DNA of 64,000 bases from Epiperipatus broadwayi (lineage: Eukaryota > Animalia > Onychophora). Below, piece after piece: positions 1-64,000 of the stretch (position 1 is its first letter; each line of letters starts with the position of its first letter). The notes beneath the pieces are model-generated. The model did no database searches. It saw nothing but the letters and a program-made list of their open reading frames with translations, and was not told the DNA's origin. Location of the stretch: the NCBI GenBank assembly GCA_028023455.1, contig JAQFVV010000005.1, forward strand, positions 12,462,001 through 12,526,000, written 5' to 3'. Position numbers and translations under genes: made by a program.

Positions 1-149
1 TTTTTCTGTAAGTGACGATAGAATGTTCTGATGAAATATGTATACATAGTTTGTTCATGGAATAAAAACATGATTTGTAAGGAAAATTATAGAAATTGAG
101 AGATAATAAATATACCTTTCAAATTTGCTGCCAAACTTAACTGATAGAG

Positions 150-267
150 GACGCCATTTAAACTTCCAGTGACGTGTTTGGGTAAAATCAGATCTTTCAT
201 TTATATATTATTATATATTTATTTCCTAATCATGGATGGAAAACAATATCTGGGGATTTAGGTAAGT
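150..267 (+). promoter_or_regulatory. Candidate promoter / non-coding first exon ending at a GTAAGT splice donor
   Basis: CpG-retaining patch with YY1-like ACGCCATTT (151-159) and CRE half-site TGACGT (170-175), then AG|GTAAGT at 261/262. Link to the downstream ZNF genes is inference. Confidence 0.3.
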
Positions 268-1354
268 TTCTACTGCTGGTATTTGCAGATTCATGTTTTC
301 TAAGTTTTTTGTACATTATTAGAATTAATATTGGATAGCGTATTGCGGGCCTCTTCATTAATCTAAAAAGTATAACTAAATTAAACCGTTAAATTTATAT
401 TACTTAAATATTTTATTCAATTGTTTTAAAGTAGCCATTTTACACAATAAAAAAACTCATTTTGTGACTTCTTCTTTTGTTTTGTTTATTCAGCACCTAC
501 TAATTAGACTTCAAATGATTTCATTATAAACTGTAACCGACATTTTAGTATCGAGATGCTTTTATTTTCCGATGACAAATTTTACTATTTTACTTTCCAA
601 AAAATTATAGACTTCCTACGTAACATCTATGCATATAATTTTCTGTTTACTTTTATTAGGATCCTTTTTTTTTTTCATCAAATCTTTCGTATATTTTTGT
701 AAAAAGTAAGTAATGGAATAATTTATTTATGAGGGTTTATAGGAACTTCAAGCACCGCTAATGACTGAGCAGCAGCCGCCGTCCATGGCCCTTGAATTTC
801 AAAATCTGCCATTCTAAATCATAGAGGTAAAAAAAATCTAAATCGCTATGAATTTTAATAGATTTTTGGGTGAATGTCAATAACAAAAAAAAAGTAAAAC
901 AAATATTAATAATGTAATTTAACTGGCCTAGAAGAATTTAATTAATCCATGTCAATATCGTGGTTTATCAATTGAAAATTTTGTTTTTCGTTTATATTTT
1001 GAAAGGCATATTACTCAAATTATATATTTAAAAGTTTTTAATGAAAAACTTGCATTTTCCATTAATTTCGCCACTGGTGAGATTCCTGAAATATACGGAG
1101 CTAGTTCCATTCAGAAAATACGAAAGCAAGCATTATTTTATAGTTGTTTTTAATAACACTCGTTTGTTTTTACAATACTGTATAATAAATTATCGTTTTC
1201 TTTATATTCACTTTAAGCTGAAGACAAGGTGACTTGGAGTATGTATTTAAAATATAGTATTTCTTTTATTCAGTATTAATATTCAATATTATAAATTGCA
1301 TTTATGGCTTCCTAGAAGGAATAAAAGTTCAATCATATTAAAAATGATAGTGTA

Positions 1355-1879
1355 TAATAATTGTAAACAAATTAATCATAATTGTTTTGACTTATTATTG
1401 ACACCTATGTGTATGTATAGACAAAAAGAGTTTGTGATAGTACTTTTGCGACATATTTGATGTGGATGAAACTCAAAAATTGTTTCAAATAGTAAGAACT
1501 GAAACACAGGCTTATTATATACCTGTGTCTAATAATTGTAAACAAATTAATCATAATTGTTTTGACTTATTATTGACACCTATGTGTATGTATAGACAAA
1601 AAGAGTTTGTGATAGTACTTTTGCGACATATTTGATGTGGATGAAACTCAAAAATTGTTTCAAATAGTAAGAACTGAAACACAGGCTTATTATATACCTG
1701 TGTCTAATAATTGTAAACAAATTAATCATAATTGTTTTGACTTATTATTGACACCTATGTGTATGTATAGACAAAAAGAGTTTGTGATAGGGCTTTTGCG
1801 ACATATTTGATGTGGATGAAACTCAAAAATTGTTTCAGATAGTAAGAACTGAAACACAGGCTTATTATATACCTGTGTC
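1355..1879. repeat. 3 x 175-bp tandem repeat
   Basis: Units start at 1355, 1530 and 1705 (TAATAATTGTAAAC...CCTGTGTC); copy 3 differs at a few bases. Each unit ends in the hairpin ACACAGG-N11-CCTGTGT. Confidence 0.97.
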
Positions 1880-1988
1880 TATATATGTAATATATAGGGT
1901 ATATGAGCACAGACTTTCACACCACCCACCACTCTATCTCATTGCACTGATACACCCAAACACATATATGTTGAAAAGATAAATAATC

Positions 1989-2032
1989 ACCAATATACGT
2001 ATTTCATGCTAAACCAGCCATCATCAGTTGGT
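1989..2032 (-). ncRNA. Minimal type I hammerhead ribozyme motif (family A, left arm)
   Basis: Minus strand reads ACCAA-CTGATGA-TGGCTG-GTT-TAGCAT-GAAA-TACGTA-TA-TTGGT: perfect 5-bp stem I, intact core, palindromic stem III; stem II partly mismatched. Confidence 0.75.
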
Positions 2033-2554
2033 CCAGATTACCATCTCTACACATATATGCTACAAGTGCTCAGATATATATTAAGATAGCCAATCTTCAT
2101 ACTTTAACGGACAGGCTTCAATCTACTCCTCACTCCAACTCTTCAACCGTCCATCCAATTGAAAATCTGATGATGGAATGCTCAAAGGCCACCCTGAGGC
2201 CGAGATTCTTGTCACACCCATGTTGACCTAAGGTCAATCTGACCCCTCATGTACAGGACATAATCCATTTAATACATATACAAGGGATGGGCAGACATCT
2301 CTACTATGTAATAACTGAAACACAGGCTTATTATATACCTGTGTCTATATATGTAATATATAGATATGGGTGTGACAATAATCTCGGCCTCAGGGTGGCC
2401 TTTGAGCGTTCCATCATCAGATTTTCAATTGGATGGACAGTTGAAGAGTTGGAGTGAGGAGTAGATTGAAGCCTGTCCATTAAAGTATGAAGATTGGCTA
2501 TCTTAATATATATCTGAGCACTTGTAGCACATATGTGTAGAGATGGTAATCTGG

Positions 2555-2598
2555 ACTAACTGATGATTGCTGGTTTAGCATGAAATACGTATATTGGT
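2555..2598 (+). ncRNA. Minimal type I hammerhead ribozyme motif (family A, right arm)
   Basis: ACTAA-CTGATGA-TTGCTG-GTT-TAGCAT-GAAA-TACGTA-TA-TTGGT; all core residues present, AUA cleavage triplet, U.U mismatch at the base of stem II. Confidence 0.8.
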
Positions 2599-4949
2599 GA
2601 TTATTTATCTTTTCAACATATATGTGTTTGGGTGTATCAGTGTTATGAGATAGAGTGGAGAGTGGTGGGTGAAGTGAAAGTCTGTGCTCATATACCCTAT
2701 ATATTTCAAATAGTAAGGAATTCTGAAGGAAATTTTAGAATTTGTTATCAGATATCTGGTTTTTAATGAAGTAGCCATCCACCTATTGATTGGTCATTGC
2801 GTACTTAATTATTAGCTAATGTTAAACAATGTAAACAAAACTGCTAAAAACATGCATTCACTAATATTTTTTATAGTTCTTTTTGAAAGGAGCAGGGGCA
2901 TACTGGAAATGTCTTTTTCTGCCATGGGATATTTAATGCCTTTATCTATATTACTTTTTTTTTTTATTTGAAAATAAACATTTTGCACATAACCCATTGA
3001 ATACATCTTAAAATAATCTTCTCTACTAAATATTTTTGTTTGTATGTTACTAGTGTATCTTATATAAAAACATTTACTTGCTAATGTAAGAACATATCAA
3101 CTGTGGATGCAATTATTTAAGAATCCAAAAGTAATTATGAACATATGTGATTCAATCACTTCTTCGATTTGATCAGATACCATTGGTATTTGATCATCTG
3201 GTTTGTTGAGGGTCACTTTTTCTTATTATCTTCTATTTTTTCACACATAGTTTTACAAAGAATTTGATCACATGTTTAAAATAAAATTTTTATTCTGAAC
3301 TTAGAATAATTTGTAGATCTTTTTATTGAGAGGCCATATTCTTGTTTTTATGAAGTACTCAGTGTTCATAATGACTACGTTTAATGACCTTAATATATTT
3401 TTATTTATTTTTCTCATTCTAAAGAATAAAGTCTGCAGTGTAAAACGAAAAATTTTGCTACATTATGCCCCCCCCCCCAGCAGATAACCATTCAGTTATT
3501 TATTATATACCTTATAGATATTGTTACATTCTAAATATGTTTATAACTGAAGACTCCAGGACTGGGTTTTTTGCTTAATGAATTTCTTCTTATTAAGGAC
3601 TGACTAAAATAGAGTAACACTGTTTAGTATGCATTACTTTTAAAATAGTTCATTTTAACCATATTTATTTTAACATTTATCTTTCATTCACTTCTAGAAC
3701 TTTCCATATGCCTTGTTGCTTCTTTATTTTTAATGTCATTGTGGTATTGTTTTTCACATAGTTATTCCCTTTCCCTCAGGTATATTGAACGTATTATTTG
3801 ACACAAATGACACCATTAAAGTCTTTATGATTATTACTGTACTACATCCTGTCATCTTTTTAGTAATGCCTGATTTTATTAATTATTCAGCATACATACA
3901 TAACTGTATTTCAGATTGAATATTTTGGAAATACTATGTATTCAAATCATGTCCAATAGTTTCAAATACTATATTTTCTCATATCCACAATTTCCATATC
4001 TGCAGTTTCAATTATCTGAAATTTAAAAAAAAAAATTAAAGTTAGATATTTAATATAGTTTTATTTTTTTAATTCATATTGTTTCTATAGTGTGTATATG
4101 TGTCTATATGTTTGTGTGTTTTATTACAAGTGAGCCCATTTAAGTGTCCTCTAGCATCTCAATTTAATTAAGATATAAAATATTAATAATAACCAAGTGA
4201 GAAATATGCTATTAAACTGGCATTCAAGCCATTCTGATTTGTAGTAAGTAATATTAGGGCTTGTCATAGCTGATGAAGAATTTTATGAGAAACTGATCTT
4301 GTGAATCTTAATGACATAGTTCCCAATTGAAAATTTGGCTATTATACATCTTAAATAATGAATTAATAGGCAGTGCTTATTTACATTTAAGATATTGCTC
4401 TATAATGTACTAGTTATATCATTGATTATATATTTATATTTGTTAAACATGTTTTTGGCATCTATATACAATATAAACACACACCTATATGTATGCATGT
4501 TTAAAATCAATAATGATTTACGTTGTATCCATAAAATTAAAACAAAATTGTGGTGATAAAGGTGGCTACTATAGATCTTAAAAGATTTTTAAACTGTTGA
4601 TTGTACATTTTTTGCTTTTAAAAATAAGATTAAAGAAAGCCTTAGTAATTATCAATAATCTTATAAAAATGGATTTTATATGTAATCTGCCCAAAGGCAG
4701 CATGTTGTAACTAAGATACTATAATTAAGTGATAAATATTTGATTATTGATAGTGTGGTTTGCCGTAATTTATCGTAGTATTTTAGTGTTTACAGCTAGA
4801 TATGTCATGAACTCTCGGTATCTCACTCATTAAAATGCAGATATGAGAAAGAAAACTTTAAGAATCATTACTTTAAGATGTATATCTTCATTTACAAATT
4901 TCTTAATAATTGTTTCATGTTCATAACTATTATTTTTATATTTATTTAG

Positions 4950-6200
4950 GTTGATAGTAATTGATATCTGACAAACTCCTGATCTAAAATATCATGTGAT
5001 TATTGTGATTCTATCCTAGCAGAAGCATGTAAACACTATTTATTTAATCATTATAATTTAAAAAATTATGGCAAGCCAAGATTAAATTGATAATGATTTC
5101 TTCAACTCTATAATTATATCAAGTAATTATTTATTATATAGTCTTCTTTGTGAGAAATAAATGCATTGATAAATAACCAATTTGAATTAAAATGGCCATT
5201 AACATTCCATAATAAATATTACCAGTTTCTATAATGTTCTCATCTTGTTGAGGAAAGAAGAATATTCTGAATAGATTTTATGAAAAAAATAGTCAAATGC
5301 TTTATTTGTTTGAAGTTCTTAAAAAGTTTGAGCACTGGAAATGGCTAAGCAATGATCCATGGACCTTGATCTTCAGAGCCTGCCAATCTGCTACTGCATC
5401 AAATCAGACAGGTGCCAGGATTAATTAATGTATGATGATCTAATCCTGCTGTAACAAAAAACACTGATTTTGTTAAAGTTAGTATGAGGAAACATTTGTC
5501 ATTAAAAATAATTGATAAATCTTATAATAAAATGGCATTAAATCTCATTATAAGTTGAATATGAATTTGTCATATATATATATATATAATATATAAAAAT
5601 TCATATCCGCTTATATTAATAATTGTAATTATTGTGATATATTATTATAAATAAGGTGTATGATGTACATATTTAAAGCTTCTTTAGTCATTGCAATAAC
5701 TATAACGATTGAAATGGAAAAAAAAAATCTTTCCATACAGATTTTGTAAAGAAAAAACTTCTAAAAAGCACTTTATCAGACGGTAAACATATTCATGTAA
5801 AAGTATAAAGATTTGGATTATTAGACTGGAATAGTAAAAAATTAAAATATATATGAAAGATCATATAAAGAAGGAAAAGCTTTCTATTACAATTTATGTA
5901 AGACCTAAAAAAATAAAATTTACATGCAGAAGAAAAATCATTGCAGTAAAACTTCTGTAAGTGATTACATGACTATTGTAAAAAGTAATAAGTAAATATA
6001 TTAAAGGAGACAAAAACGTTTTCAACTACAATTTATATCAATACAAAACTTCTGACAAAGAAGTTTTAAAATACACAAACAATATTTATTAATGATAATC
6101 TTTCTCACTGCAAGTTATTTACTACAAACTTGTTTTAATAATGGATAGGAAAAAGTCAATTCAGGAGTGCATGAAAGCTAATAGTGATCTAAAAGTATTA
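4950..6200 (+). pseudogene. Highly decayed C2H2 zinc-finger paralog
   Basis: TTAG|GTTGATAGTAA at 4950 resembles the exon starts at 9411 (+) and 30632 (-). 5700-6150 holds broken finger and linker remnants (EGKAFYYNLCK, HAEEKSLQ*NFC, YNLYQYKTSDKEVLK). Confidence 0.55.
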
Positions 6201-6699
6201 GCTTTTAACCATAAAATATCAAGACATTTTTTAATAAAAAAGACATTAATACTAAGTTAATTAATCATATATGGGTCTGGATCTTCTATTGTTAATGATA
6301 ATTAAACTTAATAGTGCTGTTTGTAAAGAATCTAAATAAAAAAACAATTTAGTATTATTGTTATAACATGGTGGTCAGTTTGCCTTCAAATAAATTTCAT
6401 TAAAAAAACAGTCATTTATTTGATTTGTATATTGGCATATTTTCTGGTAATAAAAAAGAAATAGTTTGTTGGATGTATCTTACGTGAATAAAAGTTAATA
6501 AGTATTTTTTAAATAGTTCATATTAGAATTTAAAGTGTTTGTCATTTGTTATCATTGAAACAAGATTTATTAAGATTATATACAAAAGAAAACATATACG
6601 TTTGAAAGCTTGCTATGAAACATCATATTTATTGACCACTTCAAAAGCAGATCTACAATTTTTTAAGGTTTGAACTTGGGTACAGGGACTTGCATTTGA

Positions 6700-8230
6700 C
6701 CCAGAGTTGATTTCCGGAAGTAATCTCAGTGAAATGAATATAGTTATGGCAAATATTCCATTACATATTCCCTCAATTACAAAACAAAAAAAAATGGTTT
6801 TACATATATAATATATAGTACAATGCAATCATAAATAATAGTAAATATAATCACAGATCCAGAGCCAAATTTCAAATAATGGACAAAGAAATTGCTTTTC
6901 AATTTAATATTGCTCAAGATAATTATTAGCATGACACCATATTACAGAACAATTATTTCTTTAGGGTTTTAGGTCTTCATTCATACCCTATAGATTTGTT
7001 TTTTGAAGTGAAATCATCCTCTATTTCTTTCATTCTACAATCCCTAATTCCCAGCATTATTATTAGTTTGATCATTGCCTATGTTCACGCTATATTTGTG
7101 TACAGATGTTGGTATCCATGTGGTGGGTGTCAGTTATTTTCTTATGAGTCATGAGGTTTTACCCATCTATTTACTATCTATACTGGATCAGGAGGTAAAT
7201 CCAAGAACAGTTTGAGGCTTCTTGCATTATAAGTTCCTATCAGAGTGATACTACCACAATCCCTTTTAATAATATATGTCCCCTTATATAATGGAAAGAT
7301 TTTTTTGTATTCTCTTAAGATTTTTATTACTGAGTTGTGGAGTTCAAATCTATATACAGTCTCATACTCAAAAGATGTGCAAGCCTCTTCCTCTTCTGAT
7401 TCTTCTCCTAGTTAGTTGTTCATTCTAAATTAATCCTGACATCACCTATATTCCTTTCTCTGTCAATAGTTATATTTCCAGATGGGAGAGGAATTTTAAT
7501 AAAGGGTTGACATGGCCTGCCATAGTGCAAGTGTGAGAAAGTAAAACCTGTAGATTCATTTATAGTAGTATTAATATGCTTAAGGATCTCTATAGCCTGT
7601 TAATTTTTCTCATGATCTGTTCACATGGATTGGATTAGGGATTTTTTATAGACATTAATGTGTATTTGACATTTTGATGCACCAACCATATCTTCCACTC
7701 CCTTGACGACAAAAGTTGACCCATGGTTGGATAGTATGGTTTGTGGTTTACCTACAGTAGGAAATTTTGCTCTTATAAAGCCCTGAGGTACAGCATGAAT
7801 CTGCTCTCAGTATTGGATAAATTTTAACATATTTAGCAAACAAATTGTAAGTGACCAACAGATACTGGAAATGTCAGTAAAGTGACAATGGACCATAATG
7901 ATTGATCACAAGTATTTCATTGGGATTCAATGAAATTACAGGAGATTGAGTCAGTAGTTAACAAATTGCCATCTGGTGCAACATCTTTTCAAGTTTAAAA
8001 AAATTGAAATTATATATAGTGCTTTTCGTTCTTTGTCTTTTCTCTCAACTAGGCAAAGTTTTGGCAATACCATTATTGGTAGTCACTCTTGTTCACAGAT
8101 AATTTCAAACACCCACTTTAGAGCTTCAATTTATTGCAATATTTCATCCATTATTCTAGTTTATATATTTTATTCACATTTTGCATTGGACAATTTGATG
8201 ATGTGCCAAATTTTGCCAAGATTCATGATT
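6700..8230 (-). mobile_element. Decayed Gypsy-type LTR retrotransposon fragment (integrase, possible PPT and 3' LTR start)
   Basis: Minus-strand remnants INHYGPLS, LFAKYVKIYPI, VGKPQTILSNHGSTF, SNPCEQIMRKINR resemble the integrase core. Purine tract GAGGGAATA followed by TGTAAT at ~6775-6760. Confidence 0.6.
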
Positions 8231-10238
8231 TGCTGATGAGCTACATTGCATTGCATGTTTTGTAAATATATTACAATGATCATGAGGTCATTGTACTTTG
8301 AAAAGATGTAAAACTTACACAACAATTTTTTTTCAGCAAATAGTATTTTTTAAAAAATTTAAGTATGTAAAATTTTGACTCATGATCTCAAAAATCTTTT
8401 CATTTTTACTTTATTATGTATAAACTTAAAATCAAAATTAGTACAAACATAAATGTAAAAGATTTGCCATCTAAAAATATTGAATAATTTTATTTAATAT
8501 TAACCTCAATTTTTGAAATGTATGTAATTAGTATGACATTTTTATATAAAGATACACACATTTTGCAAATAAGTGTGAATATTTTGAATTATAAACTTTT
8601 AATTATATTTAAAAATAATTAAATTATAGTTCATGTATTTTTAATAGTTTCCCAATATTACATTTTTTCTTTTTTATATTATTCCATCTTCCAATAAAAT
8701 TATGGACTGAGATTTCTTTGTAATTAAATTCAAATATTTGTAATTAAGATTTTATAATCTTACTGTGCCAAAACACTTTTTTTATTAATTACTCATTTTA
8801 ATATTTCAAATTTTTATTCAATGTTTTGATCAATCTATTAAAATATAATTTTGTAATTTATTTTTATTTTTTACTATTGTTATTAAATGACCATCCAAAA
8901 AAAAAAAAAGTTAATCCAGAAAGACTTGAAACTTTGAATTATCTATTATTAATTTGTGTCGATGATGATGAGTGTAGATATTCATGTATTAAAAATAATT
9001 GCACCACAAATATGTAATAAATAAATTTTGATGCTATATTGTAGATTCAAGATTTAATATCACTCATCACTATGTATTGTTAAACAAAAAGACTGATTTT
9101 TTTGTTGTGCACATATCTAACTACAATCGAATCTCATCAGGAATATATAACATGATTCTATTTATATAAAGAGTTATGGATATCAGGGTTATCTTGCATA
9201 ACTAAAATATGCTATGAGAGATCAGTCAGTATATTTTATATTAGTTAATAATTAGTAATATACGAGTGCTGAGATTCTCTTATTCATTTCATATTTATGT
9301 ATATATGTAAATTTCTTTAAATATTCTCATTGTGAATATGTAAATCTATTTTAGACAAATATACTCATTATATTCATTCTTTAATTAAATATGGTTTTTT
9401 TTTTTTTTAGGTTAATAGTAACCAATTGTAAAGATCCTAAGATGTCTTTATTATGATTCTATTCACAACAAAAACTGCTGCTCGTGTAATAGGGTCACTA
9501 GAATGGGGATGTAATGAAATCTGAGAGATGCTGATAACCATAATCACTCATTTTTCTTATATCACTTAATTTAATCCACTGTGCTGTTTAATACATTGTT
9601 ATAATGATGGATTCAAGAATTATACCTTCCTGGATCAAAGCTCTCTTTCATTGGTCAAATGTTATTATTTGCCAAGCAAATAATCAATTACTTTTTAACC
9701 TAATTTAATGATAGTTTTTTTTTTTTTTTGTGATTTGCTTTCTGAAAAAAAAACAATTTCTTAAGATAGATTGCTTTGAAAAGATTCTAATTTTGCCAAA
9801 ATAAGATCTTTTAATATGAAAATGGACTAAACTTTTGAAAAAATTTTAATGTTGAAGTTTGTTATACAAAGCATACTTACTTAGATAATTTAAGTAAATA
9901 GCTTAAATCTAAATCATTATAAGAATTAATTTGCATCAAGAAAAACTATCAGTAATAAAACATTTTGAAAAAATATTTATTTTACGACAATAGTATCCTT
10001 GCTCATATTGTAATGATGGATTTATCATTAAATTATTAAGGCATTTTCATGCATTAAAAAAAATTCCATTGGATTTTCTGCAAAAATTAAATAAAAAATC
10101 AAAGCTGTATCTTATGTGATTATAAAAAAAATGTATAACTTTATGAAAACATGTCATATAGAAGAAAATTATTTTGTGTGGTTTATAAGACTCTTGATAA
10201 AAATAATTTAAAAATCATATATCCAAAAAAAAAAAACT

Positions 10239-11795
10239 ATGGAAGATAAACCTTTGCATTTCTACTTATCAAACTATAATGCTGCTGAAAACAGTACCTT
10301 AGAATTTTATAAAAATATTTATATAGGAGATAAACCTTTCTATTGCAATGTCTGTCCTTATATGACTTTTAGAAAACATAATTTAAAAAATCATGAAAAA
10401 ATTCATGTGGAAGAAAAACCTTTTCAGTGCAATTTATGTAATTATAAAGCTGCTAAAAAAAAAAATTTTAAAATACATGAAAGAACTCATACTAGAGAAA
10501 AGCCTTTTCATTGCAACTTTTGTAACTACACAGCTGCTCAAAAAAAAAATTTAGAACTTCATGAGAGTTGTCATACAGGATACAAACCATTTCATTGTAA
10601 TTTGTGTAATTATGTGACTGCTAGGAAACATAATTTAAAGAACCATGAAAAAATACATATGGATGAAAAACCTTTTCAATGCAATATATGTAACTATAAA
10701 GCAGCTCAGAAAAAAAATTTAAAAATACATGAAAGAACTCATACAGGAGAAAAACCTTTCCATTGCAATTTTTGTAACTATAAGTCTACTCATAAAGGTA
10801 ATTTAAAAAACCATGAAAGAATTCACTTTGAAGAAAAACCATTCTATTGTAACCTATGTGATTTCAAGACTGCACGGAAGGGTAATTTAAAAGTACACGA
10901 AAGAATTCATAGTGGAGAAAAACCTTTCCATTGCAACTTATGTAATTATAAATCTACTAATAAAGGGAATTTAATCAATCATGCAAGAATTCATTTGGAA
11001 GAAAAGCCTTTTCATTGTAATTTGTGTGATTTCAAAACTGCTAGCAAAGGGAATTTAAAAATACATGATAGAAGTCATACTGGAGAAAAACCTTTTCAAT
11101 GCAACTTGTGCAGTTACAAAACAATTGCAAAAAGTAATTTAAAAGTGCATGAAAGGACTCATACAGAAGACAAATCTTACCACTGTAGTTGGTGTGATTA
11201 CAAAGCTGCTCATAAAATAAGTTTAGAACTTCATGAGAGTAATCACACAGGAGAAAAGCCTCTGCAGTGCAACTTATGTAATTACAAGACTGCTAGTAAA
11301 GGTTGTTTAAAAAATCACGAAAGAATTCATATGGAAGAAAAACCTTTTCATTGCAATGTATGTAATTATAAGTCTGCTCAAAAAGAAGCTTTAAGGATAC
11401 ATGAAAGAAGTCATAGTGGAGAAAAACCATTTCAATGTTGTTTGTGTGATTTCAAAACTGCTTCAAAAAGTTATTTACAAACACATGAAAAAAATCATAG
11501 TGGAGAAAAATCATTCCATTGCAATTTATGTGATTATCAGACTGCTGTGAAATGTAATTTGAAAATACACGCAAGAACTCATACAGGAGAAAAATCTTTT
11601 TATTGTAATTTGTGCACTTTTCGTAGTACTGTAAAAAGTAGTTTAAAAATTCATAAAAGAATTCATACCGGTGAACAATCTTTCTACTGTAATTTGTGTG
11701 ATTACAAAAACACAGAAAAAAATGCTTTACAAAGTCATGAAGAAAGTCATTTCACTTATTATGATACCATTGAAATTCTTGTATGTATTATTTAA
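10239..11795 (+). CDS. C2H2 zinc-finger protein, 17 tandem fingers plus a degenerate N-terminal finger
   Basis: Uninterrupted 518-aa ORF of C-x2-C-x12-H-x3-H repeats with (T/S)GEKP-type linkers. True start and upstream exons uncertain; candidate acceptor at 9410/9411. Confidence 0.92.
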   Translation: MEDKPLHFYLSNYNAAENSTLEFYKNIYIGDKPFYCNVCPYMTFRKHNLKNHEKIHVEEKPFQCNLCNYKAAKKKNFKIHERTHTREKPFHCNFCNYTAAQKKNLELHESCHTGYKPFHCNLCNYVTARKHNLKNHEKIHMDEKPFQCNICNYKAAQKKNLKIHERTHTGEKPFHCNFCNYKSTHKGNLKNHERIHFEEKPFYCNLCDFKTARKGNLKVHERIHSGEKPFHCNLCNYKSTNKGNLINHARIHLEEKPFHCNLCDFKTASKGNLKIHDRSHTGEKPFQCNLCSYKTIAKSNLKVHERTHTEDKSYHCSWCDYKAAHKISLELHESNHTGEKPLQCNLCNYKTASKGCLKNHERIHMEEKPFHCNVCNYKSAQKEALRIHERSHSGEKPFQCCLCDFKTASKSYLQTHEKNHSGEKSFHCNLCDYQTAVKCNLKIHARTHTGEKSFYCNLCTFRSTVKSSLKIHKRIHTGEQSFYCNLCDYKNTEKNALQSHEESHFTYYDTIEILVCII

Positions 11796-14227
11796 TAAAT
11801 AATTTACTTCATTTTAGAATTTGACATTTGATACAATCAATCTCGCTAAATTGATAATGTCTACAATTGATTACTATGTGATCGTTCATTTATATTAGAA
11901 ACATTATTTTTGTAACAGTTGGAGTACTTTAAAAAAAATTTATCAACTGTATTTAAAAATTATAATATAGCAGCATAACTTGTATGATATTATTTATCAT
12001 TAGATTATATAAAATAAAATTTAAAAATACATGAAAAAACTCATAGTAATTTTGATATTAATAATAGTGTTAAATAAATTCAACATTTGAAATTGAAAAA
12101 AAATTATATCTGAAGAATGTAAACTATTAACAATTTTTTATTTTCAAAATTAAGCATAAAAAGTTAATGTTTTACTATAAAAATACAAAGATATATATTC
12201 AACATTTTAAAATCTCTATAAAGATCTAAATAACATTAATAAATTTTATGCACTATAAAAATTGTGAAAAATCAATATTTCAACTATATAATGATCTACA
12301 GATATATCCTTAAGAAAGTGAAATTGTTTTATTTTTTATGAGTATATGTGTAGTCTTTTATATTATGATTTTATTAAAATATGTGAATTTAAAAAAGTAT
12401 GTAATTTCAAAATGAAAATAATATTAATAAAGAATAAAAATTTAATGGTTTATTGCTCAGAGTTCTTAATGTCCATTTTTTCTTGCTGACCCTTTAACAG
12501 AATTCATTATTCCAGGCAACTCATATGTCTAATATTCACAAGCTGGCTGGATGAAGTAATTTGGAAAAAGCAATAAAAGAATGTAGAGACCAAGTAACAC
12601 AGTATTGGAAATACGGTCAAACGACCACAAATATTAAAGCCTTATTAACATTAATATATAAATTTATGATCCCGTATGTTACTATGTAGAAAATCCATTA
12701 TACAATAATAAAAACCCCATCTCTTTAAAGTCATTGAATTAACTTATATGTCGGTATAATTAATCAAGAATTATCATTATTTAACTAATTTATGCACATA
12801 GATTTGATGAATATTGAATAGATAATTATATGAAGAAGATCACCCTAAACCCCTACATTTTCAAAAATACTAAATAACAGTTTATATAACACATCCCCAA
12901 TACATATTTATTTAATAAGCATTTAGTTTGATTAAGTATACATATATATATATAATAACAGTTGCGAGATATTTTTCTAAAAAAAAAAAATCAATAAATT
13001 AAATAGGCGTATATATACGATATGAATGTTTTTCTTAGTGTAATTATAAAATGAATCAAGTTTAGTTAAATTAAATGGCAATGTACTCTTTCTTTTTTAA
13101 AAAAATTTAATAAAAATATTTCGAAAAAAAATTAATAAAAATTTAATAAAAATAAATGCAAAAAGGTGGATGAGAAATCCTTTAGAGTCAAAACAATTTT
13201 TATTATTTATTTAAAAAACAAGTACCTACATTACCAATGAAATAATAAATAATCAAACGTTGATTTTGTATGTATGCTAACAATATGTCAATATACAGAT
13301 ATATAACAAGAAAAAGAAACATAACTAGTTGATGGTTAGTATACAATTGTTAACTTTTTAAATATATGTAAGGTAAAATTAGTTAATACATATTAACCAG
13401 AGCAATGATAAAAAAAAAATGACAAACATAAAAGTTACCGGTAACTAATAAGCACTTATAAGGGTGACAAATTAGGAATTCATTTACAGAGACCTTGTGA
13501 TGCAGTCATTCTTTCTTTATGGCTGTTAAGGTCTACATTTATGGACTGTGCTCAGTTTCCATTTAGATAGGTCTTTCAGGCAGCAAAGATAAACAGTTAT
13601 CAGGCATGGTTCTTCGATCTGGATTTCATCTCTAAGACACCCTCCTAGGATTATTGCAGAAGGACAGAGGAAAAACTCCTCTACTCAGGCATGACTTGTA
13701 CAGATTTACGTATCAGTCAAGATTTTAGAACAAGAAGATGATGATTGTTAGAACAAAGAAAAACGTTAGTATTTATACCTTTTAACTCTAAATTTTAATC
13801 TTGGTGGCTTCTTAGTACATTTTTTATACACTATCAAACAAAATACTTCCAAATATAAGATAAAGTTGATAGATGTAGGAAGTTTCAATGTCTGACTTCA
13901 AATCCCTTCTAATTACATTCAGTTCAGTATAGACAATATACTTATATTTAAATGTTACATATTTAATCGGTATTCTGCCCATCATTCCTGTGTATTTAAA
14001 TAGACACATTAAGGTTCTATACATGAGAGGTCAGTGGCAAAGACAATATGGATATGACAATAATATTGACATTAACAAGGGCTCTGAGCATTCCATCATC
14101 AGTTTTCACTGATATGGACGGCTGAAGAATTGGAGGGTGGAGAAAATTGAAGCCTATCCATTAAAGTTTGAGGATTTTTTTATCTTAATATAAACAGTAC
14201 TGATATGTGTGGAAGATAATGATCAGG

Positions 14228-14271
14228 AGCAACTGACAAGTGTTGGTACAGCACAAAATATATATATTGGA
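14228..14271 (+). ncRNA. Degenerate hammerhead motif (family A)
   Basis: AGCAA-CTGACAA-GTGTTG-GTA-CAGCAC-AAAA-TATATA-TA-TTGGA; stem II intact, core G residues changed to A at CpG sites, so probably inactive. Confidence 0.65.
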
Positions 14272-14398
14272 GATCATTCATCTTTTTCACATGGTCATGT
14301 GTATTGATTATATTAAGATGAAGTGGATAAATGTAAGGAGTTTGAAAATCTGAGTTCAAATCCCTTCTAATTACATTAAGTTTAGTATACAAAATATA

Positions 14399-14532
14399 AT
14401 ACTCTGTTCATATTTATACATGCTCTTAATTGATACTTGTCAAATAACCCCCCTCCCCTTTCCTGGTGCTTTCTGGATGGAAGGTGCGGATGGTTTTTTT
14501 TTGGTGGGCGAGTGGGGTTGGTGTAAAAAAAA
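14399..14532 (+). mobile_element. Short poly(A)-tailed retro-insertion with 15-bp TSD
   Basis: AGTATACAAAATATA at 14384-14398 and 14533-14547 flanks 134 bp ending in A8; removing it restores the family A monomer. Confidence 0.75.
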
Positions 14533-14791
14533 AGTATACAAAATATACTTATATTTAAATACATTTCAGTCTGTATTCTGCCCATTCTTCTTCTATATCT
14601 TTAAATGGACATATTAAAATTCTATACATGAGGAGCCAGAGTGACTTAAAGTCAACATAGATATTTTCAATGATATGGATGGCTGAAGAATTGGAGGGTA
14701 GAAAAGATTGAAGCCTATCCATTAAAATTTGAGGATTTGCTATCTTAATATACACTGTGCACTAATTATGTATGTGGGGATAATGATCTGG

Positions 14792-14830
14792 ACCAACTGA
14801 TTAGTGCTGGTTCAGCACAAAATACATATT
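14792..14830 (+). ncRNA. Degenerate hammerhead motif (family A)
   Basis: ACCAA-CTGATTA-GTGCTG-GTT-CAGCAC-AAAA-TACATA-TT; perfect 6-bp stem II, mutated core, 3' strand of stem I deleted. Confidence 0.65.
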
Positions 14831-15676
14831 CACCTTATGTCGCATGTGTATCAGTTGTATAAGATTAAGTGAAGAGATGTAGAGAGTTTAAAAGTCTGAA
14901 TCCAAATCTCTTCTAATTACATTTAATTCTATTAACTTTATTATTTATTTCTTTGATATTTAAGTATCTAATTTATTTTCCAAATCAGACATTTCTTCAC
15001 CTTTATTATGTGTACATTCAGATATGCAGTCAACTATACTGTAAACATCATTTGCCAAAGCTTTTGTGTTAGTTATTTAGACTACTAATATATTGAACAT
15101 TTTTAACTACTGCAGTCAGACATTTATCATCAGCTTTATGTTTCATCTAACTTAGATTGAATATCAATCTCTTATAATTCTGAAATTATATCACAACTAA
15201 CTTTATCTATTTGCTCAGCTATCATATTTACTTTAGTATTTTTTTTATTCCTTTATCAACTGGGCTCTATCATCTTTTATTTCTGTAAACAAATTTTACA
15301 TTTGTTCTTTCAGTTATTCATTCTATTTTTTAAATTATATATTCCATTCTGGCTGCAGAAAGGAGTTTGCTATTAACTGAAAGGAGACCCTTTGATTCCT
15401 CTTGGAGGCCTTAAAGGAACCGAGCAGGGCAAATTCCTAATGTCCACTCCATATGTTCTTATCGTTGCAGCTGTTATTACTATGTGATTATTCATATAGT
15501 ATATGAACATGGATGGGCTGCTCACCAACACGCATTAGTCAGCGTGGTGAGTTTATTGGCTTTTTACCTCCGAATTTAAGATCAAGAAACACCATGGTCT
15601 TTCTTCTCAGTGCCTGATAAGGCAGAATGAATGTTTGTGTAAATGATAAATATTTTTCCAATACATATATACAATT

Positions 15677-18600
15677 ATGACAGACAAAAATAAAGCATGG
15701 CTCTTATTCCCAGGAGGCTGTAAAGTCACTAACCAAGGCAGCGGTTGGTGGCCGAAGGTGGAGGGTGCTAAGAATCCCCTGATTGCGGACCCAGGCTGCC
15801 ATTTGATGATGACTTTTTATTTAGGTACTTACAACTGCAGATCACTTTCAAGTGAAGGAAGATTGCAAGAATTAGAAGAAGAACTGTCTTATATTAAATG
15901 GGACATTATTGGACTTTGTGAAGTTAGAAGAAAAGGAGAAGAAACAATTGATTTAAAAAGTGGACATGTACTCTATTATAAAGGCACACATATTGGAAAT
16001 ACAAGTGGAGTAGGATTCATTATAAATAAAAAGTGGAAGAACAATATTGTGGAGATTAATGGTGTATCGGACAGAGTGGCAAGATTAGTTATACAACTTA
16101 ATAGCAGATACCAAATGCAGATAATTCAGGTTTATGCCCCAACAAGTTCTCATAGTGATGAAGTAGTAGAAGATTTTTATATGGATGTACAAAAGGCTTT
16201 TGATCAGAGTAAACAACATTTTAAAATTTATACAACTTAATAGCAGATACCAAATGCAGATAATTCAGGTTTATGCCCCAACAAGTTCTCATAGTGATGA
16301 AGTAGTAGAAGATTTTTATATGGATGTACAAAAGGCTTTTGATCAGAGTAAACAACATTTTAAAATTGTTATGGGAGACTTTAATGCTAGAATTGGTAGA
16401 CAAATGAAAGATGAAATTGCTGTAGGTAATTTTGGTTATGGTAATAGAAATGAGAGAGGACATAGACTTGTGGAGTTTGCAGAAAAAGAAAAACATTATA
16501 TTATGAATTCATTTTTTGAGAAAAATGTTAAAAGGAAATGGACATGGAAGCATCCAAATGAAGGTACAGCAGAATTGGATTATATTTTGACTAACAGAAA
16601 ATACATATTTCAAGATTGTAATGTTCTTAATAAATTTAACCCAGGAAGTGATCATCGATTAGTAAGGTGTAAGTTACGTGTTAATGTAAAACTAGAGAGA
16701 CAAAAATTATTAAGAAAAACAATATTTACAGTTGATATTCCTAATCTTCAGAAACATTCTAATGAATTTAAATTAGAACTTACAAATAGGTTTCAAGTGT
16801 TAGGAGATTTTAAACATGATTCAGATTTGAATGAAATTAATATGAAAATAACTGATACACTTTTAAAAACTGCAACAAACATAGCTGGTAGAAAAAAGCA
16901 GCAATTGACTAATAAAATTTCTACTGAGACTAGAGAATTTATGAAGAAAAGAAGGAATATGAAGATATACAAAAATGATGTATTAAAAAGAATTGAATAT
17001 CTCGAATTTTGTAAAATGGTACGGAAAAGAGTTGAAAATGATATAAGAAAGTATAATTGTGAAATAGCAAGGAAAGCTGTAGAAGAAAATAAAAGTCTCA
17101 AAAATGTTAAACAAAATTTTGGTATTGGTAGGAAATTTCTATCTGCAATAAGAAAAAAAGATGGAATTATTACTAAAAAGAGAGATGACATCATGAAATT
17201 GGTAGAAGATTTTTATCAAGAATTATATAGTAATAAAGAACAAGTACCTCCTATATCTATTACATCTTCCGAATTGTCCAGAATTTTAAATGAAGAAGTG
17301 AGACATGCAATTAAGTGTATGAAGAAAGGAAAGGCTCCAGGAAATGATGGAATTATAATTGATATATTAAAAGAAGCAGGTGAAGAATTAGAAACAATTT
17401 TAGAAAAGTTATATACCAAATGTCTAAATGATAAAGATGTACCGGAAGATTGGAAGAATGCAGTAATAATATTAATATTTAAAAAAGGTGATAAAGAAGA
17501 TATTAGAAATTACAGACCTATCAGCCTTTTATCAGTTTTATATAAAATTTTTACCAAGATAATTACAACTCATCTACAGAGAACTTTGGATTTCCACCAA
17601 CCAAGAGAACAAGCTGGATTTAAAAGTGGTTTTAGTACAATAGATCATATCCAGGTATTGAGAGAAGTCATAGAAAGGACAAACGAATATGAGTTGTCAT
17701 TATGTTTTGGATTTGTAGATTATGAAAAGGCATTCGATTCTATACACATTTCTTCAGTGATTAAAGCATTGGATCATCAAGGTATAGATCCAGGATATTG
17801 TCATATTTTAAAGAATATTTATAAAAATGCAACAGCAACAATTAGATTACATAATGATACTGGAAAAATCAACATTGAGAAAGGTGACTCCATATCTCCA
17901 AAACTCTTTACAGCAGTGCTGCAAAAAGTATTTTGTGGATTAAAATGGAAAACTAAAGGAGTGAAAGTAAATGGAGAGTATTTAAGTCATTTAGATTTCG
18001 CAGATGATGCAGTTGTTTTTGCAAATAATGCTTCAGAGCTGCAGGAAATGTTGCAGGAGTTAGCAGATGAAAGTAGAAAAGTAGGACTAAAGATAAATGT
18101 TAAAAAGACTAAAGTAATGTTTAATCAATTTGCTCAAAATATGAAAATAAAGATTGATTATGAAGAATTAGAAGAAGTTAACAGTTACAAATACCTTGGT
18201 CAGATTATTAATACAAATGGAAACATAATGGAGGAAATTAATCATAGAATTAAACTTGGTTGGAGTGCTTTTGGTAGAAATAACTTGATACTAAAAGGAA
18301 ATATGCCTATGTGTTTGAAAAGGATGGTTTTTAACAAATGTGTTTTACCAGTTTTTACTTATGGATCTGAGACTTGGACACTTAATAGAAGAGCAATACA
18401 GAGACTTGGAGACCATTCAAAGGAGTATGGAGAGCTGTATGTTGGGAGTAACAAGAAGAGATCGAAAACGCAATGTATGGGTAAGACAACAAACAGGTGT
18501 TACTGACCTTATTGAAAAAATTACAAGATTGAAATGGAGTTGGGCTGGACATATTGCTAGAAGAGATGATAATAGATGGACAATTGAAATTTTAAACTGG

Positions 18601-18762
18601 ATTCCAAGAGATTGTAAAAGACCCAGAAAGAGACCACATATGAGATGGATGGATGAAATAAGAAAATGTGCAGAGGTGTTGTGGAGAAGAGAAGCTAAAG
18701 ATCGGAGAAGATGGATTAAACTTGGAGAGACCTTCATCCTGCAGTGGATTGATAATGGTTGA
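15677..18762 (+). pseudogene. RTE APE endonuclease / reverse transcriptase ORF broken by two frameshifts
   Basis: APE motifs GTYNCRSL, GLCEVRR, VYAPTS, GDFNA, SDHRLV; RT motifs YRPISLL, FVDYEKAFDS, FADD (17997-18008); C-terminal KWSWAGHIAR. Frameshifts from a 139-bp duplication and an extra G near 18408. Confidence 0.9.
16089..16366. repeat. Exact 139-bp tandem duplication inside the RTE endonuclease
   Basis: 16089-16227 repeated at 16228-16366; 139 mod 3 = 1 explains the frame change between ORFs 15677 and 16185. Confidence 0.95.
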
Positions 18763-20519
18763 TGATGATGATATTTCATTCTGTGAACATAGTTTTGTTC
18801 TTTTTATTTCATTTTTTTACCAAATTATGTGAGCATGCTTTCCATAATCATAATTTTTCTCATAGAGATCCTAATTTCATTTCCCTAAGCTTCCATTTTT
18901 GCTATAGCTCAGTTAATCACATATATGAATTTATAATAAATGTAGCTGCTTTCTATAACAATTATATATAATACTAATATTTTTTCTTATTTATTTGACA
19001 ACTAGAATGCCCACCCTCTATTTCCACCATATAGACTTCCTATCACTGCAATCCACTTTAATTTGAATGCCTTATTTTATTTATTTGCATGCTGTTAGTT
19101 CTACCACTCTATTTCTGTTATTATCATTATTTAAGACACTTAGTGAATTGATTTTTTTTTTCTATTATTTTTGTTTATAATAAAGTAAATTATTATAATT
19201 CTCATCTGCAAGTATTTATATTCCATATTTCAATGCCTAATTTTTTTTATATTAATAATAATAAAATTTAAACTAAACTAGATTTAATCTCAGTTTGTGT
19301 TGATAAAGAACAATGATGGAACAAGGCCCCCAAATGTAATAGTAACGTCCCTTTTAACAATTAATAATAAAATTAACAATAAAATGAAAACACAATATTT
19401 TCAAATTAATTTTAGTCTAGGGAAATTTAAAGATAACTAAAGGGTGCCCATGTACATGGTGGAGTGACTATACACATTTTAACTATTTAATTTATATAGC
19501 TACAGGTAATGATCAAATTGAACACACATAAAAAACAAGTCTCTATGCAGAATCAGTTATATTTCCTGATCACTACCCCCCTCCACCATAATACTATTAT
19601 TAAATAAAATAATCAGCTTGGATTTGGAATGAAAAATAAGCAACAAAATTATTAACAAAAACTTTAATAAGTAGAATAATAATATTAAGTATTCACATTT
19701 TTACATTTAAAATTATATGAAGAGTATGTGTGAGGAAAAATCTTTGTGGCATTATAACAAATCATTGAGAAAAGCTAATAGAAAATTCCGTTAATTACCT
19801 TGATATCTTTATGAGTTCACGTATATTTGTCTCTATGAATGTGGATATATGACCATTAAAATCATTAAACTTAAAGGTCTGCTAGCAATAATAACATTTA
19901 ACTTCTTAAATCAATTACATGGTAGTTTTCCTATGAAAGATCCATTGTAGTTTTTCTACGAGGGTTTTCCCCAGAAATTTAGAGCATCAAAATAAGTAGA
20001 ATTATAAACTAATTCATAGAGAAATATTTCTATGTAATAATCAATTTAGATAAGTTTTCTTCTTATAGCAAGTAAGTGTAATATATTTTAGCTTCAGCAT
20101 CAGATAGTAATGAACAGGTCAGCAGGATCAAAGTTAATTTGAAGGCATTCCCCTTCACTCCTATTATTTTGGAATAGTGAGTGGCATTCCTTAATCAGAT
20201 ATGACCATATATGGTCTGGTTTTACAAACTCTGCTATTTGCAGAATTCCTTAATCAGTAATAACAAATTACAGAATTATTGATTATTAATACACACCTTT
20301 TTATACAGTTATTTGTGTTTTACATTCTAAGCTGAGTATATTATCTTTATTTGCTACATGCATGAATACATAATTATCTTTATTTAATTATAATTTATAC
20401 ATAGTATAAATCCATTTTAATATACAATATAAATAAATATACATGTAATGTATTTTACATGTATAAATATGTATACTTATTTTAATGTATATATATATGA
20501 ATGCAATCTATTGAAGGAT

Positions 20520-21100
20520 AGGGCGTTTTTTCCTTTCATGCCAGAAGATATGGTTTCATTGCACACAGTCCTGTAGATGACTGGGTGGTCTTCTAACTCT
20601 TGTTGGTCTTTGCTTGTTAAAACATTTGGCATCAAGGTTTGGACTTGCACTGATCAGATGATTGAACATTTTCCAATCATTTGTAGCTCTGTGGCTTGAA
20701 GAATGGTGTCAGGGTTATCATTAATGTATCTGTGGCTGGTTGGACATCTTCATTCATATTTACTTGATCTGTTATATTACTCTCTGTAGCTTTCTGGTGT
20801 CTCATTCTGACAGCACCTTTATCAGATAATTCAAATGTCTGTGGAGTGTCATACTAGTTTCTATATCGATCTCTGCTAATTATATTGCTGTATATTTAGT
20901 GATGGTTGCTTTTCCCCATCTTTTCTTCTGCTTGGTTTTGACTCAAATACTGTCTCCAATTTTCAAACTGTTTTCAGGATGCAGACTCATTTTGAGCTGT
21001 TTTTTTTTTTGGTAGCAGCAGTGTTAGCTTGGTTCTAATATTTCTTTTGAGCAATAGTTCTGTTGAAGACTTCCACTTAGCTGCTGACAGTGTACTATGT
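20520..21100 (-). mobile_element. Decayed 3' end of a Gypsy-like pol ORF with purine tract
   Basis: Minus strand encodes RPTRVRRPPSHLQDCVQ*, a typical Gypsy pol terminus, followed by GAAAGGAAAAAA. Confidence 0.45.
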
Positions 21101-23599
21101 TAATAAAGTGCTATGTCATGTAGTGCTTCATTTATCTTACTTTTGCATTCATTTTCTTAAGAGCATTGAACTACAGTTGACATTTTTAGAATAGAATATT
21201 AAATTTATTTGAGCATTTTTAATTTCTACATTTAAATTTTATAGAAATAAACCTGTTGAACATGATAGGTATGGGTTACATTTCATTCTAATAGACACTT
21301 AGGCTTTGTATTTTTGTATGTCAAAATAATCTCTATATAAAGTTACAAACTCAAAATAATGCATAACATTCAATGTTTCTAATTTCAAATACAAATCAAC
21401 ATAAGTTAAAATCAATTTTTTAAATGCACATATTTTAATAGAATAAAAGATTCTATTGTAAAAGACATTACAAAATAAACCCTAATAATCTATTATATTT
21501 CAACATCCATCTTGACTACTTTTCATTCTTATACTGTGGCTTTCACAGTATTTTTTATTCCATATTTTAAAAAAACTTGTTAAGACAGAGGCTTAACTTA
21601 AACTCAATAATTTTTAATTCCCAGAACTACTTTTAGAATATATTCTTAAACTCAGATGTATTCTATTGCAGTGAAATTATAACACTGATGAATAATTAAT
21701 ATACATTTAATTATCTATTAATTTCATGTGACTTCTAAGAAAATGATTAGAATTAATAATCTACCCAAATTGAATATCTCTTGAGATTGCATGATTTTTT
21801 TTTTTGCTACTAAGAAATTGATTACTTCAATACAAAGATAGCATTTAAGGTTGTCTCTCTTACAGTTGTGAGATTAAATGAGTTCTAACATGAAGTTTTA
21901 ACTTACTTTGATAAAAGCTGTGTTTATGTGTGTGGTAAGATTATTGTGGAGAAAGGATATCTGTCTACTATAAATAAGAATTACTATTAATCATAATACA
22001 AGTTTTAAGAAGCTCACAAATAACTTACTGCTCCATCAAATATGTAACACTAATAGTACTAACCTATTCACAGGTCAACCAAGTCCAAAAACATTAAGAT
22101 AATTCACAAGCCAGATTCCCAAAAATATTTTAATTGAACTAGCAAATAACATTTCCTGACTTGATTGTTCCAAAAATAGATTTATATTATCAATGGTACA
22201 TATATGATAAAGCCATAATTTATTTATGGCTTATTAAAATTGTTAATATTTCATCTGAATTAATATTTAAAAGTAAATGTTGGCTTAATTAATATAAAAA
22301 TAATAATCACTTATAATAAAAAGTTTCAGATTTTATGCTTGATTTGTTATGCTATATAACAAAATGGAGGTGTATTCACTTTTTATCTGATAAATAAATT
22401 GGCATTGATATAAGGGAGTATTATTTGCATGTTCATTTAAATAATTCTTTGGGAATCTCACTTGAGAATTATTGTAGTAACATTTTTGAATATGACTATC
22501 TCAGGAATAGGTTTACATACAACAAAATAATGATGTAATAGTACGTATTTCAAAAAGAATCTGAAATTGACACAAAAATTAATCATGTTGCTAGACTCAT
22601 CTAATAAAGATTGTAATAATTTATGAGTGTGCTCTTATATTTCTTTTATCTCCGATTATTTTCCCCATTCTATAATTGCTTTTTAGATTTTTTTCCCCAT
22701 AAAATTAAAATTTCATATATTAGAGGATGACCAAACTTCGTGTCTGTAAGATCCACATGTTAAAATTAAAATATATTCAAGAACTGCAATTACATTTTTC
22801 AAGTATTCAATAAAAACAAATATTTGGCTCATAATTATTTTTATTACTATGATTTATTAATTTACAAAAAATCAAAAAAACAAAACAGGTGAGAACAAAA
22901 TCAATAAAAAATTATTTATTATTCAAATGTAATTGTATGATTAGCAAGAACATTAAAAGTTGGCTAAAATTTATTAGCAAACCATGCAATAACTCCATAT
23001 GGTGTTCATTCATTAGTTGTATTTGATGCTTTGATTTTACAAAATGTGTTATTCCAAAAATTTGATATTGGTTTACAAGCACCTTCTTTAAAAGAATGAT
23101 TATGGAAATAATTCTTTATTTTTCTACAATTAAAATAGCAGAAATTGATGTTCAAAAGTTAACTTAGAAGAATACATTCAATGATATTTGAACTAAAACT
23201 GTACAAAGAATAACATCACTCAATGTAATCCAAATAAAAATTAAACTGATAAGTTTGAACACTGTATTATATTTCCAGTAATTGATATCAGTAAAATCAT
23301 CGAAGTTGATAATGTAAAACAATCACTATAAAATTTCCACCACAAAAGAATAAAGTATAGTTTCAAAATAAAATGTAAATACATCATGTTAATATAAATT
23401 ATATCATGATTTTATTTCAAGATTTGTGAAATCCACATCAGATTATGAATCACAGTTTGGCCAGTGAAAATTACATTAGGTACATTAATTATATTAGTAA
23501 CAGAACTATTGAACTTATAGAAATTAATTTTATAGAATTTATTATTTTAAGATTATCAGAAACTCAATGTGATTTAAAGATTTTTATTGCCAAGCAAAT

Positions 23600-24620
23600 G
23601 CCAAAAAAAGTATTTTGAAAAAGGAGTGATGTATATATTGGATTTTATTGATTTAACCAAGGCATTTGATTCAGTTAATAGGAAATGTCTATGATTGTTT
23701 GAAATTAGTTGGTTGTCCACCAAAATTTATTCATATTATCCAGCTTCTATATTATGGAATGAGAAGTATTATTCCTTCATATGAAAAATCTGAGGCATTT
23801 GAAATGAAAACTGGTGTTTAACAAGGTTATGTATTTTCTCCAACATTGTTTTCAATTTTTGTGACAATGGTCTTTGGAATTGTTTATAAGTGGCTAAATT
23901 AAATAGAGATTATGGTATAGTTCTGATGCGGCATTTTTAATGTACATCAATTAAAAGCTAAAACAATAACTTTTTTCTTCTTGGATTCTGGATTTACTGT
24001 GTGGTGATGATTGTGTTATTTTTGCTAGTTCAAAAGATGAATTACAGAATGTTCTTAATGTTTTAAAGGAAAAATATAAAGACTTTGTTTTATTAATTTT
24101 CAACTTCTTTACCAACCAATGATAGAATAAAAATCCTCAGCAACTTTTAGCTTGAATGGTTATCAAATTGGCAATGTAAATCAATTTAAATATTTTGATA
24201 GTTGACCTAGATGTTGAGCACAATATAGACTCCAATATGCTACTGCTGCTTTTAACAAGTTAAAAGACAGAGCATTTCATCATAGGGAAATAACTACTGC
24301 AACTAAGGTGTCTGGTAGAACTGTTATTTTGCCTAATTTATTGTATGGGAGTCAGTCAAACTTGAACATCCTATGGGTGTCATGTAAAAGCATTAGAAAA
24401 GTTTATTTTAAGGATGTGCTATAGAATTTTAAATACAATGATAATATTATAAAAAACCAATTAATCTATTCTCTAAGTTGTTGGATATGATACTACTGAG
24501 TCCATGATTATAAAATCACTCTTTCATTGGATTGAACATAAAATAAATAAACAATGGAAGATTTCCTTAAAAGGTGTTTTAGGGTAAATTTGAGCATGGT
24601 TTTCTTGGAAAAGATAGATC
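23600..24620 (+). mobile_element. Old RTE (BovB-like) reverse transcriptase fragment
   Basis: FIDLTKAFDSVNR (23644), GCPPKFIHII, TGV*QGYVFSPTLF, LLCGDDCVIFA (~24000); many stops and frameshifts. Confidence 0.75.
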
Positions 24621-24839
24621 CCATCTGCTTATTATTATTAAGAAAAAATTATATGTATATATTCTAACAGTATTGTTTGATAAATGCACATTATGACTAT
24701 GAATAAGGGATAATTTTTTTAAAAGAAATTTCAATCTGATATTATAATTTCAAATTTCTGATTGCACTTATACAGTCTTCTTAATAGTGTCTTAAAAAGT
24801 TAAATATAACACAGTCTAATTTTTAACAGCATTTTGTGA

Positions 24840-25420
24840 GCAACAGTAACTCACTCCGGAGTTGTAAGACTGAATTATCAATGTAAACTATCCATATCCT
24901 GGACTAATTTCTAGCTATTAGTCTTCTTCATTGAGAGCATTGGATTTGCACCCAGACATTTTACTTCATTTAGACTAATAACCTGATTTTGAAAAACACT
25001 CTTAAAGATTCAAATTCAAACTAACTTTTTGTAAAGTTAAATAAGTTTCCCACTTAATCAGCAATTATATATTTTGATGACTACAGTTTTATAACTCTAG
25101 GAATGATTGACCCCTTTTCTAGGATAGGATATACCAAATAAAGTATTGATGTTTGTGTAAACAGCATATTACATTAAACTTTATAAGAGGTTTTTTTCCC
25201 CCATGGTAGATAACAAAAGCTGTTTTCAATTACAACCCAATTGAAATTAATCATTCTATTCTTAAATTATTGTTCTATAGTAAAATCACTATTTTAATAC
25301 TTTTATTTAAAACATTTTTCTGTCCATCTACATATTTGTAATTAGATGAGGCAAGTGTTATATAAAAAAATAACTGTAAATCATAGAAGAGGACAAAGTT
25401 TTTTCTGTATATAGCAAATT
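24840..25420. repeat. Dispersed repeat, copy 1 (copy 2 at ~53450-54010), origin unidentified
   Basis: Colinear shared blocks, including exact TAACTCTAGGAATGAT, GAGCA(T/A)TG(G/A)AT(T/C)TGCA and AAGTGTTATA...CTGTAAATC. Confidence 0.55.
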
Positions 25421-26102
25421 TTAAAATAACTTCATTTTATAATATGTAAGCACCACAAAAAAACATTTATTTTTACAAAGACAAATACAATTAATTGTTG
25501 AATGGATCCTGATTTTGTAATGTTTACTTTTTTGCATAATCGTCTATCAAATAACATCCATGATAAAAATAAACATCGATTATTCATAGAAAAATTACTC
25601 TTAATTAAATAGAAGAATAATTATATGTATGTAAACAAAATGATTTTATAAAGTTTTTAAATCAAATATCATATACTTGTATAATAATTACCATAGATTA
25701 TTAACAATTGTTGAATCATCTTAATTATTTTATGTAATGTTACTAATATTCACAAATTTGATTTTATTAGAATTTTATTTTATTTGACTTGTCATTTATA
25801 TTTTAATAAATTACACTATTCCTCTTCCATATTTCATAATGCTTTACATGTATATAAAACATCAAAACAAAATCATTATGTGATTGTAAAAACAACTACA
25901 AGACAGTCAAAACTGAGAAACATCTGAATAAAATATTTTGTTTTATTTAATTAAACCATTTAAATGCAACTATATTGTTTATACTGAATTTAATGTAATT
26001 TAGAAGGGATTTAAAATCAGACTTTCAAGCTTCCTGCAGCTATTCACTCCATCTTATATAACTAATACACATGATCCATACATGTGTAAAAGATAAATAA
26101 TC

Positions 26103-26146
26103 TCCACTATATGTATTTCATGCTGAACCAGCACTCATCAGTTGGT
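26103..26146 (-). ncRNA. Hammerhead motif (family A), core intact
   Basis: ACCAA-CTGATGA-GTGCTG-GTT-CAGCAT-GAAA-TACATA-TA-GTGGA; 6-bp stem II with G.U closing pair; stem I weakened. Confidence 0.75.
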
Positions 26147-26541
26147 CCAGATCATCATCTCCCACACATCTATATAAATCAGTGCTCAGGTTATATTAAG
26201 ATAGCAAATCATACTTTTAGTGGACAGGCTTCAATCTTATCCAGCCTCCAACTCTTAGACCATTCATATTATTGAAAATCTGATGATGAAACACTTAAGG
26301 CCCTTATTGATACCAATATTGTTGTCATACCCAGGTTATCATTAAGTCATTCTGCCCCCTCATACATAGGATCTTAATATGTCTTTTTAAATACACAGAA
26401 GAGAGATGGAAAGGCTGATATGGATGGCTGAAGAGTTGGTGGGTATAGCAGATTGAAGCATATCCATTAAAGTATGAAGATTTGCTATCTTAATATAAAC
26501 TGAGCACTCATTGTATAGATGTGTGGGAGATGATGATTATG

Positions 26542-26585
26542 ACCAACTGATGATTGCTGGTTCTATACAAAATACATATGTTAGA
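26542..26585 (+). ncRNA. Degenerate hammerhead motif (family A)
   Basis: ACCAA-CTGATGA-TTGCTG-GTT-CTATAC-AAAA-TACATA-TG-TTAGA; G12 lost and stem II disrupted. Confidence 0.55.
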
Positions 26586-27925
26586 AATCATTTATCTTTT
26601 TCACATGTATGTAGTCATGTGTATCAGTTGTATAAGATGGAGTGGATAGCTGTAGGGAACTTGGAGGTCTGACTTCAAATCCCTTCTAAATTAATTAAAC
26701 CATGCAAAGAAACTAACAAAGAATTAACGTTTTTATTTTAATGTTTCAAATGTTTACTGAAGTTTAATTATATTAGCATCAGTTCTAGCATATTATTCAA
26801 CTACAAGCTGATTACAAAATATACTAAATATAAGAGCTGCAAGTGGTATTTACCTGGAATTAATTCATGATTGGGGGGGGGGGGGATTAAAAGAAAACAA
26901 GTGTTCCAAATGGATTTATATTTAAATATTTTTCCTTACTTATGATTTCAGTTATTCATGATTCATAAAAAAAAAAAAAAAGGTAAATGTAATATAAAAA
27001 AAATATTAATTATCTAAGTTTTTTGTTCATAATGCATATACAATATGCCCATATACCTTCATATGTGTTACACATGTTGAAAACATGTACGTATATAAAT
27101 ACATATATATTTACACATGTTTGTGGGTGAGTACATATATGTATATGCAAATATTTATATGTGCTAAAAACATATTATTGCAAATTTCAATATCTAAGAC
27201 AGTTTAATTGTGAATATGGAAGGACAACTGTATTTATTGGGTATTAAGATGTGGAAAAGTTTATGCATACTGCAGGACAGCAGCATGTACTATATATCAG
27301 CCTATGTTGCAGCAATTCAGTAAAACTTTGATGCTTTTTAAAAAGATGGAACACTCTTTCATTTTATATAAGAATCATCCTGTTGCATGAAAAATATGAA
27401 TTTTTTATTTTAATAATTATATTTTCAACATAGTTATGTCAATCTTTATTATTAACTATAAATAATTTAATTTTTGAAAGAAAAAAATATTAATAACTTG
27501 AAACTTGTTTTGCATTAAACACATATTCCACACTAAATATTATTAACAAATGATGTTCTAGAAAGAACTTTCAAAAACTAAAGCAGATGATCATTGAAAT
27601 TATGAAACTTATGTATAATAAAATCAAATTCAATTCAGAAATAGTGCAATAATTTTTTTTTTTTTGTATTTAATACAATATAGTGTTTATTTTTTCCAAT
27701 TACTGATATTTAATAAAATTATTTTTTTAAGTATTTTATCATGAAAATAACTTTTGTTTTATCATTTTTTTTTATAGGAAATAAATAAAAATACATTACA
27801 ATTTTAGCATTTTTTCCTTTGCCATTGATGATCCTTCACTTCTTTAAGAAAAATCAATTTTATTAACTTTAAATAAAATTCTATAAATTATAGTTTTACC
27901 AGTGGTAAAATTACATTTTTACTTG

Positions 27926-29149
27926 TCACAGCAATTGTATGAGAATCTCAAAAGTATAATGCTTGGTGAAATGGGCAGCTTCATGATTTTCCAAAATATC
28001 TTTCTCCTTGTTTTTATAATCACATAAATGACACATAAATAACATCTCAGTATTTTGACACTTTTCCTGTATATTTGCTTTTTGTTTATTTGAATCAAAT
28101 TCTAATGAGGAAGGATTTATATGAGTAAATTTTTTATGTTTTATAAAAGCATTATGAAAAGCTGATGTATAATCACAGAAACTGCACTGGAAAAATTGTC
28201 CTCGGCTATGTTTTCTTTCATGCATTTTTAAAGTCCTTCTTCCTGTACACCTATAATTACACAGCCTACACCAGAATGGTTTTTCTCCTGTGTGCATTCT
28301 TGCATGCAACTTTAAATTATATTTTATAGCAGTTTTATAATCACACAAAAAGCATTGAAACGGTTTTTCTCCAGTATGTGTTCTTTCATGTAAAATTAAT
28401 CTAGATTTCACTGCAGATTTATATTTACAGAATTTGCACTGGAATGGCTTTTCCCCAGTATGTGTTCTTAGATGTACTTTTAAATTAGCTTTCTCAGCAG
28501 CCTTGTAATTGCATATGCTACAGTGAAACGGTTTATCTCCTGTATGTTTTTTTTCATGTCGTCTTAAACGTCTTTTATCACCAGTCTCATAATCACACAG
28601 CCTGCAATGAAAGGGTTTCTCTCCAGTATGAATTCTTTCATGTATCATTAAGCTAGTATTAGTGACACACTTATAAGCACAAAATCGGCAGTGAAATGGT
28701 TTTTCACTGGTGTGAATGCTTTCATGTATCCTTATAGCATTTTTCATAGGAGATTTATAGTTACATATGCTACATCGATAGCGTTTTTCTCCACTGTGAA
28801 TTTTTTCATGTATTTTTAAGCAATTTTCTATGGCAGTCTTATAACTACATAAATGGCAATAAAAAATCTTTTCTTCTAAATGCGCACTTTCATGATTATT
28901 TAATTTGTCTTTTATAGTAGTCTTATAGTCACATAAACTACACTGGAAAATTTTTAGTTCTATATGACATTTTTCATGAATCTGAAAATTCCCTTTGTGA
29001 AAAGTCTTATAATCACACACTCTACAGTGAAAGCATTTTTTGTCTGCATGAGTTTTTTCATGTATTTTTAAACAACTTTTTATGGCAGTCTTAAAATCAC
29101 ACAAGGTGCAGTCAAAAAGTTTTACTCCCATATGCTTATTTTCAAACAT
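27926..29149 (-). CDS. C2H2 zinc-finger protein, 13 fingers
   Basis: 407-aa ORF of C-x2-C-x12-H-x3/4-H repeats with TGEKP linkers; same finger style and C-terminal tail as 10239-11795. 5' end uncertain. Confidence 0.9.
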   Translation of the reverse strand: MFENKHMGVKLFDCTLCDFKTAIKSCLKIHEKTHADKKCFHCRVCDYKTFHKGNFQIHEKCHIELKIFQCSLCDYKTTIKDKLNNHESAHLEEKIFYCHLCSYKTAIENCLKIHEKIHSGEKRYRCSICNYKSPMKNAIRIHESIHTSEKPFHCRFCAYKCVTNTSLMIHERIHTGEKPFHCRLCDYETGDKRRLRRHEKKHTGDKPFHCSICNYKAAEKANLKVHLRTHTGEKPFQCKFCKYKSAVKSRLILHERTHTGEKPFQCFLCDYKTAIKYNLKLHARMHTGEKPFWCRLCNYRCTGRRTLKMHERKHSRGQFFQCSFCDYTSAFHNAFIKHKKFTHINPSSLEFDSNKQKANIQEKCQNTEMLFMCHLCDYKNKEKDILENHEAAHFTKHYTFEILIQLL

Positions 29150-30291
29150 TTTATAAGCTTTTTTCTTGTATGAAATATTTTATGCAACTTTAATTCATAC
29201 GTTTGTGGAGTAAAGTCACATGAATGACACTCAATTTTTCTTGAGAGCAAATACATTTATTTTTAAAAGTAAATTGCAATAAGACTCTCATCAGTTTCCC
29301 AAACACAAAATCTGTTCTAAAAATGTTTTCCCCTACATATTGTTTTGCATACTTTTTACCGCATTCTTCCAATTAGATCAGAGTATTGATAATTTATACC
29401 TCTTGAAAATTTTACTTATTCACTCTTGGAAAGAAATAATACATATATGAATCAATTATTTCGGTTTCAACTTTTAAAAATGCTTTTAAATTGTGTTGTA
29501 TAAAATTGCCTGAATAAATTTTATTTATATCTTAAATCTCTTGGAAGTTTATATATTTATTTATATCAGATTTGTATGCATTCTATAACAAGTTCTTATA
29601 TCATTTTACTGTAGTTTTTGATACATTGTATTTTTTCAAGCAGTAATCAATGTGTCAATTATTAAGATAAGTAGATCAAATATATTTTTGAAAATAGTTT
29701 ACCATTATTGAATTATTTACTTATGGACATTTATATAATTTTTAAAGATCTTTTTTTCAGTTTATGTAAAAAAAAATGTAATGTGAAACTTAAATCTGTT
29801 TTATGACTAAGGAATTTTATTCCCACAATTAACAGAAAATAAACACCATCATCTTCATATGAATTTCATATGATAAGCATACTTTGATAACAATAGTTGA
29901 TATTGAAAATATTTATTATTACAATGATCCTCATCATTATTTTAGCAGTGCAAATAATTTCATATTAAATCAATTTGTTTATGTCCATCTTATAATAAAT
30001 CACTTCAATAAATCATAGCATTTTTTTCTTCTGGTGTTTCACGTTACTTTAAAATAACTTAATAATCATAAAAGCAGGAATAAAAAAGTGTATCACTTTT
30101 TGGTTTTTTTAGATATATATTTTCAATAGTCTTATTAAAGACTGAGAAAATATTTTTACTTCACACAATGTTTCTGATCTTAGTAATGGGTCACAATATT
30201 TCAATAACTATTTTATTTCTACATATATATTTTTTTTCCAGAAATAAATTTATCATTGAAAAATCAGTCCATTAATATAATAATGTTGTAT

Positions 30292-30357
30292 GTGGTTTAG
30301 TGTAGTTACAAAATATACTCTGAATCTAAAGTCCTCAATTCAATTCCAGTCCTGGCA
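30292..30357 (+). repeat. Degenerate tRNA-derived (SINE-head-like) segment
   Basis: GTGGTTTAGTGTAG (A-box-like) and TTCAATTCCAGTCC (B-box-like); a homologous segment lies reversed at ~5335-5400. Confidence 0.4.
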
Positions 30358-30589
30358 CTTCCGATACTTGAACTTATAAATTTCCAAAAAGCCATTAGTT
30401 AATTTAATCCACAGTATTAATGATGATTTATCAATACACTAATGCACTCCCACATAATGCATATTAATTGGTTAATAAAAATGTCAAATTCCTGTAAGAG
30501 TTGAAATGAACTTGGAGGCAGCCATGGCTGGTATAATTTTTATATATGAGGTTTACAAATTATTTTTTGAATTTAATTTCATTGCTCAC

Positions 30590-30632
30590 CTGTTTTGAAA
30601 CCGGGGTTTTCTAGATGTGAGTCACTGTTAAC
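30590..30632 (-). other. Candidate 43-nt upstream exon of the minus-strand ZNF gene
   Basis: TTTTGTTTAG|GTTAACAG...AAAACAG|GTGAGC, then a 98-nt intron ending CTCTTACAG at 30492. Confidence 0.45.
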
Positions 30633-30781
30633 CTAAACAAAATAAAACAATGAGTATATAAATGCCAGAATATTTCATTTTTTTAAAGCAATGATTTTCT
30701 CATTCAAACATTTTAAACTATTTTATAAAACAAAAAAAGTTTATTGAATACAGTTTAAATATTATAAATACCATTGAGATT

Positions 30782-30849
30782 GATAGTTTTTATATAAGTA
30801 ATATTTAAATATCTCGATAGTTTTTATATATGTAATATTTAAATATCTC
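30782..30849. repeat. 2 x 34-bp tandem repeat with a partial third copy near 30870-30900
   Basis: GATAGTTTTTATATA(A/T)GTAATATTTAAATATCTC at 30782 and 30816. Confidence 0.85.
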
Positions 30850-31759
30850 CCAAAACAAAAACATTGTTCATTTTTATATAAGCAATATTTAAAAATCTAC
30901 CAATACAAATTAGTCCTACTCTGCTCTTTCAGATCTTCCTATGATTATTTTTTACTTTTCAATTCATGCAGTAACCATAGGAGATATGCAAATAGCAATC
31001 AGAGTAGCTTGTTATTATCACAAGAAATATTACTGGCCCACTCATGTCTACTCTTTTGCAGTAATTACCTGTTTTTTTTTATATATTCTATCATCAGATA
31101 TCAAGCGAAATTTGCTGACAGAAAACAAAAAATTTATAAAAAGTTCTTAAATATTAATTCTTATTAAGCGCAATGTCAGCATGTAATACTTAAATAAGGC
31201 TAAAACCTTAGTACATGCATCTTGAGTGCTTAATTTATTACAAATGATACTTCTACAAAGTTCTTAAATGGATTGAATTTGTCAATAACTGAAAATATAT
31301 TCTCATCAACTAAGACCATCCTAAAATCACTTTCCCTTTTCTAGATATTGAATTACAAATCTAACTATGGCAGAATAATTATGACATAAAAAAACTAAAT
31401 TCTTATGAAATTACAAATTTCTTTTTTCAGATTCAACAATAAAACCACTATAATTTGACCTTTTTAAACACAACCACAGTCTCATCAATAGATTTGAGAG
31501 AATCCATCATTACTATATCAATCTTCTTCAGAAATACAACTTTAACAAGCAATTATCTATATAAATTTCAGCAATCAAAGCATGGGAACCACATAATTAA
31601 TGAATGTCATATTTCTAGTGGCAAAAAGGAAAAAATGAATAAAATGACTAGTGAATCTATTTCCTGGTTGGAATCTCTACAGGTTCCTTTACAATAGTTT
31701 GCTTATAATTAAACTAAAATCCATATGGTAAATAACTAAATCTCCCTGTGATAGTGGGA

Positions 31760-32580
31760 CTATGGTGTTCGAGTAAAAATATTTATATTTTTAACTAAAT
31801 CTATATATATAATTTTAATGCGCAAATACGCGCACAACAACCGAGCTTCATCAGGATTAAATAACAATATATTATAAACTTAAAATAATTATAATATCTA
31901 AAAAATAATGCCCGAGCGCTTTCAAGAGATCTTAGCTCTCATAATCATGGGCAACAAAGAATAAGCATAGCGTGTTGGTATATGCTAAAATATGCTGATA
32001 TATGTAAATTAGTTGAAAATAAATGCGTCAGCTCTAAATGATCCATTTCTTAGAGATTTTGTAACACGCATCTTTCCTATTCATAGCCTTATCATCAATA
32101 GCAATAAAACATGCTTCTTTAACTTTTCTCTTAATGTCATTTCTCTCCCTGCAAACTATTCTTGCATTTTTAGGTTCACATGCATGACCAGCTGATTTCT
32201 GATGTATTGCAAATATTGAGTTGCAATTTGGGTCTACCTGGGCCTTATTGTAAGAATATCTATGCTGGGATAGTCTTGTTGAAAGAGTTGCTTTCATTTC
32301 CCCATAGTATGATGCCATGCAGTTATTTTCTGGGCATGAAATATTATATACGGCCTGAGAGGTGTTGTTGGGTGTTATAATGTCTTTGGTGTTATTAATA
32401 ATTCTATTTGTATTAGGGGGTGTATGAAAGCTAAGTTGAAATTCTTTATTAAACACCGAGTAAAACTTTCTATGGGTAGTTGCAATATACGGTAACAAAA
32501 TTCTATTTTTCTGCTGCTTAATTTCTATGCCTATTTTCTTTATCAATTATTATTTAGCATACATCCTTAGGCACTAATAT
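31760..32580 (-). mobile_element. 5'-truncated Penelope-like element (GIY-YIG endonuclease plus hammerhead-bearing 3' region)
   Basis: ORF 32034-32546 has AVYNISC...C..SYYGEM...RLSQH...H...GH...KRKVKEACFI...MNR, the Penelope-type GIY-YIG domain; hammerhead relics follow the stop codon. Confidence 0.85.
31909..31953 (-). ncRNA. Degenerate Penelope-type minimal hammerhead
   Basis: TGCCC-ATGATTA-T-GAGAG-CTAAGAT-CTCTT-GAAA-GCGC-TC-GGGCA: 5-bp stems I and II, palindromic GCGC loop, two substitutions in CUGAUGA. Confidence 0.65.
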
Positions 32581-32749
32581 AACAAGAAACAGAAAACTTT
32601 AGTAGACTGGATGTTATTAGGTATTATCTTTACCCAAGATGGTGCAATTACTAATGAATCATGTTGGAACTGGATTTAAAAAGGACTTTTGGTTCAGGAA
32701 AGATTATATATTTAATCAGCTCCATTTATCTAGTAAAGATAATCTAAAA

Positions 32750-33720
32750 ATAACTTTTATTGCATAATCTGGTAAAGTTGTTGGTCCTGGCAAATTACTC
32801 ATTGTGATAGAAACATTAGTAATGTTAATATTATTTGTGAAGAAGGAAATAATGGTAATAATAGATGTATAATGTTTTTAATCTTTTAAATGCAGAAATC
32901 TGAAGTGAGTGAAAAGTAAGCTCTTAAAAATCAGAATAGCAGACAGCAGTTGAAACTAAGAAATTACCAAGATTTAATATTAATATTGCTGCTCTTTAGT
33001 GAAACTTATCATCTAGATGAAGGAAGTGCAAGGATGCCAGTTTTTCTGGAATGACAGATTGGCTAGTGAATGAAGGCAGCATTGTGTGGTTTGTTATAAG
33101 ATCTAGTTTAGTATCTTCTATTTTGGAAATTCCTTGATGTTTAATGAAAAATAAATGGTATTCAAACTTGGTTTCTACAATAAAGCTGAGTTAATTTTAT
33201 AATAGCATATGTTCTAACATTAAAATCGGAGAAAAAAAAATCTTTTAATCCCTTGCTGAATGGTATTATTATTACTTCAATATCAATAGATCAAATGTTT
33301 CTTTTTGGATATTTTAATGCATGTGATTGGTACATACAGTAAACTTTGGACAAAAGCTGTTGGGAATACAATATTAGTGCTATAAACTCAATCTGCTGCT
33401 ACTGAATATTTGCATAACATGGATTGACTATTGCAAATACTTTGTTTAGATAGAAAAAATCATTATAAAAAAAAAGTTAATGCACTGAAGACTTAAAATA
33501 ATTGCATTTAACAGACTATATGAAAGTTATGATCAGAACACAAGAGAAGTTTATATTACATGAATGCATAAAAGTACATATTGGTGGATCATAGCTATGT
33601 TCAAAGATTAAGATAATTGCATTTATAAATAGTATCAGTCCAATCACATTCAAAAGAAATTTGATGTTCATTCTTAAAAAACATCTGCTATTAATGCTAA
33701 ACTTCAACAGCTGTTAAACA
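32750..33720 (+). mobile_element. Old RTE (BovB-like) endonuclease-region fragment
   Basis: Remnants RFNINIAAL..ET...DEGS (~32970-33030), GYFNA (~33308) and LTIANTLF (~33425); heavily broken. Confidence 0.55.
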
Positions 33721-36700
33721 TTAAATTATCTAATGTGATATTTTCAGGATTGTGTTGTCTTAAAGAGCATGTTATGGATATAAATAAATCTAATAATGAA
33801 ATCACTAAAAAAAAGAATCATGACTGGTTATATTTTTCTTTAATATCATGTTGTACTTTAATATTATATGTATATATGTTAAACTTGTATTTGTTAAGAA
33901 TAATTGAATATATTGCTAGAGGCAGTCATTTTTAAGTCATATAGTATTCGATGGAACAGGTGACAGAAAGTTATTTTGTAAATATGTTTTCATTTCTTAA
34001 ATTCCAAGTATCACAAGCTAATTAATCAAAAGTGCAAAGATGCTTCAATTCCCCTTTCCTCGCCTAAATCAAAAGATTTTGTTCTAAAATATTATCAGTC
34101 ATGCATTTCAATCAAAACTTTACTTTTGCAATTATTGAAATTAAAAAACCAGGTTTGTTTTTTATAAACAGATATAAAAATAAGTTGAACTAATTTTTAA
34201 AAAATAAGGTTAAAAAGTAACGTTAATTTATAGTTTTTTGAAGAGACAAATATGTCATTATAATTATAGGTCCAAACTACAGACCTTTCAAGCTAAAGTA
34301 TGCATGTTATATTTCTTAATATATGAGTACGATCTTAAGTAATGATTATTAATCTCTTGTTTTAAGTGTTAATACTAGAAGAAGTGATTAGGCTTTAATT
34401 TAGCAGAGTAAAATAATATATGATCACTTGATCAAACTTATAATGTTGTTACTCATGCTTATTTTCATTTCCAGGCTTTCATAATTTGAAATTACTTACT
34501 GCTCATTCCTTCTTTAAATTGTGTTGCTGGGTTACTTGTGTTTTTTTTTTATGTGATTAGTTCATATATTTGTTTTGCAATCAGATGACCCTTCCTGCTT
34601 CATGCAAATGGATTGCCCAAGTGTTCTCTTGATATGGTCACACCAAGGCAGACATCTCTCTCATATACATATTCGGATAATTTTTGCTGTTGTCCTTAAT
34701 ATTATTAGCAGTGCAGATAAATTTCCTGCTTGATAGTAATGAGTTCATTACTGGTTATAGGAAATGTTCATTCCTGCTTCATATGATTCTTGGATCTGAT
34801 GAAATTCTTGAGTAAGGTCTCACCAAGGCAGGCATATCCCACCTCTGTCTCATCAGTGGATATAATTGTATTTATGTAAAACATAGCACTGCATTCAGGG
34901 TTTTGTTAAAATATATTTTTAAAGTCTGATATTACAATCATGTAACCAGTCGTAGTTCTAAGTCCAAAGCAGTCATTTATTAATAATAGTAATTTTTTAA
35001 TAGTTAAATAAATACTTACAGTGATTATCCATTAATAAATAGTTAAACCATCATAGAAGGTCCATCCTGGAGATTATTAAGACTATAATCCCTTTATTGC
35101 ATATAAGTGAGAGATAATTAAACTGTTTAGTTACTATTTTTTTTAACCTATAAGAAATGCAATATAATCATAGGTTTAAATCTAATCATATGAATTTTAT
35201 TCTTTTTTTCTTATTTATTGTTACTAATAAATTCATCTACCTTTCACATTTGTGTCTTGTTTACCACAATTAGCATTTTTTTTATAGTTTTTTAAGTCTT
35301 TTGTATCTCACTGATCTCAGCAGAATATAAGAAAAGGGCATATATGCTAATGTCAGATGTGGTAGTCACATGATTATTGTCCTGAGGGGATAAGTAATGA
35401 GATTAGACTTTGTACTATCTGTGGTAATGCATATATCAAATATTACACAGTCATGTGAGTTAGAGATGCTTAGATCCTAAGATTAGTTCTGCTGACTATA
35501 CAAATCTGACCATTACATATACATATTTTTTTTATAATATGGCTCCACCAATGTGAGACATGAGAAATCAACCACATGCTCCTGAGATATGGATTAATAT
35601 ATTTTTCTTGGTCGTTGGTCTATTGCATTTAATTTTATAGTGGTAAAATCTCTTTTGCTCCTTTTTACTGTGGTTAAGATTGTTTAGAGCTATCAATGTG
35701 CAGTTTAAAAAACAGTTTAAGTTCTTATTGTTATCTTCTGAACTTATAGTGTTATGACCAAACTCCATAATTATTATATGAGATGATTATTCTTCATTCA
35801 TGTATGTTATCAGTATATAATAAATTATTTAAAACTATTGATTAAGGATTTGTCTTCATTATATATAACAGTCAACAAATAGTAAGGACCAGCTTTATCT
35901 GGATATGCCATGCATTGTGATAAGTGGCTGAATACTGGTTAAATCAAATAGAGAATACTTGTTGAGGCCTGGTTTTGGAGGTTTTTTATATATATAAAGC
36001 TTAAATAGGGTCCCCCTTGAAAAATTCAATCCTACTTCTCCAAGATACTAACATTCTTGGATAGATTGAATTTTTATATAAATGCTAATATAATTAAAGT
36101 GGAATTAAGATTGACCACACTCATGTTTGTATTATCAGCTACTTACCAGGTTCTCATCTTACAGGCACCATCACTACATACTTTTAAACTAAGATTTGAT
36201 AAGGCCACTGAACTCCTAAATATCTAATTTACTCCAAAGTTCCTAGTAATAATGCAAAAATGTAAAATCAACCTTTACAATTAAGAAGCGGATGAAAAGG
36301 CAATTAATTATAAGGTTGAATTGCAAAAGATGACATTGACCTGCAATTTTGGGATATTTCTTGAATAGTCACCGAGAAATCAGTTTATATGTGATATGAC
36401 ATGCATTAAGAGTTTGATTATTGATGAATTCCAATACTACATATAATACTACAGTATCCCAGGGAACTTTTTCTGAATACAAATAAAAAAATAAAATGAT
36501 ATGTCAAAAACAGAATCAAAGGCCAATGAAAGGGCAACAATTATTTCTGATAAAATACCAAGCAAAGCAAAAAAATCATTTAGCCAACCACATATTAATG
36601 ATAGCTGCCATTTTTATCAATGTATTGGACACACGGAATCTGTCTTGGAAAAAAAAGATAGAATAATAATAATGGTTTAATGGGCCAGAGGAAAACAGCA

Positions 36701-37137
36701 AGCAAGACATGAAGGCATCAATACAAGAGGGGTGCAGAGACACAGAAATGGTGCAGAATTAAGAATATATTTATTTTTATTCTGATACAAATATTATTTA
36801 GTACTATTTGATTCATTATTTATACAAAATAAGGAAATATAAACATATTAAAATAAATAATCACTCAATGGCAAATCTGGTTTAAACCAATGGGCTACTC
36901 ACTGATCAAAATGAATCAAATTAGCTGCGAGATATTGATTTTGAGAAACATGCTAATGTTTTATTTGTCTGAAGGTTTGTAATGATGGTATATTATAAGA
37001 TGTGATATGTTGGACTATTTCCAACATTTATTAGTGTATGTTGAATGTATAGAAAATTTTAAACTTTATTTAAACTTTCCAAATACAAACAACTTGTTAG
37101 TAATAAAAACACAAATAGACAATACAGGTTAGTAATT

Positions 37138-37182
37138 ACACAACGTTTCAAGTAGTATTATTCTCTACTCTTCTTCAGATGT
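37138..37182 (-). ncRNA. Minimal type I hammerhead, core intact (family B, left arm)
   Basis: ACAT-CTGAAGA-A-GAGTAG-AGAATAATA-CTACTT-GAAA-CG-TT-GTGT; palindromic AACGTT at stem III as in Penelope-type dimeric hammerheads. Confidence 0.8.
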
Positions 37183-37260
37183 TGCTGGTCTATATGCACA
37201 GTGACAATATTTGCTTAGAAGTTGAACTCGCACCTTTAGATTTTTGAGTATCGAATTTAA

Positions 37261-37335
37261 GGCTATTCTGTCAGTTGGTAGAGCATTTGCCTTAAATTGG
37301 ATACTCAAGAATCTAAAGGTGCGAGTTCAACTTCT
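37261..37335 (+). repeat. tRNA-derived head with Pol III A/B-box-like motifs (not a functional tRNA)
   Basis: GGC...TCAGTTGGTAGAGC (D-arm/A-box) and GAGTTCAACTTC (T-loop/B-box-like); no acceptor stem or canonical anticodon arm. Confidence 0.6.
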
Positions 37336-37369
37336 AAGCGAATATTGTCACTGTGCATATAGGCCAGCA

Positions 37370-37414
37370 ACACATGAAGAAGAGTAGAGAATAATACTAC
37401 TTGAAACATTGTGT
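37370..37414 (+). ncRNA. Hammerhead motif (family B, right arm), C3 mutated
   Basis: ACAC-ATGAAGA-A-GAGTAG-AGAATAATA-CTACTT-GAAA-CA-TT-GTGT. Confidence 0.7.
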
Positions 37415-37619
37415 AATTACTAACCTGTATTGTCTATTTGTGTGTTATTACTAACAAGTTGTTTGTATTTGGAAAGTTTAAAGTTTAAAATTTTCTATAC
37501 ATTCAACATATACTCATAAATGATGGAAATAGTCCAACATATCACATCTTATGCTAAAGTTTTAGATTGTAATCAAGAACACTCATTCTATTATTTACAA
37601 ATAAACATTAAACTGATCA

Positions 37620-40175
37620 GCTGTACCTGTTGGCTAATATCTTTTGCTTTAAGAACTAAAGTTTTTGAGGAATTGGATAAAATGCAATCTGAGAAAGTGA
37701 TCAAACAGATATCTGATTCTGAATACACTAATCCAAAAGTATCTATTATTAAAAACAACAGAAATACAAACCTGTGGAGATTATTGCTGAATGCTAAATA
37801 AAACCTTACCTTTCAATGTAATTAACCCCTTCCATAAGATAAATGGATACTTTTTATGCCAACTGGAGATAGGGTATTTTCTAGAATACATCTCTGGCAT
37901 GTCTATCTTTAAATTACCAGTAGACATAGCAATTATAACTCATAAGGAACTTTATAAAATTAATCAATTGTGATTTGGTATATTGGCCAGCCATATTCAA
38001 GTAATAGTTGATTGATTAGTGGCTGGAATTCCTGGGGCCATTCCATATTTTGATGATTTCCTACTAGTACCCCAAAGTAAGTAGCAACTCATTCAGTTCA
38101 TTAGAAACTTTTAAATAAATTCATGGAAATAGAAATGAAAATAAACTCTAATAAACATGAGTGTTTAAAGCTGAGGAAATAGAATTGCTTGGATTCAAAG
38201 TTATTTCGCAAGATATTTTTCTTTCTAAGAACAAAGTAAATACTATTCTGAACATGATATCCCCCACTAACAAAAAACAGCTTCAGGGCATTACTTGAAC
38301 TTGTCACTTATTGTAAGAGCTTCATACTGCACAAATTACTATATCAACTGCTGGATAAAAGGCAGAGAGGATGTGAAATATTCAACAAATTCAAGCTTTT
38401 GATAAGTTACAGTGTTTTATAACTAATGCAAAATGAATTAACCCACTGCAATCCAAACAGGGAATTGATCCTAAAGTGTGATGCTTCATCAGTTACATTG
38501 GAGCAGTATTAATTCACCCTAACAGAAATGGGAGTGATAAACTTATTATCTTCATTTTTCATATATCCATTGGAGCTAAAAAAAAAACTTACTTTCAAAT
38601 AGACAGAGACTCTAGCCTTAATAGATGTTAAAAAATTTGATCGACATTTATTTTACGAACTGATAAATCTTTTATTAGACATATTTGATTATAAAAGGGG
38701 ATTTTCCCAACAATCCCTCTCCACATGCTAAGATTGTTCAACTTGTTGAGCACTTATGGCTTTACACTTTGTTATGTAGAAGAAAAATCATCCCACATGC
38801 TGATTCTCTTAGTAATTATCAGATAAAAGTAAAAAAAAAAAAAAACAAATAAAATATAAGAATAAACTATTAATAAATATAATCAATTGAGAAAATAGTA
38901 ATCAAATAAACAGTAAAGCAATAGCTCACTGGACAAAAAATGACCCAGGGAATCAGTTTCTTAATAAATGGATACTCAAAAAGTGGCTAATTAACAAAGC
39001 ACAATATATACATAAAGGCTTCTGGGAAAGAAGGCAGAACTATACATTAAAAATGAATATCTTGTGGAACAATTGAATTGTCATACTGCCAGAGACCGCA
39101 AACAGATCTTTATTGCATTCTGGTAATCTTAAAATACTGAGAAACAAAAATGCTGATTAGATTTTATGTCTATTGGACTGAAATAAAATTTCAGATATTG
39201 TCAACACTTCAAAATGAATCAAAGTGAGCCAGCTAAAATCGAGACAATTGTTGGTCCCTAGCAGCTGAACCTAGGAAAGATTCCACTTAGACCATGCTGG
39301 ATATTGGAAGGGCAAAAAAATATATCATAATTGTTGATGCCTATTTTAAATGATTAGAAGTAGTAATTGTACCCAACTTCAATATTACAAAGACAATTAC
39401 TTTTTGAGGAAAATATTTGCAACTCATGGTCTTCCTTTGATCATTGTTACCAATAATGTAACAAACTTTATATCTAGCCAATTCAAAAACTTCTGTGCAA
39501 ATAATAAAATCAATCACATACTGGCATTACCAATACATCAAGAGAACAATGGACAAGCAGAATGTTTGGTGTATAAGGTTAAAAAATCTTCAAAAGAAAA
39601 CAGCAAATGATTGGAGTGTACATAGTTAGAAAACTGCTAAATTAGCATGCAACTCCATCTACTGTTCACAACAGAAACTTGGCAGAAATATTAATAAATT
39701 GTATGTTTGAAAACCAATTTTATATAGTCTCAAACCTAAATCTATTACCAAAGGAAATTAAGTGGCTAATTATGGCCGTAGTCATTCAAAATTGATTCAA
39801 AAGTTTTATGTAATATGTACCCAGCCAAAAAAGAATTCCAGCTACAATTGTGGCCAGAAAGAATTAAAAATAGTGAAAAGCCATGAAGGTCAACTTAATA
39901 AACATAAGGAACTACTATGTATCAATTTTAGTCAGCCTGAAATACCCAAAACATAAACAGTACTGTCAGATTCCATAAACCAGCAATTCTGCCGGGCAAC
40001 CAATGGTTAGTTCATACCAAAGTTTTTCCAGCATTAGAATTAGAGGTAATAAGTAGTCATAATACCAAGAAAGAGGACAGTGTAACCACTACTTAAAAAA
40101 ACAGCAAAAGAAATAGGAAACTATCAACGTATCTTTTAGAATATAAATAACTTATTTCATCTAGGAGAAAAGAAA
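37620..40175 (+). mobile_element. Decayed Gypsy pol (RT, RNase H, integrase) ending in a polypurine tract
   Basis: EELDKMQSEKVI (RT N-terminus), PYFDD (38043-38057), KCDASS (RNase H, ~38474), FATHGLPLIIVTNN...NNGQAE (integrase, ORF 39350-39610), PPT AGGAGAAAAGAAA at 40163-40175. Confidence 0.8.
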
Positions 40176-40543
40176 TGATGTGGGCTACTCCTGATCACCT
40201 TTACAAAATTGAACCCATTATTCGCGAACAGGAAATGATTACAATTTTATTGTATATATAATTAAGTAAAGGAATGGAAATAACGGCTGAATTAACACAT
40301 TTTTCTTGATGGCTGTGTTCTCTTTGTTTTTTAGTGAGAAATGGACCGTTTTCCCCTGCGGCTACGGTTGTTTAGAAGCTTACAGATCGGTATGCAATTT
40401 ATGAAAAGGCATAAGTTCTTGTTATATTCCGGACTTATGTATTATGTAGTCAAACTTCATAATTATCTTTTGTTCGTGAATTATCGTTGTACATTAAGTC
40501 ACTTAAAAATATTGATTCGGGCTTGCCTTCACTATATATAACA
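40176..40543 (+). repeat. Possible 3' LTR of the Gypsy relic
   Basis: Starts TG directly after the PPT and can end in ...TATATAACA. No second copy in the window; could instead be a CpG-retaining host promoter. Confidence 0.3.
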
Positions 40544-43249
40544 AAAAAATAATAATAATAAAATTTGGTTCAGTAAGCCTATAATTATATTTGAAATTTT
40601 ATATTAAAAAAATGAAATATACTTTTGAAAATATAATTATCAATTATAATTGGGATTAAAACAAAAATAGGTCATCCGCTTTCATGGCAAATTTTCAACA
40701 ATATCTTGGCGTTTAATTTACGACTAGAATGTAGTTTATTACTTAATTAAGCAGTAGTTTTTGAATTCAAGTGTTTTATAACTCAAGGAATATGCATACT
40801 AATATTTATCCAATAAACAAAATTTGAAACGATATTTATTTTTCAAAGCACTTCGCAGATGCAATGGATAGAATAAATAATTTAATTACGTTTATTTAAA
40901 ACTACGTTTAATGCTTAGAAGAACCATAATTCGAGCCTAATATGAACATTATATTTTAAATAAAACTCACAAAATTATTTTATTACTATTTAAATCACTC
41001 CTTTACAATATTAAAAAAAGATATTCCCAACCATAAATAAGTTTTTTTTTATTGACATAGGCTTTTAATAAAACGTTATGTGCTGCTTTCTTCGTGGATA
41101 TTAATTGTAATAATTTAAATAAATAATTTTTCTTTTTTTTGTAATATACAAAAAAAAATAAATCTGACGGGTGCCAGCCACAGCTTCTTACCTCCAATCA
41201 GAATTTAAAAAGTATTAGTCATATTAGACAGGTTCCCTGAAATAAATGGATTTATACTAGCGCAGCAACATGTGACCAACAATAGATTTTAGTTTCGAAT
41301 TGATAAATTTACATCACTTCTTTTTAATATTCTGTATTTCCTATATTATTTTATTACTAATTTTTTATTATTTTTTACACACGCAAAAAAGTAATTTTTT
41401 TTCATCATAATTTTGAACAGCGAGGCATTTTAATATTACTGATTGAACTGAGTTTGAATCATTCATTCGCCTTCTTAAAAGAAAAAGTTCCTATTTTTGT
41501 CCCAGTTTTGAATTTGATGAATCAATAAATGTAAAACTAAAGGTTAACATTACATTTAAAAATGAGCAGCGACTTCAATAATGATACTTTCTACACTTTT
41601 TATTTTATTTTTATTTAAGCATTGCGTTTTTAATTAAAATAATATATTAATTGTAAGGCATTGACTAGTACATTATTTTATGCTGTACATGGTCTAAAAC
41701 AGTATATACTTAAACGACTTAAGTATTCCATAATATTAAAATTGCTTAATCAGTCGGTAGCTATAAAGAACGATTTGCAGTCCTCCAGCTTTCCTGCATT
41801 TCATTGGAAATCCAAACTTTTTGTAGACAAGGATAACAGCTTCATGATAAAAATAATACTAATATTAACTCTCTGTGATACGTGCTATATTTTGTAGAAA
41901 ATATATTAGGCTGTAGTAAGCTGAATACACAACAATATGTAAATGATTAGCTTAATTTTTTTTAAGTGTTTAGCAAAATATGTCAACTAAATTCTTAGCA
42001 TGTGTGACGAGATTCAGCTTAAATGAACTCATTCCTAATAAAATAAACTCACCAAGTTTGGATTCAGTGAAATATGGAAGTCAAAGTTATTAGTTTGACA
42101 TTTATTGTGATAACCAATAATAAAAGATGTTAATTATCACAAGTCACAGCAGTTCAAAACAGCTATGTCCCAAAAGAATTTACTCTTTATTTGTATGATG
42201 TTCTGATAATCGTGCACTAATACAATGGTAATAATATTCATTGTATTAAATCTTATTCAATATCACAAACTCAAAATATAGTTATAACTAGTTATAATAT
42301 GCAAGTTATACAGAACAATCACTGTAGATACTAATTGGCAAGAATATCTAAAAAGGAGACAACCTTGCATTTTAAGAAGAATTTGCTATGGTTTTCAATC
42401 CATACATGGACTTATGTTAAAGGAATTCAGAAATGTATATGTTAGTGAATTAAATAAAAGCTTAAAATATGACAAGATACTTGCTTAATTACAATATTAT
42501 GACATGAAAAATGAGATGCTAGATAAGATACTAGAAATCTAGATATTTGATCTCAGATTAATCAGGTAAGTGTGGCATCTATTGATATAAAATTAATTCA
42601 ATATTTAGGTAATAATGTGATTGCTATAGTAAATGCATTTATATGTAGAAAAAACTGCATATACTCTTGAAAGATTTTAGAAAAAAAACTAGCATTGGGC
42701 TATGGCTCAAATAAGGTCTCTTCTGATTGATACAGATCATCCAGTAAGATGGCCAGCATACCTGGACAAAAATCAATTTTTATGGATTTTAATAAAATAA
42801 AACCTGAATTAAAGTTGGATATACAATTGAGCAAATGTGGGCCTGCTACTGATCAGATCTTGCAATCACAAGCAATGCTGGCTCATTTTTCCATGCTAAA
42901 GTTTGAAAAAGCAATACATATATTTTGACCTTAAACCTTTAATTACGATGCAAAAGTAAACATTTAACCTATACAATCAAGAGAGTGAGAAACAATTATA
43001 TATCTCTGTCTTGGGGGTGGCGTTATCTGCAATTTTTATGTCCTTCTCAATGAGATGCTTAGAGATTGTTTTATATGAAATATGAGGGATCATATAATAA
43101 GGATAAAGTTACTTATGGACCTTAATATAGCAGTTTCTTCAGTTGTCTCTCAAGCAGCTCTGTGAGAAATCAAGAAACAAATGTTGGTTCATTTGAGTAA
43201 ATAAACATTACACAAAATAATAGTTGTCATGTAAACAAAAAAAAAACTA

Positions 43250-44260
43250 TTACTATAAGAGAGTTCACACAGCTAACCAATGTCAAAATATATGCACAAT
43301 GTCATTATACTGGGCATATTGAAGTGACCTATCTATCAAACAGGAACAAGTGAATCATAGATTGTGTGTTAAAAATAAAGCTGATAGTTGCCTAACAAAG
43401 AATTGAATGTGAAAATTTTTAAAGAGCAACTGTAATATCATAATTTAAGACACAAGTTGATATTAGTGGCCCTTCTAAAACAATGAACATTGATACTGGC
43501 ACTACTGCCTCCATTATTTCAAAAAACTGTTGGGCTAAAATAAATAAAAATTATAGTCAGTTGTCCAGCCAACATCTAAACTAATATATGACCACCAGAT
43601 TAAACTACCCGTGCATGGAGAAACCATCATAAAAGTTTGAAGAGGTTGGTGTCTTATTAAAAACATAATTTAATGGGCAACAACTGGTTCAAACCTTTGG
43701 CTGTTCACTAATCAATGTGAATCAAGTCTCTACTGATATATGTCAAAAAATATATACCAAATTATTTGAACCAAGTTTGCATTATTACCAAAATGCATCC
43801 ATCTTTCTGAAGAGATAGACAGACTATATGTTAAAGGAGTTATTGAACTAATGACTCTGAATTAACTACTCCTAAGATATCATTTATTTAAAAAAAAATG
43901 GAGTTACATATTCACAATGATTGTAATTGTACAATAAATAACACTGTCAAATTGATGATTATTTTCCTCCAATAAAATTACTCTCTAATTTAACTGACAT
44001 ACAATGTTTTCAAAAATGGATCTCAAGCACATCCACTTTTAACTACCGGTTGGTATTGAAGCTTCAAGAGCCCTGCCCATTACACACAAAGAGCTTTATA
44101 CAATCATTCATTATATTGGCCTTTGGAATCTCTATAGCTTCAGCCATATTCCAACTAGTATTTGATCAACTTACCTTTGAATATCTGGAACCATTTCCTA
44201 TTTTGATGCATCTGATAAAGAATTTAATAACTTTTAAGTATATCCTTATATTTCTATTAT
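43250..44260 (+). mobile_element. Second decayed Gypsy fragment (gag knuckle, protease, RT)
   Basis: CHYTGHIEV (knuckle relic, ~43300), MNIDTGTTASIIS (DTG at 43492), SKMDLK, THKELY, FGISIASAIFQ (ORF 44050-44274). Confidence 0.7.
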
Positions 44261-46679
44261 CTGTAATTAATTAATTTTCACATAAAATATCCATGAGTAC
44301 TTTTTATATTGTCTTTTTTTTGCAATATATTGAAATTCACTAAATGAAAAAAATGTCCAATGATAGGAGAAATTATTATACATCACGTTAGATGTAGTGA
44401 TTACTGATCTTGTAAAAATTCACTTCTATAAGACATTATTTTAATATACATATATATTATAACGGTCTGGGTGTGGGTGATCAAAGCTAGCAGTCTTATC
44501 ATATCAGCCATACAGGGCGCCACTAGGTTATTAGAACCTAGAAAATTTATACAGTAGGCAGATATATAAGTTAAGATTCACATTTTACATGTTTTATTCA
44601 GACCGTCAGCCCATGCCACTAGCTCAGTGAGACACAGAGATTATATAAAATATAAATTCTTATTTAAAAATATTCTCAATAAAAAAATAAAAAAATAAAA
44701 GAAGCCACTGCCAGTAATTAACACACAAACATTTATTTACACACATATAGATAAAATTGAGGAATAAAATTTATTATTTTAAGTTGGTTATTAATTTAAT
44801 TTTTAAATTTAAATGTTTTTTAGTTTGAACAATCCACACAGATTTGTTTAATAATAATTTGAAAAGTGTCGAGTATGAATAAACTATATAGATTGCATTT
44901 GAAAAGAAAATATTCTATCCCTTATTTAACCTTAGGCCAAAAGTTCACAGTTAAACCAACGTCAATCCATCTGATACATTGATGTATTCAATGCAGTATA
45001 AATATGACAGCACAAATACCATACTGTCAGAATATGCATCTGAACAGCATGGTTAAGAAGACATTGACTCTCGTCCAAACAGGAATACTACATCTGTCTG
45101 ACGAGAAGAGCAATAAAAAAAAACTCCATAGGAAGGGACTGCATTTTCCATCTTACTATCCCATTCCATAGGTTAAAAGGGGGGGTGCGACGTAGAATAG
45201 TGATCCTGCATGTAGCAGATCTCATACTACATTTACTAATTACACTGATACATCCAATCCATTGACCCAATCTAACTAAGCAACCAATAACTCAAGATTA
45301 ACTCTCCCTTAATTAATTAATATAACTTTACAAATCTATATAGCCATTCATGCCCGACTTAAATTTAACATTTAAGTAATTTCACACAGATAAATTTTAT
45401 AAAAGTTTTTTTTTTTTTAATGTTGAATATAGATCGGCTACATAGATTACACGGTTAAAAACATTTCAAAATAAACATAAACAATCAAAATATAAAGTCA
45501 TTGATGGAATTGCAGAGGGAAATTTACAAGAAACCCAACGGCATTCATCATAAGATGCCGCATTGACACCAATAACTTAAAAAACATCCGAATAAATACA
45601 TTTTAGATACTCAATGTAAGGTATCATTATTTACTGAATGTTTATATATTCTAATCAAATATGAAAATAAAAACAATTAAACGTTAACGAATCTATGCAA
45701 GCATCTATACCCAACTTAAATTTAATGCATTTAAATAATTTATACAATAAATATTAATAAAAAAAAATGGAAATGATTTTTAGCAAACTCAAATGTATAA
45801 AAATTAAACATTAATAATTAATTTGAAAACTTAAAAGTCAGATAAAAGTTCATTTTAAAATTTAGGTTAGCTGAATATTAAAAGCTTGTCAAATCTTTAT
45901 GAAAGTTCTTAATTACTTTTAAATTTTACAGTTCATGTCTTACAGTAGAAGAATCCCGGTTTCTGGTGCCAATTTCCGCGATGTCTCTATTTGAAGACTG
46001 GTCTGTTGTTCTGGAGGTGGCCTTAGCTGGTTCAATCCTAGTACTATTTGATTGTAGAATCCATATGATTCGGGGTCTGCAATAGTACTGTTCATAATTC
46101 ATCAGTCATTTCATTTGAAATAAAAGAGAGAGTGACAAGTATGTCTTATCATGCCCCTCAAAAAAAAATCAAGCTGAAACTGTTTTTAATTTCAATATTT
46201 TTCCTTTTATACCGATCGTCCGGATTCACTGAACAATGGTTTCCTGTCCCAAATTTTCATTACGGTCCGAGCCTTCATTGCTGCTTCTATTGGACATCTA
46301 ATTTATTTTTGTTCTCTTACCTATATTTCATCTGACTTTTTTATATAAGAGCCCCAAGAGCTAGTTTGTTTTTTGTTTCATTTATAAAACAATCATTTCC
46401 ATTTACTAAAATATTTTATCTTTAGATCTTGTACTTTTTTATAAAAAAGTACGTTCAAATACTTTTTTTTTTAAAGAAATACTTTTATAAGTTTTTATAT
46501 ACATTTAACAACTCTTTAATTTTTTTAGCTTTTATTTTTATTTACGAACTTAAATTTTTATTTTTATTTTAAATTAATGCAACGACGTATACTATTACAA
46601 TATATATATGAGTATATTAAAATATAAACTAATAATTAAGCCACTGAAAAAAAGAGGATATATAAATTGTAAATCAAAA

Positions 46680-47460
46680 GTACCAATGATGCATAAGATG
46701 GCAAGTTTTAGATCTTTTTTGTTTCGGAATGAAAAATTATGTCGTTACTAAAGTGATAAACTGAAAAATATTGAAATATTTGCTAAGGAATTGCTTGATG
46801 TTGGTTATAAAATGGAACAAATAAACAATACTTTATGTCAATTTAAAAAAAGTTATAATAATTTAAAGGAAATGAAGATTAATAGTAAACAATGGATATC
46901 TATTCCATTTATTTCAAATCCACAAGTGAAATTTTTTAAGGATTTATATAAGAATGTGTTTAATGTTTCATTTTACATTCTAAACAATATTAATAAATTA
47001 GTTAATAATTCTAAGGATGTCATACCTGTCAAGCAGAAAAGTAATGTCATATATCTAATTTGTGATTGTATGCTGTCATATATAGGTGAATCTAGGTGCA
47101 GTATTGAGAAGAGATTGAAGGAGCATGAATTGTTATACAAGCATGTAAAAAATAAAAATAATGGTGATTTAATATCTCATTCAGTTTTCTTTGATCACGA
47201 AAAAACGTGTAAATATAAATTTAAATTTGATTTTGAAAATGTGAAAATTCTTCATGAAGAGAGAAACCATAGTAAAAGAAAAAGTAAAGAGGCAATTTTT
47301 ATAAACAGGAATAAAATGCATTTAATAAATCGACAAGCTGCTAACATTAAACTACGAGATTCATGGAATTTGAATTGATGACATTTGCTTCCACTTTTGT
47401 TTTTTGAATTTAATGGCAGTTGAGGCAGGTTTAAGAAATTAACCGAAAGTACTTCTGCAG
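46680..47460 (+). mobile_element. 5'-truncated Penelope-like element (RT thumb plus GIY-YIG) with 3' hammerhead
   Basis: ORF 46791-47378: KSNVIYLICDCMLSYIGES...RLKEH...DFENVKILHEERNHSKRKSKEAIFI...LINRQ; hammerhead 38 nt after the stop. Confidence 0.85.
47416..47458 (+). ncRNA. Penelope-type minimal hammerhead, two core substitutions
   Basis: GCAG-TTGAGGC-A-GGTT-TAAGAAATT-AACC-GAAA-GTAC-TT-CTGC: 4-bp stems I and II, palindromic GUAC loop. Confidence 0.7.
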
Positions 47461-47529
47461 ATTTAAGGATTGTTTGTAATAGTTTGTAAACCATTAAATT
47501 TATTATTTTAATTATATATATATATATAT

Positions 47530-47830
47530 TGTAACCAAAAAGAAAGAAAGAGGAGGGGATGGGAGTGGTGGAAGGAAAAGAAAGAAAAGAAGAGAACGAA
47601 AATGAGAGAGAGAAAAAAAGATGAAAAGAAATATGTAGTGGAGAGAGAGATGGAAGGAGAAGAAGAAATGAAATGATTTGAAATGGATGACATGATAGAA
47701 GAGATGTGAAAGAGAGATGAGAAATGATATAAACAGAACTGAAATGAGAGACTCTCAACGACTCGGCTCAGTGGGGTTACAATAAAATTTAAGAAAAGAG
47801 ATGATGATTCAGAGATGTACAATCAGATAG
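47530..47830. repeat. Purine-rich (GA) low-complexity tract
   Basis: Plus strand is almost entirely G/A with scattered T; it generates the spurious F/S/L-rich minus ORFs. Confidence 0.85.
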
Positions 47831-50800
47831 AAACCAAATCCAATACTAATGCAACTATAACTATTATGGCATATTAATAATCTTCTATTAAACCATACAA
47901 AAGATTATTTAAAATCATTAATTAATAATTACTAGAATAAGCCTACCAACAGATCACACACACTCTGAATAAGAATAAATGATACCTTGATTGTGAAAGA
48001 TTATCTTTCTAAATTATATCTAACAAGGCAACAAGAGTAAATAACCTCAGGGATTCTAAAACTAAAACTCTTGTGCAAAATTAAAGTTTAAGTTGCCTAC
48101 AAAATAATTGCTGGGTGAATAAAACAAATGAGTGATATCTTAGCTGACCATAGAATAACTATATTATGTTCAATCTTAGAATAATAAACAAAACAAATAT
48201 TAATTCACAAATTTAATGAATCAATTTAAATTTAAATTAATAATGGCCTATTATCCAAGACATTACTCGAACCAAGAAAAGGGCAAGGGTACTTTTTATG
48301 CCTTTCCCATACTCACAGACAACCTACTCAAGACCTCAAATGCAGATGGATTAAAATTCTTTGGACATATAAGATTTAAGTTAATGATAGACAATGTGCA
48401 GTTAATATAAGATAATGTGCAGCTTTTAAAATAATAGTAAATAAAATATTCTTCTAATGTTCTAAAATTCTTAATCTCATATTGCATACTCTTTTGTCTA
48501 AGAAGATATACTGATAATTTAAAAATAAACTTTTAACTAAGCATTTAACTAAGTATCTGATATAATGCAATTATCTGTTATTGTGATTCAACTTGAGAAT
48601 CACTTACTTTAGCATGGCTTTATAATTCTAAAACCAATATCAAATATATTTAATTAACTTTATGATATATTTGTGAACTTTTGAATTGAAGATTTAATAA
48701 ACTTTGGAAACTTAAGATTTTGTGAACTTGGAACCCAAGACAATAATATTTTCATATAAAAGTAAAACAAACAAAAACAAACTTTTTGAAATGATAATAA
48801 TTTAATTTATTGAGAACAGTAAGAAAGTGTTTATACTTTAAATGGAATACAAGCATTGCAAATATAGCGCTAGGACCTAATACAAGTATTTTGACCTTTG
48901 AAAACTTTATTTGATTTACAATAATATACAACTTCTTTAGCTACTGTTATTGACTATCTCTCTTAAAACTCTTTTACATTATTTATTCTGGTAAATAAAC
49001 TAATAAAATAATATAATTATTCATAATAGCAGGAAAAGGTTATGCAATACCGAATTTTAATCTCTTTTAAACAATTAGAGATTTTATAATCTTTGGACTT
49101 TAATTATAATGTCTGTATTTAATAAGCACACTTCTAATTTTTAATTAAAATAATTCATAACACTATGGTGTCTTCTAGTAATCAGAATAACACACACAAC
49201 TAGGTTTGTATTTGAAACCCTAAGCTTAACTTTATAATCCTGAGCTTAACAAACGCTAAGCTGGAATAAGCATATTCAGCATATTTTTGAAAAATATCAT
49301 CACTAGTTACACTGACATAACTAATATTACAGCTAGTGATATATTTAAATCAAACTAAGCTAATTTTAAAATTAAATTAAATTAGATATATGGGACATTC
49401 ACTCATCAGAGATCAGTTATACTCTTTTAAATAAATTTAGTCCACATAAAACTATTACCCTCAATGTTTTAAAATTAAAAAAAAAATGTAACAGACTTAC
49501 AAATTCAGCAGCGAAACTCTGGATGAAAATATTAAAATTAGTATGTGTGAATTGCCACTTATACCATATGCATATATTTAACATACTCAAAAATAAATAG
49601 AACTTATTATTGCTTATCTTGTGGATGATAAAACTATCATATCAACACAATTCAAACATTGATATACCTATGAGCATTAAAAATAGCTATTACTACCTGA
49701 AGAAACAAAGTTCCTCAAACACACATATCTTGTCATCACTAATCTAAAACAAATGCAACATCACCTACTGTGGTAGAATTAGCATTAAGTCATCATGAAT
49801 GATAGGCTAAAATATAAAAATAATAGGCTCCTCAGAGCTGGAAAAGAATGTGGTGGCTTTCAAAAATGCCTAACTTTGAGGCAGAAACTAAGATACCTGG
49901 ACCTTGTCTACAGCGTATCTGGGAACAAGAAAGATGCACCAGAAAAGCACGATCCTCTCTCATGGGATTTCCAATGCTTATAAATGTGATCATCATCACT
50001 GTAAAATACAATACAATAACCCTCTATGTGCACAAGCACTATCAAATCATGGAAATACAATACAATAAGGATTGAGGACCTTGTCTACTCCATAAAGCAT
50101 ACTCAAAATTATTAACTAAGCCTAACTCTATGAGGCTAACAATTACTAACTAATAGCAAGATATATACTTCACCTGAATTAACTAAGTTATTCCTAAGAA
50201 GTTTAAAAATACAAAATGTATATTCAATGTTCGAACCAACAAAGCAAACTGTGTCAAGCGACTACTATAGGAAATACTTTAAAATTAAATGCATATAAAA
50301 TTCTAGGCAAGGCACAATGCACACATAATAAAATATTCAATACTAAAATATAGTGACTAGTGGACTTTTTAAAAAAAATTGCAAATTAAATGCGAGAATA
50401 TTAATTCTCAATGCATATAAAAAATATTTGCAGCTATTATTACTATAGCACTCATAAAACAAATGAATGGAAACTCTGATAAACTTCTTTGGCTGGTTTA
50501 AAATAAAACTGAGTGAAACATCCCACATATAATAAACTAAGACTGTGATATTTAAATCTCTGTAAATGAAATTATCTAATAGATATTCACTTGTGAACAC
50601 TTAATAAATAAACTAAATTGACCTAAGAATGGCAAAATATTTGTTCATTCTAATAAACCCATTAAGCTTTAAAATTATAATCCTAATTTACCTGGCATAT
50701 TTATGCAAAAAGTGTTACACAAAATATATAGCATAAATATTTTTATGGTTTCATTTTTTTTAAAACCAATAAAACAGACAATAAAAAAAAATAATAATAC

Positions 50801-53449
50801 AGTAACTCAAGTTCATATTTCAGCTCCATAATGGTTTTTCCATTTAAAATATGTAGATAATTTATTCAGGCTAATTTATCTATCTGAGTTCGAAGCTTCA
50901 GTCAAAATATTTATAAACATGGCAATGATTTCCAAAACAAAAATGTTCAATAGTTCTTTAAATAAACACCTTCATTTTTTTTCTTTTAAAGATAATTTTA
51001 AATATTAAAATAATAAAATAGGCCGGCATTGGAAAATAAATTCTTCAGCTGAGTACATTTTTGTATGATCCCGGGTTCAAACACAGAATAATAATATAAA
51101 ACTTTATTTAAATTTCATTATTTTCTTTTAGGCAAACACATTTTTTTAAATAGTTTTTTTTTAAAATATTTTTTTATATAATATTTAAAGATGTATTTAA
51201 TTTTAAAACAAATTTTCTTTTACCATTTTAAACACAAGAGTAGACTTCTTTTATAATTAAAGACGTTCCTCGGTTTATGAGCTAAGATTACTTGTCACAA
51301 AGTTACTTATAAGTAATGGCAAATATAACAATTTACGATGTATTTGACAGATACGAGAATTATTATTTTAAAATACATATTTTCCTCTGTTTACATTTAG
51401 CTAAAACGAATTATTTCCATTTCAGGTAAAGGTATAAATGATAACCTTTTAGTTAATCATTATTTGTAAGTTCATCCTTAATTAAATATAGCTTAAAACA
51501 TTTTTATCCAACACTTTCCAGACTAAGATAATTACTATCTCATATACAATAAATTTTAAAGTTGGACATTAAAAAAAATTGATATTCAACTATAGAACGC
51601 TTTGCAAATAAAGTTCATTCTTCTTTATCTTAATATAATATATTTTTCTTTTCTAAATTTACTTTCAAAAACAAATATTATTATGGAAGAGTATATTTAA
51701 ATGTAGATATCAGGTATTAATGGTGACGCATCAAATTTAAAGTCAATTTTAATTTACGAGGAAGATGACGCATTTTCATTAAAAAAAATTTTTTTTAATT
51801 ATCAATGTCTTTTAATTTCTTCCTCACATATATTTTTAATTTAATAGGATAAAGACTAAGTATCCTACAGCTACAATAGTTCAGTGCAAAATATTGTGCA
51901 GCCATAAAAATAATTAATAATTTATGCTTTAATTTTACTTTTACTTTTAAATAAAGAAAAACGAATAGATAAAATGCATATGAAATAAGAGATGCTAAAT
52001 TTCCTTCAAACATTTTTTACTATAATCTCATGTTCCAATTGAAATTTGATTGTCAGAAAATGATTACCTTTTTAACTTCAGCCATTCATTACTGCAGGAC
52101 AATTTTAAATAGTTGTTTTAAAAACATACTTTTACTTTTAAAATAATAAAGTTTTAAAAAAATTACCACTTTTATTAAAGAAAATTTCAGGATTCAACCA
52201 CACGTAGAAACAAAATAAAACAAGCCCCTGAATGACTCTTGGATTAGTGTTTATATCTAATAATCTATAATACTCCCACTTTTGTAGGTCCATTGGCTTG
52301 AAAACCAATGAAATTATTTTTTATCAAACTTTACCATTCTTGACAGTTCAGCTGTCAAATCGATTTACTGCCGTAATTAATCTAATTATAACAAATCACG
52401 TGACTTAACAGCTGCAAAGTCAAAAGTTCATTATTAACAAATATTATGTAATATTTTTAATGATATTTTATAAAACACAATAACAATAAATATAAAATTC
52501 AGAGATATTCCTCTTTATTCAATTTTTGAAATATTTAATTTCAATAACTTTATCCATACATTTGTTTTTTTTTCTTTTTTAATCAATATTGGAATTAAAA
52601 TATTTTTTTATTCTTATGTTTACATGTCATTCTTGCATGCCCATACATATTCTCACATATGTGTGGCCTCACACTAATTGTTTAAAAGTTATTTTTAAAA
52701 CTACAACAATAAAAATATTAATGAATATTTAATTCAAAATAACTTTATAAGTGAAACGCTAACCTAAATTACATCTTATAAATATTATTATACTGTTTTA
52801 ATATAAACTTAGATTATTTTTTAAATTTATTAATATTTATTCCAATTTATTTATAATATCTAATTATTATAATTTAGACATTAAAATGAATTACACAATA
52901 GTTACTTTAAAATACATTTAATATTATTTATCAACTCACAACTATTTCTGATATTTCTTTTAATTCAAATTATTATCTGGCATCCCTTATGAAACTAACT
53001 CACATATACTATTGAACATTTAGACATAATTCCATAATATTCAACAACTATTATAATACTACATAAAATTAACCTATTTTACTCATTAATTCAGTTAACT
53101 TCCATTTTTGTCATTATTATTTTTTTTAAATCAGAAAATTTCAAACAAAAGGTTAAGCTAAGATAACCTCATGCACCTATTGGAACTAAGTGAAACTTCA
53201 GTTAGGTACAATATATATATATATAAAGTTCCACTATATTGTTGATATTGTTGATAAATACACACTATAGGCCTTGTAAAAAAGAATCTCAATTTTTTTT
53301 AAAAAAAGTGCAATGCCTATTGTTAGTAAATAAATTTCAAACTTCAGGTTATACTGGTTTTGTTAATAATGCTTTAAGAATTTAAATAATATGCATTATG
53401 ATTTTTCACAGGTTTTGAACAGCGTTTTATTAAGAATTCACTACAGAGC

Positions 53450-54010
53450 CAACTATTGTAAGTCTAATTAATTAATGTATACTAAAATGTAGAGTTCAAT
53501 CCACATTCCAGATAAATCTCTGGCTATTGATTTTCAATAAAGAGCAATGAATCTGCATTAACACATCCAGCATCAATTTTTCTTTCATTTATAATATTCA
53601 AGTTAACTATCTTATAGTTATATAGTTCATCTCTATGACAGAATTTTTTTTATTGACCACACTGTTATGCTAACTCTAGGAATGATCTATTCTTTGTTAA
53701 TGATAATATATATCAAATGAAGCATTGCTGTTCAATTTTTATAAATAACACATTATATTAATATTTTTATGAAAGTTTTTCCATTTACTACAAGTGTTTA
53801 TAGTCATTATAGGCTGTTTTAATAAAGTCTGATTGAACTTAACAATTACATTCTACTCTTCTGATAGACTTATATAATAAAAATTATTACTTATCACTAA
53901 AATATTTTTGGCTCTTAAATTCTTTGTTGATAGAGGAGACGGAAAAGTGTTATAGAGCAGTGGCTGTAAATCGATAGAAAAAGACAAAAGTTCTCCGTAT
54001 GTAGTAACTT
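53450..54010. repeat. Dispersed repeat, copy 2 (copy 1 at ~24840-25420)
   Basis: Same colinear blocks and orientation as 24840-25420. Confidence 0.55.
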
Positions 54011-54139
54011 TTAAAAGTAATTATTCATAAGAAAAAAATGTTTGTTTCTATAAAAAGATGTCATATTTTGAATGGACCTTCATCTTCTAATATTTATTAT
54101 TTTATTGTATTCTCTCTTATTCATTATTACCTTATATAT

Positions 54140-54850
54140 AAAATCTGTAATTTCACTGTTGTATGATTGATGAATGAATGTTTGTCCAATGAGATCACAA
54201 TCACTACATTTATGCAAAGGAAGTAATTCCATCATTAAATAAAAAATACTGGGGAAAAAATTAGTATGAGTGTTCTTAACTACAGGGATATAGTATATAT
54301 TTCATGGTAAAAGTTCCTATCCAACTGCAGGAAGTCACAACTGTCAATTCTTAATTTGACATTAAGACATTCTGTACTTTCATGGTTTGTCAATTTCTAA
54401 ACATAATTCAGATGAATGACATACTTAGCAATGTTAACCAATTTTTATAAATTAATGTTTAGTAAAAAAACATTTTTATATTTAATCTTAAAAAAAATTA
54501 TTAAAGCAACCAATTAAAAAATATTACAAATATATTTAATAAAAAAAAAAATTACAAAAAACAAACAGCATTTTTGTATTCTGTCCCAGCCAGCTGCAGA
54601 AATAGTCACAAACACTGATTCATAATTCAATGTGAAGCATTCTGTGCTTTCATGTTTTGTCAATCCCCTAACATAGTTTAGAAAAATAGTATACATAGCA
54701 ATGTTAAACAATTTTTACAAATTTTTAATATTTAATAATAAATACCATATTTATAATAAATCATTTAAAAAAATTGTTAAAGCAAACAATTAAATAAAAT
54801 ATATTACAAATATTATATTTAATAAAAAAAATTATAATAAACAATAATTA
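54140..54850. repeat. Direct repeat flanking the Helitron ORF (other copy ~60220-60660), with internal ~270-bp duplication
   Basis: Shared blocks GATT(G)(A/G)TGAATGAATGTTT, AGTATGAGTG(T/C)TCT(T/C)AACTACA and GATATAGTATATATTTCATGGTAAA in both copies. Confidence 0.8.
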
Positions 54851-55899
54851 TTAATAAAGCTTAAAAAAACTTTTAAAATATGGTAGTCATAACCAACTAT
54901 CGGGGGGGGGGGATTTTTATTCAGTGGGCACTCTGATAAATCTAGATTTGCATGAAAACAGTACATGTGCTTTATTGTACAGAGGTATATTATAATGTGA
55001 TTACACTACATAAATTCATGTTTGAAATGTGATATTTAATAGGTGGAAAAAATAGATGCTATATGATACTATAGCATCTATTTCCATTTAGTTTTGGTTA
55101 GCGTATTATTATATTTATGTGAATAAATAATTCCACCATTAATAAAAAAACACTTTGAAAAAAAATCAGTACATGTGCTTTGAAATACAGAAATATAATT
55201 TTTAAATTGCAAAGAAAATGTGATTACAGTACATAAGTAATATGTAATATTTAGTGAGGGTAAAAAAATAGATGCTATAGTACTGTATTTATATCTAGTA
55301 TATCGTTGTTTTTTTTATTCAGAGGACACTGCATTAAATAATCTTATTATTTATAAATAAATCAAAAAAAATTACAAAAATGATGGACTTTCAGATTGTG
55401 TACATTTCTCACATTTATATATATAATATTTACATTTTTTGTTTAATTTACATTAAATCTTTAAAAAAAGGTGTCAAATCCACCAATTAAAAAAAAAACG
55501 ATATTTCCATAAACAACCAATCAAAAAACTATTACAAAAACATTAATTTGATTAAAGTAAAATATATATCTGTAAAGTTGTCTAATTCAAATTGGAAAAA
55601 AAAAAAAAACCTTAAATTTGTTTAAAGTAAAATATATATCCAGAAAATATAAAAGTATAGTGTTAAATTTTTTTAATTAACATAATTTTTGATGTTAAAT
55701 ATATAAATAATTAGTGAAAATGTCAAAATATAAATATAATTCCAGAAGAATTACTAAAATAAACGTTATAGATATATTGATATTTCTATAGTCTTTGAGA
55801 AAATTATAAGTATAAATTAGATTAAATAATAAACATACAATTGAATATATTTTTAATAAAAATGGATAATAATTGAGATAATAATAAGCCACCAATAAT

Positions 55900-58800
55900 A
55901 CTAAAAACTCATTTAGACAGGGAAGCAATTAAATGCTGGAGAGATTATGTATCTCAAAGTGAGGTAAAACAAAAAGAATCAGATCATAAAAAAAAGCAAA
56001 GTGCTCGAAAAAATGAATCTATGGAAGAAAGATCTGTTTATATCATGTATCAAAACATCAAAGAGATAGATGAGAATATGAATCACCTAAATGACCACAA
56101 TGTTTAGTGAATCTTAATGCTGCTAATTATAAACAACGATCCAATGAATTCATTGCCAGCAATAGGATCACTTAACGCAGAATGCAGCTTTTCATGATGA
56201 TCAATTAGAATTACATGTCACAAAATCCATCTCTTCTAGCTTTACAACAAATAGTAATTGAAGCACAAGAAGGAATTGCAAATCATCTTATTTAATGATG
56301 CAAAAAGGCATCTTCAACCTAATAGAACAAATATTTAAGAATAAATTCAACAAATCCTTCATTTAGAAATAAATGAATTGATTATTACAACACAATCATG
56401 TGGACCTCTAAATATTATTTGTCAATTTTGTGGAGCACTTCATTTTATATCTGAAAAACAAAGTGATGAAAAATTCAATTATTTTTGTCATAAAGGTAAA
56501 ATAAAATTACCACTGTGTTCAAGCTTTCCACAATATCTTCAAAATATTGTCTAATTCAAACACACATGACTACTACTGCTTTTGCCTCAATGGGGGCTAA
56601 ATTAGCAGGATATGTTTTAGATCATGGACCCTATTGTTTTCGAATGCAAGGATAATTTTATCATAAAACATCACATTTATATCCTGCTGAAGATAAAGAT
56701 ATACATAATTATATGTATTGGACTCTCAAAATGATTGCTTACCACACATAATGCAAAAATTACAAGACATTGGGCAATTAAATCCATTTGCAGACTCTTA
56801 TAAAATGTTTCGTAAAGTAGAAAAAGATCTTAACGAATATACTGATGCAAATAATTGAACTATGCCAACAATTTATATAGATTTACAAAGAAATTGAGAC
56901 AGTGATAATTGTTGATATAATTTACCAACTGCTAATGAAATAGAAATGCTATTTCAAAAATGAAGGTATTTGAGTGCGAAATTCGAATTTATCCATACAA
57001 TGATCAATAGTCATTTATAAATATTAACATTGTCACTACAAATTTGGATCCAATAACATATTCCAATTTCTTATCCTAATGCTGAATTAGGTTGGAATCC
57101 AGATCTTAGAACTGAAGTGTGTCCTGATGCTAGAATTTGTGCATGAAACGAGACATTGATTGCAATTTAAAGTAACACAGACATCTATTCATCAAAGTGT
57201 TTTAATCAGATTTTACATGGAGGAAAACTCACTCAACAGTGATTGATATTTACAGGTGGAGGCAACCAATTTAAATTTCATTAGATATCAACAAAATAAA
57301 CCCATGTTGAAAATTACAGTGGATTAATGAATTATATTGCTGAAAATTTTGTTACTTCAGGAGAACAAATAGGCAAAGTGGGTTATATTATCATCATCAG
57401 TTCAAGTCTCACCCAGAAATATGCAAGAACATTATAATGGAAAGTGACCTGAAATACAATCAAATTTATAACCAGAATAAAATTCATCTGATAGACCTAA
57501 TTGGGTCAAGTTTTTAAGATAAAATTAAAGGTATTGCTAGAAGATAGTAAAAGTGGTAAACTTTTTGATAAAATTTTAGCATGGGTATACCACAATCTAA
57601 TTTCAAAAACGAGGATTACCACATGTACACATATTAATAATATTACAAGAAGCTGACAAATTTCATGAAAGTAGCTTCACACAATGATACATAAATCATG
57701 TGGAACATTTAATTCTCAAGCTCCCAGCATGTAAAATGAAGAATGTACAAAAGATTTTCCCAAATCATTTCGATCAGTTACTAAGCTTAATAATAATGGA
57801 TATCCGTTATTTCAACATTTGGAACAAACATGCATTTTCACAGGTGGACAACCTATCGATAACAACTATGTACTACTTTATAATCCAATTTAATTACTAA
57901 AATATAATGCACATATTAACACTGAAACTTGTACTTAAGTTAAAGAAGTTAAATATCTTTATAAATATATTTAGAAAGAATATGATTCTGCAAATGTTGT
58001 AATTCATGAAAATGATGATGAACAGAATAAAATAGTACATAATGAAATTGCCAATTTTGTAGATTCATGGTATGTCAATGCTCCAGAGGTAATATGTTAT
58101 TTCTTGAATATAATATGCATGATAGATCACACAATATCTGACTTTGTGTTCATTTACAATTAATCAAATGGTGTATTTTAATTCAGATGATGACTGCAAA
58201 GAAATACCACATTAATGGTGTGATTTAAATTAAATCCTAAGAACCTACTGCGAGACAATATTTGTATACAGATATCCCATTATATTATGTATTTAAACAA
58301 GGAAAATGGAAACTTAGATGCAAACGAGGAAATAAAATAATTGCCCGATTATTAACTGTTAGTCTATGAAATATAGAACTTTCAGTTTATGTTTGCTTCT
58401 ATTAAAAGTTATAGAAGCAATTACCTTTGAATATTTAAAAACAAATGAAGGAATTATTTATCTGATATTTAAAGCAGCACCAAAACAAAGACAAATATTA
58501 GCTGATGATCTCAAATGGGAAATGTATTTAGAAGAAGTTATTGCTACTAAAATGCCAAAACAATATTTTTTTATATTCATACATTTTTTACTCCAACAAA
58601 TATTTTAGATTTATGGGGAAAATTTAGAAATGATTTATGTGAAGATTATCTTCATGAATAGACAAATTCAGTCGCACAACAACTAGCGCTATTAGATATT
58701 CAAGATATATTAGTAGAATATGGATTAACATTGCAAATATTTAATCTTTTAATTGCAGATCTTATTCAAATTAGTGAAATCAAATATTTGATGTTATTGT

Positions 58801-60165
58801 GGAAGTATCTGAAGCAATTAAAATAATGGCAACACTTAATTTATTTCAAAGAGAAGCTTTTGATAAAGTTGTAAGTGCAATTGATAATCCTGAAGCAACA
58901 GAAAAATGTGATGGACCAGGTAAACATTTATATAATACAGTACATTAATGGGTTTTAAGAGAACATAGTGAAATCATATTACCTCATGCTACAAATAGAA
59001 TTGCTTTCTACTTTATTAAAAAATGGCAGAACAGTACATAATGGATTTTAAATTCCAGTTCCATGTTTAAAAATATCTGTTTCAAATATTTGATTAAATT
59101 CTGCTGAAGATCAACATTATGTGAAGCTAAACTTATAATTATTGATGAAGCAACAATGATGACATCATATTTTATGATATATTGATAAATTATTAAAAGA
59201 AATTATGACAATTCAGCAACCATTTGGAGGTAAAGTTATTTTACTTTGAGACTTTCAACAAACATTACCAATTGTAAGAAAAAGTAGAACTGATGTTGTT
59301 GAAGCATGTATTAAATTAAATCCATTCTCGTATCATTTTAAACAACTTCAATTGTTAAAAAAGTAGGTCAAAGTAATTTTAACCAATGGTTACTTAATAT
59401 TGGAGAAGGTAAAATCGATCCAATTGCAGACTTAGATAATGATTTAATTAAAATTCCTTCTCACATGATTTGTAATCAATCTATTATTACAAAAATATAT
59501 GAAATCAAAAAATGGCATCTGAAATTGATGAAGTTTCACAAAAAAATCATATTTATCAGCAAAAATAGTCTTTTATTACAATTAAATAATGAAATTTTGA
59601 ATCTATTACCTGGAAATATGAAAACTTTTTATAATGCTGATTTTATTGTTTCTGATAATGAAGAAAATATTAATTATCCACCAGAATTTTTGCATGCACA
59701 AACATCATCTGGAATACCATTACAAGAATTAAATTTGAAAATTGGTGCTATTGTGATGCTTGTAAGAACCTTAAATCCCCAAAAAGGATTATGCAATGGA
59801 ACTCACTAGCTAATTAAAACTCATTATAAACATTTTATTGAAGCTGAAGTATTAACTAGCACAAAGGGGATAAGAGTTTTTATTGCATTAAGCGAAACTA
59901 ATTTATCTTTTATTTTGAAAAGAAGACAATTCCCTTTGATAACATCATTTGCAATGACAATTAACAAGTCACAAGGACAAACTTTTCAATCAGTATAATT
60001 ATATTTAGAAGAATCTGTATTTTTTTTGCCAATCAAAATGCAAAAATTAAAAGTAAATAAAAGTGATAATATATGATAATGAACAAGAGTGATGATAATG
60101 AACAAGAATTTTACTAAATAAATGACTTTTTACTAAAAATGTCATCTATCTAGAAATATATTAAT
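55900..60165 (+). mobile_element. Decayed Helitron Rep/PIF1-helicase coding region
   Basis: CGPLNIICQFCGALHF...HKGKIKL, AFASMGA, GPYCFR, SPRNMQEHY, FQKRGLPHVHIL (HUH, 57602), KYNAHIN, IIDEATM, FGGKVILL, GLCNGT, FAMTINKSQGQT (~59950); many stops and frameshifts. Confidence 0.92.
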
Positions 60166-60219
60166 CTGTAAAAATTAGAAAATTTTCACTTATTTTAATA
60201 TACTGATATTTTAATATAT

Positions 60220-60660
60220 AAAATTTATATTTCCTCTGTTATCTGATTGGTGAATGAATGTTTATCTGATAATGTCACAACCACTAAGTTTGTGCAAAGA
60301 AAGTAATTCTGCCAGTAAATAAAAAAGGCAGGGCAAAAAATCAGTATGAGTGCTCTCAACTACAAAGATATAGTATATATTTCATGGTAAAGTTTCCATT
60401 CAGCTGCAGAAACAACCCAAATGCCAATTTATAATTTGATGTTAAGACACTTCATGTTTTCATTGTCTGTTAATCCCTAATATTAGAATTCTTATAAATT
60501 AGCAATATTTAATATAAAAAAAAACATATTTACATTAAATCTTTAAAAAAATTGTTAAGGCAACCAATTAAATAAAAAATTACAAATATTATATTTAATA
60601 AAAAAAAAATATTACAAAAACAACCCACATTCTTGTATTCCATGATTTTTTAAATAAAAT
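60220..60660. repeat. Direct repeat downstream of the Helitron ORF (other copy ~54140-54850)
   Basis: Colinear similarity over ~440 bp to 54140-54590. Confidence 0.8.
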
Positions 60661-63600
60661 TTTTCACCATTTGTTTTTTTTATATATATATTTTTTTGTT
60701 CAAAGCTGGAAAAATCTCTCAAGCACACGTGGCAAGAGAAGGTTTGTGAATAATTAATGTCCAGACAAAAGGTGACAAACCAATTAAAAATTAATATTAG
60801 GGTTCAAAGTGTAAACACTTAAATCAGAAGAATGATTGATGGATAGGTTCAATATAAATAAGCTCATATTTGAGTTAGGGGTCTTCTCTAAAAATCTTGT
60901 GCTAAGTGAGCACATAACAATTTTATTTTCAATCTATCGTATGACTAAAGTTATTAGTTTTTATTTAAAAAGTGTATATTTTATATCTCCTCTATCAAGT
61001 CAACTGGTGCCAAAATTTTACCAATCAAATCAATACATCATGCTTAAGTCAACGCGTCCAATTCGGAAGCTTCGATCTACATATCCGAGAATGTCTCAGG
61101 TACAGACTTTTATTGTCACTTGTCTTTTGTTGAATAATTTAATGATTAAATTTGGATGGATCATTCATTGTACTACAAACTTTTCTTAATCTTACATGAA
61201 GTAAGTCGTTTTTAATATTTGAATGTTTAATTTTATTACAAACTTTCGTAATATTTTATACTACTTCAAATATTTAATTTTAATACTGGAATAAATGAAC
61301 TATAAAAGATAATAAAAAGCTGAAAGAGTAATCATAATAATAAATGCCAATTTTATCTCTATTTTATATTTGATTCAAGACATAATATAGTTAAAAGAAT
61401 AACTTACACTTACTGTAATTATTATTCTCAGAGTAAACCTATGCGTTCTCACGGGAGAATATAAAGCTTGAAAATTGTAGTCAAAACAATTTTTAATAAA
61501 TGCGATGAGCAAAGAAGACTAAATATAAATTTATTTAAGTATTACTAACATAAACATAATGAACATCTGGTCTTATGAAAGATTTTCAATGGAATAAATT
61601 GTGTATGAATCTTATATAAATAAATTTAATTCTTATTATAAGCGTCTATCATAAAAGGAATCCTGAAATAATGGAAACCAATCCAAAGGATAATGTATTG
61701 CTTAAATAATTAAAATTAAATCCATATCGTAAAATCCCTTAAGAAAGAAGTAATATAATAAATGTGTGAATTACTGTGCTATGTTGTGGAAATCCGGATC
61801 TTAAAGTAGCTACTATATTAAATGTGTTTAAACTTCGCTGTTGCACCAAATAAACATTAATATTTTGGACAACTTCAATGATATTCTACCATGGCCATGC
61901 ATACATTTTATTTTTTTTTTCATTTAAAAATGATATATGTCTTTTCTTTGGATAGTTTACACTTCGCAAGAGGATAATTATTAGCATCATCAGTGTACCA
62001 AGAAAGAGACAATACTTAAAAAAAAAAATTATTATTATTGCATCACATTATATTTGTGTTAATGTGTTAGTTAAGAGTTAAACAAGTTTTGACCCCCATA
62101 TTCAATCTAATTTAAAGTAATTTGGTTTACTATAATATTCTTTGAGCCTGTATATATATTTTTCTTTATTACAAATGCTAGGGGAGTATGATAAATGAAA
62201 GGGTTTATAAGATATTGTTATGCTAATAATTTTAAATCAATATTTTCATGTTTATTTAATTTTCATATTTCGTATTTTATTGCTATGCTCGGAAGTGTGT
62301 GAGTTATTTTAAATGTGTATTTAAAATGAAATGATTTCTTAGGCTAGAGAACTATCTTAAGAAAAATTTATTCTTAGTCGTATTAGACTAATTGGTTCAT
62401 ACATCAATAATATGATACCCTTTTTATGCTATGTGAGAGTGCAAATGACCTCTGTTAAGGTTAGCGTAGTTTTATCACCTCAAAGGGTTGGGATGGAGCA
62501 TAGTTCTCTCATGAATAAATAATTTTATCTGAAAGTATTTTAGGAGATTGAGGACTTGATCCCAGCTTCAATCTTGTTTATTGCTTCATAGGAGAAATAT
62601 TTATGGTTGTAGTTTGCGGTGTTCTTAGCATGCCTCTTATATATGTGCAGAAACAAGTTCCTCACATACTTTTAACCTCAGAAAGAAGGCAAATTCTTAG
62701 ATCTATGCTAGCACCAAAAAGTTATTATTATTAACTTATTCTCTCTTATGAAAGCAACATTTTATCACTTGTTAGGTCATTGCATACTAGGGAAAAGCAG
62801 TTACTTCTTTAGGGACTAAATATTATATCATATTCATAAATTGATGTACTGAGTAGCTAAGCTTTGCTTTAGCTTGTGTGAGAACTGATCTTTATTCTAA
62901 ATTTATGTTCACAAATTTGAATTCAGGCAAGCAGTACCAGGTTCAGGCAGAAACAAGTCACTGCTGGACTGGTAAGAAAGGGATAGTAAACTCATGTTGG
63001 GCTATAGCAGTAGATACATATATGTCTGCATTGATATAATTATCAAAACATATCACACAATTATGAGATGTAATTTAAATACTAAGTTAGGGAATATAAT
63101 AGTTTGCGGAATGTGTGTAAACACAAATAGTAGAAGTTAACTTAATTTTTTTTTACTACATTTTAAAGTATGAGTTCCTTCCATACCGTAATTTTAGTAT
63201 CTTGAAATATAAATGTCTTAATAAACTGAATAAATATTATATCAAAATTTTTATGGGCTTTGAGCTAATGAATACGGTTAGTAATAGTTATATTGTACAT
63301 AATGTTGCTGAAGCACCAATTTAGATCTAACCAAATAACTATGAAACGATGTATTACAGGTCAAAATAATAAGAAATTATTTATATTATAAAATAGTAAT
63401 TAGTCCCAAAAGTGCTAGTATTAAAGGTCATCACTGAGACAAGCTATGCATTAATGTCACTTAGTTTATACAGTCTGTCATTGTAGCCAGTGCAGATCCC
63501 CATTGTGAATAATTTGAATTATATCTCATAGTTTTTTTAATTTGGGATTGCTACAATATTGATTTGAGTTGTAGTTTTTTTTCTTTTATATAATTGAATA

Positions 63601-64000
63601 AATATTTGTTGTTTTTAAATTTTAAACTTGTGTCTGGTATCTTAATGTTTTGGGTGTCCAGAGCCACACAATATCAGAACGTCACAATATTAAAATGTCA
63701 TAATATTGATAAGAATTATAATATTTATAAATTTATTATAGTCATTAATACTCGAGGTATAACATAAAAGAATTAATAGAAATAACTCATATTTCTAGTA
63801 CAGATTGGAATGAAATACCTTCATTAATTTTATTTTTTATTGCTAAAGTAAAGTAATACATTTTTCACTTGGTAAAATTTGAAAATTTAAATGAATGGCA
63901 TATATTTAAAATTTTTAGTAATCACTTGGCAAACAGATGAGAGAGTGGTTTAATTATAAAAATTAATATCTAATTGTTCAATTCAATGCAATCCGACTAA

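Follow-up and report, generated by a model that had tools for sequence, protein, structure and literature searches.

A 558-bp palindrome with paired hammerhead motifs in the onychophoran Epiperipatus broadwayi as the probable footprint of a Penelope-style insertion

A 558-bp palindrome on a contig of Epiperipatus broadwayi carries a tRNA-like segment at its centre and a hammerhead-like motif in each arm, which raises the question of what kind of element it contains and how two copies of that element came to lie head to head. A first-pass annotation of the window (the whole 64,000-nt stretch of DNA analysed, contig JAQFVV010000005.1, positions 12,462,001 to 12,526,000) had read the structure as a tRNA-headed hammerhead SINE mobilised by a Penelope-type element. 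The analysis described here partly supports that interpretation, which is right in outline and over-stated for the tRNA head and for activity at this locus. What is added is read-based evidence for the family, exact boundaries, the target-site duplication (TSD), the composite nature of the centre and a measured limit on tRNA likeness.

Boundaries and centre of the palindrome

The palindrome stands as first described, with arms at 36995-37263 and 37289-37552 that are ~95% complementary around a 25-nt asymmetric centre. An inverted-repeat search paired the arms in three collinear pieces (74 nt at 96%, 38 nt at 100% and 158 nt at 95%), and alignment of the arms in the same sense over ~264 nt revealed ~12 substitutions together with one 1-nt and one 4-nt indel, a divergence of ~4.5% that falls in part at CpG sites (GCGA/GCAA, ACGT/ACAT). 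The segment TCAGTTGGTAGAGC lies at 37271-37284 and GAGTTCAAC at 37323-37331, the latter mirrored in the left arm. On the 3' side of the hammerhead motif ~138 nt were found, in keeping with the tail of ~140 nt that had been claimed, and the tail of the left copy holds an internal direct repeat of ~27 nt (ATTACTAAC...TTTG). No further copies of the unit were detected within the 64-kb window (blastn, word size 7), and scans of public metagenome contigs, with the tail and then with the hammerhead pattern, and of viral contigs gave 0 matches.

Logan contigs of four public runs were compared with positions 36300-38300; two of the runs come from the same species, one of DNA and one an RNA-labelled library, and the remaining two are low-coverage skims of two other species. 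Both unique flanks (36300-36772 and 37527-38300) agree with the short-read contigs without a difference, and no contig or read among those of the four runs spans the palindrome. Summed contig depth was ~50-400 in the flanks versus 1e5-3e6 over 36962-37552 in all four runs, and as summed depth is not copy number, this is to be read as a contrast of three to four orders of magnitude. By depth, at least three species carry the family. RNA-labelled libraries of at least seven coded species also contain exact 31-mers of the unit, a finding that records presence in a library and not transcription from an own promoter.

Contig loose ends in the four runs set the left boundary of the repeat at 36960-36962 and the right boundary at 37552. 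Family depth begins at the 33-nt extension and not at 36995, the bin 36903-36969 already reaching 9e4. This extension is found on the left side only, with no counterpart on the right, and its likeness to the remainder of the unit is not significant (940/1000 shuffles as good). Because it resembles neither the head nor any other part, it is not the beginning of a second tandem unit, and a circular or tandem template as its origin was rejected. A single TSD matching at 11/12 positions encloses both copies, and its boundaries were set independently by read depth (Table 1).

The centre was resolved with the help of other copies of the family. In the window, 37264-37272 reads TATTCTGTC (with C at 37263 before it), which is the reverse complement of GACAGAATA(G). 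Loose-end consensus strings derived from other copies in two runs place the family 5' end at ...GCCTTTGACAGAATAGC/TCAGTTGG, where the slash marks the boundary. The two strings that read ...GCCTTTGACAGAATAGC/TCAGTTGGTAGAGC..., X5 at 37279 (agreement 0.85) and X12 at 37271 (agreement 0.82), diverge from each other upstream of GCCTTT. Together these two short consensus strings suggest a common 5' boundary of the family (GCCTTTGACAG), lying a few nt upstream of tRNA position 1. Family nt 1 is still present in the left copy, which lacks 20 nt, the whole D-arm, in a deletion flanked by GC microhomology; the right copy begins at about nt 12-14, and the copies meet at 37272/37273 with no target DNA between them. 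As judged from its letters, the 25-nt spacer is a composite, its left 9-10 nt coming from the inverted left copy and the remainder being the D-arm remnant of the right copy. In addition, the arms have in common states that make up ~1% of family depth, at 37304 (C also at the mirror position 37248) and at 37510 and 37037, which indicates that both copies derive from the same source. Further minority states common to both arms are those at 37386/37166 and 37402/37150.

Table 1. Parts of the insertion and its flanking duplications, in window coordinates
Feature	Positions	Strand	Basis
Left target-site duplication GCTAATGTTTTA	36952..36963		11/12 match to GCTAAAGTTTTA
33-nt extension of left copy outside the palindrome, one-sided tail	36962..36994	-	family depth and contig loose ends
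Inverted left copy, 3' tail	36995..37137	-	region of peak family depth, up to 3.0e6 vs ~1e2 in flanks
Minimal type-I hammerhead motif, core intact	37138..37182	-	descriptor match and MFE fold
Left copy, body and 3' part of head including box-B-like GAGTTCAAC	37183..37263	-	sequence, arm alignment
Left copy, 5'-most nt, reverse complement of family GACAGAATA	37264..37272	-	loose-end consensus of other copies
Right-copy head, 5'-truncated at about tRNA position 12-14: TCAGTTGGTAGAGCA D-arm remnant and GAGTTCAAC	37271..37345	+	tRNA-Lys alignment
Mutated hammerhead motif of right copy	37370..37414	+	arm alignment
Right copy, 3' tail without the 33-nt extension	37415..37552	+	depth at flank level beyond 37552
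Right target-site duplication GCTAAAGTTTTA	37553..37564		11/12 match to GCTAATGTTTTA

The hammerhead motif and the tRNA-like head

Each arm was confirmed to carry a hammerhead-like stretch ~100 nt from the centre, with an intact core on the left. The left motif reads ACAU CUGAAGA A GAGUAG-loop9-CUACUU GAAA CG UU/GUGU, with a G10.1-U11.1 wobble, and the right motif contains AUGAAGA (C3>A, which leaves A3 unpaired with G8) and GAAACAUU, its ACGU palindrome having decayed to ACAU. Occurrence of the motif is far beyond chance: a descriptor of the minimal hammerhead (min-HHR), requiring a 4-bp helix I, CUGANGA, an optional bulge, a helix II of at least 5 bp, GAAA, paired 15.2/16.2, U and H (non-G), had the left-arm motif as its sole match in the 64-kb window and matched in 0/300 random windows (Markov, same dinucleotide make-up). 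The MFE fold of the 45-mer consists of the 4-bp helix I and the 6-bp helix II, and thermodynamically the left-arm motif is ordinary (z -0.2). Rfam hammerhead models gave no match at E<=10 in the surrounding 1.6 kb, nor at the gathering score in the window, as would be expected of a motif that has no helix III.

By all features of its sequence, the motif belongs to the published class of min-HHRs found in Penelope-like elements (PLEs), as described by Cervera & de la Pena 2014 (PMC4209133) and by Lunse, Weinberg & Breaker 2017, as cited in PMC4209133 and PMC7761336. The core C3-U4-G5-A6-N7-G8-A9 ... G12-A13-A14, with A15.1/U16.1 and H17, is complete in the left arm, and the right arm fails at A3. 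Helix III and loop 3 are absent, and the left arm has a palindromic 15.2-16.2 stretch (GAAA-CG-UU = ACGU), a feature through which a pair of motifs in this class can build a joint helix III. A bulged A stands between 9 and 10.1, and helices II and I measure 6 bp and 4 bp. Published min-HHRs cleave weakly and as dimers only (PMC4209133). The hammerhead of this family would likewise cleave once two motifs dimerise via the ACGU palindrome, with the cut between GUU and GUGU, at the point marked by the slash in the motif above.

The family majority in the public runs, its letters taken from contig tables and not from an alignment of copies, coincides with the consensus that the first-pass annotation had combined from the two arms (37374 A>C, 37402 T>C, 37150 A>G). 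The change at 37374, with ~90% of depth, restores C3, and the change at 37402 with its mirror at 37150 gives G10.1-C11.1, a pair that is G-U in both arms here and G-C in ~70-80% of family depth. At 37386 A>G, with its mirror 37166 T>C, the majority turns an A-U pair of helix II into G-U, and so the two polymorphic positions of helix II stay paired (A-U/G-U, G-C/G-U). At 37145 G>A, the family letters record CpG decay of the ACGU palindrome, with both CG and TG variants in the family. The resulting family hammerhead, ACAC CUGAAGA A GAGUGG-loop-CUACUC GAAA CG UU/GUGU, is a full minimal hammerhead, with C3, G10.1-C11.1, a bulged A after A9, the 6-bp helix II, the 4-bp helix I, ACGU at 15.1-16.1 and U17.

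The claim of a tRNA-like head held for one segment of it, but not for the rest. In the family composite, TAGCTCAGTTGGTAGAGCA is a 19-nt stretch identical to positions 8-26 of E. coli tRNA-Lys (lysT), covering box A and the D-arm; the right copy retains 15 of these 19 nt and the left copy none. Neither the family nor the right-copy alignment to tRNA-Lys was equalled in 2000 shuffles (0/2000 as good), and this sequence comparison is good support for a box-A segment of tRNA origin at the family's 5' end. Past the D-arm, the part that includes GAGTTCAAC has chance-level tRNA likeness (573/3000 shuffles and 13% of random window pieces as good), and an extension of the likeness into this part was rejected. 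The box-B-like AGTTCAACTTC lies ~13 nt farther from box A than in a class-I tRNA. The covariance search that the first-pass annotation had proposed for the head was negative with Rfam for this copy, the tRNA model giving no match in the window, in the 1.6 kb or in the 111-nt centre, and ARAGORN reported no tRNA in the window, nor in composite family heads at relaxed thresholds (-ps80).

The suggested 5' boundary of the family is where a Pol III start would lie, and the head would once have acted as a Pol III promoter. Premature Pol III termination could result from T4-T5 runs that the sense strand carries 60-150 nt upstream of its 3' end. At this locus the right copy has a truncated box A and the left copy has lost it altogether, so probably neither is a live Pol III unit.

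Origin of the head-to-head pair

We consider it likely that 36962-37552 records a single, old retrotransposition of an element that is short, non-coding and present in very high copy, and that was inserted in the style of a PLE. The element would consist of a 5' head with the tRNA D-arm/box-A segment, a body of ~25 nt, a 45-nt minimal hammerhead of the dimer type and a tail of ~140-170 nt. A Penelope-type enzyme, combining a GIY-YIG endonuclease with a reverse transcriptase, would have made the insertion, and target-primed reverse transcription would have left a direct copy, an adjacent inverted copy head to head with it, an extension of ~33 bp at one end and a TSD of variable length. PLE insertions often carry an extension of 30-40 bp at one end (Craig et al. 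2021, PMC8557442). All three features of the PLE footprint are present here, namely the inverted 5'-truncated partner, the one-sided 33-bp tail and the single 11/12 TSD. The palindrome is an ordinary footprint of Penelope-style retrotransposition, not a special structure.

The window itself contains one PLE remnant, at 31.9-32.5 kb, in which an open reading frame (32034-32546, minus strand) carries GIY-YIG/CCHH-type motifs. Pfam was silent on this frame, and the clusters nearest to it in the ESM-Atlas consist of eukaryotic GIY-YIG and RVT_1+GIY-YIG proteins; a min-HHR whose core has A3-U8 follows the stop of the frame at a distance of ~75 nt. Going by these motifs, PLEs with min-HHRs exist in this genome. 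As the partner of the studied family this remnant was rejected, its 3' region being unrelated to the studied tail. The proposal of a Penelope-mobilised SINE is thus borne out in the dispersed, non-coding, high-copy family, the min-HHR and the PLE-type layout, but not in a partner: no PLE sharing the studied tail was found in comparison with the window remnant or in the scans of public metagenome and viral contigs, and the link to PLEs therefore rests on the footprint and the type of ribozyme.

A separate observation concerns the neighbouring LINE protein, whose best homologues are at most 56% identical and belong to other taxa (the named matches are psyllids at 46-50%); its exact sequence is not on record.

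The locus could also be a pair of 5'-truncated 3' ends (the pseudo-LTR, or pLTR, region) of an autonomous PLE whose pLTR holds a tRNA-derived module, in which case the head would be internal PLE sequence and there would be no separate SINE. We regard this as unlikely, though several observations speak for it. PLE copies are mostly 5'-truncated, and their hammerhead sits in the pLTR, downstream of the endonuclease gene (PMC8557442, PMC4209133), an arrangement seen here at 31.9-32.5 kb. In addition, family depth peaks in the tail and is 5-25-fold lower in the head, a rise that is expected from 5' truncation or from a tail held in common with a longer element. Against this, the loose-end strings of two runs are in agreement as far as ...GCCTTTGACAGAATAGC and diverge upstream of it, suggesting a common 5' boundary, the left copy ends exactly at tRNA position 1, and no remnant of an open reading frame adjoins the element at this locus.

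We give very little credence to a single insertion later duplicated in inverted form by DNA fold-back (replication template switch), or to a fold-back chimera of the assembly, even though no independent read or contig from the four public runs spans the structure, palindromes are classic artefacts of long reads and assemblies, and assemblies are known to have difficulty with PLE structures (PMC8557442). The ~12 substitutions and 2 indels between the arms show that the structure is not a fresh artefact. Moreover, the ends of the copies are unequal both at 5' (nt 1 with a 20-nt deletion versus nt 12-14) and at 3' (the 33-nt extension on one side), and a later duplication would leave the TSD around one arm only, whereas a single TSD surrounds both copies. 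Finally, it is extremely improbable that two independent insertions of the same family met head to head by chance, although so abundant a family does produce nested and adjacent insertions, or that the hairpin is a functional hairpin-RNA or miRNA-like gene, since no target DNA lies between the copies, one TSD serves both and the arms share ~1% family states, and since the sub-threshold matches to Rfam plant miRNA precursors (MIR530 at 58 bits versus a gathering score of 85) fall on both strands and in plant families, as any long hairpin gives, and were rejected as generic hairpin matches.

The preferred reading, one Penelope-style event, also agrees with what the contigs suggest about other copies. 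Many joints from left arm to right arm occur at other breakpoints (for example 37103>37421 in four contigs), and at the joint 37263>37312 the inserted letters continue another variant of the head. A single plain copy cannot yield such joints, and head-to-head pairs therefore seem recurrent in the family; this is suggestive only, as the joints have short sides of 20-50 nt, matched at 85% likeness, and joints of this sort are not always reliable.

As it stands, the locus is a fossil, with arms ~4.5% apart, a box A truncated in one copy and missing from the other, and C3 lost from one of the hammerheads. Because the copies point outward from the centre, transcripts from their own heads would be alike and not complementary, so that double-stranded RNA would form only by read-through from outside, and the hammerhead could not fold within that hairpin. 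The ~265-bp read-through hairpin that had been predicted was reproduced by computation, with a modelled fold of -409 kcal/mol (z -50). Any activity remaining here would be merely passive, in the form of hairpin RNA upon such read-through.

Relation to known elements and meaning for the family

What the studied family has in common with the PLE min-HHRs is the CUGANGA/GAAA core without helix III, ACGU at 15.1-16.1, the unpaired nucleotide between A9 and 10.1, the majority G10.1-C11.1 pair, the 6-bp helix II and the 4-bp helix I, as well as a massive, dispersed occurrence. Dual min-HHRs 100-700 bp apart on opposite strands are described in PLEs (PMC4209133), and the opposite-strand pair at this locus is ~230 bp apart. 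It differs in that the motif lies in a non-coding unit of ~320 nt with a 5' tRNA D-arm and not behind a PLE endonuclease gene, and that at this locus both arms pair G-U at 10.1-11.1 and the core of one arm is dead (A3). Compared with PLE insertions as such (PMC8557442), the locus likewise has an inverted 5'-truncated copy abutting the 5' end of the direct copy, an extension at one end only (33 bp) and a TSD from a range of variable lengths (10-12 bp here), but lacks an RT/EN reading frame and the partial tandem (pseudo-LTR).

The schistosome SINE-like elements Sm-alpha and Sj-alpha (Ferbeyre 1998 and Laha 2000, as cited in PMC2770079 and PMC8490949) are, like the studied family, short, very high-copy, non-coding retroposons with a tRNA-related 5' part and a type-I hammerhead. 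In Sm-alpha the heads are recognised as tRNA-Gln pseudogenes by tRNAscan-SE and the ribozyme is canonical and was found with the Rfam motif (PMC2770079), whereas here the tRNA and hammerhead models are blank, the ribozyme is minimal and without helix III, and tRNA likeness is demonstrable in the D-arm only. There is no sequence relationship between the two, and the studied family is not a member of the Sm-alpha family. Animal non-LTR retrozymes, which consist of tandem units with a classical type-I hammerhead and give circular RNA (Cervera & de la Pena 2020, PMC7229834), have been argued to be non-autonomous PLE derivatives (Li, Clavereau & Pollet 2026 preprint, 10.64898/2026.07.22.740005) and lack promoters according to a review (PMC7761336). 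With these the family shares a non-autonomous, non-coding, hammerhead-bearing nature, a proposed dependence on PLEs and presence in RNA libraries; in contrast, the copies at this locus are inverted and not tandem, the motif is minimal and the family has a box-A-like head. The box-A-headed min-HHR element is a variant between retrozymes, Sm-alpha-like SINEs and PLE min-HHR elements, and not a strict retrozyme. No description of such a family outside schistosomes was found in the literature; Repbase and most subscription journals lay outside the search, so novelty is unproven. The locus illustrates well an event of a type already described and does not define a new class.

To the record of such events it adds a cleanly resolved junction, with unequal 5' ends, a 20-nt deletion flanked by microhomology, a 33-nt tail and an 11/12 TSD. 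A broader proposal, which we advance tentatively as a possibility, is that the family is a true Pol III-driven SINE with a Penelope-like partner, and that a SINE-PLE partnership exists outside flatworms and is common to at least ten related species. The role of PLE minimal hammerheads is unknown, and animal hammerhead retroelements are without a promoter of their own according to reviews (PMC7761336). If the partnership were true, the dimer-type hammerhead would process SINE RNA, and PLE integration, including head-to-head copies, the one-sided tail and possible snap-back priming at the RNA 5' end, would be readable base by base at thousands of junctions. An element that joins a box A to a min-HHR and bears a Penelope footprint would be a compact natural substrate for learning how Penelope-type enzymes recognise and copy their templates, why inverted copies and one-sided tails arise, and whether the ribozyme is needed.

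Penelope-like element remnant and LINE

The 170-aa ORF at 32034-32546 on the minus strand contains GIY-YIG/CCHH-type endonuclease motifs, and its closest ESM-Atlas clusters are GIY-YIG and RVT_1+GIY-YIG; Pfam returned no match for it. The surrounding stretch is a Penelope-like element remnant, and a minimal hammerhead (the Penelope-like-element type, in which helix III is absent) lies ~75 nt downstream of the ORF. The remnant's 3' region shows no relationship to the tail, or 3' part, of the element at 36962-37552, a head-to-head pair of copies from a high-copy non-coding hammerhead-bearing family. For the LINE, top database relatives were at most 56% identical, the named ones being psyllids at 46-50%, so the protein collection contains no close relative of the E. 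broadwayi copy.

Coding features and hammerhead-like sites in the window
Feature	Position	Strand	Remarks
C2H2 zinc-finger array	10239-11795	+	long single ORF, 518 aa
LINE with AP-endonuclease and reverse transcriptase	15677-18506	+	ORFs of 187 and 773 aa
Hammerhead-like arrangement	26116-26141	-	CUGAUGA, 4-bp stem, GAAA
C2H2 zinc-finger array	27926-29149	-	long single ORF, 407 aa
Penelope-like element remnant	31912-32546	-	ORF motifs and minimal hammerhead
Minimal hammerhead motif	about 31912-31960	-	A3-U8 core, AGCGCU palindrome

Other candidate hammerhead sites

The arrangement at 26116-26141, which lacks convincing helices I and III, is probably a chance occurrence. A relaxed core scan found no intact hammerhead motif in 1847-2598, and blastn detected no similarity between that interval and the element at 36962-37552.

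Sequence flanking the insertion and the tail repeat

Immediately left of the insertion lies a separate, moderately repeated sequence (36702-36902), with a summed contig depth of 1.6e3-5e3 versus ~1e2, which was also found in runs of two other species.

Within the element, the tail carries an internal direct repeat of ~27 nt, ATTACTAACCTGTATTGTCTATTTGTG and TTATTACTAACAAGTTGTTTGTATTTGG, at 37415-37480 and in mirror image at 37067-37137. As many of the joints in the family's contigs fall within or close to this repeat, the number of its units may vary among family copies.
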